Part shown: piece by piece, positions 1-64,000 of the stretch
Position numbering within the stretch: position 1 is the first letter of the stretch
Layout: each line of letters starts with the position of its first letter
DNA from: Candidatus Kuenenbacteria bacterium
GTDB lineage: Bacteria; Patescibacteriota; Patescibacteriia; UBA11705; JABHMO01
Length of the DNA stretch: 64,000 nucleotides
Assembly: GCA_013202715.1 (NCBI GenBank)
Contig: JABMRF010000018.1
Span: forward strand, 14,641-78,640
Reading direction: 5' to 3'
Translations under genes and position numbers: made by a program
Notes under the pieces: generated by a model
Seen by the model: the letters and a program-made list of their open reading frames with translations, nothing else
Told to the model about the DNA's origin: nothing
Database searches by the model: none

Positions 1-175
1 TTTCCTCCTTTACTTCGCGTCTGCAAGCGGTTTCAAACGAATTAAGTTCGTCTTCAAAATCAAAATCTTCAACTCGACCGCCGACAAATTTCCAAAAACC
101 GTCATCACCATGTTTATTGAGCAAAACTTTGTTATTTTCAATAATTACAGGCCCTGAGGCGATTATAAAGTTCAT
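1..175 (-). CDS. NUDIX hydrolase, N-terminal part (runs off the window edge)
   Basis: Reverse translation gives MNFIIASGPVIIENNKVLLNKHGDDGFWKFVGGRVEDFDFEDELNSFETACRREVKEE, a Nudix-box-like GG..E..E....A.RE..EE motif. Its ATG overlaps the stop of the upstream gene as ATGA. Confidence 0.55.
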   Translation of the reverse strand, partial: MNFIIASGPVIIENNKVLLNKHGDDGFWKFVGGRVEDFDFEDELNSFETACRREVKEE

Positions 176-1479
176 ACATTTTTTGAGTTATTAGTTTTAA
201 TTAATGACAAAACTATGGCAAACAGAATTATTCCAAAATAAAAACTCCAGAGATAGTGGTCGAAAAAAGCGAGACTAGCGAGACCAGCAAGACAAGCGAG
301 ACCAGTCAGGCGTTCAGTTGACCAGTTCTCACTTTTGAATAAATAAAACAATAGATAACCAATAAAGAACAAACCCGCGGCCAAACCAACAATTCCAAGT
401 TCCGCAAAAATTAACAAGTAAGTATTATGAACCGGTTGATAGTCCCAAGCCGACTTGGTGGAATCTTGATTGTAAAGATGAGTTGTATAGTTTCCAAGTC
501 CAACCCCTATCAACCAGTTATCTTTTAAGATTGATCCGGCTTCTTTGTATTGCTCAACTCTCGTAACATTAGAAATGTTTTCAACTCGATTGTTGCCCAG
601 TGTTCTGGTTAAAATGAGTTCTGGAAATGAAACTGTAAAAATTATTAATATAAAAAACACAATCAAAGAAAATTTTGTAACTGTTTTGTTCAAAATTTTA
701 TCTTTTCTGGAAATGAAAGCAAAAACAATGATACTCACGACTAAAGTTATAATTGCTGCCCGTGATAAAGTTGTTAAAAGCCCGATAAAGTTAATTACAA
801 AAATTAAACGAAGAATCTTTTGCAATTTTTTTTGTTTAAGGGATGCAATTAGGCCAATAATCAAGATTAATCCGATAACTAAAAACCCCGCCAAGATATT
901 CGGATGTGGCAGAGTGCCGAAACTTCGGAGCCATCTTAAGTTTTCCAATTGCACAACCGGAACACCAAGTGTTTCCGGATTTTGCTCAGCCATTCCGAAC
1001 CACTTGTTGGCGAGAACCTTTTGACTGGCAAATTGTTGGATTGCAATTCCGGCTTGAAAAAGTCCGCTGATAATTATCGCCCAAGAAATTTTTTGCCAAT
1101 CGATCTTCATTACCACGATTACGGCGAATAACGCAGCTGCCAGGATTAAGTGAGTGAACTTGTACAGCGCGATTTCCGGATTAACCGCGAGCGCGCAGGA
1201 AAGCGAGACGAGCAAGACAAGCAAGACTAGCGAGACAAGGCGACGGCCCTTGACGGCGGACCACCGAAGGCTCTGCTTCGTTAGTTTGGAAATAAAAAAT
1301 ATCAGACTTAAAATTAAAATAATTCCAAACAACATTTCAGTCGCATATAAACTCAAAGTCCCATATTCCCATTTTTCATTATTCAAAAATCCCTGCTTGT
1401 AAATCCAGCGGGTTTGAAACGGGAGTAGAAAGATGAAGGTACATAGCAACCACTCTATTGTTTTAGAAAATTTTTGCAT
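172..1479 (-). CDS. polytopic membrane protein, O-antigen ligase/polymerase (Wzy/WaaL)-like
   Basis: 435 aa with more than 10 predicted TM helices, a large loop and a ..TLSRAAII.. segment typical of the O-antigen ligase family. The family assignment is by eye. Confidence 0.45.
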   Translation of the reverse strand: MQKFSKTIEWLLCTFIFLLPFQTRWIYKQGFLNNEKWEYGTLSLYATEMLFGIILILSLIFFISKLTKQSLRWSAVKGRRLVSLVLLVLLVSLSCALAVNPEIALYKFTHLILAAALFAVIVVMKIDWQKISWAIIISGLFQAGIAIQQFASQKVLANKWFGMAEQNPETLGVPVVQLENLRWLRSFGTLPHPNILAGFLVIGLILIIGLIASLKQKKLQKILRLIFVINFIGLLTTLSRAAIITLVVSIIVFAFISRKDKILNKTVTKFSLIVFFILIIFTVSFPELILTRTLGNNRVENISNVTRVEQYKEAGSILKDNWLIGVGLGNYTTHLYNQDSTKSAWDYQPVHNTYLLIFAELGIVGLAAGLFFIGYLLFYLFKSENWSTERLTGLACLAGLASLAFFDHYLWSFYFGIILFAIVLSLIKTNNSKNV

Positions 1480-1484
1480 ACTTT

Positions 1485-1600
1485 AAATATAAATACATGA
1501 TCTACTGATAACTACGTGATGCTACTGATTACAGATTTTCTATCATGTAGAATCAGTAGCCATCATGTTGATCAGTAGTTATCCTTGAAGTTTTTGAATT
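1485..1600. repeat. palindromic word-repeat element, family B (gatctac/cagtag words)
   Basis: Contains atgatctactgat...atcagtagccatcatgttgatcagtag. The same architecture occurs at 10165-10262. Confidence 0.6.
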
Positions 1601-1679
1601 GACGAAGTTATATCCTTCTGTTAATATAATAGTGCTTTTACCGTTTTTTTACAATTCTTTGGGAAAAGGAGACAAACCC

Positions 1680-2084
1680 ATGAAGAATTTTTACTGGATA
1701 TTTTTCATTGTCATGATTATTAGTTGCGGTGAAACAAAAGAAAAGAAGGCTCAGGCGAAAGAATCTGAACCGGTTTTGAAACAGCAGGTAGTCCAGGATG
1801 ATTGCGATAGAGTAGTTCAAGGCGAGATCAGAATTATTAGAAACGGAAAAGTCCTCGATTATCTCAACCGAAGCGAAAAACCGGCTGTGCTGGAAATCAC
1901 CTCAGGACCTCATGCCAACCCGGACTTCAGTATTATATATGATTTACCAGCTAAGTCCGGTCACAGGCTGCGGCTACCCTTTGAAAAATCAATCATCAGG
2001 GCAGATATCTATATAAAAATAGATCAAGGACCCTGGACCGTCTTGTGCTGGAAAAACAAAGCCCACAAGGAAGAAGGCGAATGA
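1680..2084 (+). CDS. small lipoprotein/secreted protein, first member of a tandem paralog array
   Basis: RBS aaggag lies 8 nt before the ATG at 1680. Signal peptide MKNFYWIFFIVMIISCG carries a lipobox. The Cys-containing C-terminal domain resembles the ORFs at 2719, 3357 and 3924. Confidence 0.55.
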   Translation: MKNFYWIFFIVMIISCGETKEKKAQAKESEPVLKQQVVQDDCDRVVQGEIRIIRNGKVLDYLNRSEKPAVLEITSGPHANPDFSIIYDLPAKSGHRLRLPFEKSIIRADIYIKIDQGPWTVLCWKNKAHKEEGE

Positions 2085-2092
2085 TGCTAACA

Positions 2093-2130
2093 CAAAATCC
2101 CACCTCGCAACGCAGGGGGATTTTTTTATT
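2093..2130 (+). terminator. intrinsic terminator (aatccc.ccgc..gcgg.gggatt hairpin plus T-run); first copy of a repeated terminator-promoter cassette
   Basis: Hairpin followed by tttttttatt. Near-identical copies sit at 3248-3290, 3817-3850 and 4212-4250. Confidence 0.6.
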
Positions 2131-2159
2131 TAATTTTAGCTAATAGTCCCAACTGGTCA

Positions 2160-2195
2160 TTGACAAATCATTTCTACCATGATAATATAAGGAGT
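2160..2195 (+). promoter_or_regulatory. sigma70-like promoter TTGACA-17-TAATAT
   Basis: Sequence ttgacaaatcatttctaccatgataatat. It is duplicated at 3320-3352 as ttgacaaatcaattctacgatgatactat. Confidence 0.5.
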
Positions 2196-2232
2196 AACGC
2201 TTTTGTAAATTGACAATCAAAAAGGAGCAATA

Positions 2233-2436
2233 ATGACCACAATAATGTTTTTCTGGCTTTGCGTAGTGGCGGTACTTCTCATTGTAACGGGGCTTATGTG
2301 GCCACTGCCTGTGGAAGATCCGGCTGGTAAACATGCAAAAAAGGAAATAAAGCCACACTGGCTTCAACAAACAGCTTTTTGTTCCGGCCTTGTGCTGGCA
2401 ATAATTTTGCTTCTTATTAAGTCGTTTGGGGGCTAG
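2233..2436 (+). CDS. small membrane protein (67 aa)
   Basis: RBS aaaggag precedes the ATG. Two TM helices. Sits in the paralog array. Confidence 0.4.
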   Translation: MTTIMFFWLCVVAVLLIVTGLMWPLPVEDPAGKHAKKEIKPHWLQQTAFCSGLVLAIILLLIKSFGG

Positions 2437-2437
2437 C

Positions 2438-2722
2438 ATGTACGAACAATTCTTGATGTGGTTTGGTCGAATCGTCTTGATCATAACTATCATCGGCTTG
2501 GTGCCTTTCGCACTCAAGGAGCTTCCGGAACGTTTTTTCATGCTACTTCTTGCAAGTGTTTTGCTGGTAGTAGTGGTTGGGACTTTTGTGCCACGTCAAA
2601 TCAACTACCTGCGATACCCGCCGGTAATCAAAGCTATGAATACCCCGGCGCCTGACCAGATCTCGCGCTGCTTGGAAGGAAAAAGCAATATTCCAATTTG
2701 TCACAACGGGAGGCAGACATGA
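2438..2722 (+). CDS. small membrane protein
   Basis: ORF with two hydrophobic helices. The start is uncertain. Confidence 0.3.
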   Translation: MYEQFLMWFGRIVLIITIIGLVPFALKELPERFFMLLLASVLLVVVVGTFVPRQINYLRYPPVIKAMNTPAPDQISRCLEGKSNIPICHNGRQT

Positions 2723-3243
2723 ACGCTTGGTATGCACTCGCAATTGCCTTTGGGGCGACGGGACTTTTTTTTCTCGTTTTTTATCTTTTTAGCAGCAAAC
2801 CCAATCCCATGCGAAACACAATGAAATGGATCACTATCGGCCTTCTTACGATGGCTTTCGGAATGGCGATTGCTGGAGTCCTTTGCAATGCAGAGACAAA
2901 GCAAATCGAAAATGAGCAGCAAAATGTGCCCGTAGAAAATGAGTGCCTGAAGTTTATTGGTGATCTGCGAATCAATGGCACGCAAGGAAAAATTGTTCTT
3001 GAAAATGAGAGTGATGAAGCTCTAGGCAAAATTGAAGTTGCCCGCGATGCCGGTTTTGTTGGCGGAACTGCGCCAACCGGTCTGAATTCCTCAAAACATC
3101 TGGTCATGTTTGGCTACATGCCGGGCAAAAACCTGTATATTGTGTCAGCGCCCTATTCAGAAGAGAGCAGGGTTTACACGATCTGGCACAACGGACAGCA
3201 TCGGGCAATGGACTTAAGTAAATGTCCGCGTGACCACCTCTGA
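2719..3243 (+). CDS. membrane-anchored paralog-array protein
   Basis: RBS ggagg before the ATG at 2719. N-terminal TM helices. The C-terminal ..NECLKFIGDLRINGTQ.. domain is paralogous to 3357..3806. Confidence 0.5.
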   Translation: MNAWYALAIAFGATGLFFLVFYLFSSKPNPMRNTMKWITIGLLTMAFGMAIAGVLCNAETKQIENEQQNVPVENECLKFIGDLRINGTQGKIVLENESDEALGKIEVARDAGFVGGTAPTGLNSSKHLVMFGYMPGKNLYIVSAPYSEESRVYTIWHNGQHRAMDLSKCPRDHL

Positions 3244-3247
3244 TTTA

Positions 3248-3290
3248 TAACCAAAATCCCACCCCGCATCGCGGAGAGGGATTTTTTATT
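3248..3290 (+). terminator. intrinsic terminator (cassette copy 2)
   Basis: Sequence aaaatcccaccccgcatcgcggagagggatttttt. Confidence 0.6.
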
Positions 3291-3356
3291 TAATTTTAGC
3301 CAATAACTTCAGCCAGCCCTTGACAAATCAATTCTACGATGATACTATAAGGAGTA

Positions 3357-3806
3357 ATGTTTTTGGTTATTTGGCTGGCGTTTAGAAAAAAGGTTCTGAA
3401 CGGTGTTGCAAAACAACTTTTCATCATCATGGGGATATTGAGTCTCGCGATGTGCCTGTATGGATTCCTTCAATACAAAGGAATCATCTCCGATGGAAAC
3501 GCACAGGAAAGCGCATTGGAACAGGAAGATTGCATCAAGCAACTGGGGGACCTAAAGATTGTGGCTCACCACAACTCGGTTGAATTCATCAATAACGCTG
3601 AAACCGGAAGTGTTGAAGTGATGGCCTGGGCTGACGACTTCAAACTCCAGTCAACAATTCCACCGCAAAAAGGCGTTCGAGTTGTGCGCTGGTTTCAGGA
3701 TGACGAAAAAGTCCCCAAGGTTTACGTGAATCATAACCTTGTAAAACACGAATATGATTTCAATGGTTGCACCATGGTGTTTGGAACGACATTTGGAGCA
3801 CAGTAA
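3357..3806 (+). CDS. membrane-anchored paralog-array protein
   Basis: Contains EDCIKQLGDLKIVAHH, paralogous to 2719..3243. Own promoter at 3320-3352. Confidence 0.5.
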   Translation: MFLVIWLAFRKKVLNGVAKQLFIIMGILSLAMCLYGFLQYKGIISDGNAQESALEQEDCIKQLGDLKIVAHHNSVEFINNAETGSVEVMAWADDFKLQSTIPPQKGVRVVRWFQDDEKVPKVYVNHNLVKHEYDFNGCTMVFGTTFGAQ

Positions 3807-3816
3807 GGAAACCAAA

Positions 3817-3850
3817 ATCCCACCCCGCAATGCGGAGGGGATTTTTTTGT
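3817..3850 (+). terminator. intrinsic terminator (cassette copy 3)
   Basis: Sequence aatcccaccccgcaatgcggaggggattttttt. Confidence 0.6.
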
Positions 3851-3923
3851 TGGGTTGACAAAACTTTATTCGTTTGGTAAATTGAAATGTAATCAGTTTG
3901 TAAATTATCAATCTGAGGAGGAA

Positions 3924-4211
3924 ATGAACATAAAAATTGCCTATGAGATCACATCATGGAGCTTTATTGGTTTGGCCATGCTCTTCACGTTTTACCTGGT
4001 ATGTTGGCAATTTGAAATCTCCTTTATCAAAAACCGGTTACCTAAGCTTGCTGTGACATTTGCTATAATGCTTATCTTTGGTATCACGGCGGAAACGCTT
4101 TTTGATAAACTCGCGACTGCCGACAGTAGAGATTCTTTTGTATCTCTTCAAAATGACGATTGTCTGGAAAAATATAATGATTGGCAGAATTGCTTGAGAG
4201 AAAACAGATAG
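3924..4211 (+). CDS. small membrane protein with a two-Cys C-terminal motif (array member)
   Basis: RBS gaggagg before ATG. Two TM helices. Contains DDCLEKYNDWQNC. Confidence 0.45.
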   Translation: MNIKIAYEITSWSFIGLAMLFTFYLVCWQFEISFIKNRLPKLAVTFAIMLIFGITAETLFDKLATADSRDSFVSLQNDDCLEKYNDWQNCLRENR

Positions 4212-4250
4212 GACACAAAATCCCACCCCGCATCGCGGAGAGGGATTTCT
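4212..4250. terminator. intrinsic terminator (cassette copy 4), bidirectional with 4302..5252(-)
   Basis: Sequence aaatcccaccccgcatcgcggagagggatttcttt. Confidence 0.55.
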
Positions 4251-4301
4251 TTATTACCCTGCCCTTTAGGGCGGGCTACTGGCTGAAGGGATAGGCACTC
4301 C

Positions 4302-5252
4302 CTAAAGGGAGGGGTAATTTTGGACCTCGAGCCATGCATCGCGAACTTCCAGTCGCGCATCCTGATCGTGAAATTTGAGAATTTTATTACTGATCACCAC
4401 ATCTGTATTTTCTTGCCAGGCGAGGTCAAAAAGGTGACGAGGCATTTCTTTCAATTGGATCTTTTCCAGCCAAGTATTTATAAACCTCGGCGCTAATAAT
4501 ATTTCAAATATTTTTTTTATGATGTTTTTTTGAGTCATAAACCAACGGCGATTAGTTTTCACATGAATACAATTGGGCAAATACTCTTTTATCCAACTAT
4601 TGGCTTTATAAAACTTATCAATTAGGTCCTGTTTTCCGTAAACGGGCATAAACTGATTTAACCAGTAAATAAAATGGATATCATTTTCATAAGCCAGACT
4701 TTGCATATCTAAATTTTCCTCGGTAATGTAAAAACTCAGACAGATCTTGTCTTTTTGTGTCCTCTCATTTGGCCGTTTATTAAATAACATCATTAATCCG
4801 ACCGCCAACAAACGCACAGTCCAGATTGTATTTTTTGAAGTGATTATCGCTAAATCAATATCAGAATCATCAGGCGCATTTAAGTAGCCTAAATTATTGC
4901 AAATAAAAATCGCTTTTACAAATGGGATTTTCGAAATCAACTTTACATACGGCCGCGCCTTTTTCATCTTTTCCTGGGCGATTAAATATCTTTTCTTTCT
5001 AGTTTTAATGTTTTCTTGATTTCTTGATTTTTTGTTTTCTTCCGAACCTCTCAAACAAAAAAAACCCTCGCGTAAAACGAGAATTTTTTCATCAACCATC
5101 TTCTTCAGTTCCTTGTTAACCTGAGCCAAGGTAAACCTCTGCTCCGGTCGCCAAAGATATTTGTATATTTCAAAAGAAGTTAAAGGATATTCAAAAATAT
5201 CAAAATAAACAATTGTCCCCCTGATGGATTTTTGAATATCTGACACATGCAT
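4302..5252 (-). CDS. hypothetical protein, possibly a Pol-beta-type nucleotidyltransferase fold
   Basis: 316 aa. Contains NNLGYLNAPDDSDIDLAII, which resembles the hG[GS]..D.D nucleotidyltransferase motif. No further homology is recognisable. Confidence 0.3.
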   Translation of the reverse strand: MHVSDIQKSIRGTIVYFDIFEYPLTSFEIYKYLWRPEQRFTLAQVNKELKKMVDEKILVLREGFFCLRGSEENKKSRNQENIKTRKKRYLIAQEKMKKARPYVKLISKIPFVKAIFICNNLGYLNAPDDSDIDLAIITSKNTIWTVRLLAVGLMMLFNKRPNERTQKDKICLSFYITEENLDMQSLAYENDIHFIYWLNQFMPVYGKQDLIDKFYKANSWIKEYLPNCIHVKTNRRWFMTQKNIIKKIFEILLAPRFINTWLEKIQLKEMPRHLFDLAWQENTDVVISNKILKFHDQDARLEVRDAWLEVQNYPSL

Positions 5253-5371
5253 AAACTCAAGTTGGGGAAGCGAATTGAGTGGCCTTCGACTCGTCGTACC
5301 TCCTCCCTCAGGCTGACATAGTTCGTTTGAGTTACGCTTCTACTCCCCTCTGATCCCTTCTTCACAATCTC

Positions 5372-5680
5372 TTAGTTCTCTCTTATCTCAGCATTTGTTG
5401 TGACAGTCTGTTTTACCTCAAAAGGTTTTTTTATTGATTGTTTGATCTGTTCCGCTTCAACATTATCGTTAACAATAATTTTTTCAGCAGTAATGCTCAC
5501 AATCTGACTTGGTGAAACTAAAAGCACCTGCCCCTTGGTTAAAAGTTTTCGACGCACAACCAGATATTTCATAACGCTGTGGTTTTCGATATCCAGCTCA
5601 AAATCGTCAATATTGCCAAGAAGCAAACCTGATTCAGTCTCAACAGAAAGGTCGCGTAGTTTTTTAAAGTTAATTTTCAT
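5372..5680 (-). CDS. PRC-barrel domain protein
   Basis: 102 aa. The pattern ..LLGNIDDFELD..G.V..LVV.. is typical of PRC barrel proteins of the YlmC/YmxH type. Confidence 0.45.
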   Translation of the reverse strand: MKINFKKLRDLSVETESGLLLGNIDDFELDIENHSVMKYLVVRRKLLTKGQVLLVSPSQIVSITAEKIIVNDNVEAEQIKQSIKKPFEVKQTVTTNAEIREN

Positions 5681-5684
5681 ATTA

Positions 5685-5730
5685 GGCGCGGATTAAACGG
5701 ATCTAACGCGGATTACGCGGAATCTTATAG
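5685..5730. repeat. family A word-repeat element (cgcggat words), half copy
   Basis: Sequence gcgcggattaaacggatctaacgcggattacgcggaa. Confidence 0.6.
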
Positions 5731-5747
5731 AATACTGCATTAATGTT

Positions 5748-6656
5748 TTAATGTTTTAATGTTTTAATGTCTTCTTCTTTATTACTGTCAGTATTTTCAA
5801 CAATTTGTTTTGGTTCTTCAGGTGTTTCTGGCTCGATAACTTCTGCTTTTTCGCCCTTTGGACCCATGCCCTCCGGTGGAATGACTTCGACTCCGGTTGG
5901 ATCCTTTTTTCTAAACATTAACTTTTGCTGAGCTGAAGTAAAGACAGTTGTCAAAAACCAATAGAAGGTCAGACCACCCGGCAGGCTCATCCCAATTAGA
6001 ACTGTCATAAACGGCATAAAATACTGCATGCTCTTGTTCATGTTGGCCATGATGCCCTCATCCTTCGCTCCCTTTACATTCGGCTGCTTTTTGCTCATAA
6101 GCATGCGGGTCTGAACATACTGAGCCAAACCTGCCAATATCGCAAGAGCGATACTCGGAGCAGCAAAATCCATAAAACCAAAAGCCATTGTATTGATATG
6201 CTCTGGGTTATGAACAAAAGAATAGAGCATGTCAAACTTCTGTGAAGTTAAACCAACTCTAAACGCCTGATAAACAGCAATCAAAAACGGAAACTGGATC
6301 AAGAGAGGTAAACATGAAGAAAGCGGATTAACTTTTTGCTCTTTGTAAAGCTTCATTGTTTCCGCCGCAAGTTTTTCTTTTTCATCTTTGTATTTCTTTT
6401 TCAATGCATCCATTTTGGGTTGCAATTCCTGCAGTGCTTTTTGGGAACGAACCGCTTGCAGACTCAACGGCAAAAGAATTAGTTTAACAACAATAGTTAA
6501 CAAAATAATTGCCAAACCAATATCATTATAGGGAACAATATTATAAAGCCAAACTAACAAATTAAAAATTGGCTCGTAAAGAATTGTATTGTATAACTCC
6601 ATCATATAGGGCGCGGAGAGAACGGATCTAACGCGGATATTGCGGATGGACATCAA
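5748..6656 (-). CDS. yidC: membrane protein insertase YidC
   Basis: YidC/Oxa1 core sequence ..IVVKLILLPLSLQAVRSQKALQELQPKMDALKKKY..NPLSSCLPLLIQFPFLIAVYQ.. The true start is probably near 6605 (MMELYN). The annotated N-terminus reads through a family A repeat at 6609-6648. Confidence 0.85.
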   Translation of the reverse strand: MMSIRNIRVRSVLSAPYMMELYNTILYEPIFNLLVWLYNIVPYNDIGLAIILLTIVVKLILLPLSLQAVRSQKALQELQPKMDALKKKYKDEKEKLAAETMKLYKEQKVNPLSSCLPLLIQFPFLIAVYQAFRVGLTSQKFDMLYSFVHNPEHINTMAFGFMDFAAPSIALAILAGLAQYVQTRMLMSKKQPNVKGAKDEGIMANMNKSMQYFMPFMTVLIGMSLPGGLTFYWFLTTVFTSAQQKLMFRKKDPTGVEVIPPEGMGPKGEKAEVIEPETPEEPKQIVENTDSNKEEDIKTLKH

Positions 6657-6711
6657 AAAGCCCTTACCGAAATCAACGTATAATATGCACTAACCACGTA
6701 ATTTTTATTTT

Positions 6712-8187
6712 TTATTTCTCGGCCTTTTCTTTATCATCAGCTTTTTTAGTTTTTTTTGCAGTTTTCTTTTTCGGTTTCTCTTCTGTTTCTTCGTCTTCTT
6801 TGTCTTCTTTATTGGTCTTAGTTTTTTTCACGGTCTTTTTGGCAACCTTTTTCTTTTTTTCCTTTTTTTCTTCTTTGGTGCCTTCTTCTACAACTTTTTC
6901 TTCACTCTCTGCCTTTTCTACCTTTCCACCATCTTTAGCTTCCGATCCCTCAACCTCTTTTCCAGTATCTTGATCCTTGATACTAATTTTCCAGCCGGTT
7001 AATTTTGAAGCCAAGCGAACATTTTGTCCTGCTCGACCGATTGTGAGTGACAACTGATCAAGAGGGACAATGACAGTCGCTGTTTTTTCTTCTTCATTAG
7101 TTTCAACCTTAGTAATTTTTGCCGGCAAAAGAGAATTGGCAATAAATTTTGCTGGATCATCATCATATTCTATAATATCAATCTTTTCTCCACCAAGCTC
7201 ATTGATAATGGTTTGAATTCTAGCACCACGCTGACCAATACAAGACCCAATAGGATCAATATTTTCGTCCTCGGTATGAACAGCGATTTTGGTTCTGCTT
7301 CCGGCCTCACGAGAAATACCCTTGATTACAATTGTACCGTTGGAAATTTCTGGAATTTCCAGCGTAAATAAATTTTCTACGATTGCCGGATGAGCGCGAG
7401 AAACAATAATTTCCGGACCACGCGTTGTGAGTGTAACACTTACCAAGTAAACTTTTACGCGCGCACCAACCTTGTGCCGTTCGTTCCGTATTTGTTCACT
7501 TGGAGGAAGAATCGCTGCAAATTTTTCCAGATCAATAATAATATTTGGTCCGTCAAATTTTTGTACCATACCGGTCAAAATTTCTCCTTCTCTTTCTTTG
7601 TATTCCAGATAAATCACATTGCGCTCGGCTTCGCGAAGACGCTGAATAATAACCTGTTTAGCAGTTTGTGCCGCCATTCGGCCAAATTCGCCAGGAATTT
7701 CCAAAGCCGTTTTCACAAAATCACCAATCTTGTATGATTTTTTTATTGCTTTCGCATCTACCTCCTGAATTTCTGTTCGCGGGTTGAAATGCCTTTTTTC
7801 TTCTTCGTCTTCTGCTCCCTCCTCTTTTGGTGCTTCAGATTCTCTTGCCGCTCGAAGCTCTTCATCTTTTTCCTCACGAATTCTCTTTAGTTCCTCAGCG
7901 GTAATTTCACCGCTAGCAATTTTTTCTTTTATCTCTTCTCTTTCTTTTCGAATTTTTTCTAGCTCCTCCAATTCTTCCGGAGTCAAATCCTCTACAACTT
8001 CTTTTAAATCAAAAACCTTTGTACCGCTGGTTTCCAAATCAAATTCAGCAACAACGTTTTGAGTTTTGTCGCCAAAATCTTTTCGATAAGCTGCCGCTAG
8101 TGCGGAATTAATTGTTTCCAAAACATCCTCTTCAGACAATCCCTTTTCTGCACAAATTTGTTTAATCACTTGTTTGATATTATCCAT
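6712..8187 (-). CDS. nusA: transcription termination/antitermination factor NusA
   Basis: N-terminal NusA domain, S1 domain and two KH domains are recognisable. An acidic insertion (EELEELEKIRKEREE...) and a long K/E-rich C-terminal tail are present. Confidence 0.9.
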   Translation of the reverse strand: MDNIKQVIKQICAEKGLSEEDVLETINSALAAAYRKDFGDKTQNVVAEFDLETSGTKVFDLKEVVEDLTPEELEELEKIRKEREEIKEKIASGEITAEELKRIREEKDEELRAARESEAPKEEGAEDEEEKRHFNPRTEIQEVDAKAIKKSYKIGDFVKTALEIPGEFGRMAAQTAKQVIIQRLREAERNVIYLEYKEREGEILTGMVQKFDGPNIIIDLEKFAAILPPSEQIRNERHKVGARVKVYLVSVTLTTRGPEIIVSRAHPAIVENLFTLEIPEISNGTIVIKGISREAGSRTKIAVHTEDENIDPIGSCIGQRGARIQTIINELGGEKIDIIEYDDDPAKFIANSLLPAKITKVETNEEEKTATVIVPLDQLSLTIGRAGQNVRLASKLTGWKISIKDQDTGKEVEGSEAKDGGKVEKAESEEKVVEEGTKEEKKEKKKKVAKKTVKKTKTNKEDKEDEETEEKPKKKTAKKTKKADDKEKAEK

Positions 8188-8334
8188 ATTAATTGAGTAC
8201 AGATAAATACTGCTTATTTTTATCAGTATACCTGTACGATAAGTATTAATTTGCTCCTAAAAAATGCTAGTTTAATTATCATAAACTAGCTTGCTTTGAC
8301 TATAGCATGTTTTATGAAACGTGTCAAAATTTAA

Positions 8335-8480
8335 AGGACAAGAATCAAGGAGCAAAGAGCAAAGCAAGGTCAAAGCATAAAGATAAAAGCATAAAGAATT
8401 TCCGGTTATCTGCTTTTTAGTCCTTATCCCCCTCCTATTGATCTTTCCTTGACCTTTGACCTTTGCCCCTTGCCCTTCCT
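8335..8480. repeat. palindromic word-repeat element (caaag/ctttg words)
   Basis: Left arm gcaaagagcaaagcaaggtcaaagcataaag, right arm ctttccttgacctttgacctttgcc. Confidence 0.55.
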
Positions 8481-8560
8481 GCATAGCAGGCTCTTGCCAA
8501 GTTCATTTATCCATGATAAGATTATAGCAGTCTAATAAATAATAAATATTCTGCACCGAA

Positions 8561-8612
8561 AGGTCATCCTGAGGTGCTTTTACGAGAATACGTAAAAGCC
8601 TCGAAGGGTGCC
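8561..8612 (+). repeat. structured hairpin repeat family G, copy 1
   Basis: Sequence tcatcctgaggtgcttttacgagaatacgtaaaagcctcgaagggtg. Related copies at 33343-33397, 33745-33806 and 33829-33886 carry compensatory stem changes (acg/cgt, atg/cat, gcg/cgc). Confidence 0.65.
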
Positions 8613-8670
8613 TTAAGACCATTAATTTTAGCCACTTCTATTAGCTAAAATTACAGAATATTTCAACATT

Positions 8671-9204
8671 ATGAATCAACATTACGAGTTGACCTACATT
8701 GTGTCAATCAAATACATTGAAGATGATCTGCAAAAGGTCATCAAGTCTGTTAATGAAGTAATTGCAAAAGCAAACGGTGAGATTACAAAAGAAACTGACC
8801 TTGGGAAACAGCGACTTGCTTATCCAATCGACCATGCTCATCAGGGAACTTATATTTCTCTTGAGTTTGATATGGAACAGGAAAAACTGCAAGAAACAAA
8901 TACTCTATTGAGATTAATGCCGGAACTACTACGACATTTGATTATTAAAAAGAAAGTTCAAACAGAAGCTGAAATCAAAAAGCAAGAAGATATTCAGGAA
9001 AAAATTAGAAAAGGAAAACAAGAAGAGCTAAAAAAACTTGAAAATGAAACTGAAGTCGGAATAAAAGCAACTGAACCTATCAAAAAGTCAGCTGACGAAA
9101 CCAAGCCAGTTGTAACCAAGAAAGAAAAACCGGCAAAAGAAAAGGTTACCTTGGAGGACTTGGACAAAAAGTTAGATGAAATTTTATCAGACGACATACT
9201 TTAA
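8671..9204 (+). CDS. rpsF: 30S ribosomal protein S6 with a K/E-rich C-terminal extension
   Basis: The ..ELTYIV...........V..........G.I...........LAYPI.....G.Y.. pattern of bS6 is present. Conserved rpsF-ssb-rpsR gene order. Confidence 0.85.
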   Translation: MNQHYELTYIVSIKYIEDDLQKVIKSVNEVIAKANGEITKETDLGKQRLAYPIDHAHQGTYISLEFDMEQEKLQETNTLLRLMPELLRHLIIKKKVQTEAEIKKQEDIQEKIRKGKQEELKKLENETEVGIKATEPIKKSADETKPVVTKKEKPAKEKVTLEDLDKKLDEILSDDIL

Positions 9205-9316
9205 AAATTAAAATGAAAAAGTAAAAACCACATACTTTAAATAGTAAATTCAAAATATTTTTATTTAATAATTTTGACTGTGGTTTTGCATTTTACATTT
9301 TACATTTAAAAACAAT

Positions 9317-9820
9317 ATGGATTTAAACAAAGCAATGCTAATCGGTCGCTTGACTCGCGATCCGGAGGGAAGAACAACACCACAAGGAACTACTGTCGCT
9401 TCATTTTCAGTAGCTACCAACTTTGTGTGGGTTGACGCAAACGGACAAAAACAAGAAAAAGTTGAATATCACAATATCGTTGCCTGGAGAAAATTGGCTG
9501 ACATTTGTACCCAGTACTTGAAAAAAGGAAGCAAGGTCTACATCGAGGGGCGACTACAAACTCGAGATTGGGAAGGCCAAGATGGTGTAAAGCGTTACAG
9601 AACGGAAGTCGTAGCAGACAACATGATCATGCTCGACAGCAAGCCACGAAGTGATTCTTCTGGTTCTGGATACAACCAGGCTCCACCTCCACAGGCAGAA
9701 GCACAACCTGTAATCCAGGTTGATCAATCACCTGTAGAAGGTACTGAGATTCCTGAGGCAAATGCTCCTACTACTAGTGGTAGTGACGATGAAATTAAAG
9801 TTGAAAACATTCCTTTTTAA
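9317..9820 (+). CDS. ssb: single-stranded DNA-binding protein
   Basis: N-terminus MLIGRLTRDPE..R.T..G...A.FS.A.N, an OB fold, a Gly/Pro-rich linker and an acidic C-terminal tail DDEIKVENIPF. Confidence 0.9.
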   Translation: MDLNKAMLIGRLTRDPEGRTTPQGTTVASFSVATNFVWVDANGQKQEKVEYHNIVAWRKLADICTQYLKKGSKVYIEGRLQTRDWEGQDGVKRYRTEVVADNMIMLDSKPRSDSSGSGYNQAPPPQAEAQPVIQVDQSPVEGTEIPEANAPTTSGSDDEIKVENIPF

Positions 9821-9927
9821 ATAAACGCGGATCCACACGGATCAAACGCGGATAATGCGGACCTAAGAAAAAACTTCTTAGTAAATTCCGTTCAATCCGC
9901 GTTATATCCGCTTAATCCGCGCCCCCT
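9821..9927. repeat. family A word-repeat element, full imperfect palindrome
   Basis: Left arm aaacgcggatccacacggatcaaacgcggataatgcgga, right arm ccgttcaatccgcgttatatccgcttaatccgcg. Confidence 0.65.
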
Positions 9928-10152
9928 ATGAAAAACAACATTCTTACAAAAGAAAGACAGTGCCATTTTTGCCAAAACGGTATCAAGGACATTGACTATA
10001 AAGAAGGAACACTTCTACGCAAGTTCACTTCTTCATATGCAAAAATTGTCCCACGCCGACGTAGCAAACTATGCGCCAAGCATCAGCGAAAAACAGCTGA
10101 GGCTATTAAGCGTGCGCGATTTATGGCTATCCTGCCATTCGTCAACAGATAA
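9928..10152 (+). CDS. rpsR: 30S ribosomal protein S18
   Basis: Contains CHFC....IDYK....L..F.S...KI.PRR.S..C.K.QR....AIKRAR..A.LP. Confidence 0.85.
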   Translation: MKNNILTKERQCHFCQNGIKDIDYKEGTLLRKFTSSYAKIVPRRRSKLCAKHQRKTAEAIKRARFMAILPFVNR

Positions 10153-10164
10153 ATTAAAGTATTA

Positions 10165-10262
10165 TATTTTGTAATACATGATCTACATGATTTACTACTG
10201 ATCTACGTGACGTATGTAACTTTTTATCAGTAGATCATGTAGAAAATCAGTAGATCAAGTAT
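10165..10262. repeat. family B word-repeat element (gatctac/cagtag)
   Basis: Contains atacatgatctacatgatttactactgatctacgtgac...tcagtagatcatgtagaaaatcagtagatcaag. Confidence 0.6.
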
Positions 10263-10266
10263 TTTT

Positions 10267-10830
10267 ATGCTAGACATTTCACAAATCCGTCTAGGAACCG
10301 TAGTAAAGCACGACAACGAACCATACGTTGTTACTTCTTGTGCTCAAAAACAGGTTGGCCGAGGTGGATCAATCAAAGTAATAAAAATCAAAAACCTAAT
10401 TTCCGGAAAAGTCTTGGAAATGACAATTCAGGGAAACACAAAAATGGCAGAAGCGGATTTATCCAGAACAAAAGCAACCTTTTTATATACTGAAGGAGGT
10501 GAGTCTCATTTTATGGACTCAGAATCCTATGAACAGTTCAGTTTGGAAAAAGAAAATGTTGGCGATGGAATCAACTATCTAAAAGACGGAACTGACGTTA
10601 CTGTTTTGAATTTTGAAAGCAAACCGGTTTCAGTTCAAGTCCCGCCAAAGGTAAAGCTCGAAGTGGTTGAATCTCCTCCGGGCGTTCGCGGCGACTCAGT
10701 TGGGACTGCCACAAAAACAATCAAGCTTGAAACTGGATTTGAAGTCAATGCTCCACTTTTCATCAAGAAAGGCGACTCAGTTATTATTAATACTGACACA
10801 GGGCAATACGTTGAGAGAGCGAAGAGTTAA
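10267..10830 (+). CDS. efp: elongation factor P
   Basis: Aligns along its full length to E. coli EF-P. The loop equivalent to KPGKG reads QVGRGGS, so the site modified as Lys34 in E. coli is an Arg here. Confidence 0.9.
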   Translation: MLDISQIRLGTVVKHDNEPYVVTSCAQKQVGRGGSIKVIKIKNLISGKVLEMTIQGNTKMAEADLSRTKATFLYTEGGESHFMDSESYEQFSLEKENVGDGINYLKDGTDVTVLNFESKPVSVQVPPKVKLEVVESPPGVRGDSVGTATKTIKLETGFEVNAPLFIKKGDSVIINTDTGQYVERAKS

Positions 10831-10831
10831 A

Positions 10832-10862
10832 ATGTAAAAGGTAAAATGTAAAAGTATTTTAG
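10832..10862. repeat. family D word repeat (gtaaaag)
   Basis: Sequence aaaatgtaaaaggtaaaatgtaaaagtatttt. Confidence 0.5.
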
Positions 10863-10975
10863 ATATAAAAAAAACAACACCAATCTGAGTGTTGTTTTTT
10901 CATATTGACATATTGATTATTCCTTGTTAAGATAAATCATCAAGTGGGGTGAATCATTAACAATGGAGAAGGGAC

Positions 10976-11203
10976 ATGGAAGCACCTAAAATCGGGCAAT
11001 GGATTGCAACTCATGGTACCAATCATGGCGCTGGCAAAGTAACAAATGTTAATCCAGAAACTGGAGCAGTTACGGCTACTTTTTCACCGCTGTTTGACCC
11101 GCAAGGAAAATTAAACGAAAAAACGGTAACTCCAGCTGAGATTGGAGACCTTATAACCGATCCGGGACTGATTCGGGAGTGCGAGCAGAGTATTCTCTCT
11201 TGA
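10976..11203 (+). CDS. small hypothetical protein (75 aa)
   Basis: Has an RBS and is followed by a terminator at 11205-11247. Confidence 0.45.
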   Translation: MEAPKIGQWIATHGTNHGAGKVTNVNPETGAVTATFSPLFDPQGKLNEKTVTPAEIGDLITDPGLIRECEQSILS

Positions 11204-11204
11204 A

Positions 11205-11247
11205 AACAACCCAAAACAACACCCGCATCCGAGTGTTGTTTTTTAGT
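11205..11247 (+). terminator. intrinsic terminator (aacaacac...gtgttgtt family)
   Basis: Sequence aaaacaacacccgcatccgagtgttgtttttt. The same family recurs at 11575-11612, 12513-12548 and 14255-14292. Confidence 0.6.
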
Positions 11248-11249
11248 CT

Positions 11250-11283
11250 TGACAAATGTAAAAAAATGGAGTATAATGCAATG
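11250..11283 (+). promoter_or_regulatory. promoter TTGACA-17-TATAAT
   Basis: Sequence cttgacaaatgtaaaaaaatggagtataatgc. Confidence 0.5.
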
Positions 11284-11324
11284 TTCGTCAAATTGTAATA
11301 AGCTTCAAATGGAGGGAAGTAAAA

Positions 11325-11564
11325 ATGGCAGTAATTACTCGTTTCGGAATGGAGATAGCGATCAATACTCACTTGGCTGGAAATCGGCTTCACAATTTGC
11401 TTATTCAGGTAGTGCCACAGTTAAAAGTGGATGAAGAAGGAAATATTCGGCCTGAGCAAGTTGCAAATATAAGAAAAACTCTTCGAGCTGCCATGCCACA
11501 TGCCCCTGATGACGCTACTAAAATCAAATGTCAAAAACTTTTAGAGTTCTTGGAACAATATTAG
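11325..11564 (+). CDS. small hypothetical protein (79 aa)
   Basis: RBS ggagggaag followed by ATG. Terminator follows. Confidence 0.45.
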   Translation: MAVITRFGMEIAINTHLAGNRLHNLLIQVVPQLKVDEEGNIRPEQVANIRKTLRAAMPHAPDDATKIKCQKLLEFLEQY

Positions 11565-11574
11565 AGCAAACCAA

Positions 11575-11612
11575 CCAAAACAACACCCGCATCGAGTGTT
11601 GTTTTTTTGTCG
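11575..11612 (+). terminator. intrinsic terminator
   Basis: Sequence aaaacaacacccgcatcgagtgttgttttttt. Confidence 0.6.
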
Positions 11613-11685
11613 AGGAGTATTGACAAATGATTTTTATTGAAGTAAATTGTCCAGTGAGGGATCATTAAAATTGGAGGGAAATAAA

Positions 11686-11958
11686 ATGTCAGAATCTGAC
11701 CAATATGGCTACATCGAATCAGATGACGAAACCGTTTATCTAGGAACAATTGAAACTGTGACTGACTTCGGCATCTTCGTTGATTTAGGAGATGGCCGAG
11801 AAGGTTTGCTACACTGGAAGTCAATACCAGGATGTAAAGACTCGGGAAAGGTAGCTGATGTGTGCAAGAAAGGTAACAAGATAAAAGTAACAATTGAAAA
11901 GGTTCATCGTCGCGATGAAAAGATCGTTCTCAGTTGTGTTGAATTCCCGGTTCACTAG
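11686..11958 (+). CDS. small S1-like OB-fold RNA-binding protein
   Basis: RBS ggagggaaataaaATG. The pattern GTIETVTDFGIFVDLGDGREGLLHWKSI....G.V...KKG..IKV.I.KV is S1-domain-like. Confidence 0.5.
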   Translation: MSESDQYGYIESDDETVYLGTIETVTDFGIFVDLGDGREGLLHWKSIPGCKDSGKVADVCKKGNKIKVTIEKVHRRDEKIVLSCVEFPVH

Positions 11959-12053
11959 AATCAATTAGAAAGTCGCAAAAAAAAATAATTGCGTTAAGAT
12001 AGAATAAGTTCGTTGAGTGGAGAGTCCTGCCAAAGGGCAAAAAGGGGGAAGGT

Positions 12054-12485
12054 GTGACTACGGAGTACAAGGTTTTAGCAGATGTAATGAATGAAGACCT
12101 GAATCGTTTTCAGATTCGAAGAGGCTATATGTTGATCCTGAAACATGGGTTGATGGGGGTATTCCCAGCCATCATTACTGAGAATACAGAACCGGTTGTA
12201 TGCCTGGACAAGGAATTGCTGAAAAAAGCAGGGTTACTACTTCCGGAAAGACCTTTCACGGTTGTGGAGATTATAATGCTGGCCAGTGCAGAATTGGCAG
12301 TTGGTTTCAATGTTTCCAATGATGTAGATGAGAAAACAAAGCCTTTCTTTATTTTAACTGAAACAGAATTTGAGCGACGAGTGAAAGATGAAGAACGGCC
12401 TTTCAGGTGGGCGCCAGGCTTGATCGGGGCTGGTATGGATCGGGAGCATTATGTAGAAACCTTGGAAACTGCTCTAGGTTCTTAA
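12054..12485 (+). CDS. hypothetical protein (143 aa)
   Basis: ORF followed by a terminator at 12513-12548. No recognisable domain. Confidence 0.4.
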   Translation: MTTEYKVLADVMNEDLNRFQIRRGYMLILKHGLMGVFPAIITENTEPVVCLDKELLKKAGLLLPERPFTVVEIIMLASAELAVGFNVSNDVDEKTKPFFILTETEFERRVKDEERPFRWAPGLIGAGMDREHYVETLETALGS

Positions 12486-12569
12486 CCTTAGCACCAAGCT
12501 TAGATTAAACAATTACAAAACAACACCCGCATCCGGAGTGTTGTTTTTTAATTGAACTAAATTATTTTA

Positions 12570-13256
12570 CTATTTCCTCTTCAAATACGCCAACCAGAAA
12601 TTTCGTTTATAACTCTGCCCCTTAAACCTGGTGTAATTTGTCTTTTTCTCCAAACTGAAAACTTCAAAATATTTCGAATAAAAATCGACAAAATCCTGCC
12701 GGGCAAAAACTCTCTCCACCAGATTCATATCTTTATTAATATAAGTATCTCGCTCAGGACCAGGGTTATTTTTGATCAAAGCCTTAGCGTTTTTGTCGCC
12801 GTCTTTGCACAGCGCTTTTACGAAAAAATATCCACCTGATTTCAGTACTCTATGCGTTTCTGATAAATAAACATCGCGCTCTTTTTCGTTCAGAGAATTG
12901 GATGAAGTCACATCGAGCGCAATATCAAAGGCGCCGTCATCAAATGGAAACTTTTCGCCAATGCTCTGAAGTCGATAATCTACCTTTAGTCCCATCTCTC
13001 TAGCGCGTGACTTTGCAAGCTCCACTGCAGTCGCGGAAATTTCAAGGCCAACGGCACTATTGCCACGCTCGGCCAGATAATTTGCGTTTCTACCAGTACC
13101 CGATCCCAGATCCAATACATTTAGATTTTCCAAATCAATATTTGCATTTTTTCGCAAGAATTTCAAAAAACGAAGTACATCCTTTTGTGGCTTCGCATCC
13201 TTTGTGACCAACTGCGGTCTTTTGTATTCATTTTCCCAGGCTGTGTCTTGGGGCAT
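12570..13256 (-). CDS. class I SAM-dependent methyltransferase
   Basis: Motif I VLDLGSGTGRNANYLAERG and a post-I acidic residue. The substrate is unknown. Confidence 0.7.
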   Translation of the reverse strand: MPQDTAWENEYKRPQLVTKDAKPQKDVLRFLKFLRKNANIDLENLNVLDLGSGTGRNANYLAERGNSAVGLEISATAVELAKSRAREMGLKVDYRLQSIGEKFPFDDGAFDIALDVTSSNSLNEKERDVYLSETHRVLKSGGYFFVKALCKDGDKNAKALIKNNPGPERDTYINKDMNLVERVFARQDFVDFYSKYFEVFSLEKKTNYTRFKGQSYKRNFWLAYLKRK

Positions 13257-13262
13257 AATCGT

Positions 13263-14189
13263 TTATTTTTTTACCACTAAATTTATCGGCTCCCCACTTG
13301 CAAAGGCTTCCACATTTCGAACAACAGTTTCGGCGCCATTTAGTTTTGCCTGCTCGGTTGCAAAAGCAATGTGAGGAGTTGCAAGAATCTTCTCGTTATT
13401 TAAAACCTTCTGATAAAAATCATTTGTTGTATCGCCCGGATTTTCAGGATCGCAATCAATTGCCGCTCCGCTAAGAATATTATTATCCAAGGACTTAATC
13501 AGTCCATTCAAATCATATGTATATTGTCTGGCAAAAGACACAAAATACGCGCCCGGTTTTAGCGACATAAAAAAACTTTCATCCAAAAGATTTTTACTTG
13601 TAGTATTACAATTGAGACTATCGATTATCAAATCTGCTTTTGCTGATTTTTCTTGTAAATTGTCGCCCCGAGAAAAGAAATCGACTTCCATACCAAGACT
13701 TTCACATACTGAACCGATTTTCGTGCCAATATTTCCCTTTCCTACGATCAAGGCCTTCTTTCCACTCAAGCTTTGGTTAAATTCCAAAGGAATATTTTCA
13801 GTTACATTGATCATGGCCGGGAATTTTCGAAAAAGTGAAAGAGTCATAAAAATTGCCCATTCCACAATAGAATCCCTATTACTTCCCCGAGTATTTGCGA
13901 TCAGTACACCCGCTTGTTCCAATTTTTCTGAATCAAAATTACCAAGTTCAATATAGGGATAAGTTACAAATACATTTTTGAGATTATAAATATTTTCCAA
14001 TAGTCCACCTGCATCACTGCAAATAACGTCTGACTCTTCTGAAAGGCGAGCCCACTCTTCAGGAGATTCTGGATTGGCTACCTGCTTGACATCACCCAAT
14101 AATTCTAACCGCTTCATCTGCTGATGACTAAAATTTGATCTTCCTACAATTGTAATTTTTTTCATAATGTTATAGTTAATTATGTACAC
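13263..14189 (-). CDS. D-isomer-specific 2-hydroxyacid dehydrogenase family (NAD-binding)
   Basis: Rossmann motif ALIVGKGNIGTKIG. The catalytic region ..TPHIAFAT.. with His is present. Adjacent to the methyltransferase, probably in one operon. Confidence 0.7.
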   Translation of the reverse strand: MYIINYNIMKKITIVGRSNFSHQQMKRLELLGDVKQVANPESPEEWARLSEESDVICSDAGGLLENIYNLKNVFVTYPYIELGNFDSEKLEQAGVLIANTRGSNRDSIVEWAIFMTLSLFRKFPAMINVTENIPLEFNQSLSGKKALIVGKGNIGTKIGSVCESLGMEVDFFSRGDNLQEKSAKADLIIDSLNCNTTSKNLLDESFFMSLKPGAYFVSFARQYTYDLNGLIKSLDNNILSGAAIDCDPENPGDTTNDFYQKVLNNEKILATPHIAFATEQAKLNGAETVVRNVEAFASGEPINLVVKK

Positions 14190-14254
14190 CTACTCATGAT
14201 AAGCCAAAAACTCTCCATTGTAAAGCCTCAAACAACAAATCAAATTGATAAAAC

Positions 14255-14292
14255 AAAAACAACACCCGCATCCGGAGTGTTGTTTTTTATTA
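14255..14292. terminator. bidirectional intrinsic terminator
   Basis: Sequence aaaacaacacccgcatccggagtgttgtttttt. Confidence 0.6.
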
Positions 14293-14302
14293 ATTCTAAG
14301 GC

Positions 14303-14752
14303 TTATTTTTTGGCTTGCTGCCGAGCATCATGAAATTCTTTATCCGCTTTTTCCATTTCAAAAATTAGATTATCAATAATCCCGTTAAATATATCCGCGC
14401 CTTTTTCATTGGGTTTTAATTTTCTATCCTTCAAACTTAAAACAATATTTGTACTTTTTCTTTGTCCATATTCCAGAACATTTATCATGGCCAGGTTAAT
14501 TCTTCTTCTGATTTCTTTCTTTTCATTTTCAGAAAGAGCCTCTTCATCTAACATCTCCAACAATGCTTCATATGTTTCATAAAAGCCCTTGATTACCGTT
14601 TCCTTTGCTACGCGTATTTCATATTCGCCAAATAAATCATTCGCCGCGCGAATTTGGGATTCCCAATCAGAAAAAAATTTGGCCCTATCCCATGTGTGGC
14701 TCGGCATTTCATCATGAATAGTTGAAAATTCTCGCCCTTCAAAAAACGGCAT
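14303..14752 (-). CDS. hypothetical helical protein immediately downstream of recA (RecX-like by position only)
   Basis: 149 aa and predicted all-helical. Lies in the position usually held by recX. No convincing sequence signature. Confidence 0.3.
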   Translation of the reverse strand: MPFFEGREFSTIHDEMPSHTWDRAKFFSDWESQIRAANDLFGEYEIRVAKETVIKGFYETYEALLEMLDEEALSENEKKEIRRRINLAMINVLEYGQRKSTNIVLSLKDRKLKPNEKGADIFNGIIDNLIFEMEKADKEFHDARQQAKK

Positions 14753-14791
14753 AAGCTCATGGTTAATATTTGAGAAATTACTTAATTACAA

Positions 14792-15817
14792 TTAATCGCT
14801 TTCACGACTCTCCTTCACTTTCACCCAAATCTCTTTCTTAATCTTCTCAATCAATTTTGGATTATCTCGGAGGTATTGTTTAGCAGTTTCTCGGCCAACG
14901 CCAAGCTTTTCTTCGCCATATGAATATGAATTTCCAGCCTTGTCAACTACTCCAAATTTCATACCAATATCAACTACATCACCGGAAACGGAAATGCCTT
15001 CATTGTACATGATGTCAAATTCGCAGGTTTGAAACGGTGGTGCAACTTTGTTTTTTACAACTTTGGCTTTAACTCTGTTACCGATTGTGATTTCCGCTTT
15101 TTTAATTTGAGCGGCACGGCGAACTTCTATTCGAACTGAACTGTAAAACTTGAGCGCCATACCACCCGTAGTGGTTTCCGGATTGCCGAAGAAAACACCT
15201 ATCTTTTGTCTAGTTTGATTTATGAAAATAACTGTTGTTTTGGTTTTTCCAACAATAGCAGCTAACTTTCGAAGTGCCTGACTCATCAATCTTGCCTGAA
15301 GGCCCATGTGTCGATCTCCCATCTCACCTTCAATTTCTGCCTTTGGAGTGAGGGCCGCAACGGAATCAATAACAATAATGTCCATTGCATTTGATCGAAC
15401 CAAGGTTTCAACAATTTCAAGCGCCTGCTCTCCAGTATCAGGCTGAGAAATAAACATCTGATTGATATCAATGCCTATTTTCTTTGCGTAATCCGGATCA
15501 AGCGCATGCTCAGCGTCAATAAAAGCTGCTGAACCGCCTGTTTTCTGAACTTCCGCAACAATGTGTTGAGACAAAGTTGTTTTACCGGAAGATTCCGGTC
15601 CGTAAACTTCAATAATTCTTCCGCGCGGTACACCACCCACGCCAAGCGCAATATCAAGAGAAATACTGCCAGTTGAAATTGCTTCAACGTTCAGAGTGTT
15701 AGCCTCGCCAAGTTTCATAATGGCGCCATCACCAAACCTTTCTTTGATCTGTGAAATTGCATCATCCTCAGCTTTTTGTTTTAACGTCCCCTCCGCCCCA
15801 TCTACCTTTTTTGTCAT
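14792..15817 (-). CDS. recA: recombinase RecA
   Basis: Walker [11 protein letters not shown]. Canonical RecA core sequence ..[46 protein letters not shown]...IVIDSVAAL. Confidence 0.95.
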
Positions 15818-15865
15818 AATATTTATTTCAGAAACCTAAGCATGGAAATGCTCCTGAAAATTAGT

Positions 15866-15950
15866 TTTTATGTAAAATGTAAAAGTTAAAAGTATTATTG
15901 GGCCCTATTACTATTAACTTTTACTTTTTACCTTTTACCTATTTTATTCT
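15866..15950. repeat. family D palindromic word repeat (gtaaaag / cttttac)
   Basis: Left arm tgtaaaatgtaaaagttaaaagta, right arm tattaacttttactttttaccttttacc. Confidence 0.6.
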
Positions 15951-16624
15951 TCTGACACCACCACCTGCCTATAAATTACATTTTCTTTGCTGTGTTTCTT
16001 CTGTGCTGATATTTTAATAATATTTAATCCTTTTTGCAAATCCAGCAGCAAGGAAAAATTCCCCTGTTTATCACTCAAAAGTGGTCGCCCGTTAATTTTC
16101 AAATTTACTTCCTTTTCAGTCTGTCCTTGAATTTTGACCTGATGCTCAGTTGTAACTAAATTTTCAGCCGGTGAATTGACAATTAATTCTGGTGGAGATG
16201 TAATCTTGTTAACCGCAGAGCCAATATAAAACAGGACTCCAAGCAGGACAATGATAATACCGATATACTTTAATGTCCTCGGATTCAAAAAATGATTTAT
16301 TACCTTGTATAATCGACTCTCCTTTTTGTTATATTTCTGCTTCTGTGTTTTGATAAAAAGTTCTTTTTCTTTTTTAAATAAATCAACTACTGTATTTGGA
16401 TTCAAATTCAAAAGCTCAGCATAACTTTTCAAAATATTTATGGTATAAACATCAGCCGGCAACTTGTCGTACCTGTTGTGTTCCAAAAGCTTTATATAGC
16501 GTATGTTTAGATTCAAGGCTCTGGACGCTTTTTCTGGCGACAACCCCTTTTCCTGTCGATGCTTTTGCAATCTTTCACCCAATGTTTGTATTGTCTTTAT
16601 CTTTTTTGTTATAAACCCACTCAT
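15944..16624 (-). CDS. XRE-type HTH plus single-TM protein, RodZ-like
   Basis: N-terminal HTH LGERLQKHRQEKGLSPEKASRALNLNIRYIKLLE, then a TM helix and an extracytoplasmic C-terminal domain. This is the RodZ architecture. Confidence 0.45.
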   Translation of the reverse strand: MSGFITKKIKTIQTLGERLQKHRQEKGLSPEKASRALNLNIRYIKLLEHNRYDKLPADVYTINILKSYAELLNLNPNTVVDLFKKEKELFIKTQKQKYNKKESRLYKVINHFLNPRTLKYIGIIIVLLGVLFYIGSAVNKITSPPELIVNSPAENLVTTEHQVKIQGQTEKEVNLKINGRPLLSDKQGNFSLLLDLQKGLNIIKISAQKKHSKENVIYRQVVVSEE

Positions 16625-16629
16625 AGTAA

Positions 16630-16736
16630 TCGCGGATAAAGCGGATCTAACGCGGATAATTCGGACTGCGTTGATTAAAATAACTCACATAATCAATGCA
16701 CTCCGTTATATCCGCATATAATCCGTAAAATCCGCG
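16630..16736. repeat. family A word-repeat element, full palindrome with about 40 nt spacer
   Basis: Left arm cgcggataaagcggatctaacgcggataattcgga, right arm ccgttatatccgcatataatccgtaaaatccgcg. Confidence 0.65.
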
Positions 16737-19169
16737 TCAATAAATTTCGTCTTCAGTACTAGTTCTTTTTTTCTTTTTTGGACTTTCGTCTACTTCTTCT
16801 TCCTCATCCTCCTCGTCTTCTTCATATTCTTCATCTTCTACTTCTTCTTCTGTCTCGTCATCTTCCGCCTCATCATCCTCTGCCTCTTCTTCATTTTCCT
16901 CATCATCTTCCTCGTATTCTTCTTCTGTATTTTCGTCTTCGTATTCTTCTTCATCATCCTCTTCTTCGTCATCTTCCTGTACAGCTTCTTGGCTATGATC
17001 AAATGATTCTTGTTGCGCCATTGCATTAACTTTGTCAACCAAAATCTCACGCGGACGTGCGCCATCTGCTGGTCCGACTATTCCGGCGTCTTCCAATAGG
17101 TCAATCAAACGAGCTGCTCGCGCATATCCAACCCTCAGCCTCCGCTGAAGAAGAGAGGCAGATGCTTTGCCGGCTTGAATAACCAACTGTTTTGCTTCAT
17201 TAAATAAATCATCTTCCCCGCCTCCCTTGAAATCAAAGCTGGTTGACCCGGAACTACTCGGCTTGCTGGTCACGTCATCTAAATATTGTTCTTGACCTCC
17301 AGAGGCCTTTTTCAGAAAATCAACAACCTTTTTGATTTCATTATCACTGACAAAGGCGCCTTGCAATCGACGTGGCTTTGCAGTTTGCGGAGTCATAAAC
17401 AAGCAATCACCTTTTCCAACTAATTTTTCTGCACCTGAAGAATCAAGAATTGTTCTCGAGTCCATCAAAGAGGCTACACTAAACGCCACTCGACATGGAA
17501 TATTTGCTTTGATAAGTCCTGTAATAACATCTACTGACGGCCTCTGTGTTGCTACAACCATATGAATGCCCACAGCTCGCGCCATCTGAGTCAAGCGAAT
17601 AATGCATCCTTCAACTTCTGCCGCGGCGGCAACCATCAAGTCCGCTAATTCGTCAATTATTATTACAATGTAAGGCATTTTTTCTTTGGCCGTTAGATTG
17701 TAACTGGCGATATTTCGTTTCTTGGCTTTAGCAAGTGTGTCAAAGCGAGAATCCATTTCACTGATTGCCCAGCGCAGAGAATAAACCGTTTTTGTTACAT
17801 CAGTAATAACCGGGGTTAATAAGTGAGGAATTCCGTTATAAACAGGAAACTCCACCCTCTTCGGATCAACTAAAATAAATCGCAGGTTATCAGGATTGTT
17901 CTGATACAACAAACTCATGATTATTGCATTTAAACAAACACTCTTACCGGATCCAGTAGCACCGGCAACTAACATGTGAGGCATTGATGATAAATCCTCT
18001 ATCCAGCATTTTCCACTAACATCTTTTCCTAGAGCAACCGACAAATTTGTTTTTCTGTTTTTAAATGTCTTGGTCTGCAGGGTTTCTCTAATGCGAACTA
18101 CGGCAGGTTTCTGATTCGGAACTTCGATTCCAACCAATGACTTTCCTGGAATCGGCGCTTCAATTCTAATCGGATGAGCCGCAAGAGCCAAAGCCAAATC
18201 ATTTCCAAGTGTTGTAATTTTTGAAAGCTTGATTCCTTCTGCCGGCTTCAAGGTGTATTGTGTAACTGTAGGGCCGACCTGGACTGCGCCCATTTCTACA
18301 TCGATATTAAAATTTGCCAATGTTCTGTGAATTCTCTCTGAGCCGACCTTGATATCTCCGCTGGTTGGTTTTGAGCGTTTATCATCAAGAAGACTGAGAG
18401 GTAAATCAATTTTAATTTTTGGCGCTATAATTTTTGACTTCCCCTCTGGCTGACCCCTAGACACGAGGGTACTGGAAGAGACTTTGACATCGCGCACTCG
18501 CGTTGGACTTTCATCCTCGTATTCTTCCTCGTCTTCCTCCTCTTCATATTCCTCCTCGTCATCTTCTTCATCACCATCTTCCATTTCTTTTTTTCTAAAA
18601 CCAAGCCCCCTGAAATCAAATGCATTGGTTTTTTCTAATATTGATTCAAAGCTGGTATTAAACATTAACAAAAATCCCGCAACCAAAAGTCCGATTAAAA
18701 TAATCAAGCTTGCCCAGAATCCCAAATATAACATTAACGGATAATTAACAAGATAACCAATAATTCCGCCTCCCATACCACTAAAAGTTAATTCAAATGA
18801 ATTTGAAAAAGGAATTCTTGAATGAAGTAGACCTTGAAGTCCGATTACAAATAAAAAAATACCAATATAGTTAGGTATTGAAATATCATAACGACTTGGC
18901 CGGGCCAAAACATAACTAAGCAAAACTAAAAACAGAGGGATTAAGTATCTTCCCCAGCCAAAAACAATTCCGAGCGCGTAATCAATATATGTTCCCGCTG
19001 TTCCAGCTAGGCTCAAAAAACTTAAAATGCTAATTATAGAAATTGTAAAAAGTAGAATTACAATAATCCCTTTTTTTGTTTCTGGACTCAGGCTGTAATA
19101 TTCTACATCTTGATAACGGCGTCGCCGCTTTTTTCGTCTTCCCACATTATTTAAAAATGCAAATACCAA
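16737..19169 (-). CDS. ftsK: DNA translocase FtsK/SpoIIIE
   Basis: N-terminal TM domain, motor with Walker A GATGSGKSV and a gamma (winged-helix) domain ..LLQRRLRVGYARAARLIDLLE.. A poly-acidic linker and a long D/E-rich tail follow the gamma domain. Confidence 0.9.
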   Translation of the reverse strand: MVFAFLNNVGRRKKRRRRYQDVEYYSLSPETKKGIIVILLFTISIISILSFLSLAGTAGTYIDYALGIVFGWGRYLIPLFLVLLSYVLARPSRYDISIPNYIGIFLFVIGLQGLLHSRIPFSNSFELTFSGMGGGIIGYLVNYPLMLYLGFWASLIILIGLLVAGFLLMFNTSFESILEKTNAFDFRGLGFRKKEMEDGDEEDDEEEYEEEEDEEEYEDESPTRVRDVKVSSSTLVSRGQPEGKSKIIAPKIKIDLPLSLLDDKRSKPTSGDIKVGSERIHRTLANFNIDVEMGAVQVGPTVTQYTLKPAEGIKLSKITTLGNDLALALAAHPIRIEAPIPGKSLVGIEVPNQKPAVVRIRETLQTKTFKNRKTNLSVALGKDVSGKCWIEDLSSMPHMLVAGATGSGKSVCLNAIIMSLLYQNNPDNLRFILVDPKRVEFPVYNGIPHLLTPVITDVTKTVYSLRWAISEMDSRFDTLAKAKKRNIASYNLTAKEKMPYIVIIIDELADLMVAAAAEVEGCIIRLTQMARAVGIHMVVATQRPSVDVITGLIKANIPCRVAFSVASLMDSRTILDSSGAEKLVGKGDCLFMTPQTAKPRRLQGAFVSDNEIKKVVDFLKKASGGQEQYLDDVTSKPSSSGSTSFDFKGGGEDDLFNEAKQLVIQAGKASASLLQRRLRVGYARAARLIDLLEDAGIVGPADGARPREILVDKVNAMAQQESFDHSQEAVQEDDEEEDDEEEYEDENTEEEYEEDDEENEEEAEDDEAEDDETEEEVEDEEYEEDEEDEEEEVDESPKKKKRTSTEDEIY

Positions 19170-19377
19170 AGAACAAATGGCAAATTATGAATTTGTCATT
19201 AAATTGTCATTCAGCATTTGTCATTAGTCATTTTCTCGTGTCTATATAGACCATTTTACCATATTGAGAAAAGATACACAATAATCAGAGACATCTAAAC
19301 GAGATAAACCTATCTTCGTTGAAACTATGACAGGCAGGCGGGATAAACAAGAGAGAGAAAAAACCGATTAAGGTAAG

Positions 19378-19420
19378 TCCGCTTCAATCCGCGTTAGATC
19401 CGCTTTATCCGCATTTATTT
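19378..19420. repeat. family A word repeat (right-arm type)
   Basis: Sequence gtccgcttcaatccgcgttagatccgctttatccgc. Confidence 0.55.
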
Positions 19421-19429
19421 AAAAAAAAG

Positions 19430-19921
19430 GGAAGCAGTTCACACGGAACGGCTCCCTTTAGTTTTCTGGGAAGTCTTCGAAAACTCCCCAAACGAGTAGA
19501 CAAATGTTCTGTAGCAAGTTGAAAGATCAATTTGTATAGGACAGAGTCCTATTTGCTACGGAACGAGGAGAGAGGGGTCCCCTTAGGGTTGTCTACTCAT
19601 TTGGATAGTTTAGTTGAGTTTAGTTTAGTTTAGTTGTAATTTAACTCCCAATAAACTGATGAGGGTGGCGTACGAGCTCTAAATATAAATTGTAGCCCAG
19701 CCTCTCTCCTCATCAATTTGTTAAGAATTAAGAATGAACAACTTACCAGCAAGATGATGAAGAGGATAATAAGGTAGCATTGAGGGCAATAAGAAAAATA
19801 TCTCCCTGTAGACTGCCTTGGTGTTGATGATAGACTCACCAGTTAAATGGGGAAAACCCCAAAGAACTAGTTAAAATCTCTCTCCTCTTTCATCATTTTG
19901 ATGGTAAATTTTGAGGTATTT
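19430..19921 (-). ncRNA. candidate large structured ncRNA, about 490 nt, identity unknown
   Basis: A minus-strand promoter TTGACA(19958-19953)-17-TATAAT(19935-19930) reads into an ORF-free stretch. A hairpin plus T8 terminator (rc of 19425-19460) closes it. Long-range complementary segments are visible (gatgaagaggagag / cctcttcatc). Confidence 0.4.
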
Positions 19922-20040
19922 AATATTGCATTATAGCACATATATTAAATATTGTCAATACCCACCGACTCCTAATCAATATTTTAGCTAAATTTAGAAC
20001 CAAAAACATGCTATTATTCGCTAACAACGTTCAGGTCCAG

Positions 20041-20070
20041 TTGACAAAATGTTTTTGATTGTTTATAATA
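20041..20070 (+). promoter_or_regulatory. promoter TTGACA-17-TATAAT for clpP
   Basis: Sequence ttgacaaaatgtttttgattgtttataat. Confidence 0.5.
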
Positions 20071-20097
20071 ATCTGTTATAATAGAGGAAGTTGATAG

Positions 20098-20168
20098 TTA
20101 AAATGTCAAATGTAAAAGTATAAAAAATTCAGGATAAGTTACTTTTACCTTTTACCTTTTATTTATTA
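20098..20168. repeat. family D palindromic word repeat
   Basis: Left arm aaaatgtcaaatgtaaaagtat, right arm ttacttttaccttttacctttt. Confidence 0.55.
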
Positions 20169-20179
20169 ACTAAATTTTT

Positions 20180-20752
20180 ATGCACTTAATTCCAACAGTA
20201 GTAGAAAAAACACATCATGGCGAAAGAGCTTATGATATTTATTCTCGTTTGCTAAAAGAGAGAATTATTTTTTTGGGAACTCCAATTGACGACCAGGTAG
20301 CGAATTCTGTAATAGCCCAGCTTTTATATTTAGAAAGCGAAGATCCAAAAAAAGATATTAAAATTTACATCAATTCTCCAGGCGGTTCAGTTAGCGCTGG
20401 CCTCGCAATTTACGATACCATGCAGTATATAAAACCTGATGTAATGACAATCTGTGTTGGCATGGCCGCAAGTATGGGATCCCTACTTTTGACTGCCGGT
20501 ACCAAGGGAAAACGCCTTTCCCTGCCAAATTCCAAAGTAATGATTCACCAGGTAATGGGTGGTGCTCAAGGCCAGGCAAGTGATATTAAGATTCAAGCTG
20601 AGGAGATTTTGAAAGTAAAAGAAAACCTAAATCACATCCTAGCTAAACATACTGGACAACCCCTAGCAAAAGTTGAAAAAGATTCAGATCGAGATAACTA
20701 TATGTCAGCCGAGGAAGCAAGAAAGTACGGGTTGATCGATAAGATCATATGA
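20180..20752 (+). CDS. clpP: ATP-dependent Clp protease proteolytic subunit
   Basis: Core sequence ..[57 protein letters not shown].. Confidence 0.95.
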
Positions 20753-20830
20753 GTCTAGAGTCTTGAGTCAATAGTCAAAAAGTTGTAGGTTGACTCTAGA
20801 CTTTTGACCTTTGACTCCAGACTGTGTTGT
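20753..20830. repeat. palindromic hairpin cluster after clpP (gagtc/gactc and tgacctttgac words)
   Basis: Sequence gtctagagtcttgagtcaatagtcaaaaagttgtaggttgactctagac. Probably serves as a terminator. Confidence 0.45.
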
Positions 20831-21264
20831 GGATATTCTGAGGATAAAGTCTTTATAACTCAAGGGTAGTCCTTAGTTCCATAAAATGATATAATAAAAG
20901 TAGTTCATTATACAGGGGGGAACTACTTTTTATTTGCCGTAAATTTTTATCTAATTTTAGATAAATAGTACGAAATGTTGTCAGGTCTTGACAAATTTTT
21001 TAGGGTATGCTAGAATACTTAGTTGACATGTCTACAGCTATTTGCTACTATATTATGAAATCCTCTTTTCATGGACAGACACGACAAGCATGGGATTTTT
21101 ATTTTAGGTAAAATCAGGCGCTTGCGCTCGATTTCGCCTGAATAAAAGTTTCTTGTCTGTCCTTGAAAGGAGGCTTTTTTATTTGCGTGAATTTAAATAT
21201 AACGCCCTTGATTATTTCAAAAAAAACTGCTACCATAATTAAACATTAATAATAAACCTATATT

Positions 21265-22572
21265 ATGAAAGTAACAAAGAGTGACCTACCAAAAGCACAA
21301 GCAGAACTAATAGTTGAGCTTTCTCACGACGAATTAAAACCTTACTTAGAAAATGCAGCTGTTGAATTTTCAAAAAACAAAAAAATTCAAGGCTTTCGTC
21401 CGGGCAAAGCTCCGTTTGATCTTGTGGTAAAAGAAGTTGGCGAGATGACAGTTTATCAGTCAGCGGCAAGTCAAGCTATTCAAGGCACAATTTATAAAGT
21501 TCTCGAAGAACAAAACTTGGAAATTGTGGATCAACCAACTATCGAAGTACAAAAACTTGCACCGGGAAATCCATTTACTTACAAAGCAACTGTTTCATTG
21601 GTTCCAAATATTGAAGTTTGCGAATATTCAACTATAAAAGTAAAACCACTTGAAAAAATTAAAATCGAAGAAAAAGAAATCGAAAAAGTTTTGAATGATT
21701 TAAAAAAGATGAAGGGCAAAGAAGTTTTAGAAAATAAATCTGCGGAAAACGGCGACAAAGCTGAACTGGACTTTGAAACCTTTGTTGACAACGTTGCCAT
21801 TGAGGGCGGGCAGGCAAAAAAGCATCAGCTCGTACTTGGCGAAGGAAGAATGATTCCAGGATTTGAAGAAAATGTTCTTGGCATGAAAAAAGATGAGGAA
21901 AAAGAATTTAAATTAACTTTTCCAAAAGAATATCATGAAAAAACCTTGCAAAACAAGGAAGCAACTTTCAAAATAAAGGTAACCGCTGTTTTCAAGATTG
22001 AACAGCCAGAATTAAACGATGAATTTGCAAAAGAACTTGGGCTACCAACTCTTGATGCATTAAAAAAGAATATTAAAACTAACTTAACTCAGGAAAAAGA
22101 AAGCAAAGATAAACAACGACAAGAACTTGAGTTGATTGAACATCTGGTTGAAAAATCAAAATTCGAAGATATTCCTGATGAATTAATTAATCAGGAAACT
22201 CATAAAATGCTTCATGAGCTTCAGGATAATATTGCAAAACAAGGAATGAAGTTTGAGGATTATCTAACCCACATTAAAAAGACTGAAGCAGATATGCGCC
22301 TAGACTTTACCCCCGATGCGATTAAGAGGGTAAAAACCGCATTGATTATCCGCCTCATTGCCAAAAAAGAAAATATTAAAGTTGAAGACAAAGATGTCGA
22401 AGAAGAAATCGAAAGAACGCTGGCAAACTATAAGATGAATCCGGGGTATGCAGCTCAGCTCGATGAACTGGAAAAAAATCTGCGTTCGGATAATGCGCGA
22501 CATTACTTTGTGAACTTTTTAACGAATCGGAAGACGATGGAATTCCTTAAAGAAAAAATCATTAAAGAATAG
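21265..22572 (+). CDS. tig: trigger factor
   Basis: N-terminal ribosome-binding motif GFRPGKAP, a PPIase-like middle domain and a C-terminal domain. Confidence 0.9.
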   Translation: MKVTKSDLPKAQAELIVELSHDELKPYLENAAVEFSKNKKIQGFRPGKAPFDLVVKEVGEMTVYQSAASQAIQGTIYKVLEEQNLEIVDQPTIEVQKLAPGNPFTYKATVSLVPNIEVCEYSTIKVKPLEKIKIEEKEIEKVLNDLKKMKGKEVLENKSAENGDKAELDFETFVDNVAIEGGQAKKHQLVLGEGRMIPGFEENVLGMKKDEEKEFKLTFPKEYHEKTLQNKEATFKIKVTAVFKIEQPELNDEFAKELGLPTLDALKKNIKTNLTQEKESKDKQRQELELIEHLVEKSKFEDIPDELINQETHKMLHELQDNIAKQGMKFEDYLTHIKKTEADMRLDFTPDAIKRVKTALIIRLIAKKENIKVEDKDVEEEIERTLANYKMNPGYAAQLDELEKNLRSDNARHYFVNFLTNRKTMEFLKEKIIKE

Positions 22573-22659
22573 AAAATAGCGATCAGAGATTAGTAATTAG
22601 TCAGATACAAATATATACAAAAATAGCCGACTGGGGCTATTTTTGTTATAATATGAAAT

Positions 22660-23022
22660 ATGGAAAATCAAGGATATAAAAACCTACTTGTTTGGCAAAA
22701 GTCCATTATTCTAGTAAAAAATTTGTACCAATTGACATCAACTTTTCCCAAAGATGAAATATATGGTTTAACTTCTCAAATGAGAAGAGCGGGAATTTCT
22801 GTTCCTTCAAATATTGCCGAGGGCTACGGAAGATATTCAAAAAAAGAACTTTGTCGATTTATTAAAATTTCACTAGGATCTAGTGCCGAGCTTGAAACCC
22901 AAGCTATCATAAGTCAGGAGCTAGGCTATATAAACAATGAACAATTACAAAATATATTAGACCAAATAAACGAAGTACAAAAGATGCTGACAGGCTTAAT
23001 GAACTCATCTTCACAAAATTAA
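22660..23022 (+). CDS. four-helix-bundle protein of the 23S rRNA intervening-sequence protein family
   Basis: Contains W.KS..L....Y.LT..FPK.E.YGL.SQ.RRA..S...NIAEG..R.S.KE...F..IS.GS..E, characteristic of this family. Confidence 0.7.
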   Translation: MENQGYKNLLVWQKSIILVKNLYQLTSTFPKDEIYGLTSQMRRAGISVPSNIAEGYGRYSKKELCRFIKISLGSSAELETQAIISQELGYINNEQLQNILDQINEVQKMLTGLMNSSSQN

Positions 23023-23067
23023 CCCTAGTTGCCTAATCTCTAATCACTAATTACTAGTCACTATTAT

Positions 23068-23901
23068 ATGCAATTTGGAGCACATGTAAGTATCGCCGGC
23101 GGAATTGAAAACGCACCAACAAACGCACAGAGTAGTGAGTGCGAAGTTTTTCAAATGTTTTCAAGATCTCCACGAGGCGGACAACCTAAATTTACTGACG
23201 AATCAATTGAGCAGTTCAAAAAAAACTGCCAAGAATTTGGTTTTCAGGAATATTATATTCACACTCCGTATTATATTAACCTCGCGTCTTCAAACAATCG
23301 AATTCGCTACGGATCAATTACGGCCATTCGAGACGAACTTGAGGTCGGGACAAAGATCGGCGCGAAATATATCATGACTCATCTTGGAAGTTCAAAGGAT
23401 TATACCGAAGAGAAAGCGCTTGAACTTGTAATCCAAGGAATCGATAAAATATTAGCCGGCTACAGTGGATCAACCGAGCTTCTAATTGAAAATTCAGCTG
23501 GATCAGGGAATATTATTGGAGATCAGTTTGAAGAAATCGGCTTTATATTAAAAAAAATAAAAAGTAACAAGGTTGGAATTTGTTTTGATACCTGCCACGC
23601 CTTTGCGTCTGGCTATGATCTGCGAGACAAGGCCGCTATTAACAAAACATTAAAAGAGTTTGACAAACATATCGGATTAGATAAACTGAAGATGCTCCAT
23701 ATCAACGATTCAAAAACTGAACTTGGCTCTTTCAAAGATCGCCACGACGACCTTGGCGAAGGATTAATTGGCAAGGAAGCATTCAATGTACTCGTTAACC
23801 ATCCAAAACTAAAAAACATCAACGGGGTGATTGAAACGCCGGGATTGAAAATCAGCGATACGAAAAGTTTGAAGTTATTAAAAAAATTAAGGATAAAATG
23901 A
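23068..23901 (+). CDS. nfo: endonuclease IV (AP endonuclease family 2)
   Basis: Contains GAHVS..GG, H.PY.INLAS, .HLGS, IEN.AG.G, and C.DTCH.FA.GYD, ending in H.NDS. Confidence 0.85.
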   Translation: MQFGAHVSIAGGIENAPTNAQSSECEVFQMFSRSPRGGQPKFTDESIEQFKKNCQEFGFQEYYIHTPYYINLASSNNRIRYGSITAIRDELEVGTKIGAKYIMTHLGSSKDYTEEKALELVIQGIDKILAGYSGSTELLIENSAGSGNIIGDQFEEIGFILKKIKSNKVGICFDTCHAFASGYDLRDKAAINKTLKEFDKHIGLDKLKMLHINDSKTELGSFKDRHDDLGEGLIGKEAFNVLVNHPKLKNINGVIETPGLKISDTKSLKLLKKLRIK

Positions 23902-23919
23902 AACTGAATCAAGTCACTC

Positions 23920-23972
23920 TTGACCACCAGAGGAAGGCGACACGTCGACGTGTCGCCTTCCTCTGGTGCTAT
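23920..23972 (+). terminator. perfect 20-bp hairpin terminator
   Basis: Sequence ccagaggaaggcgacacgtcgacgtgtcgccttcctctgg. Confidence 0.6.
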
Positions 23973-24025
23973 TAGATAATTTATTTAAAAATAAAAACCC
24001 CCCGCATTGCGAGGGCGTTTTGTTA

Positions 24026-24616
24026 TTACTTGACTATCTGAACTGTCACTCGATGCTGGCTGTACATGTACATTTCGTCAGCACAACTGTCAACTTCCCA
24101 TTTATTACCGTCAATCCAAACTAAGCACATATGATTAAATGACAAGTAGATGATAATGCAATCACTACAGTCAGGCTCCTGTAAAACTGTTCGCGATGTA
24201 ACTGAAGCTGAAATAATATCATTTCTTTCGCCCCGCAATCCCCATCCAGGCAACTGAAAACGAACTGAATCACCTTCTTTTGGAATCTGCGGCATGTCAG
24301 CGCAGGGATCAGGAATTTTATCTTCCAGAACCGGCAAATTGGGTCCGTCTGGTGATTTGATTTCTCTCTCACCAAGAAACACCTTGACTTCGTGATTATA
24401 ATGATCCATAAAGCGCCACTCACCCAGATGCGAAACCCAGGTCAACACCAGCTCACAACTAACCGTCAGAGCAGGATCCCCATAGGGATTGATGAACACT
24501 TTCTCAACATAATCCAAGCTACCACGACCAATCGGTTCACTCCCGCGATTAAAACTCTGCCATCTAATTTCCTCTCCAGGGCTAGGAAACCAATCCGGAG
24601 TCTGTTTGTCAGTCAT
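24026..24616 (-). CDS. hypothetical protein, member of a tandem paralog pair (higher GC)
   Basis: N-terminus MTDKQTPDWFPSPGEEIRW matches MIDKQIPDWFPNEGDEVAF of 24613..24960. Local GC is clearly above that of the surroundings. Confidence 0.5.
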   Translation of the reverse strand: MTDKQTPDWFPSPGEEIRWQSFNRGSEPIGRGSLDYVEKVFINPYGDPALTVSCELVLTWVSHLGEWRFMDHYNHEVKVFLGEREIKSPDGPNLPVLEDKIPDPCADMPQIPKEGDSVRFQLPGWGLRGERNDIISASVTSRTVLQEPDCSDCIIIYLSFNHMCLVWIDGNKWEVDSCADEMYMYSQHRVTVQIVK

Positions 24617-24960
24617 GATTTACCTCCGGCAGCACCTTCAGGATTTGGATCTAACCAAAGTTCCTGTTTCTGAATTAGATACAACCGGGATATTTCTGTT
24701 TGCTCAAGAATTCGGACAGGTTCCCCTGAAAGAAGATCTGACGCAACAGAACCGGTAACAAATGAGAGCTTTTTACTTTCAAGGCAGTATACAAGCGCAT
24801 ACGATGTGTAACCCGCCATAAGAGCCCTGACTTCATTATTCACAATGGCTACTTTTCCAATTTTCACCACGCGCATACTCCCGATGCATCCCAAGCTTAA
24901 TCTGAATGCAACCTCATCCCCTTCATTGGGAAACCAATCCGGAATCTGTTTGTCTATCAT
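24613..24960 (-). CDS. hypothetical protein, tandem paralog of 24026..24616
   Basis: Shares its N-terminal 20 aa with the downstream gene. Overlaps it by ATGA. Confidence 0.5.
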   Translation of the reverse strand: MIDKQIPDWFPNEGDEVAFRLSLGCIGSMRVVKIGKVAIVNNEVRALMAGYTSYALVYCLESKKLSFVTGSVASDLLSGEPVRILEQTEISRLYLIQKQELWLDPNPEGAAGGKS

Positions 24961-25085
24961 GATTCACCTCCTGATTAACGTCAAAACACAAACCTCAAAG
25001 AACAAGTAACATAGAAGGTTAACATAGTATTTTTATATTGTCAATAGTTGGACTAAATTTACTCAACATGTTAGAATTTATATAT

Positions 25086-25589
25086 ATGAAGATCGCAATC
25101 TGCTCTGATTCACACGACAACATGCCAAACATCACCAAGTTCTTGTCTTATTGCAAAGAACAAGAAATCAAAACCATGATCCACTGCGGTGATGTAACTG
25201 AGGATGAAACAAAACAATTTTTTATTAATAATTTCAAAGGCAAAATACATTTTGCAGAAGGTAATGCGGATATTGGCGAACAACAAAAACAAAAAAGGAC
25301 CAACCGTTTTCAAAAAATAAAATACGGACCGGTCCCCTTTCTAGATTTAATCCTTGATAATATAAAAATCGCCGCTTGTCACAAAAAGGATAAGGCAAAG
25401 CGATTGGCTGCATCGAAAAGCTACAACATTGTTTTTTACGGACACAGTCACAAACCGTGGCTGGAAAAGATTGAGAATACGCACGTTGTGAATCCCGGAA
25501 ATCTGGCCGGTATGTTCCATCGAGCAACCTTTGCAGTTTATGATACTGTGGGGAAGAAGATGGAGCTGAAGCTATTAGAAAAGCTGTAA
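25086..25589 (+). CDS. metallophosphoesterase of the YfcE/MJ0936 family
   Basis: Motifs MKIAICSDSHDN, HCGD, GNAD and FYGHSHKP followed by NPGNLAG match the calcineurin-like phosphoesterase signatures. Confidence 0.8.
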   Translation: MKIAICSDSHDNMPNITKFLSYCKEQEIKTMIHCGDVTEDETKQFFINNFKGKIHFAEGNADIGEQQKQKRTNRFQKIKYGPVPFLDLILDNIKIAACHKKDKAKRLAASKSYNIVFYGHSHKPWLEKIENTHVVNPGNLAGMFHRATFAVYDTVGKKMELKLLEKL

Positions 25590-25597
25590 TTAATACT

Positions 25598-25645
25598 CCA
25601 CCTGTCATGAGATTGCGTCGTTCCTCGCAAGGACAGGTGAAGGGA
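25598..25645. repeat. degenerate relative of hairpin family G
   Basis: Sequence cacctgtcatgagattgcgtcgttcctcgcaaggacaggtg, with perfect outer stem cacctgt/acaggtg. Confidence 0.4.
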
Positions 25646-25705
25646 AACAAAAAACCCGCTCAATGAAGAACGGGCTCTTGCAAAACGTTGTTGCAAATTG
25701 TTGAT

Positions 25706-26074
25706 CTAGAACGGGGCACAGATGGGAATGGTGAGAGTGTAAGCCTTTGCTTTGCCCCCACCATTGGCCTGAATCATCTGCCAGGTGCCAAGCACCACAC
25801 ATTTGTTCATGGCCAGCCTGTCATCACGCATCTTGGTAACCTTGTCAGCTTTTCCCTGACAGTCCAACCCCTTTCCGTGAGGATGGCAGTACTTGGCCAC
25901 GCTTGCGAACTGCTCTGTGATCGGCTGGAGTTGACCGTGAACATGGATACCTCTGACCACCATCAAGGCGGCAAAGAGGAGCACAACCCACCACCAACGA
26001 GCTAAGACATTCTGCTTGACCCAAGTCACACGTCGTTGAAACCTTCGCTTCTGAATTCTCTGAATTATGGTCAT
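25706..26074 (-). CDS. hypothetical membrane-anchored protein
   Basis: RBS ggagg plus ATG (MTIIQ..). Promoter TTGACA-17-TATACT at rc 26117-26152. One TM helix followed by an extracytoplasmic Cys/His-containing domain. Confidence 0.45.
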   Translation of the reverse strand: MTIIQRIQKRRFQRRVTWVKQNVLARWWWVVLLFAALMVVRGIHVHGQLQPITEQFASVAKYCHPHGKGLDCQGKADKVTKMRDDRLAMNKCVVLGTWQMIQANGGGKAKAYTLTIPICAPF

Positions 26075-26232
26075 TTCGACCTCCATTAAATTTTCAAAAT
26101 TCATTTACCAATACTTACAAGTATAGCATACTCTTAACTTTTTGTCAATCGTACTTCCTCGTTTTTATTCAATTTTAGCTAAAAGATGATTCTTATTCAT
26201 CAGTATATCAGTATAATCAGTAATCAATTCTT

Positions 26233-26841
26233 ATGTTAATCGAAATAAACAATCAAACCCCTGAATACCCAAAAATCAAACAAGCAGTTGATCTTATAAA
26301 AAACAACTGCGGTGTTATTGTTTACCCTACCGATACAATCTATGGCTTTGGTTGTGATATTTTTTGCAAGGAAGCTGTAAACCGGATTTATAAAATAAAA
26401 AAGAAAAAACCTACTGGATTTAGTTTCATTTGTCCCGACCTAAAAGAAATTTCAAAATACGCCATTGTTTCAACCTATGCTTATAAAACGATGAAGCGAC
26501 TCTTACCCGGACCATACACTTTTATTTTCAAAGCTACAAAACTTGTTCCAAACGAATTAATTCCAAACAAAAAAACTGTCGCCATTCGAATTCCTGACAA
26601 CCCAGTTTGTCTAGAATTGGTAAAACAACTTGGCAACCCGATTGTCACAACAAGTGTTAATGTTTTCAAACAACCTCACTTTTCTGATCCACTTGAAATT
26701 GAAAAACAGTTTGGTGATCAAGTAGATCTAATTATTGATGCCGGAACGCTCATAAACGAGCCTTCAAGTGTGGTTGATTTGTCCGGTGATGAACCGATTG
26801 TTATTCGTGAAGGAAAGGGGGACGTGAGTTTATTTGAGTAA
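26233..26841 (+). CDS. tsaC: L-threonylcarbamoyladenylate synthase (TsaC/YrdC/Sua5 family)
   Basis: YrdC-domain motifs: ..VYPTDTIYGFGCD......RIY.IK.R....F......P....I...A.......K..L.LLPGP.T. Confidence 0.8.
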   Translation: MLIEINNQTPEYPKIKQAVDLIKNNCGVIVYPTDTIYGFGCDIFCKEAVNRIYKIKKKKPTGFSFICPDLKEISKYAIVSTYAYKTMKRLLPGPYTFIFKATKLVPNELIPNKKTVAIRIPDNPVCLELVKQLGNPIVTTSVNVFKQPHFSDPLEIEKQFGDQVDLIIDAGTLINEPSSVVDLSGDEPIVIREGKGDVSLFE

Positions 26842-26912
26842 ACTCCTTGACACATACAACAAAATAATTTAACATAACATATCAACCGTTCATTTCACAA
26901 TGAGGATGTAAA

Positions 26913-27146
26913 ATGGAAAAAGCAAAAAAAGAACTGATGTCAGAAAGAACAGCTGGGATCCTTGTTTTAGCAATAATAGACATAATGGTTATGATTGCAG
27001 TCTGTATTATTCCAACAATCCTTCTAGGACTAAAGCTCTTCCCTGTTTTTGGTTCACTGGCGCTTCTGATCTGTGCAATCTTTAATCTGGCGACCATTAT
27101 CTCATTTAGAAAACCCAAGGGCAATAAAATGGAGAAAAACAATTAA
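26913..27146 (+). CDS. small membrane protein
   Basis: Two TM helices with a weak RBS. Confidence 0.3.
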   Translation: MEKAKKELMSERTAGILVLAIIDIMVMIAVCIIPTILLGLKLFPVFGSLALLICAIFNLATIISFRKPKGNKMEKNN

Positions 27147-27195
27147 CTGGACAACCTCAACAAATTTTTCAGATTGGCCGACAGGAAACATCGGC

Positions 27196-27504
27196 ATGAC
27201 GATAATGTTGGTAACCCTTGTTGCTTGCGTATTACTGATTATGCTATTTGACCATTACCACAGACAACAGACAAAAACGCAACGCTTGAATACTTTTTAC
27301 AAAATTTATTCCTGGCTATCCGGTATATTAGGGCTCGCTACGCTATTTGGACTTGTCGTTGCCTGCTTCGACATTACCGTCTACACAATCATTCTCGGCT
27401 ACATCAATTTTGTTGCCTACCTGGCGCTACTCGGTAGCGCGGACACTGCGGGAAACGCAATCCCGCTAGAAGATCAGCCAGACACTTACTCAGAATGGAA
27501 CTAG
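27196..27504 (+). CDS. small membrane protein
   Basis: Three hydrophobic helices. Start is uncertain. Confidence 0.3.
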   Translation: MTIMLVTLVACVLLIMLFDHYHRQQTKTQRLNTFYKIYSWLSGILGLATLFGLVVACFDITVYTIILGYINFVAYLALLGSADTAGNAIPLEDQPDTYSEWN

Positions 27505-27649
27505 TATCTCAAAAAGAATGACCATTGACCTTACCTCAACTAATCAGAGGGAACCATGTTCCCTTTTTTATTTTACATTTTAATGCTAAACTATAAATAG
27601 ATATAAAAAAATCCGCTAATCATGGTAGCGGAAATGTGTTGCAGATTTA

Positions 27650-27940
27650 CTATTCCAAGCCAAGCGCTCGAAGTTCTGCAGAATAAACTTGTAAAACTTG
27701 GAGTCTTTCCTGCGATGGCAAGGCAGATATTGCGTCCTTTAAGTTTCTTTCTGTTAAACGCACGTCGTCTTGCGCAGCGCTCACGGCTCGCAAGGCTCTC
27801 TTTTCTTCATTACTGGTACCCTTAACACCAAAACCAGTCATACGCCTATTTTTCTTTGCCAGTTTCAACATACTAACTGCAGCCTGCCAGTGATTAAAGG
27901 CTGTTCTAAAATGGTTCATCAAATTACTTGTCTGTTCCAT
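27650..27940 (-). CDS. hypothetical protein (96 aa)
   Basis: RBS aaggag lies 5 nt before the ATG. Promoter on the minus strand at rc 27990-28030. Confidence 0.45.
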   Translation of the reverse strand: MEQTSNLMNHFRTAFNHWQAAVSMLKLAKKNRRMTGFGVKGTSNEEKRALRAVSAAQDDVRLTERNLKDAISALPSQERLQVLQVYSAELRALGLE

Positions 27941-28064
27941 AGCGTTCTCCTTTTATATTTGGAGCAACTATTACAAAAGAAACAACCATCTATGTTATAC
28001 TTATCAAAAATAATTTACATTGTCAATAGTAGAAAAGTTAACAATTCATATATTTGCATATAAT

Positions 28065-28286
28065 ATGATTATAAGCGTAAAAGTCACAACCAAAGCATCA
28101 AAAAACGAAGTCATCCAACGGAAGTCTAAACTTTTTCATGTTTTGACAACAGCAGTTCCAGAAAGAGGAAAAGCAAACAAAGCGGTCATCAATCTACTGA
28201 GCGAGTATTTGAAAATCCCAAAATCCAGTATTACAATCAAATCTGGACAAGGAAAAATAAATAAGATACTTGAAATTGAAGACTAG
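28065..28286 (+). CDS. DUF167/YggU family protein
   Basis: The pattern MIISVKVTTKASKNEVIQ...L.V.TTAVPERGKANKAVINLLSEYLKIPKSSITIKSGQGK.NKILEIED is typical of UPF0235. Confidence 0.65.
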   Translation: MIISVKVTTKASKNEVIQRKSKLFHVLTTAVPERGKANKAVINLLSEYLKIPKSSITIKSGQGKINKILEIED

Positions 28287-28409
28287 ATCGCCCTTCTTCT
28301 CTATTGGTAATACTTCAAACCGCCCATACGCGGTTTTTTTGTTTTATTTATTTTAGGTTGACATTCACGCCTAAATCTACTAAACTGACATAAAGGTTCA
28401 TTGAAAACA

Positions 28410-28447
28410 ACCTCTCGGCTCCGCTCGAGACCTACGAGGAGAAAACG
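28410..28447 (+). promoter_or_regulatory. conserved 5'-UTR element, short version
   Basis: Sequence cctctcggctccgctcgagacctacgaggagaaaacgATG. Related copies at 42312-42368 and 35112-35180. Confidence 0.45.
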
Positions 28448-28828
28448 ATGAAATGGAACGATCAAAAAAGGGCAGAAGCTATTATCGAAAGATTGGAACA
28501 TCTTCCGCAAGCATGTGGATTTTTTCTGCGTCAAGGTTATTTTTTAGTTTCTTACTCTAGAGTGGCTGAAACAGTTCCTGTTCCCATTCTACTTTATGAG
28601 AGACTTTGTCGATTTGAAACCAGAACGGGCGCCTTGTGGCAAAATCTACAAAAACTTCTCGCAAAGCATTTTAATAATGAAATTTTAATAAAAGATAAAG
28701 ATTTTGACACCGTTACAATAACCATTTGCGGAGACGGAGAAGTTCTTTACGAACGACCAGCGACTCTGCATGAGGAGCAAAAGTTGAATATCAATTTCCG
28801 TAAACTGCAAACGCCGGTAAATCTCTAA
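28448..28828 (+). CDS. hypothetical protein
   Basis: First of three co-oriented unknown ORFs that end at a terminator at 29835-29875. Confidence 0.45.
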   Translation: MKWNDQKRAEAIIERLEHLPQACGFFLRQGYFLVSYSRVAETVPVPILLYERLCRFETRTGALWQNLQKLLAKHFNNEILIKDKDFDTVTITICGDGEVLYERPATLHEEQKLNINFRKLQTPVNL

Positions 28829-28837
28829 GGAGGGGCC

Positions 28838-29242
28838 ATGCATCACATGACACCACAACAACAACAAACATGGAACGATGCACGACGTGCAGCCTTTATC
28901 ACATTAAAAGTTAGAGCAAAGGCTGCAGCACAGAAATTCTTCAGTCAGGGACAAGTCTTTGATCTGAAAATTTATGAAAAAACGCTAGGAGACAATATAC
29001 CCTCCGTAAGCAGATCTTATGTAATAGAAAGTAGTTCAGAAAATTTCTGGACCGCTCTGGAAAAGGAACTCACGATACTGTTCAATGAAGTTCCTGGTTA
29101 CGCGAAAAATTTTTGCCTGATTCCTTTTCAGATTTTACTCAATGGACGAACGGTCCACAACTATCTCCCTCGGCCAACAACCAGCAGAAACAAGGTTTTA
29201 TGCATTTCCTTTTCAAGGGCAACAAAACCAAGGTCTTTGTAG
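28838..29242 (+). CDS. hypothetical protein
   Basis: RBS ggagggg before ATG. Confidence 0.45.
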   Translation: MHHMTPQQQQTWNDARRAAFITLKVRAKAAAQKFFSQGQVFDLKIYEKTLGDNIPSVSRSYVIESSSENFWTALEKELTILFNEVPGYAKNFCLIPFQILLNGRTVHNYLPRPTTSRNKVLCISFSRATKPRSL

Positions 29243-29371
29243 CAAACCACGCCGTCCTGATACAGGACGGTTTTTGTTTTACTATTGACGGTCACGCGTA
29301 TTACTGCTATACTAGAAAAATCGTCCAATAAACAATTGGATTGATCGTCATCTTCAAACACAGGAGGAACC

Positions 29372-29830
29372 ATGGAAGCAACCCCACGGCAAGTTGAAGA
29401 TTTGTTTGACAATGGCTTCGAAGAAGCCATGAAAACCATTGGCAGGAATTTTCTGACTGATCCGAAAATTCAAGTCTGGCTCAAAAAAATGAAGCATTTT
29501 CACTTCACCGTTTCCGGTAGAATCAACCGCCCAAAACGGCTTGAAATTACTGCTAAGAAATCCAACATTTTCCATGTTGAAGATACTGAAAATGAAAGTA
29601 CCATTTACAAGTTTGCTTTATGCCTGGCAAAATTTCTGGAAGACCTGGAAGTCAAGCCAGGGTTCAACGACTTGTGTTTCATTCAAACTAGGTCCTCCGC
29701 TACCAGCCTGATTTACTACACAAACAGAGAGAGAAATCGACGTAGCTTGATGGAAATGAACTCTGCTGCTGCCATCAATGACGCCCATCTGACTATCGCC
29801 ATTGCTCCTGATGAAATTCTGGAGCTGTAG
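29372..29830 (+). CDS. hypothetical protein
   Basis: RBS aggagga before ATG. Terminator aaagcccgctcatcgctgtgagcggggcttttttt follows. Confidence 0.45.
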   Translation: MEATPRQVEDLFDNGFEEAMKTIGRNFLTDPKIQVWLKKMKHFHFTVSGRINRPKRLEITAKKSNIFHVEDTENESTIYKFALCLAKFLEDLEVKPGFNDLCFIQTRSSATSLIYYTNRERNRRSLMEMNSAAAINDAHLTIAIAPDEILEL

Positions 29831-29938
29831 CGCAAACAAAAGCCCGCTCATCGCTGTGAGCGGGGCTTTTTTTATATTACAACTCAAACAAAGATCACTT
29901 ACTAAATCGGTGGGAAAATTTTTACTGTTCAGCCACTA

Positions 29939-30340
29939 CTAATTCTTCAACTGAATCCAGCCTGTTCGGGCACCACGAGAATTAAAGCTTGGGCATAATT
30001 CAGGATAATTAGGATTACATGTTGTTTTACAAACCTTTTTATATACATCCTCCCACTCACAATGTTCCTCAGAACCAACTCTTTCACGTGTTTTCTTTTT
30101 CTGTCCTTGTTTATCAGTAACAATTTTTACTTCATAAACAGGCACATCACGGCAAACATGGTCCATTGTTTCATTGATATCACATTCTGTTACCGATCGA
30201 ATACAAAGATACTGACTCCCATTACGCGTAATCTCAACTCCAGAAGAACACCCATCTAGATCTGGTGTATAATTATAATGCGGTCCACAATTAAAACAAA
30301 AAACAACCAATAATGAAATAAATGCAAACAAACCTTTCAT
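29939..30340 (-). CDS. secreted cysteine-rich small protein (bacteriocin-like candidate)
   Basis: RBS gggagg before ATG (MKGLFAF..). Signal peptide present. The roughly 110-aa mature part carries at least 12 Cys. Confidence 0.5.
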   Translation of the reverse strand: MKGLFAFISLLVVFCFNCGPHYNYTPDLDGCSSGVEITRNGSQYLCIRSVTECDINETMDHVCRDVPVYEVKIVTDKQGQKKKTRERVGSEEHCEWEDVYKKVCKTTCNPNYPELCPSFNSRGARTGWIQLKN

Positions 30341-30444
30341 CACGCCCTCCCATAATAGAAACTTGCCAAAACACCTTTCAATTTTAATCTTAAACGTAAG
30401 CAACCTTTTTGTCAAGATAAAAACCGCTCAACTTTGTGAGCGGT

Positions 30445-31044
30445 TTATTGGTTTCTGACTAAAGTTCGACTAAGAAATTTCTTTAGTAAAACAACGGATA
30501 ACCAACAAATATTAGTCAAAAAATGATAAAACACAATCATACCAAAAGCATAGAAAAAGTACATAGGTGCATTTCCATAACCAGACCAGTGCGCCAGAAA
30601 AATGAACATAGTCGCTCCAAAAACACCAGTCCAAATTTTAGATAAAGGCGTTTTGTATGCATGATCATATGCAAACAAACTTGAACTTATCGTTGCTATA
30701 ACAAAAAACATTATTGTATTCCCAATTTCCGTTTGAAAATCAAGATAATAAATAGTCGAAAACAACACCAGCACCGGAACTGTCCGATAATAAATCTCTT
30801 CTATTACTGCAGCCTTAAGGTTTAACAACCAAATTTCCTTTGTAAATTTTTGAAAATTAATCAACTCTGGTATTCCTCGTTCTGCCATTCTAATTGACTC
30901 TTCAATTCTTTTAGGAAAAAACATTCTATCTAATTGATTAATAACCAGGTTGATAAAAATATTAATAACCAAAAAAACTATTAAAAAGTATATGGCTGAC
31001 GAAAAATCTTGAGGTATTAAAAATTGACTCAAAAATTCATTCAT
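30445..31044 (-). CDS. CPBP-family intramembrane metalloprotease (CAAX protease self-immunity, Abi)
   Basis: Motifs EEIYYR, FAYDHAY and HWSGY fit the EExxxR / FxxxH / HxxxN-D pattern of the CPBP family. Multi-TM protein. Confidence 0.65.
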   Translation of the reverse strand: MNEFLSQFLIPQDFSSAIYFLIVFLVINIFINLVINQLDRMFFPKRIEESIRMAERGIPELINFQKFTKEIWLLNLKAAVIEEIYYRTVPVLVLFSTIYYLDFQTEIGNTIMFFVIATISSSLFAYDHAYKTPLSKIWTGVFGATMFIFLAHWSGYGNAPMYFFYAFGMIVFYHFLTNICWLSVVLLKKFLSRTLVRNQ

Positions 31045-31139
31045 TACCTACCTCCTTTTAAGGAACTAATCGAATATACCACCTTACTTTATTAAAATTA
31101 CTTTGTCAATGCAACTGACTATTGTATCTTTTATTAAGC

Positions 31140-31175
31140 TTCATCAAAAAACCGCTGAATATTATCAGCGGTTTT
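31140..31175. terminator. bidirectional terminator
   Basis: Sequence aaaaaaccgctgaatattatcagcggttttct. Confidence 0.55.
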
Positions 31176-31356
31176 CTATCTATTTAAAAATTTTCAATTG
31201 CACAAATTGCAGATTAAACTCTGACAGGTCACAAACAGCCTCATGCACTTGTGGGACCTCATCAAATTTCAATCTAACAGCTTCTGGTGGATAGCTTGCC
31301 AAGAGAGAAGAAACACATTGATCAATATAACTGCCGCTACCACATTTGACAACAAG

Positions 31357-32124
31357 CTAGTTAGTTTTTGTTTGGTCGTTGTCACCCCTCTGTTTCACCA
31401 CGCCAAAAACCGGTCGCACCAATCTGCACAATTCCTCAGGCGAAGGCAATTCGTGTAAATAATCAATATCCATAAACCTCACTCGATTTCCTGATATTGT
31501 TTTGTAACCGATCGTAGGTATCTTTCCGTCAACGGTTTTAGTTCCGACACAAATACTCCTCCGACGTCCATTTAGTAATTTTTTGTCTTTCCACCAAAGG
31601 AACAAACCCAATAAAAGTTGTTCTATATAATTCATACCGTCGGCCCGCAAATCAAACCCTTTTTTTTCTTCTTCCAGCAATCCAGGTTCTCGACGGTTTG
31701 GTGTCCAAAAGGCATAAGTATTTGATTCATTACTTCTCGAAAGCTCAGTGACCCTTTGCCTTTCACCACAAAAATCAAAAGTGCAAACATAACACCTTTT
31801 GCGAGTAATATGAATTTCGCTCATACAATTTCTGCGAAGTTCTTGCAGGTATTCAGAATAAGACCCCTTACTCTTTTGCAAACCATCAACTGAATATTCT
31901 GACAAGCAATAATCTTCAACTTGCTGTACTGTTAAGCCCTTTGGAACAATAATCAAAATATCAGATTTCTGCGGTTTTGCCACAACCTCATTCATCATAT
32001 AATTTACATCCAGTGTAATCCGAAAACAATGCTGGAAAAAAATTCCCCAGCTCATCGCCTGAGACATTGTGTCCAGATCTCTTTCGTCATCAAAAATCAA
32101 GATTTTATGGAGAGGAGATTTCAT
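31357..32124 (-). CDS. hypothetical protein (255 aa)
   Basis: N-terminus HKILIFDDE is receiver-like but not canonical. A Cys cluster CYVCTFDFCGE is present. Confidence 0.4.
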   Translation of the reverse strand: MKSPLHKILIFDDERDLDTMSQAMSWGIFFQHCFRITLDVNYMMNEVVAKPQKSDILIIVPKGLTVQQVEDYCLSEYSVDGLQKSKGSYSEYLQELRRNCMSEIHITRKRCYVCTFDFCGERQRVTELSRSNESNTYAFWTPNRREPGLLEEEKKGFDLRADGMNYIEQLLLGLFLWWKDKKLLNGRRRSICVGTKTVDGKIPTIGYKTISGNRVRFMDIDYLHELPSPEELCRLVRPVFGVVKQRGDNDQTKTN

Positions 32125-32149
32125 TTTTATCTTCCTTCGTATTATCTTT

Positions 32150-32584
32150 TTATTGATATATGCTTCTCACGGAAAGATACAATAAAAGCCCTGCACCTGT
32201 CCAATAAGCTATTGCCATTAACACAAACTCTAGTCCGAACGCAAAATAGAAAATAATTGAGCTTATAGCAACTGACACTAAACACATTTTAACAAGAAAT
32301 ACCTTAATGCTTTTTCTAAATCCTTTGTTCAGCTTGTCCCCTTTTTCATTAGATACTATTTTTCTTATGGTCAAATATGCGAATATACCAAAAAAACACA
32401 AACAACTGTCTGTCCATACTATTTGTAAATAGTAACTATCTCTACAGTTCGACGAAATCGAAAAACAAAAAATCAAACAAACAAAAAGCATCAACGCTAT
32501 CTGCATTATCACCTCTAGGATTTCCACGTACTTATTGTTCATCTTTCTCCTCCTTTTTATTTTCGCTAGAAGAGGTTTCGCCAA
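32150..32584 (-). CDS. small membrane protein
   Basis: 144 aa with four TM helices. Confidence 0.4.
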   Translation of the reverse strand: MAKPLLAKIKRRRKMNNKYVEILEVIMQIALMLFVCLIFCFSISSNCRDSYYLQIVWTDSCLCFFGIFAYLTIRKIVSNEKGDKLNKGFRKSIKVFLVKMCLVSVAISSIIFYFAFGLEFVLMAIAYWTGAGLLLYLSVRSIYQ

Positions 32585-32867
32585 TAGTTGCGACTACAAA
32601 AATAAAAAAAGCTAGAATACAACCATATACCCCGATCCCAAAAACCATACCAGCCAATGAATAATCCACGGACTCATTGCATATAGAGTTATTTTCAGCT
32701 ATACCCATCAAAATTATTCCAAAAAACATTAAAAGTCCAAAAATAATAGCCACATACCCTGAAAAACTCTCAAGCCTTTTAGACTCTTTAATTACCTTTT
32801 TCATTTTTCCCTCCAAATTGTCAAGGAACAACTCCCAACCCATAAAATCCTTTTGCAAGAATTGCAT
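32532..32867 (-). CDS. small membrane protein
   Basis: 111 aa with TM helices. Overlaps its neighbour. Confidence 0.35.
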   Translation of the reverse strand: MQFLQKDFMGWELFLDNLEGKMKKVIKESKRLESFSGYVAIIFGLLMFFGIILMGIAENNSICNESVDYSLAGMVFGIGVYGCILAFFIFVVATIGETSSSENKKEEKDEQ

Positions 32868-32915
32868 GAGTTGTGGGAAGAACTAAGATGCTAGTTCTTC
32901 CCAGGTTGAAATAGA

Positions 32916-33188
32916 TTACTCGCCTCTCTTCTTGGTCATGTCCTTGTAAGCAAACCAGCCGAAACCAAGTCCACCCAGCGCTCCAAGAATAATTGCCAGA
33001 ACCCAGTTCAGCACATTGCAATCAAATAAATAGCTGGATGCAACATATGCTAGAAAACCGACCATTCCTCCGATGATGGGAATCGTGACCACCAAGTAAA
33101 TGACAATAATGACCCAAGACATGCGCTTGTTAAATTTTTCCCAATTCATTGATTTCTCCTTTGCATTAGTTAAATGAACATCATCCAA
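32916..33188 (-). CDS. small membrane protein
   Basis: 90 aa with two TM helices. Confidence 0.4.
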   Translation of the reverse strand: MDDVHLTNAKEKSMNWEKFNKRMSWVIIVIYLVVTIPIIGGMVGFLAYVASSYLFDCNVLNWVLAIILGALGGLGFGWFAYKDMTKKRGE

Positions 33189-33342
33189 TTGAATGCAACA
33201 TTATAGCATACATAAAACCTACTGTCAAGGATTATATTAGATAATTTGGCTAATTTTATATAATGAAGCACGAATTATTAACAGCTGTTGTCAAAAATAT
33301 TGACAGTAAAATGAATACTTGCTATACTGAACATAAGAAAAC

Positions 33343-33397
33343 CCTGCCCTGGTTCGAGGTTTTATGTATTCTCATAAAACACCTCACCATGACAGGT
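33343..33397 (-). repeat. hairpin family G, copy 2, in the GIY-YIG 5' UTR
   Basis: Reverse complement is cctgtcatggtgaggtgttttatgagaatacataaaacctcgaaccaggg. It lies downstream of promoter TTGACA(33299)-17-TATACT. Confidence 0.65.
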
Positions 33398-33417
33398 AGG
33401 AAGACACACAAACGCCT

Positions 33418-33741
33418 ATGAAACACCAATATTTTGTTTACATCCTCGAATGCAGTGACGAAAGTTATTACACGGGCGTGACCAATAATTATAAAAAGCG
33501 TAAAAAAGAACACAATGACGGAAAATATCAAACCTGCTATACATATTCAAGGCGCCCATTAAAGCTGGTTTATGTGGAGGAACATAAATATATCAACGAC
33601 GCAATCGCCCGCGAAAAACAAATCAAGAAATGGTCGCGAAAAAAGAAAATTGCGTTAATTAACGATAATCCGACTAACTTGATATTCCTTTCTAAACGAA
33701 AAACAACGCAGGAAAAGATTAAAAACAAGAACAGGGATTAA
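33418..33741 (+). CDS. GIY-YIG nuclease family protein (UPF0213-type, about 100 aa)
   Basis: N-terminus YFVYILECSDESYYTGVTNNYKKRKKEHN matches the GIY-YIG motif. C-terminus is ..AIAREKQIKKWSRKKKIALI. Confidence 0.8.
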   Translation: MKHQYFVYILECSDESYYTGVTNNYKKRKKEHNDGKYQTCYTYSRRPLKLVYVEEHKYINDAIAREKQIKKWSRKKKIALINDNPTNLIFLSKRKTTQEKIKNKNRD

Positions 33742-33744
33742 TCC

Positions 33745-33806
33745 CACCTGCCCTGGTTCGAGGGTTTTTGCGTATTCTCGCAAAAACCTCCTCATCATGA
33801 CAGGTT
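33745..33806 (-). repeat. hairpin family G, copy 3, directly after the GIY-YIG stop
   Basis: Reverse complement is cctgtcatgatgaggaggtttttgcgagaatacgcaaaaaccctcgaaccaggg. It is a direct repeat of copy 2. Confidence 0.65.
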
Positions 33807-33828
33807 AGTCGGGAAACCCAAAGATCCA

Positions 33829-33886
33829 TCTGTCATGCTGAGGTGCTTTTCGACCATAGGGAGAAAAGCCTCGAAGCATGACAAGA
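33829..33886 (+). repeat. hairpin family G, copy 4 (inverted, different loop)
   Basis: Sequence tctgtcatgctgaggtgcttttcgaccatagggagaaaagcctcgaagcatgacaag. Confidence 0.6.
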
Positions 33887-33893
33887 CAAACGT

Positions 33894-34655
33894 ATGGAAC
33901 TTTCCAGTATCCTAAAATCAATCGGCTTTGACTCAAAGCAATCAGCTGTTTACCTTGCCTGTCTTCAACTCGGAGAAGACTCTGTTTTTAATATCGCTAA
34001 GCTTGCAAATGTTAAACGGCCAACAACCTATGTTATTCTTAATTCATTGGCAGAGCGAGGACTGATTAGCCTCCGAAAAACAAATAAGGCGACACTGTAC
34101 AGCGCAGCATCGCCAAAAAAACTTTTGGATCAAATTAAGCAAAGACAAAAGAATCTTGAATCCGCCATTCCAAACTTGATGGCAATCTACAATCAGCAGC
34201 CGAATAAGCCGGAAGTCCAGTTTTTTGAAGGCAAAGACGGAATTGCCCAGGTTTACTATGAAGTTCTAGAGGTTATGAGAAGCGGGCTGGAAGTTGTATT
34301 TTATGGCTCTATTATAGAGCCGGTTGAAATTTACCCTGACCTTTTCGAGGAATACAAAGAAACTCTAAAGAACCTAAAAGTAAAAACACGTGAAATACTA
34401 CCCTGGAATGAAGAAAACATTAAATATGCCAAAATAGTTAGTAAATTCAAGAACCCAAACCACGGACTTCGCTTTTTTAACAAAAAATATGAATGTGGTC
34501 GTGGTGATAATATTATATTTGGAAACAAAATTGCCTTTCTACCCTATCACAAGAATAAATACTATGTAATTGTCATTGAAAATGAAGATCTGGTTATAAC
34601 TCACAAAACATTATTTGAACATGCATGGAAGGCAGCAAAACCGTTAAAACAATAA
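33894..34655 (+). CDS. TrmB-like winged-helix transcriptional regulator
   Basis: The N-terminus LGFDSKQSAVYLACLQLGEDSVFNIAKLANVKRPTTYVILNSLAERGLI resembles the TrmB HTH domain. Confidence 0.5.
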   Translation: MELSSILKSIGFDSKQSAVYLACLQLGEDSVFNIAKLANVKRPTTYVILNSLAERGLISLRKTNKATLYSAASPKKLLDQIKQRQKNLESAIPNLMAIYNQQPNKPEVQFFEGKDGIAQVYYEVLEVMRSGLEVVFYGSIIEPVEIYPDLFEEYKETLKNLKVKTREILPWNEENIKYAKIVSKFKNPNHGLRFFNKKYECGRGDNIIFGNKIAFLPYHKNKYYVIVIENEDLVITHKTLFEHAWKAAKPLKQ

Positions 34656-34995
34656 TTACCCCAATTTCCCACTTTCACCCCCCATTTTTACGATATGGGG
34701 GTTTTTGCATACACTAGTGTGGACAAATAGACGAAAAACAGGCACTTTTCAACACGTTATCCACACTTTGATAAAAATTAAGAATAAATGATTAAAAATG
34801 AAGGATCTACCAAAATCGGAAGTAATTATATAATCAAAAAATACTAACCCACCATGTCAGCAAAAAGTATTTTTACTGCTATGAAAGATTAGTATTCAAT
34901 ATATAAGCCGAATGAGTTACTCGCCTACTGATCTCCATTCAACTAAGAACGCTGGCTGTGCCAGCCGTAGCTCTGACAAAGTACAGAGCGAAGGC

Positions 34996-35070
34996 TGGTG
35001 CCCCCGGCAGGAATCGAACCTACATCTAGACGTTAGGAGTGTCTTGTTCTATCCGTTGAACTACGGGAGC
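34996..35070 (-). tRNA. tRNA-Arg (anticodon CCU)
   Basis: Cloverleaf folded by hand: acceptor GCTCCCG/CGGGGGC, anticodon loop CTCCTAA, T-loop TTCGATT. CCA is encoded. Confidence 0.8.
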
Positions 35071-35111
35071 ATAATAAAGACCAACTACAAACAACTCTTC
35101 TAAATATTTCA

Positions 35112-35180
35112 CTTCTCGGCTACGCCTGCCTACCATTCGGCTTGAGCTCATGACCAAAGGCCACAGGCAGGCTCGAAGTG
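35112..35180 (+). repeat. conserved 5'-UTR element, long version, with no obvious downstream ORF
   Basis: Sequence cttctcggctacgcctgcctaccattcggcttgagctcatgaccaaaggccacaggcaggctcgaagtg. The core is shared with 42312-42368. Confidence 0.45.
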
Positions 35181-35444
35181 TTCCATCTCTCAACTTCGTT
35201 CGAGATGTTCCACGTGGAACATTTCAGTTGTAATATATAAGATAAAAGGGAAAAGTATTGGTAAATTAGAGAACCTTAAGTGTCGTAAAATATTTGTTAT
35301 TACCCGTTTTTCTTCAATAACCAAATAATAGGTGAACAATTTCACCTATCAAGGACCCATTATCTATGTCGGCAATTCGTTACTTTTCCTCTTTTTTTCT
35401 GTTGCTTTTTTATAGCAACTTTTCTTTTTTTATTCATAGTGAAG

Positions 35445-35480
35445 ACGCGGATCCAGCGGATCAAACGCGGATTAAGCGAA
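35445..35480. repeat. family A word repeat (left-arm type)
   Basis: Sequence acgcggatccagcggatcaaacgcggattaagcgaa. Confidence 0.55.
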
Positions 35481-35554
35481 TTAATAAAATAGTTAAATGG
35501 CTTGCCATGAAGTTATGCGAATTCGAACAAAGTGAGAAATGAGCATATACTTCA

Positions 35555-35629
35555 TGGTACCCCCGGTAGGAGTCGAACCTACGTATCCGGCTTAGAAGGC
35601 CGGTGTTCTATCCGTTGAACTACAGGGGC
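35555..35629 (-). tRNA. tRNA-Arg (anticodon UCU)
   Basis: Cloverleaf: acceptor GCCCCTG/CGGGGGT, anticodon stem CCGGC/GCCGG with loop CTTCTAA, T-loop TTCGACT. CCA is encoded. Confidence 0.8.
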
Positions 35630-35881
35630 GGGATCAGCAATGAATAATTAACAATAAAGAATATCTAATTATTGAATTGTGTGTCAGAATTATAGCAAAT
35701 ACTACAAGAAAGTCAAACCATTAACTAATTTTACGATAAAAAAGAACCATCCGTAATGAGACTGACCCATGAAGCGGAGAGCGGCGGGGACGTCATGCGG
35801 GGGATTGCGGTTAAATGAAGGGTCAAGTAAACTGCTTGATAATGTGCACAGAACTGTGTCTGTATTTTATAGCATGAAAAG

Positions 35882-36748
35882 CTACTTCTCAAAATATTTT
35901 AGTGTCGAAGAAATGACCGAATACCCAAGTTTCTTTTTTATATTTTCAATTTTATCGCCTTTTTTAATTAAATTAATCGCATAAGTGTGACGCAATGTTT
36001 GAGGCGTTACTTTTTTTTCTATGTCTGCAACTTGCGCATATTTTTTTACAATTCTCTCCACACTACGAGGTGTTAATGCTTTTGGTTTTCGCGCGTGCAA
36101 CGCTCTATCGTGACCGATAAATAAATATTCGTTATCAACCTTTTTTCGAAATTTAATATATTGCTGTAGCCAATGTTTGGCTTGATTTGTTAAAGTAATT
36201 TTTCTTTTTGCGGACATTATTAAACCTTTTTTCAAATCTAAATCATGGATTGTCAACCTGGCAACTTCAGACACTTTGAGCCCTGTACAGTATAGTAATT
36301 CCAAAATTGCTCGGTCTCGTGCTTGAAATAATTTGTGTTGTTTGACTAATATAGGGGCGCCAAACAAGTCCTGAATCTCTGGCACTTCTAAATACTCGAC
36401 TTTTGTTTGTACCAGTCTTGGTAGTTTAACTTTTTTCGGAGAAAGACTGTTGATCTTTTCTGTTTCCAAATATTTTAAATAATTTCTAAGTGCAATTAAA
36501 TGATAGGTCTGGGTATTTAATTTTAATTTTGCTTTTTTGACGGAGCTTTCGATTTTATCCAGCCAGAGCCGATATCTTTTGACAACTTGCTCAGTAATTT
36601 TTTCCGGATCTGAAATCTTTTTCTTTTTTGCCCAACATGAAAACCGGCGCAAATAAAAATCGTAATTTCTAACTGTGCGTAGAGAACGTTTTTTCTTGTT
36701 TTCCAAATCTTCAAGAAAATCGGTGATTAATGTATTTATTGTTGCCAT
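35882..36748 (-). CDS. tyrosine site-specific recombinase (XerC/XerD/integrase family)
   Basis: N-terminal SAM-like domain. C-terminal catalytic region ..ARDRAILELLYCTGLKVSEV..H.LRHTYAINL...G....I...LGYS.ISSTLKYFE contains the R..HxxR..Y residues. Confidence 0.75.
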   Translation of the reverse strand: MATINTLITDFLEDLENKKKRSLRTVRNYDFYLRRFSCWAKKKKISDPEKITEQVVKRYRLWLDKIESSVKKAKLKLNTQTYHLIALRNYLKYLETEKINSLSPKKVKLPRLVQTKVEYLEVPEIQDLFGAPILVKQHKLFQARDRAILELLYCTGLKVSEVARLTIHDLDLKKGLIMSAKRKITLTNQAKHWLQQYIKFRKKVDNEYLFIGHDRALHARKPKALTPRSVERIVKKYAQVADIEKKVTPQTLRHTYAINLIKKGDKIENIKKKLGYSVISSTLKYFEK

Positions 36749-36994
36749 ATCTCTATCTACATTTTACGACACTAAAAACAATAACGCAAGCTCTTGCAAA
36801 ACTTTTAGATCTATGCTAGAATAAACAAGTTAAAAGTAAGAAAATGAAGGTTGATATTTGAGTCTTATTATACATATAATTAAAGGCTATACTATAAACT
36901 TTTACATTTTACCTATAAACTAACCCGCCTCTGTGGCTCTCGCTATTGAATATTCATAGAATACTCGGCCGGGCTGTGGAAAGCGACAAAAAAC

Positions 36995-37402
36995 ATGTTA
37001 ACAGCAAAGAAAAAGCAGGGGATTATCGGTAAATTTAAAACTCATGATACTGATACAGGCTCTGCTGAAGTTCAAATCGCGATTCTTACTGAAGAAATCA
37101 AGGATTTGACCAGACATCTTCAAGCACACAAGCACGATCATTCTTCTCGAAGAGGCTTATTGAAGAAAGTAGGGGAAAGACGAAGATTACTACGATACCT
37201 CGAAGTGGATAATCGTGAAAGTTATGCAAAACTGATTGTTGAGCTTAAATTAAAACCAAGCAACCGAACACAAAGAGAGGCGGCAATTAAAAAAGTTTTG
37301 GAAGAGGATGCAGCTGAAGAAAAAACTACAGTAGCACCAAAAACTGTCAGTGCTGATGCTCTAGGTGACAAAGAAAAAGAAACTAATGGAAACAATTCGT
37401 AA
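36995..37402 (+). CDS. rpsO: 30S ribosomal protein S15 with C-terminal extension
   Basis: Contains ..GS.E.QIA.LT..I..LT.HL..HKHD..SRRGLL..V..RR.LL.YL. Upstream of pnp in the canonical operon. Confidence 0.85.
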   Translation: MLTAKKKQGIIGKFKTHDTDTGSAEVQIAILTEEIKDLTRHLQAHKHDHSSRRGLLKKVGERRRLLRYLEVDNRESYAKLIVELKLKPSNRTQREAAIKKVLEEDAAEEKTTVAPKTVSADALGDKEKETNGNNS

Positions 37403-37555
37403 TATAATACTCGGAAGCAGCCTTTATTATTCTGGCTGCTTTTTGAAAAAATAGATAATTAATTAAAAAAATAGTAATGCTGGTCATCAGATTTGTAGAT
37501 TTCTTTATAAATTTTATAAAAGAGATCTGTTATTTGATGACCAGAAACAAAATGT

Positions 37556-39706
37556 ATGAACAAAGTTCACACTTTCGAGACTGAGTTTGCCGGAAAAAAA
37601 CTTATTGTAAAATCCGGTGACTTGGCTCAACAAGCCAATGGTAGCTGTACCGTGCAATACGGAGACACAGTTGTTATGGCCACCGCTGTAATGAACAGCG
37701 AAGCTTCTGAAGGAGCATCTTACTTTCCTCTCATGGTTGAGTATTCTGAAAAACTATACGCAGCCGGAAGAATCAAAGGGTCGCGCTTTATTAAAAGGGA
37801 AACACGTCCTAGTGACGAAGCTGTTTTAGTCGCCCGAGTAATTGATCGTGGACTGCGCCCATTATTTGATCAATCAATTCGAAGAGCAATACAGGTAATT
37901 ATAACTGTACTTGCCATTGATGAAGAAAATGATCCAGATATTCCGGCAATCATTGGAGCTTCAATTGCCCTGCACATTTCTGACATCCCACTAAAAGCGC
38001 CGATCGCTGGAGTTAGAGTTGGAAAAATTGAAAACGAATGGGTAATCAACCCAACCTACGCCGAAAGAGAAAAATCAATTCTTGACCTTACTCTCTCAAC
38101 CACCGCCGACAAAGTTATTATGGTTGAATCAGACGCAAATGAAGTAGATGAAAAAACTGCTTTTGAAGCATTTGAGCTAGGGCTAAAGGAAGGAACAAAG
38201 ATTGTTAGCTTTATAGAAGATATTAGAAAAAAAATCGGTAAAGAAAAAACTGTAATTTCCCCTGTCGATGTTTCACTCGAAGATTTGGACGAAAATCAAA
38301 AAATGGGTCTTGATGAATTGAACAAACTGCAAGAAGAATGTAAACAAATTGCAGAAAAAGAACTGGAAAACTATTTATTCAATATCCCAAAGGGAAGCAA
38401 GGGTGAGAGAAGGAAAACTCTACACAACGTAAAGGATATTATTGAAAAACATTTACTTGAAAAACAGGTTGGAAAAGACAGACGTAAAAAGGTCATGGAA
38501 TTTTTCGATGCTTTTATCGATGAACAAATTACCAAAGCATTAATTGAACGAGAACAAAGAGTTGATGCCAGAAAACTGACAGATATTCGAGAATTAAGCT
38601 GCCAAGTCGGAATTTTACCACGAGTTCACGGTACAGGTTTATTCAACCGCGGTGAAACTCAGGTATTATCAATAGTAACCCTGGGCTCTCCCGGAGATGA
38701 ACAGATTATTGATGAAATGGAAACCGTTGGTAAGAAAAGATACATGCATCATTACAATTTTCCTCCATTTTCAGTTGGTGAAGCCTCATTTATGCGTGGT
38801 GCCAGCAGACGAGATATTGGTCATGGCGCATTAGCTGAAAAAGCTATTATGCCAATGCTTCCAAGCAAGGAAGACTTCCCATATACAATCCGAGTTGTGT
38901 CAGAAGTTCTTGGTTCAAATGGTTCGAGCTCAATGGGCGCAACCTGTGGATCAACTTTGGCACTGATGGACGCCGGTGTGCCAATCAAAAAACCGGTAGC
39001 CGGAATTGCCATGGGACTTGCTTCATCTGACAAACACAAGGAATTCAAAATCCTTACCGACATTCAAGATCTAGAAGATGGCGCCGGTGGAATGGATTTC
39101 AAAATGACCGGAACCCGTGATGGACTTACTGCCATTCAAATGGACACAAAAACTGATGGCTTAACATTAGAAATAATTGAAAAAGCGTTAGCGCAAGGAA
39201 GAATTGCTCTAAATGAAATTCTTGATGTAATTGCCAAGACACTTTCGGCTCCAAGAGCAGACCTTTCGAAGCATGCGCCACGAATTGAAACTATCAAGAT
39301 TCATGTTGATAAGATTAGAGAAGTAATCGGGCCTGGCGGAAAGGTTATTAACAAGATCATTGAAGAAACCGGCGTAGCAATTGACATAGAAGAAGATGGT
39401 AGTGTATTTGTCACTTCAACTTCATCTGAAGGAATGGAACAGGCTAAACAAATGATCAAAGATATCGTACAGGAAGCTGAAATGGACAAAGTATACAACG
39501 GAAAGGTAATCAAGATCATGGACTTCGGCGCTTTCATTGAAATCTTCCCTGGAACTGAGGGAATGTGCCACATTTCTGAAATCACTAACGAAGGAAGAGT
39601 AGATGATGTAAACAAACACTTGAAAGAAGGACAAGAAGTCAAAGTTAGAGTCATTAAAATTGATTCAGCTAGTGGCAAGATTGGACTTTCAATCAAAAAG
39701 GTTTAA
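37556..39706 (+). CDS. pnp: polynucleotide phosphorylase
   Basis: Two RNase PH domains, then KH and S1 domains at the C-terminus. 716 aa. Confidence 0.95.
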   Translation: MNKVHTFETEFAGKKLIVKSGDLAQQANGSCTVQYGDTVVMATAVMNSEASEGASYFPLMVEYSEKLYAAGRIKGSRFIKRETRPSDEAVLVARVIDRGLRPLFDQSIRRAIQVIITVLAIDEENDPDIPAIIGASIALHISDIPLKAPIAGVRVGKIENEWVINPTYAEREKSILDLTLSTTADKVIMVESDANEVDEKTAFEAFELGLKEGTKIVSFIEDIRKKIGKEKTVISPVDVSLEDLDENQKMGLDELNKLQEECKQIAEKELENYLFNIPKGSKGERRKTLHNVKDIIEKHLLEKQVGKDRRKKVMEFFDAFIDEQITKALIEREQRVDARKLTDIRELSCQVGILPRVHGTGLFNRGETQVLSIVTLGSPGDEQIIDEMETVGKKRYMHHYNFPPFSVGEASFMRGASRRDIGHGALAEKAIMPMLPSKEDFPYTIRVVSEVLGSNGSSSMGATCGSTLALMDAGVPIKKPVAGIAMGLASSDKHKEFKILTDIQDLEDGAGGMDFKMTGTRDGLTAIQMDTKTDGLTLEIIEKALAQGRIALNEILDVIAKTLSAPRADLSKHAPRIETIKIHVDKIREVIGPGGKVINKIIEETGVAIDIEEDGSVFVTSTSSEGMEQAKQMIKDIVQEAEMDKVYNGKVIKIMDFGAFIEIFPGTEGMCHISEITNEGRVDDVNKHLKEGQEVKVRVIKIDSASGKIGLSIKKV

Positions 39707-39724
39707 CAAAGAATTGAAATATAA

Positions 39725-39760
39725 AAATCAGACCTTTCGACAAGCTCAAGGTCTGATTTT
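39725..39760 (+). terminator. intrinsic terminator after pnp
   Basis: Sequence aaaaatcagacctttcgacaagctcaaggtctgatttt. Confidence 0.55.
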
Positions 39761-39857
39761 GGTTTAAAAAAGAAAAACCGCCACACTTGAGGTAGCGGAT
39801 TGTTTGTTTGTCAGGCTGGCCAGCAAACAGCTGAAACTAGACGGCCTTTTTTATTGC

Positions 39858-40253
39858 TTACGCTTCTTCCATGAGATCAGCGCTGAGAAAATCTCCAACC
39901 TTGTACGCGGTTTCGTCAACCAATTCAGTACCGTAATTAGTCGCCGCAATAACAAAGCCGGATTGATCCCCGTTATACGTTGCGATAATCGGAAAATCAA
40001 CCAGAGAATCAATCACGATCTTCATAGTTGAATCAGGAACCGTTCCAATCACCAAAACCAAGTCTTGGATAAAAGAACTTGAGGCAAGTTCCTCCATCAC
40101 TTCTCGGGCCGTAGCATTGATCTGTTCTTCTGAAATCCCAAAGCCTACGCCGACCTGTAATAGCTCGGCCTTCATTGAATTGAAATAAACCATATCCCTG
40201 TTTGCCACAAAATGAAAACTTCTTTCCAAGTTCATGAGATGCTCCTTTTGCAA
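39858..40253 (-). CDS. hypothetical protein (131 aa)
   Basis: Promoter TTGACA-17-TATACT at rc 40300-40335. No recognisable domain. Confidence 0.4.
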   Translation of the reverse strand: MQKEHLMNLERSFHFVANRDMVYFNSMKAELLQVGVGFGISEEQINATAREVMEELASSSFIQDLVLVIGTVPDSTMKIVIDSLVDFPIIATYNGDQSGFVIAATNYGTELVDETAYKVGDFLSADLMEEA

Positions 40254-40453
40254 ATAGTTGTAAAGACCACTTCAAATCAACAAAATAGTATATCAAAAAA
40301 CTATAACTTTGTCAATACCGGCCTTTTTTCATTGAAAAAATAATGAATTTGAGTTAGAATGCTAACATAGAACATGGAACATGAAGCATGAAACAACATT
40401 TATCCAGTTGCTCTATGGTCTATGAATAATGCTATATTAATAATAAATTATTT

Positions 40454-40879
40454 ATGAAAAACAAAAAACTTTTACCGTCACTTTTTTATTCAATGCTGGG
40501 AATTTTTATTTTCCTTGTGCTTTATTTTGTAACTCCTTTTACCAGGGAAGTAATGCAAAATATTTTTTGGGTAATAGCAATACTTGGTGGAGTCTTTTTT
40601 ATAATGGGAATACTGCTGATTGTTTTCACGGTTAAACAAAAGATCAAGGGTAAACAGAAAGTATTTCTAATTTTAACCGGAGCGTCAGCTGTTGGTGTCT
40701 TGGTTTTTTCAATTTTGCATAATTTAGTTTACGGACTTTTGATTTTCTTATTTAATGAAAACATCTGGGATAAACTTGGTGGGGAAGAGCCTTTCTTTTT
40801 CATTTTAGCGATATTAGTTTGTCCTGTTGTATTTTTGGTTGGAGTGGTGGGAAGTATTGTTGGTTTTGTTAGAAAATAA
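40454..40879 (+). CDS. small membrane protein (four TM helices)
   Basis: Hydrophobic ORF. The upstream region contains gaacatggaacatgaagcatgaaac words. Confidence 0.4.
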   Translation: MKNKKLLPSLFYSMLGIFIFLVLYFVTPFTREVMQNIFWVIAILGGVFFIMGILLIVFTVKQKIKGKQKVFLILTGASAVGVLVFSILHNLVYGLLIFLFNENIWDKLGGEEPFFFILAILVCPVVFLVGVVGSIVGFVRK

Positions 40880-40956
40880 AATTCCTCCTTTGCTTAATCT
40901 CATTTATTTTGCGAAAATAATACCAACCTTCAAACCCTTTTAACCCCTTTTCCCCC

Positions 40957-42222
40957 ATGGGACACATTACCTCCAAATCGTTTCTAAAACTTCAAAAACG
41001 CCTGGACATGAGCGCTCAGGGAGCGCCTGAATCAGAGGCGCTATTTAAGATACTGGAAATTTTATTCACAAAAGACGAAGCGGAAAAGGTTTCTTTGCTT
41101 CCGATTAAACCCTTTTCAGTCGAAACCGCAGCAAAGCGCTGGAAGACTTCAAATGAATCAGCAAAAAAAACTCTAAATGATTTAGCTGACAAAGGGATTT
41201 TGTTTGACATTGAAAACAAAGGGAAACAAACTTACACAATGGCACCGACCATGGCCGGATTTTTTGAATTTTCTTTGATGCGAACTGACGGAAAGTTTGA
41301 CCGCAAAGTTTTATCTGAGCTATATTATCAATACATTAATGTTGAAAAGGATTTTGTCGACCAAACCATGGACCAAAGAACTTCTATGGCTCGAACTCTT
41401 GTCCATGAGACGAGTGTTGATGAAAAATCCTTTATTTTGGATTATGAAAAAGCGAGCGAAGTGGTTGACACTGCAAGTTGTCACGCAGTTGGCACCTGTT
41501 ATTGTCGACATAAAATGGAACACGTTGGCAAAGCGTGCGATGCACCACAAAATGTTTGTCTGACTTTCAATAGTGCGGCTAGAACATTAACAAAACACGG
41601 CATTGCTAAAAAAATCTCCAGAAAAGAATCACAAAAAATTCTGGATGAGTGTGTTGACTACGGCCTGGTTCAGATTGGTGACAATACGCAAAAGGGAGTG
41701 GGCTGGATTTGCAACTGTTGCGGTTGTTGCTGTGAAGCGATTTTGGCTTACAAACAAATTGGTGACTACGAAAGATTAAGTAGCAGTTTCTTTGCTGAAT
41801 TTGATTCGAAAAAATGTACCGGTTGCGGACTTTGTGCAAAAAAATGTCCAGTTGAGGCAATTCAAATCAAAAACAAGAAAGCAAAAATTGATTTATCCAA
41901 ATGCCTGGGCTGTGGAGTTTGTCATCGGTTTTGTAATTTTAAGGCAATTAAAATAAAAAGGCGGGGCAAGACCGCCTTTGTACCAAAAGATACTTTTGAA
42001 AGGTGTCTTTTGAACGCCATTGAAAAAGGAAAACTGCAAAACTATATTTTTGATAATTACGATCTCTGGACAAATGAACTACTCAGACATCTTCTTGGTA
42101 TTTTACTAAAATTAAGTCCAGCAAAATTCTTGGTTGCAAATGAGCAGTTGCGATCAAGGTTTTTGAATGCTCTTAAGAAAGCAGGGAACACAAAAATCTT
42201 CAAAAAACTTTATAAGAAATAG
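40957..42222 (+). CDS. 4Fe-4S dicluster ferredoxin-domain protein with an additional Cys-rich cluster
   Basis: Two C-x2-C-x2-C-x3-CP motifs (CTGCGLCAKKCP, CLGCGVCHRFC) plus CNCCGCCCE. Start is uncertain. Confidence 0.55.
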   Translation: MGHITSKSFLKLQKRLDMSAQGAPESEALFKILEILFTKDEAEKVSLLPIKPFSVETAAKRWKTSNESAKKTLNDLADKGILFDIENKGKQTYTMAPTMAGFFEFSLMRTDGKFDRKVLSELYYQYINVEKDFVDQTMDQRTSMARTLVHETSVDEKSFILDYEKASEVVDTASCHAVGTCYCRHKMEHVGKACDAPQNVCLTFNSAARTLTKHGIAKKISRKESQKILDECVDYGLVQIGDNTQKGVGWICNCCGCCCEAILAYKQIGDYERLSSSFFAEFDSKKCTGCGLCAKKCPVEAIQIKNKKAKIDLSKCLGCGVCHRFCNFKAIKIKRRGKTAFVPKDTFERCLLNAIEKGKLQNYIFDNYDLWTNELLRHLLGILLKLSPAKFLVANEQLRSRFLNALKKAGNTKIFKKLYKK

Positions 42223-42311
42223 AAAATAACAACTAATCACAGAAATAACCTAATTGACATAGTCCAATCGCTTTGATAAAGTTCGTTTGAGAAGGGCTCG
42301 TTAACAATCTG

Positions 42312-42368
42312 ACCTCTCGGCTACGCCTGCCTACCGCAGGCAGGCTCGAGGTCTACGAGGAGGGAAAA
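42312..42368 (+). promoter_or_regulatory. conserved 5'-UTR element upstream of 42369
   Basis: Sequence cctctcggctacgcctgcctaccgcaggcaggctcgaggtctacgaggagggaaaaATG, with hairpin gcctgcctacc/ggcaggc. Confidence 0.5.
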
Positions 42369-43310
42369 ATGAAAAAAGACTGGAAGAAAGTTGGAATCGC
42401 TTGTTTTGCCGGCGCAGTAACATTTTACCTACTGGCAATACTTCTGGCACCGGCATTCAAAATCCTCAGTCTCTTTGGCGGGCTGGCCGCCGGATACGTG
42501 GGATTTGAGTTCAAGGAATTTATACGCGCTATTCCGAAAGCGTTTTTGGAATCGATGGGTAGCGCCAAAGGCGCGCTGATACGATTTGGCAAATGGCTTC
42601 ATCAATCAGACCCTTTTGATTTGTACCCGTCCATAATTGGCCTAATAGCGTCTGCTTTTATTTCACCATGGTGTTGCTATATCACTATCACTATGGATAA
42701 TGGAGCAAGCCTCACACTAACAAAGACCATTTTATGGTGCGCGTTCGTTGTCTTCATAGTAACGTTGTTCACTACCGGTATTATCTGCCTCACGCTAAGT
42801 AGCTTAATGAAGTTTTTAGCAAGCTACGGCGCGAAAATGGAAGAATTCCACATATTTCCTATGTATGAAAGTTTTACTCAAGACACAAGAGATAAAATAA
42901 TCGCCAACTATGAAGAGAGAGGGTACACGAAAGGAAAAATCTCACACAGGAATGTTTACCACTGGATGGCGTTGGCGGTCAAAGATATTTCCTGGACGAT
43001 TTTCGCCTGGACATTCTGGCGTCTTTGGATAAATATCGCCATGATCATCGGGTGGCTCATTGCCTTTGCTTACAACTTCAGCCTGAACATGATCAAATAT
43101 GTTCATTCGAGGGAACGCGTGCTATGCGCGCTGGACGGGACGCTCGGCGGACTGCTTGCCTGGACACACTTGTCATCTGTCGCGAGCGGTGCAGTAGAAC
43201 AACTGTTTGTGGCCTGCATTGGCGGATTTCTTGGCGCTCTGATTGGCATTGCCAATTATGAACTGTTGTCCGTCAGGTATTGGAAATTTTATTTGAAAAG
43301 TAACGTATAA
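42369..43310 (+). CDS. polytopic membrane protein, hypothetical
   Basis: 313 aa with at least 7 TM helices. Confidence 0.45.
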   Translation: MKKDWKKVGIACFAGAVTFYLLAILLAPAFKILSLFGGLAAGYVGFEFKEFIRAIPKAFLESMGSAKGALIRFGKWLHQSDPFDLYPSIIGLIASAFISPWCCYITITMDNGASLTLTKTILWCAFVVFIVTLFTTGIICLTLSSLMKFLASYGAKMEEFHIFPMYESFTQDTRDKIIANYEERGYTKGKISHRNVYHWMALAVKDISWTIFAWTFWRLWINIAMIIGWLIAFAYNFSLNMIKYVHSRERVLCALDGTLGGLLAWTHLSSVASGAVEQLFVACIGGFLGALIGIANYELLSVRYWKFYLKSNV

Positions 43311-43395
43311 AAAACAACCCCTAATCAGCTTTGATTGGGGGTATTTTATTTTAAAAAAACCGCTGAATTTGATCAGTCGGTTTTTAGTTATACTT

Positions 43396-43674
43396 TTACA
43401 CTTCTACTTGTCCCTGTATTGCTCCTCGCAATGTTGGCATAGCATTGTTATTTCTACGGACAAAAACATCTCCAACTGCCCAGCGGATGCAGTCCGGATT
43501 GTCACAGCAGCGCAAAAAAAACAAATCATCGCACACGGCTTCGTGAACTGCAGTGCCTTTACACGTACTGATCTTTCCCCAGTTGCCAGCCAGACAATCA
43601 GTTTTTCCTCCTGGCTCGTAGTTTTGAATTTTTACAGGTGAATCCTGAAAATGGCTTTGACTCAATTCCGTCAT
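43396..43674 (-). CDS. small cysteine-rich protein (7 Cys), hypothetical
   Basis: RBS aaggagg lies 5 nt before the ATG (MTELSQ..). Confidence 0.45.
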   Translation of the reverse strand: MTELSQSHFQDSPVKIQNYEPGGKTDCLAGNWGKISTCKGTAVHEAVCDDLFFLRCCDNPDCIRWAVGDVFVRRNNNAMPTLRGAIQGQVEV

Positions 43675-43744
43675 TATCGCCTCCTTGTAAAATGCCGCCA
43701 CTGAATTCAATAATATCTTAATCTAAAACCTTACAACTGTCAAC

Positions 43745-43782
43745 AACAAAACAGCCGTCCCATAACCGGCTGTTTTGTGTTT
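43745..43782. terminator. intrinsic terminator
   Basis: Sequence aaaacagccgtcccataaccggctgttttgtgttt. Confidence 0.5.
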
Positions 43783-44010
43783 ATGAATTATTCTATTCAA
43801 GCTAGCTTTAAAAAAGAAAACAAAAAATGCTCAATTCAAGAGCATCACATCACTGCGATTAAGATTAGTTAAATGCAATCTAGCACGACAAGCCATATTA
43901 TTTTTTATTATTTTACTGAACATATAAATATAGCATGTATATAAATACTTGTCAAGCTTATATCAAAAAAAACTGCTGATCATGGTCAGCAGTTGCAATT
44001 CTTCGGACAA

Positions 44011-44175
44011 TTACCAGCCTCCGCCGGCATGGAGATCAGCCAGATGCTGGGACTTTGATACGAAAAAGGGACAATCTACGCAGTGAATTCCATCATCATC
44101 CTTGGTGGTCCGTAAATGATACAGACCTGTTTTACAACCCAGGAGCTGAATGCATTTCATGAAAAACTTTTTCAT
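44011..44175 (-). CDS. small CxxC protein (54 aa), hypothetical
   Basis: RBS ggagga lies 8 nt before the ATG. Sequence MKKFFMKCIQLLGCKTGLYHL...CVDCPFF.. Translationally coupled to the upstream small membrane ORF. Confidence 0.35.
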   Translation of the reverse strand: MKKFFMKCIQLLGCKTGLYHLRTTKDDDGIHCVDCPFFVSKSQHLADLHAGGGW

Positions 44176-44178
44176 TTG

Positions 44179-44346
44179 TTATCCTCCGGTAACCCAGTGA
44201 TAGATAAGAATCAATACTGAAGCAATCAAACCAATAAAAAAAACCATCCTTGAGTTTCTTTTTCTTATCCTTTTTTGAAACAAAGAAAACCGGGATAAAC
44301 CACCCACAAATCCGCCAAATATCATCATCCAGTCGGAACCTTCCAT
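44179..44346 (-). CDS. small membrane protein (about 55 aa), hypothetical
   Basis: RBS aggag before ATG. Sequence MEGSDWMMIFGGFVGGLSRF...IGLIASVLILIYHWV. The 88-aa ORF 44132..44398 in the track sits in a different frame and looks spurious. Confidence 0.35.
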   Translation of the reverse strand: MEGSDWMMIFGGFVGGLSRFSLFQKRIRKRNSRMVFFIGLIASVLILIYHWVTGG

Positions 44347-44471
44347 ATCTTTCTCCTCTTCTTGAACTAATTTTAAACTCTAGATAAGAATATAGCAAAT
44401 TTACAAAAATTTGTCAATGATGAACACAAGGCGCAATTGAACTTTCAATTAATTTACTGTAGAATACTAGT

Positions 44472-45746
44472 ATGCACAACTTCTGGCTAAAATTTTTCAG
44501 CTTTATTTTTGCAGTAATCTTATTCTGCGCCTGTTTTGCGTTTTTATTTTTTAATCACGCGGACAATCTTGTTAAATTCGCTCCGGTCAATGCAGAAGTT
44601 TATCTGCATTCTAACGCTAAATTTATTGAGAGGATCCCAGAAAAACATTTTGACGTATATTTGAACTGGCTTGAAGAGAAATCTACGCTAACCAAAGATC
44701 AATGGCAAGAGTTTTTTGATAATACAAAAGGCGAGTTTGGCTTATTTACAATCAATGGCCAAGTGTTTGGAATGGTAAGGAAAGATGACAAAACACTAAA
44801 ACGGTTCCGAAAAGGAACAATTGCCTTTGCTGAAAATGAAAATGCGATCTACTTTCCACCACTCAAACTGTCGGAATCGTATTTGACTGAAACCGATTGG
44901 TATAACGGGGCCAGAAAAAGAATTAATTTTTCTAAATTTACTATATACTCCAAAAATTTTTCGTATTTGAATTTTCCTGTAACCTCAATCACGGCCGATT
45001 CTCAAAAACCGATCGTCATATTTGGTGATAATAAAGAAGAACAACTTAAGTTAACAATATTTGGACTTAACAACCCAAAAACCAAAAACTTTTCTAAACA
45101 AAACATAACATTGTTGTCAGAAGGTACCAACTTTTATGGAAAAAATGTTCTGGCAGATAATATTGCACAGAAAACTGAATATATACCGGAAAACTTTAAC
45201 TTTAATCTACTATCAATAATCAATGGCCCCGTAGAATTTGAAGAGAATCAGTCTGAATTCACTATATATTTACAAAAAGCTGATAATGACCTGGAAGTTC
45301 TTAAATCAGACATTCTTAATATCATTGCTCAAACTGTCCCTGTTGAAAAAGAAAAGCTTTTACCAGATCATTCTGTTGCGGTTCAATTGATTGCCGATTC
45401 AAGTGCCTGGAATTTTGAAAATAAAAACGTCAAGCGAGACGAAGGCGTCGCGCCTGACGTGCTCGAATTAAATGTCCCAGAGCAAAGAATTAATCTTCAG
45501 CTGACTGAAACAGATCTGCATTATATTATTAAGAATCTTTTCAATACGAAAGAGTCAGGCGCGACGCCTTCGTCTAGCCTGACTTCCCATGATTCGCTTC
45601 AAACAAAGAACATACCTAAAAAATGCAAACTATTTGCCAAGTCCTATTTATATATGAACTTGTCAAACACATCACTTTCTGATTACTTTGCACAGGCTAT
45701 CGTTATAAATAACAATCCGAACAAAACTATTATTTGTATAGACTAG
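44472..45746 (+). CDS. hypothetical membrane-anchored protein (424 aa)
   Basis: N-terminal TM helix and a large extracytoplasmic domain. No motif recognised. Confidence 0.45.
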   Translation: MHNFWLKFFSFIFAVILFCACFAFLFFNHADNLVKFAPVNAEVYLHSNAKFIERIPEKHFDVYLNWLEEKSTLTKDQWQEFFDNTKGEFGLFTINGQVFGMVRKDDKTLKRFRKGTIAFAENENAIYFPPLKLSESYLTETDWYNGARKRINFSKFTIYSKNFSYLNFPVTSITADSQKPIVIFGDNKEEQLKLTIFGLNNPKTKNFSKQNITLLSEGTNFYGKNVLADNIAQKTEYIPENFNFNLLSIINGPVEFEENQSEFTIYLQKADNDLEVLKSDILNIIAQTVPVEKEKLLPDHSVAVQLIADSSAWNFENKNVKRDEGVAPDVLELNVPEQRINLQLTETDLHYIIKNLFNTKESGATPSSSLTSHDSLQTKNIPKKCKLFAKSYLYMNLSNTSLSDYFAQAIVINNNPNKTIICID

Positions 45747-45880
45747 TGTATACAAATATGTGGATAAGTCATAGTTATTCACATAGTTATCCACACCCTT
45801 TGAACACATTTTTTATTCAAAATTTACACAAAAAAACCCGCTTTCTCTCCTAAAATTACTTCAAAAAGACGCCTAACTAT

Positions 45881-45909
45881 TGACGTCTTTTTTTTAACAT
45901 GCTATAATA
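45881..45909 (+). promoter_or_regulatory. promoter TTGACG-17-TATAAT that drives an ORF-poor region
   Basis: Sequence ttgacgtcttttttttaacatgctataat. Confidence 0.4.
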
Positions 45910-46352
45910 TGAATGTAGAAAGATGATCCACGAATTATCGGTCTACAACTATTGTTCATTCGCTCTTTCGTACAACAAAACTCAACTTTTCCAAGTTGAA
46001 TTTGGAAAAATTCACTCTGGGACGAGCTAGTCCCAAAACACATCTCTTTACTCTTCCTTTTCTGTCCCTTTTTCGTCTTTATTGACGCAAAAACAAAAAC
46101 AAAAACAAAATAAAACAAAGTCCAGGGGATCCCAACGCGGCTCTCTCCGAGGAGGGGTGAAACAAAGATGTCCACACAGTCTTAAAAGCAGTGTGCTTTC
46201 GAGGATAACGTCTTCTATCAGTTATCTAAAAAAAGCCCAGCTTTAAAAAGGCATGAGCGCGAGCTCACCATATAATTCATTTCATAGGGTGTACAGGTCG
46301 CGCTCTTTTTTTTGTATAAAAAAACCGGTAGTTGTGACTACCGGGTATTTCG

Positions 46353-46739
46353 CTACCAAACCCTTTTCTTTCTGATCATATGCCAATCATAGAAGACTAC
46401 GAGAGGCCAGATGAACATTCCGACTACATTTGAGCCATACGCGAATGTCGATACGTTGTAATAGACAGAGAGGGGGCCCTGGCCCATCGACTCAGCCACA
46501 ATGACTGCAAACATGAGTAAGGCTGTGATGATCATGGCCCAGAAACTCATGCCTTCACTTCTATACTTCATAACCATTTGCCAGAGAAGCACTGCCGAGG
46601 CTAATTGTGCCACCCAGGCAATTACCTTCACTAACACTGGGGCCTCATATCCGTAACGAACCCTAAACCATACCCGCAAAACTACTACAAGTGCGAAAAA
46701 TATTGCACAAATTTGGCGTTTAGTCATTTTGTTCTCCAA
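46353..46739 (-). CDS. membrane protein (four TM helices), hypothetical
   Basis: Third gene of an overlapping three-gene minus-strand operon. Terminator follows it at rc 46318-46352. Confidence 0.45.
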   Translation of the reverse strand: MENKMTKRQICAIFFALVVVLRVWFRVRYGYEAPVLVKVIAWVAQLASAVLLWQMVMKYRSEGMSFWAMIITALLMFAVIVAESMGQGPLSVYYNVSTFAYGSNVVGMFIWPLVVFYDWHMIRKKRVW

Positions 46740-47067
46740 CTGCCTTAACTCGCTCTCCGCTCTCTCCTGTTTTTATTCCGGCAAACTCAAGTATTTTTTC
46801 AAGTGCCGATTGTCTCAATTTCGTAGCCTCTTCATTGTTTCCGCAAAGCTCAGACTTGCATGCCCTTTCGGTTAAACTCTTGATTTCTCGCTCCAAGAGC
46901 TTCGCTTTCCAGGGAAGCCTACTAAACTCAAGTTCCTTTTTCCTGATTTCCTTTTCGAACCTGGAATGGACCCAAACAAAATAAAGAATATTGAATCCGG
47001 GTGTCATCGCGATAACGAACTCCAGCCAATTCAATCGCATCTTTTTCATTTTTTCCGCCTCCGCCAC
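46720..47067 (-). CDS. hypothetical protein with an N-terminal TM helix
   Basis: Overlaps both of its neighbours in the operon. Confidence 0.4.
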   Translation of the reverse strand: MAEAEKMKKMRLNWLEFVIAMTPGFNILYFVWVHSRFEKEIRKKELEFSRLPWKAKLLEREIKSLTERACKSELCGNNEEATKLRQSALEKILEFAGIKTGESGERVKAVGEQND

Positions 47068-47303
47068 TCGTCACTGCCAGTTGTTTTATCAACATCTTTT
47101 CGAATTTCATTGGCAGATGCCCAGGCATCCCTGTTCATTTCATCAGTTCTCTCGATTAAATCCTCAACGTGCCCAAACTGCCTTTGATCGTGAGCATGTC
47201 GCTTTTGGAGTTCTTTCTTAACTTTATTGGCCCAGATCTTTGTCGCAACTACCAAACGAAAACGTACCGCAGCGGTTTTCAACTTTTGTCTAAAGTTTGC
47301 CAT
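47046..47303 (-). CDS. hypothetical basic protein (85 aa)
   Basis: First gene of the operon. Promoter TTGACA-17-TATTAT at rc 47340-47385. Confidence 0.4.
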   Translation of the reverse strand: MANFRQKLKTAAVRFRLVVATKIWANKVKKELQKRHAHDQRQFGHVEDLIERTDEMNRDAWASANEIRKDVDKTTGSDEWRRRKK

Positions 47304-47469
47304 TTATTTCTCCCCAAACTTGTCTAAATTTATGTTAAAGACCGATAAAACATAATATAGCATAAATCAATTTTTGTCAATAGTTACAAAAAACTGTACA
47401 ATTAAGGGGAAGTTGACTAGTTGATTGGTTAATTAGTTAATTGAATTAATTAAGTTAATTTTTTTTCTT

Positions 47470-48444
47470 GTGAAATTATATACACCGGTTCTAATAATTT
47501 GCGTGCTGATGCTCATGATTCTTACCTTTCCGGTTGTCGCCTATTCTCTGAAAGTCAGCTTTAGCTCGCAAGCACCGTTTTTTCACTGGACTCAGCCGTG
47601 GCAAGACGCGTGCGAAGAAACTTCCATTATTATGGTTGATTCTTTTTATAATCAAAAGCACCTTGACAAAGATGCTGCTAAAAAACAAATCCTAAATACT
47701 CTCAAAATTAAAGAACTGTATTTTGGGGAGAGTCTGGACGAAAACGCAAGCAAGGTTACTGAATTAATAAATAATTTTTTCTATTGGGAGGCAAAGGTTG
47801 TTCACAATGCCAGCGTTGAGCAAATAAAAAATGAACTTGATTACGGTCGCCCTGTAATTCTACCCGCCCACGCCAAGTCATTAAAAAATAAATACTTTTT
47901 AAGTAGCGGGGCAGATTATCACATGCTGGTTATTTCAGGATATGATGAAAATACACGAGAATTTATTACTCAAGACCCCGGTACAATGTACGGCAAAGAT
48001 TATCATTATTCATATGAAACAATAATTAACGCCATGCACGACTTTGTACCAAACAACAAAACAATTACCGGACAAAAGGTGGCCGTATTTACCAGTCCAA
48101 AAATTAATTTATCCGCAACGGTTGACGCTGACCACGACGGGCTCTATAAATCAGACGAAATTAAACATCAGACAAGTTTGTTCAAAAGCGATACGGACAA
48201 TGACGGGTATTCTGACTACGAGGAAGTTCAAAACGGTTATTCGCCGGTAGTTAACGAGAGCAAATTAAAAAATAACGCCTTAATCCGATCTGCAATTGAC
48301 AACAAAGTCTACTTTATTGAAAATAATACCAAGCGATATATAATTAGTCCGTCAGCTCTTGAAAAATATTGGCAATGGGGACAGATTACAACCGTTAGTG
48401 AAAAATTTATTAATCAACTAATTAACGGAGCTGAAATTAAATAA
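47470..48444 (+). CDS. secreted protein with a peptidase-C39-like domain and Ca-binding DxDxDG-type repeats
   Basis: Signal peptide or TM helix. DACEETSIIMV resembles the catalytic Cys region of Peptidase_C39_2. The C-terminal DADHDGLYKSDE...DTDNDGYSDYEE resembles thrombospondin-type-3 repeats. Confidence 0.4.
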   Translation: MKLYTPVLIICVLMLMILTFPVVAYSLKVSFSSQAPFFHWTQPWQDACEETSIIMVDSFYNQKHLDKDAAKKQILNTLKIKELYFGESLDENASKVTELINNFFYWEAKVVHNASVEQIKNELDYGRPVILPAHAKSLKNKYFLSSGADYHMLVISGYDENTREFITQDPGTMYGKDYHYSYETIINAMHDFVPNNKTITGQKVAVFTSPKINLSATVDADHDGLYKSDEIKHQTSLFKSDTDNDGYSDYEEVQNGYSPVVNESKLKNNALIRSAIDNKVYFIENNTKRYIISPSALEKYWQWGQITTVSEKFINQLINGAEIK

Positions 48445-48546
48445 TCTAAAAACTCCAATACTTGATTTCACATAATATACTGACTAACTTATTCCGCCAT
48501 ATTTCGCCTTATTCAGTATATCAATACAATCAGTAATCATTTCTTT

Positions 48547-48930
48547 ATGACTCAACTAAACGCTATCTACAAATGTAATGTTTGCGGCAACATCGTTGCC
48601 ATGGTTCATGGCGCACAAGGTATACTTGTTTGTTGCGGACAAAACATGGAATTAAAACTAGAAAATACTGAAGATGCAGCAGAGGAAAAGCATGTTCCAG
48701 TTGTTGAAAAAACTGACAAGGGCCTGAAAGTTAAAATAGGAGAGGTTCCTCATCCAATGGAAGCCGAACATTATATTGAATGGATTGAAGTTTTGGCTAA
48801 TGGAAAATCATACCGACAATTCTTGAATCCAGGTGAAGCGCCGGAAGCTGAATTTTGTATCGAAGCTGAAAAGTTTGAAGTGAGAGAGTATTGTAATCTA
48901 CATGGACTCTGGAGGGCTACTAATTACTAA
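48547..48930 (+). CDS. dfx: desulfoferrodoxin (2Fe superoxide reductase)
   Basis: N-terminal desulforedoxin motif CNVCGNIV...CCG. C-terminal neelaredoxin ligands are present (..H.PV....H....EH.I.WI...........C..H). Confidence 0.85.
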
Positions 48931-48959
48931 TCTGCTACGAATCTACTAATTGCTACTAA

Positions 48960-48995
48960 TGAAAAGTCCGCTCCGGTTTAGGAGCGGGCTTTGTT
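48960..48995 (+). terminator. dfx terminator
   Basis: Sequence aaaagtccgctccggtttaggagcgggctttgtt. Confidence 0.6.
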
Positions 48996-49061
48996 ATTGT
49001 GATCACCTTGAAATTTTTGAATCTGTCCAAACTACAGGACGGTGATAAATCAGAGATGACC

Positions 49062-50279
49062 TTACTCGAGGTCCTTAATGAAATCAATAAGCGCTGTTTC
49101 AAACTCCGTATCCTGAATTCGGATATCACAGAGTTCGGCGAAAACAAGTGAATCCTTGTATGGCTCCCATCCGCCAGGGATTATCATCCCGGCCCCATTG
49201 AGGTACGCGTCCCACAAAAAGCTTGAAGCTCGGTCATAGTCATTATTTGCGCACGGATTCCCTGCAGATACGGCCCAACCAATACCTTTATTATGGTGGT
49301 AAACTTCTTTATAATTGTGGCACTGGAACCACTGACCTTCACCGTACTTATAAACGGCTACTCCAGCGTTACTCTTGTTCGCCACCACAGCATCCCAAGT
49401 ACTGCCAGTTTCTACTCTACCCGGCTTCCAGTCGGGTAGTACCTGGTGAGTATAAATCTTTTCTTTTGGAATACCTGCCCACCAGAACCAATAAACTTCA
49501 GACTGCACATAATCAGTAACTACCTGCTGCCTAAATTTTATCCAAAGATCCCAATGGTTGGCTCCTTCTCTCCTAGGAGGTCCGAAACCATATTGCTCTT
49601 GAAAAGCTTCTACCATACCAGGTTCGTATCCTGCTAAGCCATTTTCATTCTTACGAGGGAAAGAACTTTCCGCGCTGGTAGTTATGCCCGCGAAAAGATC
49701 CGGGTACTCATCATTGAACTGACTCAGGAGGATTGCTACCTCGCGAATATTTCTTTCTCTGTAATACCAGACTTGTTCGGTATATGGAGAAAGAGAGAGG
49801 AAAGTAAAATCCTCATAACCGTCTCCCAAATCGGAAGAAACTGTGTCGTCTGCGTACCACATCACGTTTTCTGGAGATTGTTTAAGATAGTCCAGAAGAT
49901 CGCCACCACCCCTGCCACTACCAGACTGTGTAGCCAATAAAATAATAGCAAAGGGCGTGTTCGTTTCCACGGACAGCTGAAATATTTTATTCAACCTCTC
50001 AGGATTTAACCGATAATCCTTTTCATACCCGTAAGCATCCTCTGCTATTGGCCGAATCATTTCAGTGAAACCAACCCTAATGTTTTCTCCACCAACACCA
50101 AAGGTCTGCTTGAACTCCTTCATACTTTGCAAGTTCTCTTCGTGGCTTCTGTCTACCGCGTTGTCAAACCCGATAAAGACACCAAAATTGGGATCCGTAA
50201 TATTGAGGTTGTCGCAATTTTCATTACAACCTGCCCCAATTAACACTAAAACAATCAAGATCATCCGGTAATAATTCAT
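49062..50279 (-). CDS. lipoprotein, hypothetical (higher GC; looks like inserted cargo)
   Basis: Signal peptide plus lipobox LIGAGC. Promoter TTGACA-17-TATACT at rc 50330-50375. 405 aa. Confidence 0.55.
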   Translation of the reverse strand: MNYYRMILIVLVLIGAGCNENCDNLNITDPNFGVFIGFDNAVDRSHEENLQSMKEFKQTFGVGGENIRVGFTEMIRPIAEDAYGYEKDYRLNPERLNKIFQLSVETNTPFAIILLATQSGSGRGGGDLLDYLKQSPENVMWYADDTVSSDLGDGYEDFTFLSLSPYTEQVWYYRERNIREVAILLSQFNDEYPDLFAGITTSAESSFPRKNENGLAGYEPGMVEAFQEQYGFGPPRREGANHWDLWIKFRQQVVTDYVQSEVYWFWWAGIPKEKIYTHQVLPDWKPGRVETGSTWDAVVANKSNAGVAVYKYGEGQWFQCHNYKEVYHHNKGIGWAVSAGNPCANNDYDRASSFLWDAYLNGAGMIIPGGWEPYKDSLVFAELCDIRIQDTEFETALIDFIKDLE

Positions 50280-50389
50280 TTGTAACCTCCCAAGGTTTAC
50301 ATTTTATTGTCAAAACACATACATCATCAGAATCTTACTGATAATATAGTATAGCTTAAATTTATCTTTTTGTCAATAGTTGTGGTATT

Positions 50390-50455
50390 GAAGCTGAAAA
50401 ATCTGAAGTGCGGGAGTATTGCAATCTACACGGACTTTGGAAAAGGAAAAGTTAA
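50390..50455 (+). pseudogene. truncated duplicate of the dfx 3' end (encodes ..[21 protein letters not shown])
   Basis: About 80% nucleotide identity to 48862-48930. A duplicate of the dfx terminator hairpin follows it at 50490-50525. Confidence 0.7.
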
Positions 50456-50489
50456 TTTAGTTGATTAAGAGATTAAGCGAATTTTAAAA

Positions 50490-50525
50490 ATTAAAAAAAC
50501 CGCTCCTGTTTAGGAGCGGACTGCC
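50490..50525 (+). terminator. duplicate copy of the dfx terminator
   Basis: Sequence aaaaaaaccgctcctgtttaggagcggactg. Confidence 0.6.
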
Positions 50526-50563
50526 TGCCGAAGCTCAGTAGAGCGAAGGCAGGTCTTTGGTTT

Positions 50564-51502
50564 CTATCTACCGCCCTTGAAGACAATAGACCCGAGCAAT
50601 GCATGCATACAAGCAGTCATTTCGGAGATCACAGTTGAAGTCTGACCAAAATCAAAATTGACAAAATCGCAGAGCATGACAATCTTCCTGTACGCAGGAT
50701 TGAGTTCTTTCCGCTCAGCGTCTATTGGCAATAAAATGTCTCTGATCTCATTTTCATCGAATAACGTTAAATCTTCTCTGGTCTCTGAGTCTCCCAAATC
50801 ACTCCACTCAGGAATGTAGAAATCGTATTCTCTGTGAGTACTTAAGGTTCTCGCCTGACTGAGCAACGACTTATACAAAAAGGGAATGGCATTGTGACAC
50901 CACCTTCGGTACAAGGTAAGCAGTTCATACTGCCTACTAACCACCAGAGATTCCATGAGCTGAACTTCGTCCAGTCGCGTCTGTGCCGGGAGAGAAGACC
51001 ACTCTTTTCTGCCAGGCTTGCTATTTCTATGTTGTCTAAGCAATTCACCAAAGATAGCTTTTACCTTTTTCTGATATCTCTTATTCTGGGGATACCAGGA
51101 ATGACGTAAACTCTTCTGCCAAAACTTCACTAAGGCTATCATGAAAACATGCCCAATGGAATAAGGGTTGTCTTCATTTGGTACCAGAAAACGAATTAAT
51201 ACTTGTCTGGCTTCTTCTCTCAAAGAATCAAACGGCTCACTGATATCAACTTCATCACCAATTTCCATCAAAAATTGAGTCACTTGCATTTTAAACGAAT
51301 CTTTCGTCAAACCAAAATTCAAAACTGCCTGCAAAATACCTCTGGCAGTTTCCCACGAGCCTTCCTCGTACTCTCGTCTCCAGGAAGCTAGCTCAAAATC
51401 CCTTCTCTCTTTCATGACGACCTCCACCTTTTGGCTGTCCAGTTTTTTGGACAACAGGAGTGAAAAGAGCTGCCGGCCGGGACCTTCCCGAACGACACTC
51501 AA
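50564..51502 (-). CDS. hypothetical protein, tandem paralog A
   Basis: Shares ETARGILQAVLNFG and QVLIRFLVPNE blocks with 51593..52474. Confidence 0.5.
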   Translation of the reverse strand: MSVVREGPGRQLFSLLLSKKLDSQKVEVVMKERRDFELASWRREYEEGSWETARGILQAVLNFGLTKDSFKMQVTQFLMEIGDEVDISEPFDSLREEARQVLIRFLVPNEDNPYSIGHVFMIALVKFWQKSLRHSWYPQNKRYQKKVKAIFGELLRQHRNSKPGRKEWSSLPAQTRLDEVQLMESLVVSRQYELLTLYRRWCHNAIPFLYKSLLSQARTLSTHREYDFYIPEWSDLGDSETREDLTLFDENEIRDILLPIDAERKELNPAYRKIVMLCDFVNFDFGQTSTVISEMTACMHALLGSIVFKGGR

Positions 51503-51542
51503 TCTTATAGCACAATCCTTACTTTGTCAAACCAGTTTTTCG

Positions 51543-51580
51543 GACAAAAAAACCGCCTCGACATTGTCGAGAGGCGGGTT
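51543..51580. terminator. terminator between the two paralogs
   Basis: Sequence aaaaaaccgcctcgacattgtcgagaggcgggtttgtg. Confidence 0.55.
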
Positions 51581-51592
51581 TGTGTTATTCAA

Positions 51593-52474
51593 CTATGCAC
51601 TTGCGACAATTGTTCCGAGAAGAGCAAAAATACAAGCTACCAATGGCTCCTTGCCAGATGAAACCATAGATCTGTTTGGTCGATCGTAAGAATTTGCCCA
51701 ATCACAAAGTGTAATCATCTGTTTATAGGCCGGCAAGAAAAACGCTCTGCCTGAATCATACTCGAGCAATAAGCTTTTAATCTCGTCTTCATCAAAAAGC
51801 GAACTTGAATAATCAATCAATAACTCTAAGTGCCACTTTTCGATAACACATTTCGAGCTACTAAATTTCCCACAAAAAGAAGACCAAGTGCTTTCAGACA
51901 ATCGATGATACAGAAAAGGAAGCGCCTTCAAACAAAACACACGGGCCACCATCAATAATGCAAATTGATCTGCATTTACGAGGGCTCTCATAAACTCTAC
52001 TTCTTCTTCGACAGAGGTCCAAATAGGCTTCTGGTCAGTTTCTTTTTTATAACTTTTATGCTGGCTCATCATTGACTGACATACTGCCTTTACTTTTTCT
52101 TGATAATTTTTACGTCCATAATGGCTGTGTCTCTCGTGCCGAGCCCAGAACTTAATCAACTTTTTCAATAAAAACTGGCTCACCAAAAACATTTCTTTTT
52201 CATTTGGCACAACAAATCGAATCAAGACTTCTCTGGCTTCTTGCCTTAGAGATTCGATAGGTTCACTGATGTTCACTTCATCACCAATGATCAGCAGACG
52301 ATCAACAATCAGATGCCGTTGCCCGCCATACTTACCGTGAAATGGATGATCTTTCCCAATATTCAAGACAGCTTGCAGAATTCCGCGCGCCGCTTCAGGT
52401 GGACTACGATCGTAATCCCTTATCCACCCAGGAACTGTCAAGTTTTCCCTTCTACTCATAATTCCCTCCAACAT
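51593..52474 (-). CDS. hypothetical protein, tandem paralog B
   Basis: Contains EAARGILQAVLNIG and EVLIRFVVPNE. Confidence 0.5.
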   Translation of the reverse strand: MLEGIMSRRENLTVPGWIRDYDRSPPEAARGILQAVLNIGKDHPFHGKYGGQRHLIVDRLLIIGDEVNISEPIESLRQEAREVLIRFVVPNEKEMFLVSQFLLKKLIKFWARHERHSHYGRKNYQEKVKAVCQSMMSQHKSYKKETDQKPIWTSVEEEVEFMRALVNADQFALLMVARVFCLKALPFLYHRLSESTWSSFCGKFSSSKCVIEKWHLELLIDYSSSLFDEDEIKSLLLEYDSGRAFFLPAYKQMITLCDWANSYDRPNRSMVSSGKEPLVACIFALLGTIVASA

Positions 52475-52675
52475 TGGGCTACTCAGTTTATCGAGTAGCA
52501 GGAGTCAAGGAACACATCACCAGAACCTTACTGGTGATATTTAAATTTACCTAACTTTGACTGTTTTGTCAATCTTGCCCCTCGCGTGGTTGACAAAATA
52601 GTTATAATATATAATAATAGTGAAGACATATTTGCCCATTTGATTTATCCTTTCAAATGAGCTACAATTAACCAT

Positions 52676-53044
52676 ATGAAAAAGAAAGAACTAGAAGCAA
52701 TAAAAAACAAACTGCAGGAAGAAAAAGCCAATCTTGAAGCAGAATTGAATAAATTTGCCAAACAAAATCCTCATAATCCAGAAGATTACAAAGCGCAGTT
52801 TGAGGACCTTGGTGATGACGAAACAGAGAACGCCTCTGAAGTTGTTAAATTTGGTTTAAATTTGACCCTGGAAAAAACTTTGGAAAAATCTTTGCGTGAC
52901 GTGAACAAAGCATTGGATCGAATAACAAAAAAAGATTTCGGTATTTGTAAATATTGCAGTCAAGAAATTAACGCCAAAAGATTACTGGCCAGACCAACAT
53001 CAGGTGCGTGTATTACTTGTAAAACAAGATTAAAATCGCTTTAG
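52676..53044 (+). CDS. DksA/TraR-family C4 zinc-finger protein
   Basis: N-terminal coiled coil. C-terminus carries C-x2-C-x17-C-x2-C (CKYCSQEI...CITCKT). Confidence 0.65.
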   Translation: MKKKELEAIKNKLQEEKANLEAELNKFAKQNPHNPEDYKAQFEDLGDDETENASEVVKFGLNLTLEKTLEKSLRDVNKALDRITKKDFGICKYCSQEINAKRLLARPTSGACITCKTRLKSL

Positions 53045-53074
53045 TCTAGAATCTCGAGTCAAAAGTCAATAGTT

Positions 53075-53542
53075 ATGAAATATATCTTAACAACTTTCGC
53101 GATTTTAACCGGTACCGTAATCATTGTTCTTGATCAATTAACAAAATTTATTATCAAACAAAAAGTCCCCGGACAAGGGATTTTTGTTGTTAATGGAACT
53201 TTTCTTCAAATAAAACTTGAACAACTGGAAAATAAATTTATCGCCTTTGGGTTAGCTATTCCAGAAACTTTAATCTACCTGTTTTTGACCATAATTGTTT
53301 TAGCTCTATTGTATTTGTTATATAAGTCGATTCATGAAAAACATCTTAGCTGGACAATTGTTTTATCAATAATCCTCGGTGGCGCTGTTTCAAACATAAT
53401 CGATCGAATCTGGCACGGCGCTGTTCTGGACTTTTTCTCAATTTCATTTTATAATTTCACCTGGCCAAGTTTCAATCTGGCCGACGTAGCAATTGTAGTT
53501 GCAGTTATTATTTTAATAATTAAAGAACTAAAAAAAAGTTAA
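53075..53542 (+). CDS. lspA: lipoprotein signal peptidase (signal peptidase II)
   Basis: Four TM helices. Contains ..VLDQLTK.. and the catalytic-Asp region FNLADVAIVV. Confidence 0.8.
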   Translation: MKYILTTFAILTGTVIIVLDQLTKFIIKQKVPGQGIFVVNGTFLQIKLEQLENKFIAFGLAIPETLIYLFLTIIVLALLYLLYKSIHEKHLSWTIVLSIILGGAVSNIIDRIWHGAVLDFFSISFYNFTWPSFNLADVAIVVAVIILIIKELKKS

Positions 53543-53621
53543 TTGGTTAATTAGTTGATTAGTTAATTGAGAAAACATCACTTTAGTTAACAAAACAATA
53601 AATAAATTAATAAACCCAAAT

Positions 53622-54152
53622 ATGCAAAAAATAATTTTCTTAATGATCGCCTTCTTGCTTTTAATGCCTTTCATCGGCATTCAGGCAGAAGAAGAAAAAA
53701 CAGCACAAACAATTGACGTTTACATTTTTACTCAAACCGGCTGTCAATATTGCGCCAAAGCCAAGGAACTTCTAGAAACTCTACAAGAAACCGAATATCC
53801 TGAAATAAAAGTCCATGAGTTCGACATGAAAGCCAACCCAAAATATGTAAAAAAATTCGATGAGTTCAATACCGCTTATGATATTTCTCCGTCCGGTGTT
53901 CCAGTTACCTTTATCGGAAACAAATCTGTGCAGGGTTGGAAAGAAAACGAACTTCGGCAATTGATTGAATTTTATCATCTACCAACCAACGAGTATCCAA
54001 ACCCACAGCAAATTGTTGACGACTTTCTAAAAGAAAATCCGGACAAAGCACCGGCCGACGCACCAAGGTCACCGAAAGAAACTCTTGGATGGGTTGTACT
54101 CGGAGTCATCGTTGTTGGTGGCGGGATCTTCATTATCAATAAAGCATTTTAA
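53622..54152 (+). CDS. secreted thioredoxin-fold protein (glutaredoxin/DsbA-like) with C-terminal TM anchor
   Basis: Signal peptide. Active site TQTGCQYCAKAKELL is a CxxC motif. Hydrophobic tail at the C-terminus. Confidence 0.55.
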   Translation: MQKIIFLMIAFLLLMPFIGIQAEEEKTAQTIDVYIFTQTGCQYCAKAKELLETLQETEYPEIKVHEFDMKANPKYVKKFDEFNTAYDISPSGVPVTFIGNKSVQGWKENELRQLIEFYHLPTNEYPNPQQIVDDFLKENPDKAPADAPRSPKETLGWVVLGVIVVGGGIFIINKAF

Positions 54153-54157
54153 CTTTT

Positions 54158-54195
54158 TCAAAATAAAAGCCACCCCAATGTTTCGGGGTGGTTTT
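54158..54195 (+). terminator. intrinsic terminator
   Basis: Sequence aaaagccaccccaatgtttcggggtggttttt. Confidence 0.6.
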
Positions 54196-54202
54196 TGGTT
54201 TA

Positions 54203-54457
54203 TCAACCACCAGCAACTTCAGTATAATCTTCGGGCGTCCGGTCCCAGTTCGGCATGAAGATCCAGAAGAATAAGTACAAGACCCCCCCTACACCATATC
54301 CAAAGACGGCCGCGAGCCACAGCAGACGAACTGCCCAGGCGGGAACGCCAAAGCAATACGCAAATCCGCCGCAAACTCCGCCAATCCATTTTTCACTTTG
54401 TACTTTTCTCAATTTTCTCTTCATCGAGACCTCCTGTGCCCTTCGAAGCTCTGACAA
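54203..54457 (-). CDS. PspC-domain membrane protein
   Basis: Sequence KWIGGVCGGFAYCFGVPAWAVRLLWL...LYLFFWIFMP has the PspC-domain pattern. Confidence 0.7.
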   Translation of the reverse strand: MSELRRAQEVSMKRKLRKVQSEKWIGGVCGGFAYCFGVPAWAVRLLWLAAVFGYGVGGVLYLFFWIFMPNWDRTPEDYTEVAGG

Positions 54458-54597
54458 GGTACAGAGAGAAGGAGGGCTTTTGCATAAGAACCAAAGAACA
54501 ACCTTTAGCCAAGCTTAATGGAAACTTTTGACATTGTCAAGGAAGTGAATTAAAATAGAACTGATAATTCATAGAACATAGAGCATTCAGATAAGAG

Positions 54598-54788
54598 TTG
54601 TTCCATGCTCCATGTTCCATGCTCCATGTTCCACGCTCCATGTTCCATGCTCCATGTTCCACGCTCCATGTTCCACGCTCCATGTTCCACGCTCCATGTT
54701 CCATGTTCCACGCTCCATGTTCCACGCTCCATGTTCCATGTTCCATGCTCCATGTTCCATGTTCCATGCTCCATGTTCCATGACTCCC
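54598..54788. repeat. heptanucleotide tandem array (CCAYGYT)n, about 27 units
   Basis: ccatgttccatgctccatgttccacgct is repeated. It sits in the divergent promoter region between the PspC-like gene and comM. The ORFs that read 'MEHGTW...' here come from translating the repeat. Confidence 0.85.
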
Positions 54789-54790
54789 TT

Positions 54791-56308
54791 ATGTTTGTAA
54801 AAGTAAATTCCTGCGCCAATATCGGCCTGGATTCAGAATTAGTTGAAGTTGAAGCTGATATCACTTTTAGTGAACAGACAGCTTTTGTGATTGTTGGCCT
54901 ACCCGACGCAGCAGTGCAAGAAGCAAAAGAAAGAGTTGGATTGTCAATTAAAAACAGCGGTTATAAACTACCGCGACATCGAAAAATTGTTAATCTGGCT
55001 CCGGCTGATTTAAGAAAAGAAGGTCCCTGTTTTGATTTAGCAATCGCAATTGCAATTTTAAAAACGTCCGAGCAGTTAATTGCCGAAACTAATGATTGCG
55101 TTTTTATTGGCGAGCTGGCCTTGGACGGAACAACCAAACATACCACCGGAATTTTACCGGCCGCGATTTTTGCCAAACAAAACGGCTACAAAAATCTTTT
55201 TATTCCGGCCGTAAACGCACCGGAAGCAAGTTTAATCTCTGGAATAAATATTTTTCCAGTTGATAATTTGAAACAAGTTGCCCTTCATTTACAAAATTCG
55301 GAAAAAATTACTCCGGTTGATAATAAAGAACCGGAAAATTTAAAACATGATTATAATTTTGAAGTTGATATGGCTCATGTGCAAGGGCAAGAGCAAGCAA
55401 AGCGCGCCTTGGAAATAGCCGCGGCCGGAGCTCATAACGTTCTCATGAGCGGTCCGCCCGGATCTGGAAAAACCCTGTTGGCCAGAACATTGCCTTCAAT
55501 TTTGCCGGCAATGGGAGAGGATGAAATCCTGGAGGTGACGAAAGTTTATTCCATCGCCGGACTTCTACCCAAAACAAATCCGGTTATAACTCAGCGACCG
55601 TTCCGCTCTCCGCATCATACCAGCTCTGGCGTGGCCCTAGTTGGCGGAGGGAGAATTCCCAGCCCGGGTGAAATCAGTTTAGCTCACCGCGGAATCCTTT
55701 TTCTGGACGAATTTCCTGAATTCCAGAGACAAGTTCTAGAAAATTTAAGGCAACCGCTCGAAGACGGCGTGATTTCAGTTTCCAGAGCGCAAGGAACTTT
55801 ATCTTTTCCGGCTCGATTCACTCTGATCGCCAGTCAAAATCCCTGCCCATGCGGATATTATTCTGATCCAGATAAAAATTGTGTTTGCTCTCCTTCTCAA
55901 ATCATTAAATACAACAATAAAATTTCCGGCCCGATTCTTGATCGCATTGATTTGCATATTGAAGTGCCAAGAATTGATTTTGACAAAATGCAACAAACCG
56001 GTGGCAATGAACCTTCAGAAAAAATAAGAGCGCGAGTAGAAAAGGTTCACAAAATGCAAAGGCAAAGATTCAAAGATACTTCCATCAAATATAATTCTGA
56101 GATGGGACCGCAAAACATTAGAACATTTTGCCAACTTGACGAGCAATCACTAGAACTAATGAAATCGGCGGTCAATCAGCTCCATTTATCTGCTCGTTCA
56201 TTTCACCGAATTCTAAAAATCTCCAGAACAATTGCCGACCTCGAAGATTCAGAAAATATTACTTCAACTCATATTGCCGAAGCTCTTCAATATAGATCCT
56301 TACGTTAA
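54791..56308 (+). CDS. comM: YifB/ComM family Mg-chelatase-like AAA+ ATPase
   Basis: N-terminal domain ..LVEVEADI..GLP.F.IVGLPDAAVQEAKERV......G...P...I.VNLAPAD..KEG..FDLAIA. Walker A is LMSGPPGSGKT. The true start is the ATG at 54791. The annotated N-terminus is repeat-derived. Confidence 0.9.
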   Translation: MFVKVNSCANIGLDSELVEVEADITFSEQTAFVIVGLPDAAVQEAKERVGLSIKNSGYKLPRHRKIVNLAPADLRKEGPCFDLAIAIAILKTSEQLIAETNDCVFIGELALDGTTKHTTGILPAAIFAKQNGYKNLFIPAVNAPEASLISGINIFPVDNLKQVALHLQNSEKITPVDNKEPENLKHDYNFEVDMAHVQGQEQAKRALEIAAAGAHNVLMSGPPGSGKTLLARTLPSILPAMGEDEILEVTKVYSIAGLLPKTNPVITQRPFRSPHHTSSGVALVGGGRIPSPGEISLAHRGILFLDEFPEFQRQVLENLRQPLEDGVISVSRAQGTLSFPARFTLIASQNPCPCGYYSDPDKNCVCSPSQIIKYNNKISGPILDRIDLHIEVPRIDFDKMQQTGGNEPSEKIRARVEKVHKMQRQRFKDTSIKYNSEMGPQNIRTFCQLDEQSLELMKSAVNQLHLSARSFHRILKISRTIADLEDSENITSTHIAEALQYRSLR

Positions 56309-56336
56309 AAGATGGGACAAAACTTTAGGAGGGCCG

Positions 56337-56597
56337 ATGTCAATTTCATACAAGGATTTTCAAGTTGGGACAAGGGTTCGTTTCAAAGAAGATTATTTTG
56401 ACCAGGCCTCTTTCGCATATGAAAAGCCCACTATTCCAACGCCCGCTAAAAAAGATGATCTCGGCACCGTAACAAGAGTGAGTGGTAATATCTCAACTAT
56501 TACACTGGCCAAAGGTGCCACTGTCAGAATTTTCAAATCAATCGACGGCAATGTCGAACCTTGGGAAAAATATGATAGTTTGGAAATAGTCACCTAA
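56337..56597 (+). CDS. small hypothetical protein (86 aa)
   Basis: RBS ggaggg before ATG. Terminator at 56603-56636. Confidence 0.45.
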   Translation: MSISYKDFQVGTRVRFKEDYFDQASFAYEKPTIPTPAKKDDLGTVTRVSGNISTITLAKGATVRIFKSIDGNVEPWEKYDSLEIVT

Positions 56598-56700
56598 AAA
56601 TAAAAAACGAGCAACACTGCTCGTTCTTTTTTTGTTTAATTTTAGACAAACAAACTAATAAAGCATTGACAGGGTTCACAAAGTACGCTATACTATTGTT

Positions 56701-56841
56701 TCATAAAGGTTGAGCGTTGTGAAAGCTTGCGTAAAGCAGGGGAGAAACTTGCACCAAAGCAAGGACCCCCAGTCTTTCTTGGCACTATAAAGTGCTACAA
56801 CGATTAACCGCCCCCAGGCCGTCGCGACGGCCTGGGGTTTT
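56701..56841 (+). ncRNA. candidate small ncRNA, about 140 nt, possibly SRP-like (unconfirmed)
   Basis: Promoter TTGACA(56666)-17-TATACT(56689). Stable terminator ccccaggccgtcgcgacggcctgggg plus T-run. No ORF. The ends pair (ggttgagcgttgt / acaacgattaacc) to give one long hairpin. Confidence 0.4.
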
Positions 56842-56845
56842 ACTT

Positions 56846-57109
56846 TTAAAATATTAAAAATGCAATGTCAGTCAACGCTTTTATTTTATGATAAGTCTTT
56901 GCCGGAATATTTATTTCTGCTGGAGACTCAACTGTCCGAGTTGAATCTTTCAAAGTTACTTCTGCTTTTCCCGTTATCAAATAAATAACTTCCTCTACAT
57001 TTTCAGAGTTATCACCGGAAACAGTATCCTTGTTTCGATAATATATTTTAAAATCATCCGTTGTGTAGCATTTACCTTTTTGATTTTCCTTGAATAATTC
57101 TATCGTCAT
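56846..57109 (-). CDS. small cupin-like beta-barrel protein, hypothetical
   Basis: 87 aa with a beta-rich composition. The assignment is weak. Confidence 0.3.
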   Translation of the reverse strand: MTIELFKENQKGKCYTTDDFKIYYRNKDTVSGDNSENVEEVIYLITGKAEVTLKDSTRTVESPAEINIPAKTYHKIKALTDIAFLIF

Positions 57110-57160
57110 ATTTTTTACCTTTTTTAACTGTTCAGTTAACTTTATGAACTTTATAACTTT

Positions 57161-58537
57161 CTACTTAACATACGAAAGAGGATTCTTTTTCACACCGCCA
57201 ACAATAACCTCAAAGTGAATGTGAGGGCCCGTTGACCAGCCTGTAGAGCCCATGGCGGCAATTGTTTGTCCTTTGGCAACCTTTTCCCCTTTGCTAACAT
57301 AAAGCTTGCTGGCGTGACCATAAAGAGTTTTTACGCCATTGCCATGATTGATAATAACATTGTATCCATAGCCATTGCTCCAGCCGGATCGCTCAACCGT
57401 ACCTGCTTCAGCAGCATAAAGAGGAGTACCGGATGGGCCAGCAATATCAAGTCCGCGATGACGCCAACTATAATATTGAGAAATTCTTCTCACACTTGTC
57501 GGCCAAAGCATTCCTGACCCTGATGAAATTTTCGAAGGCGGGACAAACAACTTTGAAATCGGAGAAACAGCAGGAACCTGACTTGAAGTATAAGTGGAAT
57601 TACTGACATATGGCGAAACTTTCTTTCCGCCCGGGACCACCAAGTTCTGATTGATCTGAATATCATTAACATCAAATAAATTATTGTAACTAATTATTTT
57701 GTCCTGTTCTACTCCATATTTTTTGGCAATCGCGCCAATATTCTCACCGCGTTTAACTTTATGCGTTACACCTGTTACGGGAAGGATTTCCAGCTTATCT
57801 CCAGCTCGAATTAAAGTATTAATGCCCAGGCCATTTTGCCATAGAATTGTTTCTACGCTAACGCCAAACCTATTAGCAATTGCCGAAACGTTTTCACCGG
57901 ACTGCACAACATAAATTGTAACATCCTGTCTTTCACCGGTATCAAATATAGGAACCTCTGTAATATCAATAGCCTGAATAATATTTGGTTTAACTACGGC
58001 AGCTCCGCCCTCAGTTACCGTTGAAAGTTCAGTGATTAATTGCTCTCCAGCGCCCGGTTGTTGCGAAGAAATTGTTTTTTGACTTTCAACCGATCCGGTT
58101 TTATCCAGGTAACTTAATATTTCTCCAGAAGAAGATAAAACTTGTGTTTCCTCTGTTAGCTCCTCGACCTCTTCTTTTGAAATTACCGAATAGATAACCG
58201 CTTTCTCTCCATAACTATCCTCGCGTAATTCCTTTGCGCTGATACTGTTCATTGTCACGGCCAAACCAATTATCACTATTAAAATGTGAACCAAGTACGC
58301 TTTATTTAAAACATAAAACACCTTACTTTTTGCAGGTGCATAAACATTCAATGCTTTGTGTTTTATAAAATAAAAAAACTTATAAATCGGAAAAATACCA
58401 ATTTTAAAAACCGCTCTTCCAAAGTAATAAGCGCCGGTTCTCAAGAACCCCAATTTCTTTAGCAGGAACTTGCTAAATTTCGCGCCATTTCTAAAAAATG
58501 CGGCTAACGATTTTATTAAAATCTTCTTTATTTGCAT
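57161..58537 (-). CDS. M23-family peptidase with two LysM domains
   Basis: LysM domains YVVQSGENVSAIANRFGVS..IL..N and HKVKRGENIGAIAKKYGV....I...N. M23 motifs HRGLDIAG, G.SNGYGY and HGNGVKT are followed by H.HFEV. Confidence 0.85.
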   Translation of the reverse strand: MQIKKILIKSLAAFFRNGAKFSKFLLKKLGFLRTGAYYFGRAVFKIGIFPIYKFFYFIKHKALNVYAPAKSKVFYVLNKAYLVHILIVIIGLAVTMNSISAKELREDSYGEKAVIYSVISKEEVEELTEETQVLSSSGEILSYLDKTGSVESQKTISSQQPGAGEQLITELSTVTEGGAAVVKPNIIQAIDITEVPIFDTGERQDVTIYVVQSGENVSAIANRFGVSVETILWQNGLGINTLIRAGDKLEILPVTGVTHKVKRGENIGAIAKKYGVEQDKIISYNNLFDVNDIQINQNLVVPGGKKVSPYVSNSTYTSSQVPAVSPISKLFVPPSKISSGSGMLWPTSVRRISQYYSWRHRGLDIAGPSGTPLYAAEAGTVERSGWSNGYGYNVIINHGNGVKTLYGHASKLYVSKGEKVAKGQTIAAMGSTGWSTGPHIHFEVIVGGVKKNPLSYVK

Positions 58538-58700
58538 ATATGTTGCCTTATCAAAATAGCAGAATTAACCCAAAAAGTCAAAGGCTTGGGACAAACGTCA
58601 ATTGTGCGTCACCTCTTGCTTTTTTTATAAAAATAGGGTAGTATACTTATGAAACTAAAAATAAAAACTTGATCTTTCTTGATCTTTTCTAAAAAACCCT

Positions 58701-59213
58701 ATGTCCAACAGACATCTTGCCAGAACAATTGCCCTTCAAACTTTATTTGAATGGGACTTCAAAGGTAAGAAAAAAAAACAGCTCGATGAACTTATCGAAT
58801 ATAATTTTCAGGCTTTTGCGCCGGAATTTAATGACCATTCATTTACAGAGAAAATTGTTCAGGGAGTAATTAAAAATCTAAAAGAGATTGACGGCTTCGT
58901 AGAAAAATATGCGCCAGAGTGGCCAATCGATCAAATAACTATTGTTGATCGTAATATTTTACGAATCGGAATCTACGAACTTATTTTTGACTTAAATATT
59001 CCTTCAAAAGTTGCTATCAACGAAGCAATTGAAACGGCGAAGGCTTTTGGTGGCGAGTCATCAGGGAAATTTGTTAACGGCGTGCTGGGTTCAATTTACA
59101 AGGACATTGGCCCTACTGAAAAAAGCGAGGACAAGGAAATTGAAAAAAAAGAACCCGAAGAGAAAAAAACTGCCAAAGGCTCCGAGCTTAGCCGAGGAGA
59201 GGAAAAGAAATAA
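58701..59213 (+). CDS. nusB: transcription antitermination factor NusB with K/E-rich tail
   Basis: Contains ..R..AR..ALQ.LF..D.............VDR.ILRIG.YEL......P..V.INEAIE.AK.FG....GKFVNGVL. Confidence 0.85.
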
Positions 59214-59292
59214 GCATCTTAAACAAAACAGAGGGCAGTAATTAGCAAATATTAACGCTATTTTCTAATTATTGTTTTCTGTTCTTTGAATT

Positions 59293-59985
59293 ATGAAAAA
59301 AGATTTTTCAAAAATTCAGAAAAGAATTAAAATCAAATTTAAAAATCTGGATTTACTAACCCAGTCAATGGTTCATCGTTCATATTTAAATGAACATCCC
59401 AGTTTTGAATTGGATCACAATGAACGCCTGGAATTTTTGGGTGACGCAGTACTGGAATTGGTTGTCACGGAAAATATTTACCTTAATTATGAAAACCCTG
59501 AAGGAGAGTTAACCAATTGGCGAGCAAGCTTAGTAAATAGTAAAATGCTGGCCAGAGTAGCTGAAGAACTTGAAATTGAAGAATATCTATTCCTGAGCCG
59601 AGGAGAACAAAAAGACACCGGGAAAGCCAGACAATATATTTTGGCAAATGCAATGGAAGCGCTAATTGGCTCAATCTACCTGGACCAGGGATGGGATAAA
59701 TCAAAAAAATTCATTGAGACCTTTATTTTGACAAAACTACCTGATATACTTGAAAACAAATTATATTTAGACCCGAAAAGTACTTTTCAAGAACTTGCCC
59801 AGGAAAAGGCTGGTACCACTCCAAATTACAAAGTTTTGAAAGAATATGGACCTGATCATTCAAAAACTTTTGAAATTGGCGTTTATTTAAAAAGCGAATT
59901 AATTGCAGAAGGAAAAGGGTCCAGTAAACAAGAAGCCCAAGAAGATGCGGCTAGAAATGGATTGGAAAAACAGGGGTGGTCGTAG
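59293..59985 (+). CDS. rnc: ribonuclease III
   Basis: Signature ERLEFLGDAVLELVVTE. dsRBD at the C-terminus. Confidence 0.9.
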   Translation: MKKDFSKIQKRIKIKFKNLDLLTQSMVHRSYLNEHPSFELDHNERLEFLGDAVLELVVTENIYLNYENPEGELTNWRASLVNSKMLARVAEELEIEEYLFLSRGEQKDTGKARQYILANAMEALIGSIYLDQGWDKSKKFIETFILTKLPDILENKLYLDPKSTFQELAQEKAGTTPNYKVLKEYGPDHSKTFEIGVYLKSELIAEGKGSSKQEAQEDAARNGLEKQGWS

Positions 59986-60087
59986 TCAATGAAGAATTAA
60001 TAATTAACAATGGCAGATTTAAGAATGAATACTTATTGTGTTAAGTTCTTAATTATTAATTCTTTATTTCTAATTTTTAATTATCGC

Positions 60088-60164
60088 GGGCCCGTAGCTC
60101 AGTTGGTTAGAGCGCTTGCATGGCATGCAAGAGGTCGCTGGTTCGACCCCAGTCGGGTCCACCA
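60088..60164 (+). tRNA. tRNA-Ala (anticodon GGC)
   Basis: Cloverleaf with the G3:U70 identity pair. Anticodon loop ATGGCAT. CCA is encoded. Confidence 0.8.
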
Positions 60165-60280
60165 TGTACCATTCGTGTACTTCGTTCACTCAGGTACATG
60201 GCAAGCCATATTATTTCAAAACAAGATAATTTAAATTAACTATCAATTATCTTCAGTTAACTTTTATTAACTTTCTTTTT

Positions 60281-60356
60281 GCAGTCGTAGCTTAATGGAT
60301 AAAGCATCTGGCTTCGGACCAGAGGATTGGGGGTTCGAGTCCCTCCGGCTGCACCA
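60281..60356 (+). tRNA. tRNA-Arg (anticodon UCG)
   Basis: Cloverleaf: acceptor GCAGTCG/CGGCTGC, anticodon loop CTTCGGA, T-loop TTCGAGT. CCA is encoded. Confidence 0.75.
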
Positions 60357-60456
60357 TGAAGTACATGCTTATCTGCCTTTGGCAGATGGCGCATGACTTC
60401 ATGGTAAACCATAACAAATTGGTTTACCGTGAAGTCATGAGCATGTACTTCACGGA
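60357..60456 (+). repeat. large branched hairpin element (left flank of GIY-YIG cassette 2)
   Basis: Outer stem tgaagtacatgc/gcatgtacttca is 12 bp. Inner stems are gcatgacttcatggtaaacc/ggtttaccgtgaagtcatgagc and atctgcc/ggcagat. Confidence 0.65.
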
Positions 60457-60494
60457 TCCGTAGATCAAGTGGAGAAACCATAATCAACGTTACC

Positions 60495-60764
60495 ATAAAA
60501 TATATATTCTTTGTTTATATTCTGGAAAGTCAAAAGGATTACAAATTATACACGGGTTTTACTCCCGATGATCCAGATAAACGAACAAAAAAACACAACA
60601 AAGGATTAGTTCCCTCTACGAAAAAAAGGATACCATTCAATCTAGTTTATTTTGAAGCATCTATGAATCAGGATGATGCTCTAAGGAGAGAAAAATATTT
60701 TAAAACTACTGCCGGAAAACGCGCAATAAAGCACATGCTAAGAAAAACACTCAAAAAGAAGTAA
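60495..60764 (+). pseudogene. GIY-YIG nuclease family ORF with no canonical start codon (ATA where ATG is expected)
   Basis: Frame translates to IKYIFFVYILESQKDYKLYTGFTPDDPDKRTKKHNKG...LVYFEASMNQDDALRREKYFKTTAGKRAIKHMLRKTLKKK*. GIY-YIG and C-terminal motifs are intact. The first in-frame ATG lies far inside. The ORF track missed it. Confidence 0.6.
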
Positions 60765-60767
60765 CAC

Positions 60768-60860
60768 GGGTTTACCCTGAAGTTAATCCGCTTTAACACG
60801 GGTTTACCCTGAAGTCATAGGAAAAATTTGAAAGAGTTCAAATTTTTCCTATGTACTTCA
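60768..60860 (+). repeat. right-flank repeat of GIY-YIG cassette 2
   Basis: Direct repeat acacgggtttaccctgaagt x2 followed by a perfect 13-bp hairpin ggaaaaatttgaa/ttcaaatttttcc. The ..gggtttaccctgaagtcat...atgtacttca segment matches the left-flank element. Confidence 0.6.
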
Positions 60861-60936
60861 GGGCGCATAGCTCAGCTGGTAGAGCAGTTGGCTCTTAACC
60901 AATTGGTCGGAGGTTCGAGTCCTCCTGTGCCCACCA
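60861..60936 (+). tRNA. tRNA-Lys (anticodon CUU)
   Basis: Cloverleaf: acceptor GGGCGCA/TGTGCCC, anticodon loop CTCTTAA, T-loop TTCGAGT. CCA is encoded. Confidence 0.8.
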
Positions 60937-61084
60937 TTCAACTCGTTTCACTCGCTCATGGTGTTCCACCGTTAGCTTACAAGAAACGAGGCGAATGTCC
61001 TGAGCGACTATAAAGGAGTCGAAGGACAAAAAAGAATTGACGATAGTCGATTTTTTTTGTTTTTAAAATAAACTGTGTTAAAAT

Positions 61085-61180
61085 AACGGTACGGATTACA
61101 GATTGCTACAGATGTACAGATTCATAACTATAACCTTAAATCCGTACATCCGTATTTGATCCGTAATCTGTAAATCTATG
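61085..61180. repeat. family C palindromic word repeat (tacagat/atctgta, atccgta/tacggat)
   Basis: Left arm ggtacggattacagattgctacagatgtacagatt, right arm aaatccgtacatccgtatttgatccgtaatctgtaaatct. Confidence 0.6.
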
Positions 61181-61807
61181 AAACATTACATTGCTATCGC
61201 GGGAAATATCGGCGCAGGAAAAACTGTCATTTCAAAAAAGTTGGCTAAACATTTTGATTGGCAACTATATCAGGAACCATTTCAGGAAAATCCATACTTG
61301 CGTGATTATTATAATGATATGACAAAATGGGCATTTAAATGCGAAATGTTCTTTCTCGGAAGACGCCTGCAAGATCACCTAGAAATACTTGAAAGTGCTA
61401 ATGTCACGATTCAAGACCGCTGTATTTACGAAGGTGCAGAAATTTTTGTTAAAAATCTGTATTTGAACGGCCATTTAGCTGAAACTGACTGGCAAAATTA
61501 CAATAACCTATATCAATCTATTAAAAAAACAATTACTCCACCGGATTTAATCGTCTATGTAAAATCTTCAACTGATCGTTGTCTGAAAAATATAAATAAA
61601 AGAAACCGCAACGTGGAATTTCATATGAGCTCAGACTATATCGCCAACTTGAACAAGCTTTACGAAGAATGGATCAAAAGCTTTGATCTTTGTCCGATTT
61701 TAATTGCAGATGCTGACAATAATGAATTCAAGTATGTCGAAAACGATTTTGTAAATTTAGCAAACCAGATTCAAGATAGTTTGGAAAAACAAATTACCAA
61801 ACAATAG
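61178..61807 (+). CDS. deoxynucleoside kinase (dCK/dGK family)
   Basis: P-loop IAIAGNIGAGKT. Contains the ..F.E.....R..YL.. and DR pattern of the dNK family. Confidence 0.7.
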   Translation: MKHYIAIAGNIGAGKTVISKKLAKHFDWQLYQEPFQENPYLRDYYNDMTKWAFKCEMFFLGRRLQDHLEILESANVTIQDRCIYEGAEIFVKNLYLNGHLAETDWQNYNNLYQSIKKTITPPDLIVYVKSSTDRCLKNINKRNRNVEFHMSSDYIANLNKLYEEWIKSFDLCPILIADADNNEFKYVENDFVNLANQIQDSLEKQITKQ

Positions 61808-61871
61808 TTTACTGCAAACTTACAACAAATAATAGGTTTTTCACTATTTATTTTTATATTTTTATTGTAAT

Positions 61872-61905
61872 TTTAGCCAAGCCCTTGACAAATTAAAAAA
61901 TGTTT
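61872..61905 (+). promoter_or_regulatory. promoter TTGACA-17-TATAAT followed by a leader hairpin
   Basis: Sequence cccttgacaaattaaaaaatgtttgatataat. A leader hairpin atgagtgtctttttctgagacgctcat plus T-run lies at 61953-61990. Confidence 0.45.
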
Positions 61906-62070
61906 GATATAATACTAATGTGGAAGTATAGAGAGGGCCTTTCCGCCTTCTATATGAGTGTCTTTTTCTGAGACGCTCATTTGTTTTAAATAAGTTATTT
62001 ACATAAAGCGGTAAGTTTAGCAAAATTTACTTGTCGCTTTAACAAGTTACTTAATTAACCCCAAAATCCT

Positions 62071-62232
62071 ATGGCACCAGCCAAAACACAATTTCAAAGG
62101 CAAAAATGTGAGGTCTACTCGAGGGTGGTCGGATATTTAAGTCCAGTGCAACGCTGGAACAACGGAAAAAAGTCCGAGTTCAGTGATCGCCGTACTTTCA
62201 ATGTCTGGTCAAAGACTTCTGCTAAGATTTAA
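62071..62232 (+). CDS. orphan 53-aa ORF resembling the glycyl-radical C-terminus of anaerobic ribonucleotide reductase NrdD
   Basis: MAPAKTQFQRQKCEVYSRVVGYLSPVQRWNNGKKSEFSDRRTF.. The SRVVGYL...WN.GK..EF.DR block corresponds to the NrdD glycyl-radical motif. No NrdD body or nrdG lies adjacent. Confidence 0.45.
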   Translation: MAPAKTQFQRQKCEVYSRVVGYLSPVQRWNNGKKSEFSDRRTFNVWSKTSAKI

Positions 62233-62312
62233 AGTTAAACATTATCGAATTAGTTCCTCACTCCTGTGGGTCCATCCTTTCGACTTTTAACTTTTACCTT
62301 TTCACTGTTTTT

Positions 62313-63920
62313 ATGACACACCACAAACACCTGTCTTACTTTTGGAACACTGAGAAAGCTAAGGCCAAAATTAAAGAAAATAAAATCTACCGAAAAGCCA
62401 AAGACGAAACGTCCGCTTTTCATGTTTTTGGGCACGTTTTATTTTCCTTAATTATAGTCGCAACTGCTGCAGTAAGTTTGAATATTGTAGAAAAAGGTGT
62501 AAATGAACCAAAACAAACCTTTAACAAGGTTATGGGGGTACAAATTGTACTTGCTGCAGAAAATATAAATCAAGCGGAATTAACAGCGCAATCACACGCA
62601 CAGCTCAATATTAAACCAAATGAAGCATTTACATTCAATTTAAGTTTTGAGAATACTGGAATGTCTACCTGGACAAAAGAAACCGTATATCTAAAGTCCA
62701 TATCAACTTCTCTAAAATTCAAACATGAGTACTGGCCTGATCCATATCATCCGGCTCAACTGATTGAAGAGAGCGTTGCACCAGGTGAAACTGGGACATT
62801 TAAATTTGCCCTAAAAGCACCAAAGAAATTTTCCAATCACAAGGGAGATTTTTTATTGGTTAATGACAATGTCATGATCAAAGGAGGAAAAGTGGAAATT
62901 GAAATGAACGTTGTTGAAGATCCGGCAAATTACAAATCCGCCACTAAAATTGTTACCGAAACGACAAACCCAAAACTAAATGTGTGTAATTTAAAATTAA
63001 ATATTGCTAGTGTCAACAGTAGCCTTGATAATGAAACGTGCGTTGAAAAATTTGCCCTGAATGAAGATGGCCCAGATGTTAGAGTCGGACTATTTTATAC
63101 AGACAAAATGATATCTATCAAAAATACAGCAGCCTGGCAAATTTACGACGATAACAATAAACTTTTGGCCTCAATTCCAGCTGAAACCATAATTACCTTA
63201 AACTATATTGATGCAAAAAAAGAATTTGCTTTTGATCTTATTAGTAAGGCAAAGACCGTACGCAGTTTAACCAACCTTACTTTAAAAAACTTCAATCAGG
63301 GTATTTGGGAAATTACAACACTCGAAGACAGACCAAGTTGGAACAAAACAATTAATTATAATAAATTCACGGGAAACCTAGCTCTTAAATTTAATGACTA
63401 CAAAGAAAGAGTGTGGCTTATTGAAACCCTACCGTTGGAAAAATATTTAAAAGGCCTAAAAGAAAGTTCAAACCCGGACCCAATAGAATATCACAAAGCA
63501 CAAGTAACAGCGGCCAGAACCTACGCTCTGTACCATGTCAATAAATTCAAAATTGAGGACAGCCTCTTCGACCTTTACACAGACGAAAAAGATCAGGTTT
63601 ACAAAGGTTACGCAGCAGAACAAATCATGAAAAATCAAGTCAAAGCGGTTGAAGACACACGCGGTGTTATTGCAACTTTTGATAATAGCGTGATTGTGGC
63701 CTATTATTCCGCCAGAAGCGGAGGCCAAACTATTACCCATAAAAGTATCCCCTATTTAAAATCAGTCAAGACGCCATATACAGCGGGAAAAGGCCTTTAT
63801 GGTCATGCGATTGGGATGGATCAGGTTGATGCAAAAAACCGAGCAGAAAAAGATAGCTGGACCTATGACCAAATATTAAAATATTATTACACGGGAATCA
63901 AATTAGAAAAGATTTATTAG
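62313..63920 (+). CDS. SpoIID/LytB-domain protein with N-terminal TM anchor
   Basis: The C-terminal ..VTAARTYALYH......DLY.D..DQVYKGY......V..AV..T.G.V..........YSA.SGGQT.. is the SpoIID/LytB signature. Confidence 0.65.
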   Translation: MTHHKHLSYFWNTEKAKAKIKENKIYRKAKDETSAFHVFGHVLFSLIIVATAAVSLNIVEKGVNEPKQTFNKVMGVQIVLAAENINQAELTAQSHAQLNIKPNEAFTFNLSFENTGMSTWTKETVYLKSISTSLKFKHEYWPDPYHPAQLIEESVAPGETGTFKFALKAPKKFSNHKGDFLLVNDNVMIKGGKVEIEMNVVEDPANYKSATKIVTETTNPKLNVCNLKLNIASVNSSLDNETCVEKFALNEDGPDVRVGLFYTDKMISIKNTAAWQIYDDNNKLLASIPAETIITLNYIDAKKEFAFDLISKAKTVRSLTNLTLKNFNQGIWEITTLEDRPSWNKTINYNKFTGNLALKFNDYKERVWLIETLPLEKYLKGLKESSNPDPIEYHKAQVTAARTYALYHVNKFKIEDSLFDLYTDEKDQVYKGYAAEQIMKNQVKAVEDTRGVIATFDNSVIVAYYSARSGGQTITHKSIPYLKSVKTPYTAGKGLYGHAIGMDQVDAKNRAEKDSWTYDQILKYYYTGIKLEKIY

Positions 63921-64000
63921 TATGAAACCAAAATTCAACAACTTTGATTACGAATTTAGATGAATGTTTCGAATTTAGAATTAGAAACATTCAGAGTATC

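Follow-up and report, generated by a model that had tools for sequence, protein, structure and literature searches.

An orphaned 3' end of a desulfoferrodoxin gene among accessory genes of a Candidatus Kuenenbacteria bacterium: a candidate recombination scar

Introduction

Why does the 3' end of a superoxide reductase gene, with the hairpin that follows it, occur on both sides of a lipoprotein gene? The question is raised by a 64,000-nucleotide stretch of contig JABMRF010000018.1, from a Candidatus Kuenenbacteria bacterium, which is hereafter called the window. The remnant that we term copy B is located 1.5 kb after dfx_A, the superoxide reductase gene. The initial annotation described an about 130-bp duplication, with about 80% identity, left by insertion of the lipoprotein gene or by duplication and subsequent deletion. 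The lipoprotein was hence considered recently acquired cargo. Our analysis gives a different reading, in which dfx and a dksA-like gene border an interval where accessory genes gather. Features are listed in Table 1.

Table 1. Features of the dfx-dksA interval, with positions in the window
Feature	Position	Strand	Remarks
dfx_A	48547-48930	+	intact desulfoferrodoxin (2Fe superoxide reductase), 127 aa; ORF, Pfam and NCBI match
Repeat block 1	A 48857-48913; B 50385-50441	+ (A)	57 nt, 86%; last conserved codons of dfx_A in A
Repeat block 2	A 48962-48990; B 50494-50522		29 nt, 86%; hairpins
A-specific spacer	48916-48960	+	18-nt tandem repeat GCTACTAATTACTAATCT, 2.5 copies (TRF)
Hairpin A	48968-48987		stem-loop, extendable to 48963-48992; between convergent dfx_A (+) and lipoprotein gene (-)
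Lipoprotein gene	49062-50279	-	ORF, predicted lipoprotein, 405 aa
Lipoprotein gene promoter	50348-50376	-	TTGACA-17-TATACT, 11/12 matches
Junction	50377-50386		start of copy B dfx homology; directly upstream of lipoprotein gene -35 box
Copy B	50385-50455	+	orphaned dfx 3' end (alignment, codon analysis, tblastn)
Copy B spacer	50442-50499	+	tail and 3'UTR; orthologous to dfx 3'UTR of L100
Hairpin B	50500-50519		predicted minus-strand intrinsic terminator, CCGCTCCTAAACAGGAGCGG TTTTTTTAAT
312-aa orphan ORF	50564-51502	-	annotated publicly as 283 aa; leads a pair of tandem paralogues
293-aa orphan paralogue	51593-52474	-	39% identical to 312-aa protein; DNA repeat D1
DksA/TraR-type zinc-finger gene	52676-53044	+	promoter 52590-52618; conserved right-hand border of variable interval

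The repeat consists of two conserved blocks

Sequence alignment confirmed a direct repeat of the dfx end and terminator where the initial annotation had placed it. However, this is not a uniform 130-bp duplication. The copies (A, 134 nt; B, 138 nt) align patchily, in two conserved blocks, and identity across the whole repeat is 73% (105/143 alignment columns) rather than about 80%. Stem-loops in block 2 are CCGCTCCgGTTTAGGAGCGG and CCGCTCCtGTTTAGGAGCGG. The stretch between blocks, 55 nt in A and 59 nt in B, has no significant A/B similarity (35 of 63 positions identical in a gapped alignment; z 1.4 and p 0.11 by shuffling), and the longest identical runs are only 11-12 nt. Note that the parts conserved between copies, codons and hairpin, are exactly the functional ones.

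Could the resemblance be fortuitous, or copy B be made by assembly? The window is from a metagenome-assembled sequence, and nothing more favours these ideas. The hairpin 20-mer has two sites in the window, both in the repeat, even at 3 mismatches (0.02 expected), and hairpins A and B are identical at 19 of 20 positions. Copy B was detected, in the dfx reading frame, by tblastn (E 3e-7). Assembly would not have produced two copies whose conserved blocks diverge at 14% of positions. An independent Logan assembly (L002), covering both, is 100% identical over 16,084 nt. The probability of an assembly artefact or chance similarity is negligible.

Copy B resembles a recently orphaned gene end

The dfx_A gene has the architecture of 2Fe superoxide reductases, with Desulfoferrod_N (PF06397; E 1.4e-13) and Desulfoferrodox (PF01880; E 6.5e-22) domains. 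Its product is 100% identical to an NCBI entry called desulfoferrodoxin [Candidatus Kuenenbacteria bacterium]. Identity to a relative, L100, is 84.8% across the 5' leader and the coding sequence. The 3' end is less typical. Most homologues end in WKA, WKS or WKK; dfx_A ends in RATNY. The tandem repeat encodes the tail, ATNY*, and occupies the 3'UTR. This spacer does not significantly resemble copy B or the relatives.

Copy B matches just residues 105-123 of desulfoferrodoxin and is not a gene. It comprises 18 conserved codons (50387-50440), its own tail, KRKS, and a stop codon (50453-50455). There is no ATG, GTG or TTG start codon in the dfx frame, and the idea of a small ORF was rejected on this basis. 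The frame is intact and the sole unique replacement, F to S, is non-conservative; the site is hydrophobic in 118/119 of the nearest homologues, and never Ser. So little decay indicates that truncation was recent relative to the A/B split. Copy B thus appears to be dead, but to have died recently.

Is copy B a duplicate, made in situ, that drifted as a pseudogene? As the initial annotation proposed, divergence between the copies was estimated. Seven of eight coding differences are synonymous and one is non-synonymous. On the 18 codons that underlie all A/B substitution statistics (S = 10.7 and N = 43.3 sites), pS is 0.66 and pN is 0.023. Full-length comparisons of dfx_A with orthologues from other genomes give pS of 0.54-0.64. 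Since A/B divergence equals that between genomes, copy B is best read as the recently truncated relic of a long-functional second dfx. The spread of differences over codon positions that marks a drifting duplicate was not found among these codons. In simulations of an in-situ duplicate with neutral B, spanning kappa 1-20, at most one non-synonymous change in eight had P = 0.0008-0.012.

The scheme first put forward, whereby lipoprotein gene insertion, or tandem duplication then deletion, copied about 135 bp in situ, and B drifted as junk, is therefore improbable. It would account for direct repeats that enclose exactly one gene with its own promoter, and for hairpins so nearly identical. Furthermore, similarity to the A spacer could have been lost by tandem-repeat expansion rather than time. 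However, drift sufficient for such synonymous divergence should have wiped out the resemblance between the B spacer and another genome, described below. The repeat also far exceeds transposition target duplications in length, its copies are only 73% identical, and there are no terminal inverted repeats at the insert ends and no transposase.

The B spacer has a relative elsewhere. By blastn, positions 620-735 of L100 match 50385-50503 of the window (75.6% over 119 nt, E 9e-17), and the spacer alone retains 39/59 identities (66%; z 4.5, 0/2000 shuffles). Since the B spacer is orthologous to the L100 3'UTR, and the A spacer is a local tandem repeat, the two ends have separate histories. At the protein level, copy B is nearest to dfx_A itself (17/18), and the motif IEAEK.EVREY is common to these two alone among 120 homologues.

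Both hairpins are predicted terminators

Hairpins A and B resemble bidirectional intrinsic terminators; both are predicted GC-rich stem-loops, between convergent genes, with flanking A/T runs. Hairpin A is terminator-like on both strands (RNA-fold z -3.6 each). Unlike good bidirectional terminators, its U-tracts are moderate or weak on both strands, so that it fits the Rho-independent pattern weakly. Hairpin A is predicted to serve dfx_A and the lipoprotein gene. Hairpin B, read on the minus strand, begins 44 nt past the stop codon of the 312-aa gene, and its 8-bp stem runs into U7. This fits the Rho-independent pattern, and hairpin B is now the predicted intrinsic terminator of that gene. A second hairpin in RNA folds (50523-50555) sits just past the same stop codon, ahead of hairpin B in the direction of transcription. 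In annotation, copy B is best described as a fragment of a dfx pseudogene, together with a terminator that is predicted to work.

Relatives have an empty or differently occupied site

The initial annotation suggested a search for an empty site in related genomes, and L101/L102 provide one. Here, the order is Rbr-dfx-117 bp-dksA, and the gene directly after dfx has 74% nucleotide identity to the dksA-like gene of the window. In L005, dfx converges, across an unrelated bidirectional hairpin that fills the same role, on a gene for a 255-aa RNA_pol_A_CTD protein, beyond which is dksA. In L100, a UTR of the B type comes after dfx, then an A-run, and then the beginning of a hairpin, which already differs from the hairpins of the window. 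Outside the dfx-dksA interval, synteny with relatives is conserved. Since relatives have either an empty site or a different convergent gene, the whole interval is a variable accessory-gene slot.

The lipoprotein gene is not the sole candidate cargo. We found that the 312-aa and 293-aa genes, beyond copy B, are equally absent from relatives. Hence, the repeat gives no reason to pick out the lipoprotein as the cargo. The 312-aa protein has no Pfam, NCBIfam or PHROG match. Among 5.8 billion proteins, it has no homologue other than itself and the neighbouring paralogue, and a word-indexed search with it recovered nothing outside this genome.

Other surveys add little. A genome-contig scan with dfx (80 loci) gave no relative above 71% identity and, because dfx is widespread across bacteria and archaea, these loci are uninformative for synteny. 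A metagenome scan with a DksA alignment, and with poor peptide patterns, yielded a single informative locus among the matches listed: L093, with no dfx within 2 kb. When the lipoprotein, dfx and the DksA-like protein were looked up as exact sequences, every contig recovered was from the same population and had the same arrangement.

The geometry of the locus matches that of element e14 in icd of E. coli K-12. There, the intact gene extends into the element, and icdC, a C-terminal pseudogene with mainly synonymous differences, lies at the other end (Hill, Gray & Brody 1989, summarised in PMC13626634). Similarly, dfx_A is intact and followed by inserted DNA, with the displaced 3' fragment, copy B, at the far end; the two ends differ mostly synonymously. 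A small mobile cassette might thus have integrated site-specifically into the dfx 3' end, carrying a replacement gene end and terminator, with the repeats as attL and attR. That codons and hairpin are precisely what is conserved would suit this scheme, but we regard it as very unlikely. Unlike e14, a 15-kb element that encodes an integrase and has a defined att core, the dfx insert is 1.5 kb and holds the lipoprotein gene alone, with no recombinase. By searches of Pfam, NCBIfam and PHROGs, the interval and its surroundings are free of transposase, integrase and phage genes. A single tyrosine recombinase is encoded within about 12 kb (35882-36748); it matches the Xer type and has a syntenic counterpart in L005. 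Nor does the pattern recur as att sites would: no dfx fragment adjoins dfx at the other loci among 96 examined. Scans of viral contigs, with the hairpin and with the lipoprotein and 312-aa sequences, gave no matches; the lipoprotein family alignment is too divergent for such a scan. The closest lipoprotein homologue (L107) has no bracketing repeats, and the A/B identical runs are short. More doubtful still is an extended version. In this, the blocks would serve as the att sites, attL and attR, of a minimal cassette that lacks an integrase and is mobilised in trans. It would target the dfx 3' end in candidate-phyla bacteria, bring a replacement gene end and terminator, and shuttle the glycoside-hydrolase-like lipoprotein between CPR bacteria and archaea.

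Recombination between diverged dfx alleles may explain copy B

Our leading, if tentative, explanation is that copy B is the displaced end of a long-functional second dfx allele, left by recombination between diverged dfx-bearing DNAs. This end would comprise the last 18 conserved codons, the four-codon tail, the 3'UTR and the terminator. Lineages would differ in the minus-strand accessory genes of the dfx-dksA slot, all converging on dfx. In one lineage, dfx would face the lipoprotein gene across a hairpin. In the other, dfx, with an L100-type 3'UTR and hairpin, would face the 312-aa and 293-aa genes. Most likely, DNA of one lineage recombined into the other, with a homologous join on the dfx side. 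An illegitimate join, at 50377-50386 and adjoining the lipoprotein promoter, would complete a one-sided, homology-facilitated illegitimate recombination. At this junction, the shared bases are just TTGT/TGT (possible microhomology), with a 3-nt indel, an extra GGT; dfx would be the anchor. Both cargo sets would then be stacked, with one dfx intact (A) and the end of the other orphaned (B). Copy B would now code for nothing, and hairpin A would serve dfx_A and the lipoprotein gene. We propose that hairpin B has been kept for its role as Rho-independent terminator of the 312/293-aa transcription unit, where it would also protect the lipoprotein promoter against read-through.

Several observations support recombination: the mostly synonymous differences, the match in pS to orthologues, the neutral-B simulations, the separate spacer histories, the F to S change and missing start codon of copy B, the sites in relatives, the good fit of hairpin B to a minus-strand terminator, and the lack of mobility genes. 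Counting against it, no donor-type genome was found. Among relatives, there is neither dfx with the 18-nt repeat, hairpin A and lipoprotein gene, nor dfx with a 312-like gene. Since databases hold few close relatives, the missing donor is weak evidence. In addition, no mosaic breakpoint is visible in dfx_A compared with L100, L005 or L101, where 384 nt give little power. Hairpins identical at all but one position, next to spacers that cannot be aligned, and the differing hairpin of L100, fit a more recent common origin of the hairpins, or gene conversion, better than two long-separated lineages.

Because the copy B protein is closest to dfx_A, a paralogue born in this lineage also fits. Here, dfx, its UTR and its terminator would have been duplicated in tandem, with both copies long functional. 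An insertion-deletion that brought the lipoprotein gene would later have removed the leader and first five-sixths of the second copy. Conservation of both hairpins, an ancestral L100-like UTR on copy B, and divergence that is nearly all synonymous follow naturally. Paralogues also persist at this very locus, as the 312-aa and 293-aa genes, and two dfx genes are kept elsewhere; for instance, L054 has two full copies 4.6 kb apart. Against this, where downstream sequence is visible in the syntenic L005 and L101/L102, there is no second dfx. Given the observed pS, the duplication would have to be as old as the separation from these relatives. The scheme also needs two events, and a streamlined genome that long kept a redundant gene. 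We consider a resident paralogue rather unlikely, and retain recombination between alleles as the preferred reading.

Recombination of this kind has precedents. Orphaned 3' gene ends and arrays arise via homology-facilitated illegitimate recombination, at a conserved anchor, in Vibrio cholerae T6SS effector-immunity loci and in Rhs/CDI orphan arrays (PMC5361080, citing Prudhomme 2002, de Vries & Wackernagel 2002, and Meier & Wackernagel 2003). As in those arrays, the conserved gene would give one-sided homology, and the far end of the DNA that brings new cargo would be attached by an illegitimate joint. The previous 3' end, and the cargo already present, would be moved downstream, so that cassettes stack at one locus. 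Unlike them, the anchor here is a housekeeping-type oxidative-stress gene, with no polymorphic toxin, there is one displacement, and the cargo genes are on the opposite strand. The mechanism is also inferred here, no donor was found, and the host is an uncultured CPR bacterium.

Hence, the locus is most likely an ordinary recombination scar, where accessory genes accumulate, and not the footprint of a fresh insertion. It exemplifies how a streamlined, uncultured Kuenenbacteria genome may gain and stack accessory genes between two conserved core genes, with the orphaned dfx end a probable record of recombination between diverged alleles. The dfx-dksA interval is thus a concrete locus for studies of gene flow in candidate-phyla bacteria. 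No new mechanism is revealed; the main practical value is the corrected reading, in which the repeat neither dates the lipoprotein nor marks it as recent cargo.

The lipoprotein is predicted to be a glycoside hydrolase-like barrel

Both the 405-aa ORF and its promoter are present as first described. The extended -35 element, AACTATTGACAAAAA, is identical to that of a promoter at 47371-47385. Local duplication of these 15 nt was considered, and is less likely than an extended -35 consensus of this genome, because two more near-matches sit at promoter-like sites. The leader begins ATCAGTA (50336-50342, minus strand). Promoter and leader thus carry motifs native to this genome. The gene was said to have visibly higher GC. 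This holds relative to dfx and the spacers (0.443, compared with 0.384 for the window), but the gene is no outlier among the 65 genes of the window (z = +1.3; GC3 z = +0.9), five of which have higher GC. Composition was therefore rejected as a sign of foreignness. On the evidence of gene content, the lipoprotein gene is best regarded as accessory at the dfx-dksA locus: it is absent from the L101/L102 and L005 sites, and its family is patchy. Recent acquisition is not supported, given native motifs and unexceptional GC.

A homology and structure search, advised in the initial annotation, revealed a rare glycoside hydrolase-like TIM-barrel family, found in bacteria and archaea. The lipoprotein itself has no Pfam, NCBIfam or PHROG match. 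A profile of the family matches GH35/GH42 beta-galactosidases in the PDB (E 1e-8), and 6/24 homologues match Pfam Glyco_hydro_42. An AF2 model (pLDDT 85.8, pTM 0.87) has GH14, GH42, GH35 and GH164 proteins as its best Foldseek matches (TM about 0.6). The protein is thus modelled as a divergent glycoside hydrolase-like (beta/alpha)8 TIM barrel. In clan GH-A-like GH42 and GH35 enzymes, the acid/base Glu follows beta4 and the nucleophile Glu follows beta7. Like members of this clan (GH42/GH35 beta-galactosidases, GH14 beta-amylase, GH164), the lipoprotein has profile similarity near beta4, and E204, conserved in 22/23 homologues, is predicted to sit at the acid/base position. Unlike them, identity is about 12%, below every Pfam threshold, and no second conserved carboxylate (nucleophile Glu/Asp, beta7 region) was found in the family alignment.

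The family is tiny and patchy, with 53 matches among 1.84 billion representatives. Its nearest homologues are on an archaeal contig, in an unrelated context, and a word-indexed search with the lipoprotein gave nothing outside this genome. This uncharacterised family, which bacteria share with archaea, is thereby brought to notice. The putative signal peptide ends LIGAG-C18. Judged by eye, the sequence MNYYRMILIVLVLIGAG-C18 presumably fits the PROSITE-type lipobox rule. Signal peptidase II, LspA (Peptidase_A8), is encoded at 53075-53542. The window lipoprotein deviates from the consensus of its own family at W119S, D202S and D217G.

A patchy direct repeat beyond the desulfoferrodoxin gene

The intact desulfoferrodoxin gene, dfx_A, encodes a product 100% identical to the NCBI desulfoferrodoxin of Candidatus Kuenenbacteria (Patescibacteria/CPR). 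It is followed by a cargo gene with its promoter (the 405-aa lipoprotein gene), an orphaned end from a second, diverged dfx, and other cargo. We refer to the end of dfx_A plus hairpin A as copy A, and to the orphaned end plus hairpin B as copy B. The initial annotation described a repeat of about 130 bp, with about 80% identity. The direct repeat exists, but it is not continuous: two similar blocks surround 55-59 nt with no significant similarity between the copies (z 1.4, p 0.11), and identity is 73% over the full 134/138 nt. No further occurrence of the hairpin 20-mer was detected in the window, with 3 mismatches allowed. The stretch with both copies is found at 100% identity in an independent Logan assembly. 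Assembly duplication, raised initially as grounds for doubt, is therefore ruled out, and we give an artefact of this kind negligible probability.

Features of the dfx locus and positions of ATCAGTA sites
Feature	Position	Strand	Remarks
C39-like peptidase	47470-48444	+	
Desulfoferrodoxin, dfx_A	48547-48930	+	
405-aa ORF (lipoprotein gene)	49062-50279	-	
Orphan paralogue, 312 aa	50564-51502	-	
Orphan paralogue, 293 aa	51593-52474	-	
DksA/TraR-type gene	52676-53044	+	then lspA, glutaredoxin-like gene, pspC
Repeat block 1	48857-48913 vs 50385-50441		57 nt, 86% identity
Repeat block 2	48962-48990 vs 50494-50522		29 nt, 86% identity; stem-loops CCGCTCCgGTTTAGGAGCGG and CCGCTCCtGTTTAGGAGCGG
ATCAGTA sites, window	1503-1577, 10196-10252, 26199-26222, 48513-48535, 50336-50342		
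ATCAGTA sites, L100	215-323		
ATCAGTA sites, L101	405-522		

The tandem 312-aa and 293-aa paralogues share 39% identity. A search of 5.8 billion proteins gave no homologue of either, and no family model matched. Their genes also have a 90-nt DNA block in common (51173-51262 vs 52199-52288; 79% identity). The C39-like peptidase gene is split into two called ORFs (104 and 173 aa) at 7919-8893 of L003 (JGI 3300032731), a contig that matches the window at 99.97% identity. This suggests that a disrupting variant is present in the population.

Copy B resembles the end of a once-functional dfx

All codon statistics for the two copies are based on 18 shared codons (I...W). These contain 8 nucleotide differences: 7 are synonymous and one causes an F->S change (pS 0.66, pN 0.023; 10.7 synonymous and 43.3 non-synonymous sites). 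Comparing full-length dfx_A with the dfx of three related genomes gives pS of 0.54-0.64 and pN of 0.05-0.12. Hence, the divergence of copy B from copy A equals that of orthologues between genomes, under equally strong purifying selection. The initial annotation read the repeat as the footprint of a gene-sized insertion, or of duplication followed by deletion; an estimate of divergence was among its proposed checks, and the pattern seen argues against a copy made in situ that then drifted. We simulated that alternative, with copy B a neutral relic of in-place duplication and copy A under selection (kappa 1-20). Among runs with eight differences, only 0.08-1.2% had one amino-acid change or fewer and no stop codon. 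The serine specific to copy B occupies a site at which each of the 119 nearest homologues has I, V, L, F, T or M, and the dfx frame of copy B has no start codon. For these reasons, copy B appears to be the end of a dfx gene that kept its function through almost all of the time since it separated from copy A, and lost the rest of its sequence only recently. Very likely it is what remains of a second dfx that once worked, not a drifting target duplication. Compared with the divergence of the two copies, the rearrangement is young.

The spacers also distinguish the two dfx ends. The tail of copy B starts W-K, as in most homologues. Together with the 3'UTR it is orthologous to the dfx 3'UTR of L100, a relative whose Dfx is 88% identical to the dfx_A product (blastn 75.6% over 119 nt, up to the hairpin). 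The copy B spacer alone gives 39/59 identities with L100 (z 4.5; 0/2000 shuffles as high). In copy A, an 18-nt tandem repeat, GCTACTAATTACTAATCT (2.5 copies, 48916-48960), makes up the tail (RATNY) and 3'UTR, with no resemblance to copy B or relatives. The 5' leader and coding region of dfx_A are L100-like (84.8%). In-situ duplication with drift, disfavoured by both the substitution pattern and the still-recognisable orthologous UTR of copy B, is thus quite improbable. Note that the 18-nt repeat begins within dfx_A, encoding the unusual C-terminal tail ATNY* plus 3'UTR. Hence, slippage rewrote the end of a conserved gene.

On the minus strand, hairpin B has an 8-bp GC-rich stem then U7, and begins 44 nt 3' of the 312-aa gene stop codon. 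It is a good predicted intrinsic terminator for that gene, which would explain why the hairpin of a dead copy was retained. The convergent dfx_A and lipoprotein genes are separated by hairpin A, whose U-tracts are moderate on either strand. A second stable hairpin (50523-50555; CCTGCC...GGCAGG, with an inner stem) separates hairpin B from the 312-aa stop codon. Hence, two tandem stem-loops lie 3' of this gene.

Relatives and the origin of the arrangement

The interval between dfx and dksA differs in content in every genome examined. In L005 (Dfx 89% identical), the pnp-pspC stretch is syntenic with the window, with nucleotide identity of 66-83%. Here dfx is followed by an unrelated bidirectional hairpin, a convergent gene for a 255-aa RNA_pol_A_CTD-domain protein, and dksA. 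L100 has dfx, a B-like UTR, an A-run and the hairpin start, where the contig ends. L101/L102 (Dfx 78%) carry Rbr-dfx, 117 bp with the dksA promoter, and dksA. This is an empty site proper, which lacks a hairpin; the initial annotation had proposed to look for an empty site. The lipoprotein gene, a 312-like gene and the dfx fragment are absent from L005, L100 (up to its contig end) and L101/L102. Of 96 dfx loci retrieved, none but that of this genome has a dfx fragment beside dfx.

We tentatively favour one-sided homologous recombination with an illegitimate joint. In this scheme, the dfx-dksA slot would have held different convergent cargo genes in two lineages. Both cargo sets would then have become stacked through homologous exchange within dfx on one side and illegitimate joining at 50377-50386 on the other. 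The donor arrangement was not found among the few close relatives, mostly short contigs. Rather unlikely is a resident tandem dfx paralogue, truncated later; the near-identical hairpins, and closeness of the copies at the protein level (17/18), agree with this, but a redundant gene would have had to be kept for long, and relatives with known downstream sequence have no second dfx. The geometry is also that of an e14/icd-type site-specific cassette (PMC13626634). However, no recombinase was found here and there was no recurrence at the other dfx loci fetched, making a cassette highly improbable. The locus is a fresh instance of an already known sort of recombination scar. The repeat is not the footprint of an insertion, and does not single out the lipoprotein gene as cargo.

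Rubrerythrin is directly 5' of dfx in 3/3 relatives. FUR and Rbr genes are absent from the window (tblastn), and the Rbr-dfx spacer is retained upstream of dfx_A. Hence, the left side of dfx has been remodelled too. In L005, FUR and rubrerythrin lie between the C39-like peptidase and dfx (8971-9938, vs window 48445-48546).

The lipoprotein gene is accessory

The 405-aa protein is a predicted lipoprotein, with a lipobox-type signal judged by eye (MNYYRMILIVLVLIGAG-C18); lspA is four genes away. Searches with the protein itself against Pfam, NCBIfam and PHROG models gave no match. HMMER, run exhaustively over 1.84 billion representatives, recovered 53 relatives; identity is 48% and 47% for the top two. 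The family profile matched GH35/GH42 beta-galactosidases in the PDB (E 1e-8), and 6/24 homologues matched Pfam Glyco_hydro_42. The AlphaFold model is a (beta/alpha)8 barrel (pLDDT 85.8, pTM 0.87), for which the best Foldseek matches were GH14, GH42, GH35 and GH164 enzymes (TM ~0.6, ~12% identity). E204 is conserved at the site of the acid/base residue; no second conserved carboxylate was found in the family.

One homologue, in L107, is flanked by radical-SAM and methyltransferase genes, and others are from Actinomycetota and Promethearchaeota MAGs. Since homologues occupy unrelated contexts, the gene counts as accessory and, over long periods, as horizontally mobile. This much of its initial description as recently acquired cargo holds, but there is no sign of recent arrival or a distant donor. 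The compositional argument fails: the gene is no outlier in GC (0.443, z +1.3) or GC3 (z +0.9), and GC3 is generally higher in orphan than in core genes of the window. A full-length, 47%-identical homologue is on an archaeal contig (GCA_964437105.1, CAYTFL010000064.1, 1223-2539) beside aIF2-beta, NMD3 and DUF424. The nearest dfx matches in reference genomes include Woesearchaeota (70%). Together, these are a hint that CPR bacteria and small archaea share genes.

Promoter and leader motifs

The lipoprotein promoter carries the extended -35 motif of this genome. About 40 nt of it (50341-50381) are shared with the promoter (47352-47385) of an 85-aa gene (47046-47303, minus strand), including an identical 15-mer, AACTATTGACAAAAA, with two more near-matches at 25035 and 26139. 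The similarity probably reflects the extended -35 consensus, not duplication.

The lipoprotein leader starts with the heptamer ATCAGTA, a mark of other leaders in the window and relatives. The heptamer is 3.5-fold over-represented in the window (22 vs 6.2 +/- 2.6 expected). Arrays of it sit 10-80 nt 5' of start codons and mostly share the orientation of the gene that follows; efp, tsaC/sua5, dfx, the lipoprotein gene and a divergent pair at 1480-1598 are among the genes concerned. In relatives, too, dfx has these arrays upstream. One possible reading of ATCAGTA is as an operator or leader element specific to this clade. The window sequence upstream of efp (10172-10270) and the Rbr-dfx spacer of L101 share 83% identity.

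Follow-up and report, generated by a model that had tools for sequence, protein, structure and literature searches.

In Haemophilus influenzae, the (ATCTTTC)n repeat of hmw1A belongs to the transcribed 5′ UTR, where it forms a hairpin that is processed by RNase III, and a longer repeat results in lower expression (PMC12721329). TAACTGA repeats are found just upstream of start codons that have no ribosome-binding site in marine Beggiatoaceae, Cyanobacteria and Bacteroidetes (MacGregor 2015, PMC4679880), heptamer repeats also lie near start codons in Nostoc PCC7120 (bioRxiv 10.1101/2022.06.06.494920), and binding of such repeats by S1, Csp and CsrA has been suggested. As summarised in PMC4679880, heptanucleotides are the commonest class of long repeats in prokaryotes, possibly owing to polymerase slippage (Mrazek 2007). 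In Vibrio cholerae, the copy number of the heptads at ctxAB reportedly varies among strains and affects expression (bioRxiv 10.1101/2021.05.14.444153). For the locus described below, hmw1A is the closest experimentally characterised analogue, and the TAACTGA repeats of Beggiatoaceae and the heptamers of Nostoc are the closest descriptive ones.

We analysed a 64-kb stretch of DNA (hereafter the window) from an uncultured groundwater-type bacterium, Candidatus Kuenenbacteria (Patescibacteria/CPR), in which a heptamer array lies between the divergent genes pspC and comM. The features of the locus and one gene further downstream are as follows.

54203 to 54424, minus strand: small membrane protein with a PspC domain (Pfam), 73 aa, with AGGAGG 5 nt before the ATG.
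54528 to 54556, plus strand: predicted sigma70-type comM promoter, TTGACA-17-TAAAAT, matching the consensus at 11 of 12 positions and conserved in the alignment.
54570 to 54586, plus strand: CATAGAACATAGAGCAT, a short purine-rich segment some 14 nt past the -10 element that repeats two array units in inverted, degenerate form.
54601 to 54782, plus strand: heptamer array.
54783 to 54790, plus strand: spacer ACTCCCTT, 8 nt, from the end of the array to the comM ATG, with no Shine-Dalgarno motif.
54791 to 56308, plus strand: comM, encoding a ComM/YifB Mg-chelatase-like AAA+ ATPase of 505 aa (Pfam PF13541, PF01078 and PF13335).
59293 to 59985: rnc (RNase III), named from the Pfam annotation of the identical gene in contig L212.

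A Candidatus Kuenenbacteria YifB protein with an annotated length of 505 aa matches the comM product at 100% identity. The comM start at 54791 that had been predicted from the sequence is backed by the Pfam domains and by alignments with orthologues, which run from residue 1 onwards. The start proposed for the divergent gene, a TTG at 54457 on the minus strand, is less likely than the pspC ATG at 54424 with its AGGAGG; four other assemblies contain a gene call for the exact 73-aa product. Relatives with 70–74% ComM identity keep the gene order dksA-like, lspA, glutaredoxin-like, [pspC], comM, LysM-M23 (minus strand), nusB and rnc, with pspC present in one of these lineages only (L209–L211). 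A motif search of the six-frame translation found no gene for CsrA or a cold-shock domain protein in the 64-kb window.

Parsed in register from 54601, the array consists of 26 units (11 CTCCATG, 9 TTCCATG and 6 TTCCACG) that follow one another unbroken in a perfect 7-nt register over 182 nt. Their consensus is YTCCAYG, a rotation of CCAYGYT, and the G+C content is 52%, against 38% for the window. The original prediction of about 27 CCAYGYT units at 54598–54788 was right that an array exists, and its count and bounds are corrected here. With TTCCATG, CTCCATG and TTCCACG denoted B, A and C, respectively, the units run BABACABACACACABCACABBABBAB, an order in which a 14-nt period dominates and some 21-nt blocks occur. 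Consistent with this, Tandem Repeats Finder (TRF) reported 54599–54782 with a period of 14, 13.1 copies, 92% matches and a score of 270. A degenerate two-unit pattern (up to 2 mismatches) matched the window 29 times, compared with 2.85 ± 1.64 times in shuffles; beyond the array, the matches were the inverted degenerate copy at 54570–54583 and degenerate copies at 40366–40393.

The 14- and 21-nt blocks of variant units are the footprint of repeated slippage or duplication, and the array very probably arose by replication slippage. By its register, TRF score and excess over shuffles, it falls within the definition of long prokaryotic simple sequence repeats (5–11 nt class). It resembles the repeats of that class (Mrazek et al. 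2007, via PMC4679880), cyanobacterial STRR heptamers included, in being non-coding, longer than expected by chance and attributable to slippage. As far as that summary goes, the class is a descriptive one with no defined function, and the present array adds no unit-level homology to it. The claim of a slippage-prone heptanucleotide repeat between two divergent genes is therefore upheld by the register, the TRF result and the flanking genes.

Three assemblies obtained independently from other samples (L001–L003) have the same left boundary and identical first 4–7 units, and the total of 26 units is a count from a single assembly, that of the window itself. An array of 182 bp exceeds the length of many short reads. 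The same-strain contigs L001–L003, retrieved by exact look-ups with the PspC and LysM-M23 proteins, stop 4–7 units into the array, and L212 stops inside comM. No contig spanning the array was found when both flanks were compared by BLAST with all fetched loci, and exact-protein look-ups with ComM (505 and 567 aa) and P0001 gave no match. In practice, such an array breaks short-read assemblies and, with six open frames, yields false ORF calls.

Stop codons are absent from the unit in every phase. The array is therefore open in all six frames, which gives rise to spurious ORFs of 61–104 aa and to a false extended comM ORF of 567 aa. The ATGs of the array fall in all three frames, one third of them in frame with comM. 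One reading frame enters comM, and the others end beside the comM start, at TGA 54781–54783 and TAA 54798–54800. The array is thus neutral to the reading frame and would allow no on/off frameshift switch. These open frames, together with the GGAG that precedes ATG by 8 nt in the minus-strand units (GGAG-N8-ATG), are what could be said for a coding array, i.e., an N-terminal extension of ComM (ORF 54605–56308, 567 aa) or a minus-strand MEHGTWN repeat peptide. However, the variation falls at the same two unit positions whatever the codon phase, which argues against codon-level constraint. ComM homologues have 490–523 aa (all 120 among the matches listed), the closest of them start at MF(V/A)K with no extension, the annotated identical protein lacks one as well at its 505 aa, and a promoter scan of the locus gave no minus-strand site upstream of the array. 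We consider a coding role scarcely credible.

The position of the array relative to the promoters bears on how it could act. The only strong promoter-like site at the locus is the TTGACA-17-TAAAAT site, with a predicted comM -35 element at 54528–54533, a 17-nt spacer and a -10 element at 54551–54556, all upstream of the array. When the upstream region of comM was aligned with those of four orthologous lineages at 70–74% protein identity (L204, L205, L208 and L209; five lineages with the window), the sole invariant columns were TTTTGAC and TAnAAT at a fixed spacing of 17 nt, which is good comparative evidence that this site is the functional comM promoter. Transcription of comM would most likely start at about 54563–54566. 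Given that the promoter is upstream, that the ATG follows the array after only 8 nt and that the array holds no -10-like hexamer, we infer that the array is quite probably part of the comM 5′ UTR, a predicted leader of about 226 nt of which it would occupy 182 nt. comM has no Shine-Dalgarno motif: neither AGGA nor GGAG nor GAGG occurs within the 15-nt stretch from -18 to -4 relative to the ATG. The comM orthologues of L204, L205, L208 and L209 likewise have none.

On the other side, the comM -35 element lies within a palindrome, TTGACATTGTCAA (54528–54540), which is also present in L205 and L209; the pspC promoter therefore likely shares this -35 on the minus strand. The candidate pspC -10 is weak (TAAGCT in the window and TACTTT in L209). 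Seen from pspC, the array starts some 60 bp beyond the putative -35, on its upstream side and outside the core promoter.

These placements speak against the view, put forward in the original prediction, that the array forms a classic contingency locus in which slippage within or between the pspC and comM core promoters switches the genes by altering promoter spacing. That view drew on the intergenic position between divergent genes, on a period not divisible by 3 and on long, near-perfect repeats, and heptad repeats in promoters are known, for example TTTTGAT at V. cholerae ctxAB (bioRxiv 10.1101/2021.05.14.444153). However, unit gain or loss would leave the spacing of both promoters unchanged: the conserved -35/-10 pair of comM is entirely upstream of the array, the array itself ends 8 nt from the comM ATG with no -10-like hexamer, and the likely pspC -35, the other half of the palindrome, is some 60 bp away. 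The layout is not that of a contingency locus either, the array lying neither inside nor between core promoter elements and being neutral to the reading frame. As predicted from the promoter sites, the transcription starts of both genes fall outside the array, one of two outcomes that the prediction had itself named as jointly refuting it, the other being an identical unit count in all reads and strains. In addition, nothing comparable to the array precedes pspC in L209–L211, the lineages that carry this gene, and both comM and pspC would be atypical as contingency genes of the surface or host-interaction kind. Switching through promoter spacing is thus very unlikely.

With the array placed between promoter and start codon, the locus can be set beside hmw1A and hmw2A of H. 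influenzae. It shares with them a pyrimidine-rich 7-nt unit in more than 10 copies, here between the predicted promoter and the ATG, and, as in hmw1A, a complementary purine-rich segment in the leader would allow a hairpin to form, with an rnc gene present in this genome. The predicted partner of the segment CATAGAACATAGAGCAT is AUGCUC.AUGUUC in the array; two 6-bp helices with one mismatch between them would result, and several registers are possible. A 5′ hairpin predicted for the first 78 nt of the leader has an MFE of -18.7 kcal/mol (z = -3.28). The comM leader as a whole showed no strong global structure relative to shuffles (z = 0.01). The two systems also differ: the long hairpin of hmw is formed by about 10 repeats and a G-rich arm, whereas the complement in the window covers about two units (13 pairs), and the hmw adhesins belong to a host-adapted pathogen, whereas the gene here is comM of an environmental CPR bacterium and its unit is unrelated in sequence. 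As for known RNA families, an Rfam scan of the whole window returned tRNAs only, and a permissive scan of 54400–54900 gave chance-level matches (E 0.16–0.95).

YTCCAYG/GAACATG is present at only two loci in 64 kb. The second is a site upstream of an ORF for a 141-aa membrane protein at 40454, with the following features.

40332 to 40360, plus strand: promoter-like site TTGAAA-17-TAGAAT, immediately upstream of the run at 40366.
40366 to 40393, plus strand: related run CATAGAACATGGAACATGAAGCATGAAAC of 4–5 degenerate GAACATG units, with 1–2 mismatches.
40407 to 40425, plus strand: partner complementary to this run, GCTCTATGGTCTATG, two units, predicted to form a hairpin with it.

Four gaacatg copies had been predicted upstream of this membrane gene; they are present at 40366–40393 in degenerate form, with 1–2 mismatches. 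Because the run directly follows the promoter-like site, it would be the first part of the transcript that carries the 141-aa ORF. The sequence right after this promoter-like site, CATAGAACATGGAACAT, matches 54570–54586 at 15 of 17 positions. The hairpin of the run with GCTCTATGGTCTATG was not significant relative to shuffles (z = -0.85). The site presents the comM layout in miniature: a promoter-like site, a repeat run and its complement, followed by the membrane ORF. The encoded protein has no PspC domain and no Pfam match.

That sense-strand GAACATG precedes the two genes for membrane proteins, pspC and the 141-aa ORF, raises the question of whether the motif acts as DNA, namely as regulator sites for small membrane or envelope-stress genes that have been amplified at pspC. 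Three units span 21 bp, i.e., two helical turns, and the heptad repeats bound by ToxT and H-NS provide a precedent (bioRxiv 10.1101/2021.05.14.444153). The resemblance to ctxAB is that of a 7-bp tandem unit upstream of a gene. The ctxAB repeats, however, reportedly number 3–8 copies and lie upstream of the -35 element, whereas the array in the window lies downstream of the comM promoter and the motif at 40366 follows the predicted -10, which would place it at the start of the transcript rather than upstream of a promoter. Moreover, 26 sites are far above any known operator, relatives with pspC have no such motif, the 141-aa ORF product lacks both a PspC domain and any other Pfam match, and no candidate regulator was identified. 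We regard a DNA-level binding array as very unlikely indeed. A comM-linked DNA uptake sequence was also considered and rejected, with the motif at only two loci in 64 kb.

We compared the comM leaders of relatives with that of the window. Short tandem repeats of about 5 copies precede the comM ATG in three of the four orthologous lineages, with unrelated units and with ends 3–9 nt before the ATG. The repeats found in the comM leaders are as follows.

Window: YTCCAYG, 26 copies.
L204: CTTTTAA TTTTTCC CTTTTCC CTTTTAA CTTTTTT (CTTTTMM, about 5 copies).
L205 and L207: ATCCTAA(N1-2), 5 copies.
L209–L211: ATTCGTA, 5 copies.
L208 (73% identity): weak periodicity only, p = 0.105.

In a shuffle-based test of the 60 nt upstream of comM, tandem periodicity gave p = 0.017 for L204, 0.002 for L205 and 0.01 for L209, against 0.105 for L208, and a p of 0.05 was reached by only 2 of 24 neighbouring-gene controls. 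The lack of a clear repeat in L208 means that the repeat is not obligatory for comM expression. A set of 80 comM loci more distant than these, drawn from species-representative genomes, included period-7 leaders in the Patescibacteria L006 (p = 0.003), L008 (p = 0.003), L014, L016 and L033, and in Chloroflexota the comM promoter lies merely 5–8 nt from the ATG. The YTCCAYG unit itself was found at comM in none of these 80 loci, the best relative being 61% identical. Because a repeat recurs at the same leader position with other units, the array of the window represents an extreme, lineage-specific state (26 versus about 5 copies). The comparative result is therefore that comM orthologues retain a tandem repeat at one leader position while the unit is replaced.

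Period-7 repeats are not confined to comM. The window contains 23 period-7 TRF rows, compared with 1.9 expected from Markov-1 shuffles (about 12-fold enrichment), and 8 period-14 rows, compared with 0.4. The enrichment is limited to imperfect repeats, with no exact period-7 run of three or more copies found elsewhere in the window. The statement that simple-sequence arrays are unusual here consequently holds for long arrays, this being the only one, and fails for short imperfect period-7 repeats, which are abundant. The short repeats are mostly intergenic, and many end 4–18 nt before gene starts; at 9317, 20180, 23068 and 62313, as at comM, such a repeat lies beside a start with no Shine-Dalgarno motif, and analogues with periods of 8 to 10 occur at 26233, 47470 and 58701. 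Tandem periodicity at p ≤ 0.05 was found in 19 of 77 upstream 60-nt regions versus 5 of 58 coding controls, and at p ≤ 0.01 in 8 of 77 versus 2 of 58. Shine-Dalgarno motifs were present in none of 16 repeat-bearing leaders and in 13 of 61 others (Fisher p = 0.059), a marginal anticorrelation between leader repeats and Shine-Dalgarno motifs in the window. The repeat-bearing leaders are G-poor (12.5% G versus 18% overall). Their units vary by locus: besides YTCCAYG, there are CTTTTAC, CTAATCA, ATCCGCG-type and ATCAGTA-type units. Pairs of inverted heptamer runs that fold as hairpins occur at 15866–15944 on the minus strand (z = -4.5), 9198–9319 (z = -3.9) and 8340–8482 on the minus strand (z = -2.7).

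This pattern resembles that of Beggiatoaceae and Nostoc in that direct heptamers end a few nt before start codons that have no canonical ribosome-binding site, that a genome carries many repeat loci and that long arrays (up to 43 copies) appear occasionally. Those organisms, however, reuse one unit (TAACTGA or TTTTGAA), whereas the units of the window differ by locus and by orthologue, so that the window shares with the class of start-codon-proximal heptamers the adjacency to starts and not the reuse of a single unit at many loci. The phylum, Patescibacteria, is also different, as is the copy number (26 versus the usual 2–6).

In public data, four consecutive YTCCAYG units are present in at least 120 JGI metagenome contigs, which, among the matches listed, have G+C contents of 34–73% and arrays of up to 37 units; many of the contigs listed also carry heptamer arrays of unrelated units. 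Whether YTCCAYG is a special, widely conserved motif was judged against three composition-matched permuted heptamers, and the idea was rejected: in viral contigs, the real unit formed 20 stretches and the permuted ones 14, 43 and 5. Since the control heptamers are about as frequent, there is nothing special about the unit, and arrays of heptamers are generic. A uniform context was rejected as well, orientation and position relative to genes being variable. A YTCCAYG array adjoins the -35 element of a gene having a Shine-Dalgarno motif in L203, directly follows a stop codon in L086 and L161, and is paired with an inverted array in L133 and L108. Because these contexts differ among genomes, no common function follows from the sequence.

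Such observations give weight to neutrality, which is the main rival of a functional explanation. On this account the array is a runaway repeat, a selectively irrelevant product of slippage in a genome biased to 7-nt duplications, with a leader that is insensitive to length. The similar frequency of control heptamers in viral contigs, the varied contexts of the unit in the 120 or more metagenome contigs and the prevalence of heptanucleotides among long prokaryotic repeats, for which slippage is blamed in the summary of Mrazek 2007 (PMC4679880), all agree with it, as do the comM leader of L208 with no clear repeat and the complete replacement of the unit between lineages. Neutrality does not readily account for the distribution of the repeats: they stand at the same position before comM in four of five close lineages and in several distant ones while being rare at neighbouring genes, and in the window they favour the 60 nt upstream of starts over coding sequence and are absent from leaders with Shine-Dalgarno motifs. 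From sequence comparison, this distribution suggests selection for, or a strong local tolerance of, repetitiveness. We consider neutrality somewhat unlikely.

The explanation that we favour, and hold to be moderately probable as a whole, is that a heptamer repeat expanded by slippage in the 5′ leader of comM tunes expression through RNA. Transcription would proceed from the 54528–54556 promoter through the 54570–54586 segment and the 26 units to the comM AUG. The repeat RNA, being G-poor, pyrimidine-rich and weakly structured, would serve as a ribosome-loading region for a gene that has no Shine-Dalgarno motif, and ribosomal protein S1 or a cold-shock-type OB-fold protein are candidate binders. 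The complementary segment near the 5′ end could pair with any of several array registers, so that gain or loss of units would change the leader length and the hairpin geometry and, thereby, the stability or translation of comM mRNA in a graded manner. Copy number would then work in the manner of H. influenzae hmw1A, as a dial and not as an on/off switch of the promoter. By analogy with that system, a tuning role via the RNA leader rather than via promoter geometry is plausible; that array copy number does tune comM expression is a more tentative proposal, which falls somewhat short of an even chance.

Viewed by itself, the array is a long heptanucleotide repeat of the textbook kind. Its interest lies in the setting, since about one quarter of the upstream regions in the window bear similar short repeats, and do so where Shine-Dalgarno motifs are absent. 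Our literature search found no earlier description of a start-adjacent heptanucleotide repeat in the 5′ UTR of Patescibacteria. We put forward, as a speculation with a rather low probability, that start-adjacent tandem repeats of 7–10 nt in the CPR branch are a distinct, selected initiation or leader element in which repetitiveness is conserved and the units turn over. The conserved feature could be a G-poor, unstructured platform suited to an OB-fold protein, for instance S1 or a cold-shock protein, that covers about 7 nt. In Parcubacteria, a partial loss of the anti-Shine-Dalgarno motif and a shortened S1 protein have been reported (PMC9297842), and the leader-repeat pattern may be linked to these reductions. 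If this idea is true, the comM leader would be a persistent hotspot, with the 26-unit array as its extreme state, and would provide heritable, slippage-driven tuning of a gene for DNA uptake and recombination. If the pattern proves to be genome-wide, it would offer a testable handle on how CPR bacteria, with their reduced ribosomes and partly missing anti-Shine-Dalgarno motifs, start translation on mRNAs that have no Shine-Dalgarno motif, and it would bear on why heptamers are the favoured class of long prokaryotic repeats, a question that dates from 2007.

Short, imperfect tandem repeats (period 7–10, 2–5 copies) are spread across the window and terminate 4–27 nt upstream of start codons without a Shine–Dalgarno motif, as at 9284–9307, 20142–20161, 23033–23063, 26199–26226, 47418–47460, 58668–58687 and 62283–62306. 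Tandem Repeats Finder returned 23 period-7 rows in the window versus 1.9 expected, and significant tandem repeats were present in 19 of the 77 upstream regions versus 5 of the 58 coding controls. The word CTTTTAC/GTAAAAG occurs at seven sites in the window, and inverted heptamer runs, e.g., (GTAAAAG)n ... (CTTTTAC)n, form the arms of intergenic hairpins:
8340–8482, minus strand, predicted heptamer-arm hairpin (z -2.7)
9198–9319, plus strand, predicted heptamer-arm hairpin (z -3.9)
15866–15944, minus strand, predicted heptamer-arm hairpin (z -4.5)
20095–20182, plus strand, predicted heptamer-arm hairpin (z -0.8)
The same inverted-array layout was observed in L133 and L108, two metagenome loci with YTCCAYG arrays.

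A second dispersed family, ATCCGCG(W)T/CGCGGAT, comprises 2–3 repeats with a period of 9–11 and often lies just 5' of start codons (genes 5372–5680, 15944–16624 and 61178–61807):
5681–5740, minus strand; 16625–16680, minus strand; 61130–61177, plus strand
further sites: 9889–9921, 19387–19418, 35445–35472
In addition, two unrelated genes (starts 26233 and 48547) have in common a near-identical leader of ~35 nt, TCAGTATATCARTAYAATCAGTAATCAWTTCTT(T)ATG (26199–26232 and 48512–48546), which is made of ATCAGTA-like repeats; the related words ATCAGTAG and ATCATGTAG are found upstream of the genes at 172–1479, 1599 and 10267. Another repeat of the window is a long (TTC)n-like trinucleotide tract (64 copies, 67% match, 27-nt sub-period), which probably codes for a low-complexity segment rich in acidic residues (Glu/Asp):
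16785–16976, (TTC)n-like tract
16737–19169, minus strand, host ORF of the tract (810 aa)

Directly 5' of the RNase III gene start (rnc, 59293–59985), an inverted repeat, AACAGARGGCAGTAATTAG ... CTAATTATTGTTTTCTGTT (about 59215–59292), is conserved in four lineages (the window and the relatives with an orthologous comM L204, L205 and L208). This inverted repeat probably forms an autoregulatory leader hairpin of the kind known for E. coli rnc. In the nusB leader, TTGATCTTT occurs twice in each of the window (58668–58687; nusB start 58701), L204 (6120–6137) and L209 (about 4390–4420); this unit is kept across lineages, whereas the comM-leader unit is not.

Three independent short-read assemblies of the window's strain from other samples (L001–L003) all stop 4–7 units into the comM-leader array (window 54601–54650), and hence the repeat at the pspC/comM junction systematically breaks assemblies of this organism. 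A palindromic -35 element, TTGAC(A/T)TTGTCAA (54528–54540), is apparently common to the divergent comM and pspC promoters; equivalents exist in L205, which lacks pspC, and in L209. In the relatives L209–L211 (70% identity), comM is separated from the LysM-M23 peptidase gene by an inserted gene (about 2160–2840) that has a faint match to Y1 transposases (IS200/IS605-type). Because only the window and the L209–L211 lineage have pspC within the compared clade, this gene was gained or lost within the clade. Among distant comM loci, those of Chloroflexota (L021, L023, L032, L034, L037, L045, L051 and L054) exhibit TTGAC(A/T)-N17-TACACT/TAAACT, which ends just 5–8 nt ahead of the ATG, a spacing that implies that comM mRNAs in Anaerolineae and Dehalococcoidia would be near-leaderless.

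Follow-up and report, generated by a model that had tools for sequence, protein, structure and literature searches.

A resident tRNA-linked GIY-YIG cassette, probably derived from a mobile element, in a Candidatus Kuenenbacteria genome

The GIY-YIG gene between tRNA-Arg and tRNA-Lys

The genes for tRNA-Arg(UCG) and tRNA-Lys(CUU) in a Candidatus Kuenenbacteria genome are separated by a 504 bp spacer, which we analyzed within a stretch of 64,000 nt (the window). Both tRNAs are complete as judged by ARAGORN and Rfam (70-72 bits), and the RNase III gene (rnc) is located directly upstream, here as well as in relatives. Promoter and terminator consensus motifs were scanned for from 59900 to 61250, and their counts were no better than those in shuffled sequences. 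The features of the locus and two related ones elsewhere in the window are as follows.

60281-60356, + strand: tRNA-Arg(UCG) (ARAGORN, anticodon tcg; Rfam, 70 bits; fold)
60354-60411, + strand: left terminal repeat, the clamp hairpin of the tRNA-Arg trailer (fold, inverted-repeat search, comparison with loci L004 and L168)
60420-60455, + strand: internal inverted copy of the repeat, TGGTTTACC G TGAAGTCATG AG CATGTACTTCA CGG (inverted repeats I2 and I4; fold)
60453-60480, + strand: segment tentatively resembling a decayed 5′ part of a tRNA, CGGATCCGTAGATCAAGTGGAGAAACCA (sequence similarity)
60471-60485, + strand: SD-like GGAGA (60471-60475), followed by in-frame ATA 60480 and ATC 60483 (sequence reading)
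60504-60764, + strand: Slx1/UPF0213-type GIY-YIG gene, 86 codons (Pfam, alignment, ortholog, AlphaFold2 model)
60762-60783 and 60794-60815, + strand: tandem duplication with a 32 nt period, 22-mer TAACACGGGTTTACCCTGAAGT (repeat family D2)
60801-60863, + strand: right terminal repeat, the leader hairpin of tRNA-Lys (inverted repeats I3, I5 and I7; fold)
60861-60936, + strand: tRNA-Lys(CUU), directly abutted by the right repeat (ARAGORN, anticodon ctt; Rfam)
33418-33741, within 33343-33883, + strand: paralogous GIY-YIG gene with an ATG start (Pfam, repeats, fold)
35505-35557, − strand: cassette-free trailer hairpin of tRNA-Arg(UCU), same family (sequence; fold z −4.0)

The earlier note had recognized an overlooked GIY-YIG frame between the two tRNAs, and this is a real gene: the frame is open from 60441 to 60764 on the + strand, ends with TAA at 60762-60764 and matches Pfam PF01541 with an E-value of 8.7e-14 (52 bits, the cut-off being 22.6; the match spans positions 2-74 of the 78 in the profile). 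This single domain spans nearly the whole protein and is accompanied by no auxiliary domain. The motif residues, i.e. the Tyr of GIY, the Tyr-x-Gly of YIG, the Arg and the catalytic Glu, are all kept; Y13, Y24, G26, R35, H39, E59, R70 and E71 are invariant across 28 aligned sequences, and the protein retains 13/13 invariant and 9/9 near-invariant alignment columns. The AlphaFold2 model (pLDDT 92.6; element order E-E-H-H-E-H-H-H) adopts the GIY-YIG beta-beta-alpha-alpha-beta-alpha fold, and Foldseek matched it to 1zg2 (E 7.9e-4) and to Slx1 chains (E 1.6e-3 to 4e-2, rmsd ~2 Å), with I-TevI reached only at E 0.4. The predicted fold is thus nearer to Slx1 than to I-TevI, and phmmer likewise retrieved the UPF0213 proteins 1zg2 (E 2.3e-6) and 1ywl. 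Judging from the model and these matches, the protein is nearer to the Slx1/UPF0213 type than to the UvrC or homing-endonuclease lineage.

Its closest family is that of the stand-alone prokaryotic Slx1-like proteins (UPF0213/COG2827; 1zg2 BH0048, 1ywl EF2693; the 'non-Eukaryota Slx1' cluster of Dunin-Horkawicz et al., 2006). Like these proteins, which have ~85-100 aa, it consists of the catalytic domain only. The described family is regarded as a repair-type gene inherited vertically. A DNA-binding domain of the I-TevI/Seg type was not found, as 86 aa leave no room for it and there is no second Pfam match. The protein matched no family in NCBIfam, in the defence-system collection PADLOC or in PHROG, and no relatives were found on viral contigs. 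A phage origin of the gene was rejected as far as the viral-contig and PHROG searches reach, and a role as a component of a defence system was rejected as PADLOC gave no match.

Comparison with the ortholog at locus L004 yielded pN 0.17, pS 0.75 and dN/dS 0.05, from which the gene, apart from its start codon, is judged to be under purifying selection. Strong purifying selection and a wide phyletic spread are equally expected of a cellular gene. Across the 86 codons there is no frameshift, no internal stop and no lost invariant residue, the start codon excepted. Lineage-specific departures from the family majority number six in the window gene and one in L004, a weak comparison.

The frame 60441-60764 contains no ATG, GTG or TTG upstream of ATG 60663. 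The lost start had been placed at ATA 60495 by analogy with the paralog; however, alignment with 27 homologs and the ortholog L004 maps the ancestral ATG to ATA 60504-60506, where the window reads ATA TTC TTT GTT TAT ATT CTG and L004 reads ATG TAT TTT GTT TAC ATA TTA. A canonical start (ATG, GTG or TTG) stands at the homologous place in 140 of 143 non-redundant relatives. Since the ortholog also has ATG, the ATA is a derived change. ATA occupies the start position of intact ORFs at L122 and L155 too, which makes three such members among 144 loci. An independent metagenome contig (L002) differs from the window at a single position of this interval, 60943, which lies outside the ORF. It carries the same ATA allele, which is therefore not a single-assembly error. 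When the ORF protein was searched against metagenome contigs, the closest match was 73%, and a protein database search found no near-identical allele.

In E. coli, initiation at ATA reaches 0.02-3% of the AUG level (bioRxiv 10.1101/063800). The in-frame ATA 60480 and ATC 60483 that follow the SD-like GGAGA possibly form a rescue initiation site, which would add 8 residues; this arrangement is not conserved in L004. The earlier proposal of either a pseudogene without a start or a non-ATG start was correct in that the canonical start is lost. With everything else intact, we give about even odds to two readings: the gene became a pseudogene very recently, or it is still translated weakly, starting from ATA 60504 or from the ATA/ATC at 60480/60483 behind the SD-like motif.

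Structured repeats on both sides of the gene

The left repeat consists of CCA TGAAGT-A-CATGC, a small inner hairpin (60371-60387), GCATG ACTTCA TGG and the box TGGTAAACCA (60402-60411), and its opening three bases are the CCA of tRNA-Arg(UCG) at 60354-60356. The internal inverted copy at 60420-60455 pairs perfectly with both arms of this repeat, resulting in a Y-shaped structure at 60354-60455. In agreement with the branched hairpin of ~100 nt previously described as starting from the tRNA-Arg CCA, the fold of the left flank (60351-60458) is a three-way junction with −64.7 kcal/mol (z −12), equalled by none of 200 shuffles.

The right repeat, GGTTTACC C TGAAGT CATAGGAAAAATTTGAA agag TTCAAATTTTTCCTATG TA CTTCA GGG, corresponds in reverse complement to the left one's outer parts, and its final GGG represents positions 1-3 (G1-G3) of tRNA-Lys. 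The hairpin at 60807-60863 has −37 kcal/mol (z −8.6). The earlier description of this flank held for its two components, a duplication and a hairpin, and required correction in size: the duplicated unit is a 22-mer, not a 20-mer, and the hairpin core comprises 17 perfect base pairs rather than 13. The first copy of the duplication is truncated and the second runs into the terminal hairpin; L004 lacks the duplication.

The two terminal inverted repeats are ~50 nt long, each forms a bulged hairpin, and they abut the tRNA-Arg CCA and position +1 of tRNA-Lys, respectively; TGAAGTACAT...ATGACTTCAKGGTAAACC occurs at both ends in inverted orientation. A core common to both flanks had been noted, and it is borne out by four exact copies of GGTTTACCNTGAAGT, all within the interval (eight copies with up to two mismatches against 0.46 expected by chance), and three exact copies of ATGTACTTCA, found solely between tRNA-Arg and tRNA-Lys. 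No target-site duplication is evident in the window, and the repeats are closed by CCA/TGG or CCC/GGG. Rfam searches at the gathering threshold for the window and at E ≤ 0.1 for 14 related loci left the hairpins unmatched, returning only tRNAs and chance matches.

Directly 3′ of a leader-type hairpin, as the real tRNA-Lys is, lies the segment 60453-60480, which matches the 5′ 20-mer of tRNA-Ala at 70% (repeat family D3). Its local alignment with the 5′ part of tRNA-Arg(tcg) (17/22) was reached as high in 7 of 5000 shuffles and in 21 of 8906 window 28-mers. With p ~0.002, the tRNA-like nature of this segment is only suggestive, and our main argument does not lean on it.

Within the 64 kb window, the repeat family is confined to the cassette locus and one diverged hairpin in the trailer of tRNA-Arg(UCU), which reads CCA TGAAGT-A-TATGC ... 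GCATA ACTTCA TGG CAAGCCA. A second gene-bearing copy of the repeat family is absent from the window, which counts against recent mobility in this genome. The tRNA-Arg(UCU) hairpin reflects a general tRNA 3′ trailer design that has no counterpart in Rfam: the CCA end is sequestered in a clamp hairpin, and a YNNRCCA box comes next. All five tRNAs of the window show this design, as do 38 of the 77 CCA-encoding tRNAs in the collected loci, some of them without a nearby GIY-YIG gene. Among 19 aligned trailers, 94% of cells are paired and 9 of 14 pairs have changed on both sides, which was matched in none of 500 shuffles, and the left repeat itself is retained with compensatory changes in L004 and L168. 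The flanks had been regarded as the cassette's own repeat family. They do recur with the gene, but the tRNA-Arg hairpin belongs to the trailer design, so that what looks like a terminal repeat may in part be structure that ordinarily flanks tRNAs.

These covarying trailers at tRNAs devoid of a GIY-YIG gene favor an explanation with nothing mobile in it, namely an ordinary cellular gene, in which a Slx1-like nuclease with a role in tRNA/RNA metabolism or DNA repair is co-transcribed with tRNAs and the hairpins are processing or termination structures. This explanation, which we regard as unlikely, is also favored by the dN/dS of 0.05, by the conservation of all catalytic residues and by the lack of matches to phage and defence families. 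Prokaryotic Slx1-like domains have been reported in fusion with a TrmH-like tRNA methyltransferase, along with the suggestion that they act in RNA metabolism (Dunin-Horkawicz et al., 2006, PMC1564403). Near-perfect complementarity of this length (20-26 bp stems) bordering a transcript segment is also seen in the RNase III stems of rRNA operons, and rnc lies upstream; in the window, the bracketed segment is an insert between tRNAs and not a stable RNA, so that the likeness is an analogy only.

The association of structured repeats with GIY-YIG genes was claimed to be a recurring architecture, and this proved right. The paralog is bracketed by three copies of a different hairpin of ~55-60 nt (33343-33396, 33746-33805 and 33830-33883), and its relatives L170-L172 carry arrays of the same kind of hairpin. 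For the gene at 60504, hairpins also flank its counterpart in L004, and the Y-shaped element and the ORF are found together 3′ of tRNA-Gln in L109 and 3′ of several different tRNAs in Peribacteria. Upstream of the 143 family members, strongly structured 60 nt windows are ~3-fold enriched within 200 nt.

Occupied and empty sites, and linkage to tRNA genes across the family

The earlier note had suggested looking for an empty site in relatives, and the relatives compared are not uniform, in contrast to the uniform presence of an intact gene without repeats that would mark an ordinary conserved gene. In L004 (73% aa identity), the order is rnc, tRNA-Ala, tRNA-Arg, GIY-YIG with an ATG start, and tRNA-Lys; the right hairpin is kept, with CCC/GGG changed to CCA/TGG and an A-U pair to G-U. 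Three further relatives have 74-77% rnc identity (L165, L168 and L164). In L165 the site is empty and the spacer is a plain 60 nt. The 181 nt spacer of L168 consists of two 40 nt inverted repeats (35/40 match) without the gene, of which neither tblastn nor blastn-short detected a remnant. L164 has another GIY-YIG gene 3′ of tRNA-Arg. One site is thus represented by occupied (window and L004), empty (L165) and repeats-only (L168) alleles. The synteny and conservation shared with L004 mean that the cassette has been inherited vertically in this case; on this comparison it is a resident copy and not a recent insertion private to the window genome.

A decaying pseudogene in a spacer that accumulates unrelated palindromes of the REP or MITE type, or structures of tRNA flanks, would account for part of these data. 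The canonical start is gone, ATA is a poor initiation codon in E. coli, the six departures against one in L004 point in the same direction, the spacer contains lineage-specific duplications (the 32 nt repeat and the internal inverted copy), and the repeats persist without a gene in L168. Nevertheless, we consider such a dead relic quite improbable, as no frameshift, stop or invariant-residue loss has accumulated over 86 codons, the identical allele is present in two independent samples, L122 and L155 likewise combine ATA with intact ORFs, and the flanking repeats are kept with compensatory changes in the ortholog and recur with the gene at other tRNAs.

At least 568 relatives were confirmed in the genome collection (568 of 600 among the pattern matches listed), and the 143 non-redundant loci were examined for their neighbors. 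The density of tRNAs is 0.87/kb within 300 nt of the gene and 0.011/kb beyond 1500 nt, a ~77-fold difference. All 71 nearby tRNAs are co-oriented with the GIY-YIG gene, which suggests co-transcription and agrees with a cellular gene, and they represent at least 25 anticodons. Linkage to tRNAs, which the earlier note had not seen, is the dominant organising feature of the family. The tRNA partner switches inside clades of the protein tree, several loci have two family copies within 6 kb, and repeat arrays are present at some (L008, L051 and L170-L172). In at least 12 loci the ORF is flanked by an exact partial tRNA duplicate of 11-33 nt, with the complete tRNA on the other side; the 5′ part is duplicated at least as often as the 3′ part, and in one clade the displaced 5′ copy has a conserved GC-rich hairpin in the D-arm. 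The linkage is absent from clades of Bacteroidota and Planctomycetota. The patchy presence at a single tRNA pair among close relatives (L165 and L168), the variety and switching of tRNA partners, the exact partial duplications of the neighboring tRNA, the paired copies within 6 kb and the clades without tRNA linkage all argue against an ordinary cellular gene.

Several known systems share some of these properties. A complete tRNA on one side and an exact partial copy on the other is also the arrangement left by tRNA-targeting integrative elements, from which the cassettes differ in that the insert has only ~300-450 bp and encodes no integrase, as well as in the frequent 5′ duplicates and the D-arm hairpin of one clade. 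REP/BIME with RAYT, as well as MITEs, are similar in having a short nuclease gene between palindromic repeats, gene-less copies (here L168 and the tRNA-Arg(UCU) trailer) and arrays. However, RAYT is a HUH/Y1 transposase of the IS200/IS605 type and not a GIY-YIG protein, and the window repeats are tied to tRNA ends, are low-copy in the window and lack a visible target-site duplication.

SegB of phage T4 is a site-specific, free-standing GIY-YIG homing endonuclease encoded in the tRNA gene cluster (PMC2330249). It resembles the window gene in lying between co-oriented tRNA genes and in being variably present between related genomes. SegB is much larger than 86 aa and has a DNA-binding region. 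By comparison, the window gene is chromosomal in bacteria of the candidate phyla radiation (CPR), encodes 86 aa between palindromic inverted repeats, and has no viral relatives in our searches. The lack of a DNA-binding domain, unlike in known GIY-YIG homing endonucleases, counts against a mobile cassette.

In a further reading, a tRNA gene is interrupted by a group I intron or similar self-splicing element, and the ORF is its homing endonuclease. Such introns are frequent in tRNAs of Patescibacteria, some with homing endonucleases (PMC13011429), and tRNA-like fragments adjoin the ORF. We consider this reading extremely improbable. The endonucleases reported in those introns are of the HNH, PD-(D/E)XK and LAGLIDADG types and not GIY-YIG (PMC13011429), and Rfam intron families were matched neither in the window at the gathering threshold nor in 14 related loci at E ≤ 0.1. 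Because the flanking tRNAs are intact and no ribozyme was matched in these Rfam searches, the intron reading is effectively refuted.

A minimal cassette that may insert at tRNA genes

We favor the interpretation, with a probability of roughly 0.58, that the spacer is a mobile-element-derived, tRNA-linked GIY-YIG cassette that is resident in this genome. The cassette would comprise the 86-codon nuclease gene co-oriented with the tRNAs, the bracketing inverted repeats of ~50 nt and the internal partial copies of the repeat, possibly together with the decayed tRNA 5′ fragment; the terminal repeats would take in the CCA of tRNA-Arg on one side and the opening bases of tRNA-Lys on the other. In CPR bacteria the cassette family appears to adjoin tRNAs of many specificities, often between a complete tRNA and a partial duplicate, and this siting is typical of elements that restore the tRNA genes at which, or into which, they insert. 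The gene would be transcribed within the tRNA operon. At the RNA level, the long perfect stems could be cut, e.g. by RNase III, to release the mRNA from the flanking tRNAs; at the DNA level, they could offer the structure-specific nuclease a branched or cruciform substrate. In the Kuenenbacteria lineage, the initiation codon would have mutated from ATG to ATA.

To the extent that sequence comparison can tell, similar cassettes are located beside many different tRNA genes across CPR bacteria, and they have no description in the literature searched. On small GIY-YIG genes associated with tRNAs, hairpins or REP sequences, and on YhbQ, UPF0213 and COG2827, this literature offered nothing relevant other than the superfamily survey of 2006 and the article on T4 SegB, and tRNA linkage, terminal hairpin repeats and partial tRNA duplications of UPF0213/Slx1-like genes were unreported there. 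We tentatively propose, as a generalization that we hold somewhat less probable than its opposite, that CPR bacteria harbor an undescribed class of minimal mobile cassettes, each made of a gene for a ~85 aa Slx1-like nuclease and palindromic repeats that are maybe its branched-DNA substrate. Insertion would take place at tRNA genes or within them, and a partial duplication would restore the tRNA. The cassettes would ride on tRNA transcription, and their repeats would pair across the insert, which would leave the tRNAs open to processing. The window copy would then be a resident one, turned down or off by the change from ATG to ATA.

The ATA-starting members also matter for annotation, because gene callers restricted to ATG, GTG and TTG overlook intact members of this family. 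The conserved 3′ trailer structure of CPR tRNAs may bear on tRNA maturation in these reduced organisms. Stand-alone bacterial Slx1-like GIY-YIG proteins are very widespread; the tight, co-oriented linkage to tRNAs with variable partners, the partial tRNA duplications and the hairpins lead to the hypothesis that their genes form selfish, tRNA-targeted cassettes around a structure-specific nuclease.

The GIY-YIG gene between tRNA-Arg and tRNA-Lys

The 504-bp spacer between tRNA-Arg(UCG) and tRNA-Lys(CUU) contains a single long open frame, 60441-60764, in which no ATG, GTG or TTG occurs ahead of 60663. The three co-oriented tRNA genes of the locus were identified by ARAGORN and Rfam.

Genes surrounding the cassette in the window
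59293-59985: RNase III gene (rnc), upstream of the three tRNA genes
60088-60164: tRNA-Ala(GGC), co-oriented with the Arg and Lys tRNAs
60281-60356: tRNA-Arg(UCG), co-oriented with the Ala and Lys tRNAs
60861-60936: tRNA-Lys(CUU), co-oriented with the Ala and Arg tRNAs
61178-61807: deoxynucleoside kinase gene, downstream of the three tRNA genes

The translated frame comprises a complete GIY-YIG domain (Pfam PF01541, E 8.7e-14, profile positions 2-74 of 78). A sequence search of the PDB matched only 1zg2 and 1ywl, two UPF0213 structural-genomics proteins. The AlphaFold2 model (pLDDT 92.6) matched 1zg2 best and also the nuclease domains of eukaryotic Slx1 (rmsd about 2 A over ~74 residues), while I-TevI scored far below both. 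Therefore, the protein belongs to the stand-alone prokaryotic Slx1-like cluster (Dunin-Horkawicz et al., 2006, PMC1564403). NCBIfam, PHROG and PADLOC gave no match for the window protein, and no relatives of it were found on viral contigs. The RNase III protein of the window has an exact counterpart (100% identity) in the NCBI records of Candidatus Kuenenbacteria.

In an alignment with 27 homologs, nearly all N-termini read M-[YF]-x-V-Y-[IV]-L, whereas the window reads I-F-F-V-Y-I-L, with ATA at 60504-60506 where the homologs have ATG. The nearest relative (73% at the amino acid level), L004, is the orthologous locus; its genes are arranged as rnc, tRNA-Ala(GGC), tRNA-Arg(UCG), GIY-YIG gene and tRNA-Lys(CUU), and its GIY-YIG gene has 84 codons starting with ATG. 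Among the 143 non-redundant family loci listed, the start codon at or near this position is ATG in 123, GTG in 16 and TTG in one, and thus the ATA of the window is a derived ATG-to-ATA transition. The loss is not an artefact of one assembly, because an independent metagenome contig (L002) reproduces 56812-61571 except for one difference at 60943. The L004 record, CAYSUN010000042.1, bears the label of an uncultured Gammaproteobacteria MAG. In its synteny of NusB, rnc and tRNAs and in its RNase III (74% identity) it agrees with the Kuenenbacteria-like window, and the contig is probably mis-binned or mis-classified.

The window gene has no stop or frameshift and keeps 13/13 invariant and 9/9 near-invariant alignment columns. 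Compared with L004, pN is 0.17 and pS 0.75 (saturated), giving a dN/dS of about 0.05; this is a conserved, selected gene for an Slx1-like mini-nuclease. Relaxed constraint in the window is weakly hinted at by six lineage-specific departures from the family majority versus one in L004, and by AUA initiation in E. coli reaching only 0.02-3% of the AUG level (bioRxiv 10.1101/063800). Three observations point the other way: two further loci, L122 and L155, lack a canonical start and have ATA in its place with intact ORFs; in-frame ATA 60480 and ATC 60483 follow a GGAGA (60471-60475) with the spacing of a Shine-Dalgarno site, in a stretch not conserved in L004; and the ATA allele is identical in two independent samples. 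The odds are about even between a young pseudogene and weak translation of the gene. The ATA codons of L122 (near 1501) and L155 (near 1501) stand where clade mates have ATG, and the recurrence may reflect a tolerated weak start or G-to-A mutation bias. The only family locus with a nonsense lesion is L042, in which ATG is directly followed by TAG near 3001.

Terminal hairpins and CCA-clamp trailers

The left flank (60354-60455) adopts a Y-shaped fold (-64.7 kcal/mol, z = -12). Its outer stem pairs CCATGAAGTACATGCT with AGCATGTACTTCACGG, the first bases being the CCA of tRNA-Arg; the inner hairpins are a small one at 60371-60387 and one of 20 bp, GCATGACTTCATGGTAAACCA paired to TGGTTTACCGTGAAGTCATG. 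The right flank carries a tandem duplication with a 32-nt period (identical 22-mers at 60762 and 60794). After it comes a bulged hairpin of 26 bp (60807-60863; -37 kcal/mol, z = -8.6), and the GGG at the end of this hairpin is positions 1-3 of tRNA-Lys. The cassette ends are mutual inverted repeats, left TGAAGTACAT...ATGACTTCATGGTAAACC and right, as the reverse complement, TGAAGTACAT...ATGACTTCAGGGTAAACC. The terminal repeats are inverted and self-palindromic, and merge with the tRNA ends. A box, GGTTTACC/GGTAAACC, is present at all element ends. The 10-mer ACACGGGTTT occurs at 60550-60559, inside the ORF where it encodes the conserved YTGF motif, and at 60764-60773 and 60796-60805, in both 22-mer copies just past the stop codon; this recurrence may have arisen by chance or through a small internal duplication.

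Both terminal hairpins are kept in L004, with compensatory changes.

Changes in the terminal hairpins, window to L004
TGAAGT/ACTTCA to TAAAGT/ACTTTA: compensatory
CATGC/GCATG to TATGC/GCATA: compensatory
CCC/GGG to CCA/TGG: compensatory
one A-U pair to G-U

Two features are window-specific, the internal inverted copy and the 32-nt duplication. Where the window has the inverted copy, the trailer hairpin and the ATG of L004 are separated by about five tandem GTTAAACCA/GGTAAACCA units (~13-nt period; 2911-2985). Directly past the internal hairpin, a 28-nt stretch resembles a tRNA 5′ part (17/22 to tRNA-Arg); an equal score arose in 7/5000 shuffles and 21/8906 window 28-mers, so that its likeness to a tRNA 5′ remnant is suggestive only.

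The same hairpin family occurs, with no GIY-YIG gene, in the trailer of tRNA-Arg(UCU) at 35505-35557 (-). At 5/5 window tRNAs, the trailer forms a hairpin closed by pairing of the CCA with a TGG further on, and a YNNRCCA box (TGGCAAGCCA, TGGTAAACCA, TGGCACAGCCA or TGGTGTTCCA) comes next.

CCA-clamp trailers in the window
60161-60212, + strand
60354-60411, + strand
60934-60975, + strand
35505-35557, - strand
34950-34998, - strand

Of the 77 distinct CCA-encoding tRNAs in the collected loci, 38 have the clamp hairpin and 29 of these 38 also the box; some lie far from any GIY-YIG gene. Such trailers are seen in L004, L073, L085, L164, L166-L169 and others, often with TTCG in the loop, and over all of them the box has the wider form YN(1-4)RCCA. 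We tested covariation in 19 GAAGT-type trailers aligned by their arms: 94% of cells were paired, 9/14 pairs changed on both sides, and one position, a bulged A, was invariant. The score of 0.452 exceeded that of shuffles (0.120; 0/500 reached it), and slid controls were all far lower. Because the design recurs without GIY-YIG genes and covaries, the left terminal repeat is also a member of a conserved CPR tRNA-trailer structure, for which Rfam had no family in the window or the related loci. Its possible roles include processing, CCA-end protection or termination.

Three copies of a different hairpin (33343-33883) flank the paralog at 33418, the other GIY-YIG gene of the window, and hairpin arrays of this kind also surround its relatives L170-L172. 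The array hairpins of this subfamily, of the CTGTCAYGCTGAGG...CCTCGAAGCRTGACAG type, occur in several unrelated genomes (L170 230-1010; L171 830-1370; L172 770-1650), and in L171 and L172 the ORF 3′ end runs into a repeat copy. A window hairpin at 4253-4318, ATTACCCTGCCCTTTAGGGCGGGC / GCACTCCCTAAAGGGAGGGGTAAT, shares its CCCTGCCC start with the paralog-flanking hairpins. The window also contains a perfect 44-nt palindrome with no spacer at 23925-23968 (CACCAGAGGAAGGCGACACGTC and GACGTGTCGCCTTCCTCTGGTG) and long AT-rich inverted repeats of GTAAAAGT/TTTTAC units at 9200-9311, 15858-15945 and 20089-20171.

Site occupancy and tRNA linkage across the family

Relatives were found via RNase III homologs of 74-77% identity. 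They do not all carry the same gene without repeats, the pattern that the earlier note had set against its reading of a hairpin-flanked, start-less gene; instead, the site is in four states.

The tRNA-Arg(UCG)/tRNA-Lys(CUU) site in relatives
L165: both tRNAs, plain 60-nt AT-rich spacer; empty site
L168: 181-nt spacer with trailer hairpin, ~100 nt, and leader hairpin preceded by GGGTTTACC; repeat-only
L164: different GIY-YIG gene directly after tRNA-Arg(UCG)
L167, L169: unrelated gene between the two tRNAs

The spacer ends of L168 are 40-nt inverted repeats matching at 35/40 positions, loops included, and its ~100-nt middle has no similarity to the GIY-YIG gene. Occupied, repeat-only and empty sites thus exist among relatives. 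The cassette is also not a private recent insertion. In L167, but not in L169, tRNA-Arg(UCG) is followed at 3332-3415 by ~78 inserted nt, with a second copy of the final ~18 tRNA nt as their boundary. L164 carries at 3318-3400 a pseudo-copy of the 5′ half of tRNA-Arg, in which the anticodon loop holds an extra 23 nt; the real gene lies ~90 nt downstream.

The 143 non-redundant loci, among the matches listed, come from scans of metagenomes and of a genome set with one member for each species. In these, tRNA density is 0.87/kb within 300 nt of the gene versus 0.011/kb beyond 1500 nt. A tRNA lies within 300 nt at 58 loci, with at least 25 anticodons represented; all 71 such tRNAs share the strand of the gene, which has 54 of them upstream and 17 downstream. 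Essentially every linked locus belongs to the CPR (Peribacteria, ABY1-type groups and other Patescibacteria), and the Bacteroidota and Planctomycetota clades among the loci listed show no linkage. With tRNAs excluded, strong structure (z < -4) was seen in 8.5% of the 60-nt windows that lie in the 200 nt ahead of ORFs, versus 2.7% distally and 0.4% within ORFs.

In a neighbour-joining tree of the proteins, one clade unites the cassettes immediately upstream of a tRNA (partners Lys, Phe, Thr, Met, Val and Asn), Trp and Asp partners are interleaved in a second, and a Peribacteria clade follows Glu, Arg, Tyr, Cys and Gly tRNAs with one common hairpin design. The window and L004 cluster with clades having an upstream tRNA and then two hairpins. 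Parts of tRNAs are also duplicated. An exact copy of the downstream tRNA 5′ part precedes the ORF at at least nine loci with the ORF upstream of the tRNA (inexact copies were seen by eye at three more), and an exact copy of the tRNA 3′ end follows the ORF at three loci with an upstream tRNA. L109 repeats the window architecture at tRNA-Gln (CCA, clamp hairpin, TTAACC box, inverted hairpin, ORF), ending in an 18-nt copy of the tRNA-Gln 3′ end.

One clade has the ORF 1-25 nt upstream of a complete tRNA and an exact copy of the tRNA 5′ part (to position ~31) ahead of it (L015, L028, L032, L038, L064, L066, L073, L076, L079, L153, L159; e.g. L076 2923-3312). A conserved GC-rich hairpin, CCCGCCCGCAACGCC...GGCG.GCGGGCGGG, breaks this copy in the D-arm, at a point that varies (positions 8-21). 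In L032 the module occurs twice, once without an ORF. At about 3235-3440 of L028, the two arms of the hairpin split the D-loop of tRNA-Val(CAC), and a second, complete tRNA-Val(CAC) lies between them, so that one tRNA gene is nested in another.

Two possible readings: a mobile cassette or a cellular nuclease

The linkage of the family to tRNA genes is strong and oriented, with changing partners and partial tRNA duplications. We infer that the GIY-YIG family is a mobile cassette targeting tRNA genes, or descended from one. The cassette gene would be transcribed together with the tRNAs, and the long stems may serve as sites of RNA processing, as DNA on which a structure-specific nuclease acts, or in both ways. 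The chief alternative, a cellular nuclease whose role is tied to tRNAs and which is co-transcribed with them, is encouraged by the reported fusions of Slx1-like domains to tRNA methyltransferases (PMC1564403). It accounts for the general trailer hairpins as well as for selection and orientation, but poorly for the patchy occupancy, partner switching and tRNA duplications.

The protein family itself is already known, as are GIY-YIG genes in tRNA clusters, such as T4 SegB (PMC2330249). The literature searched held no account of tRNA-linked stand-alone Slx1-like cassettes in CPR bacteria, of their hairpin terminal repeats and associated tRNA fragment duplications, or of the CCA-clamp trailer. Modest as a single locus is alone, the family pattern is specific, statistically strong and experimentally testable.
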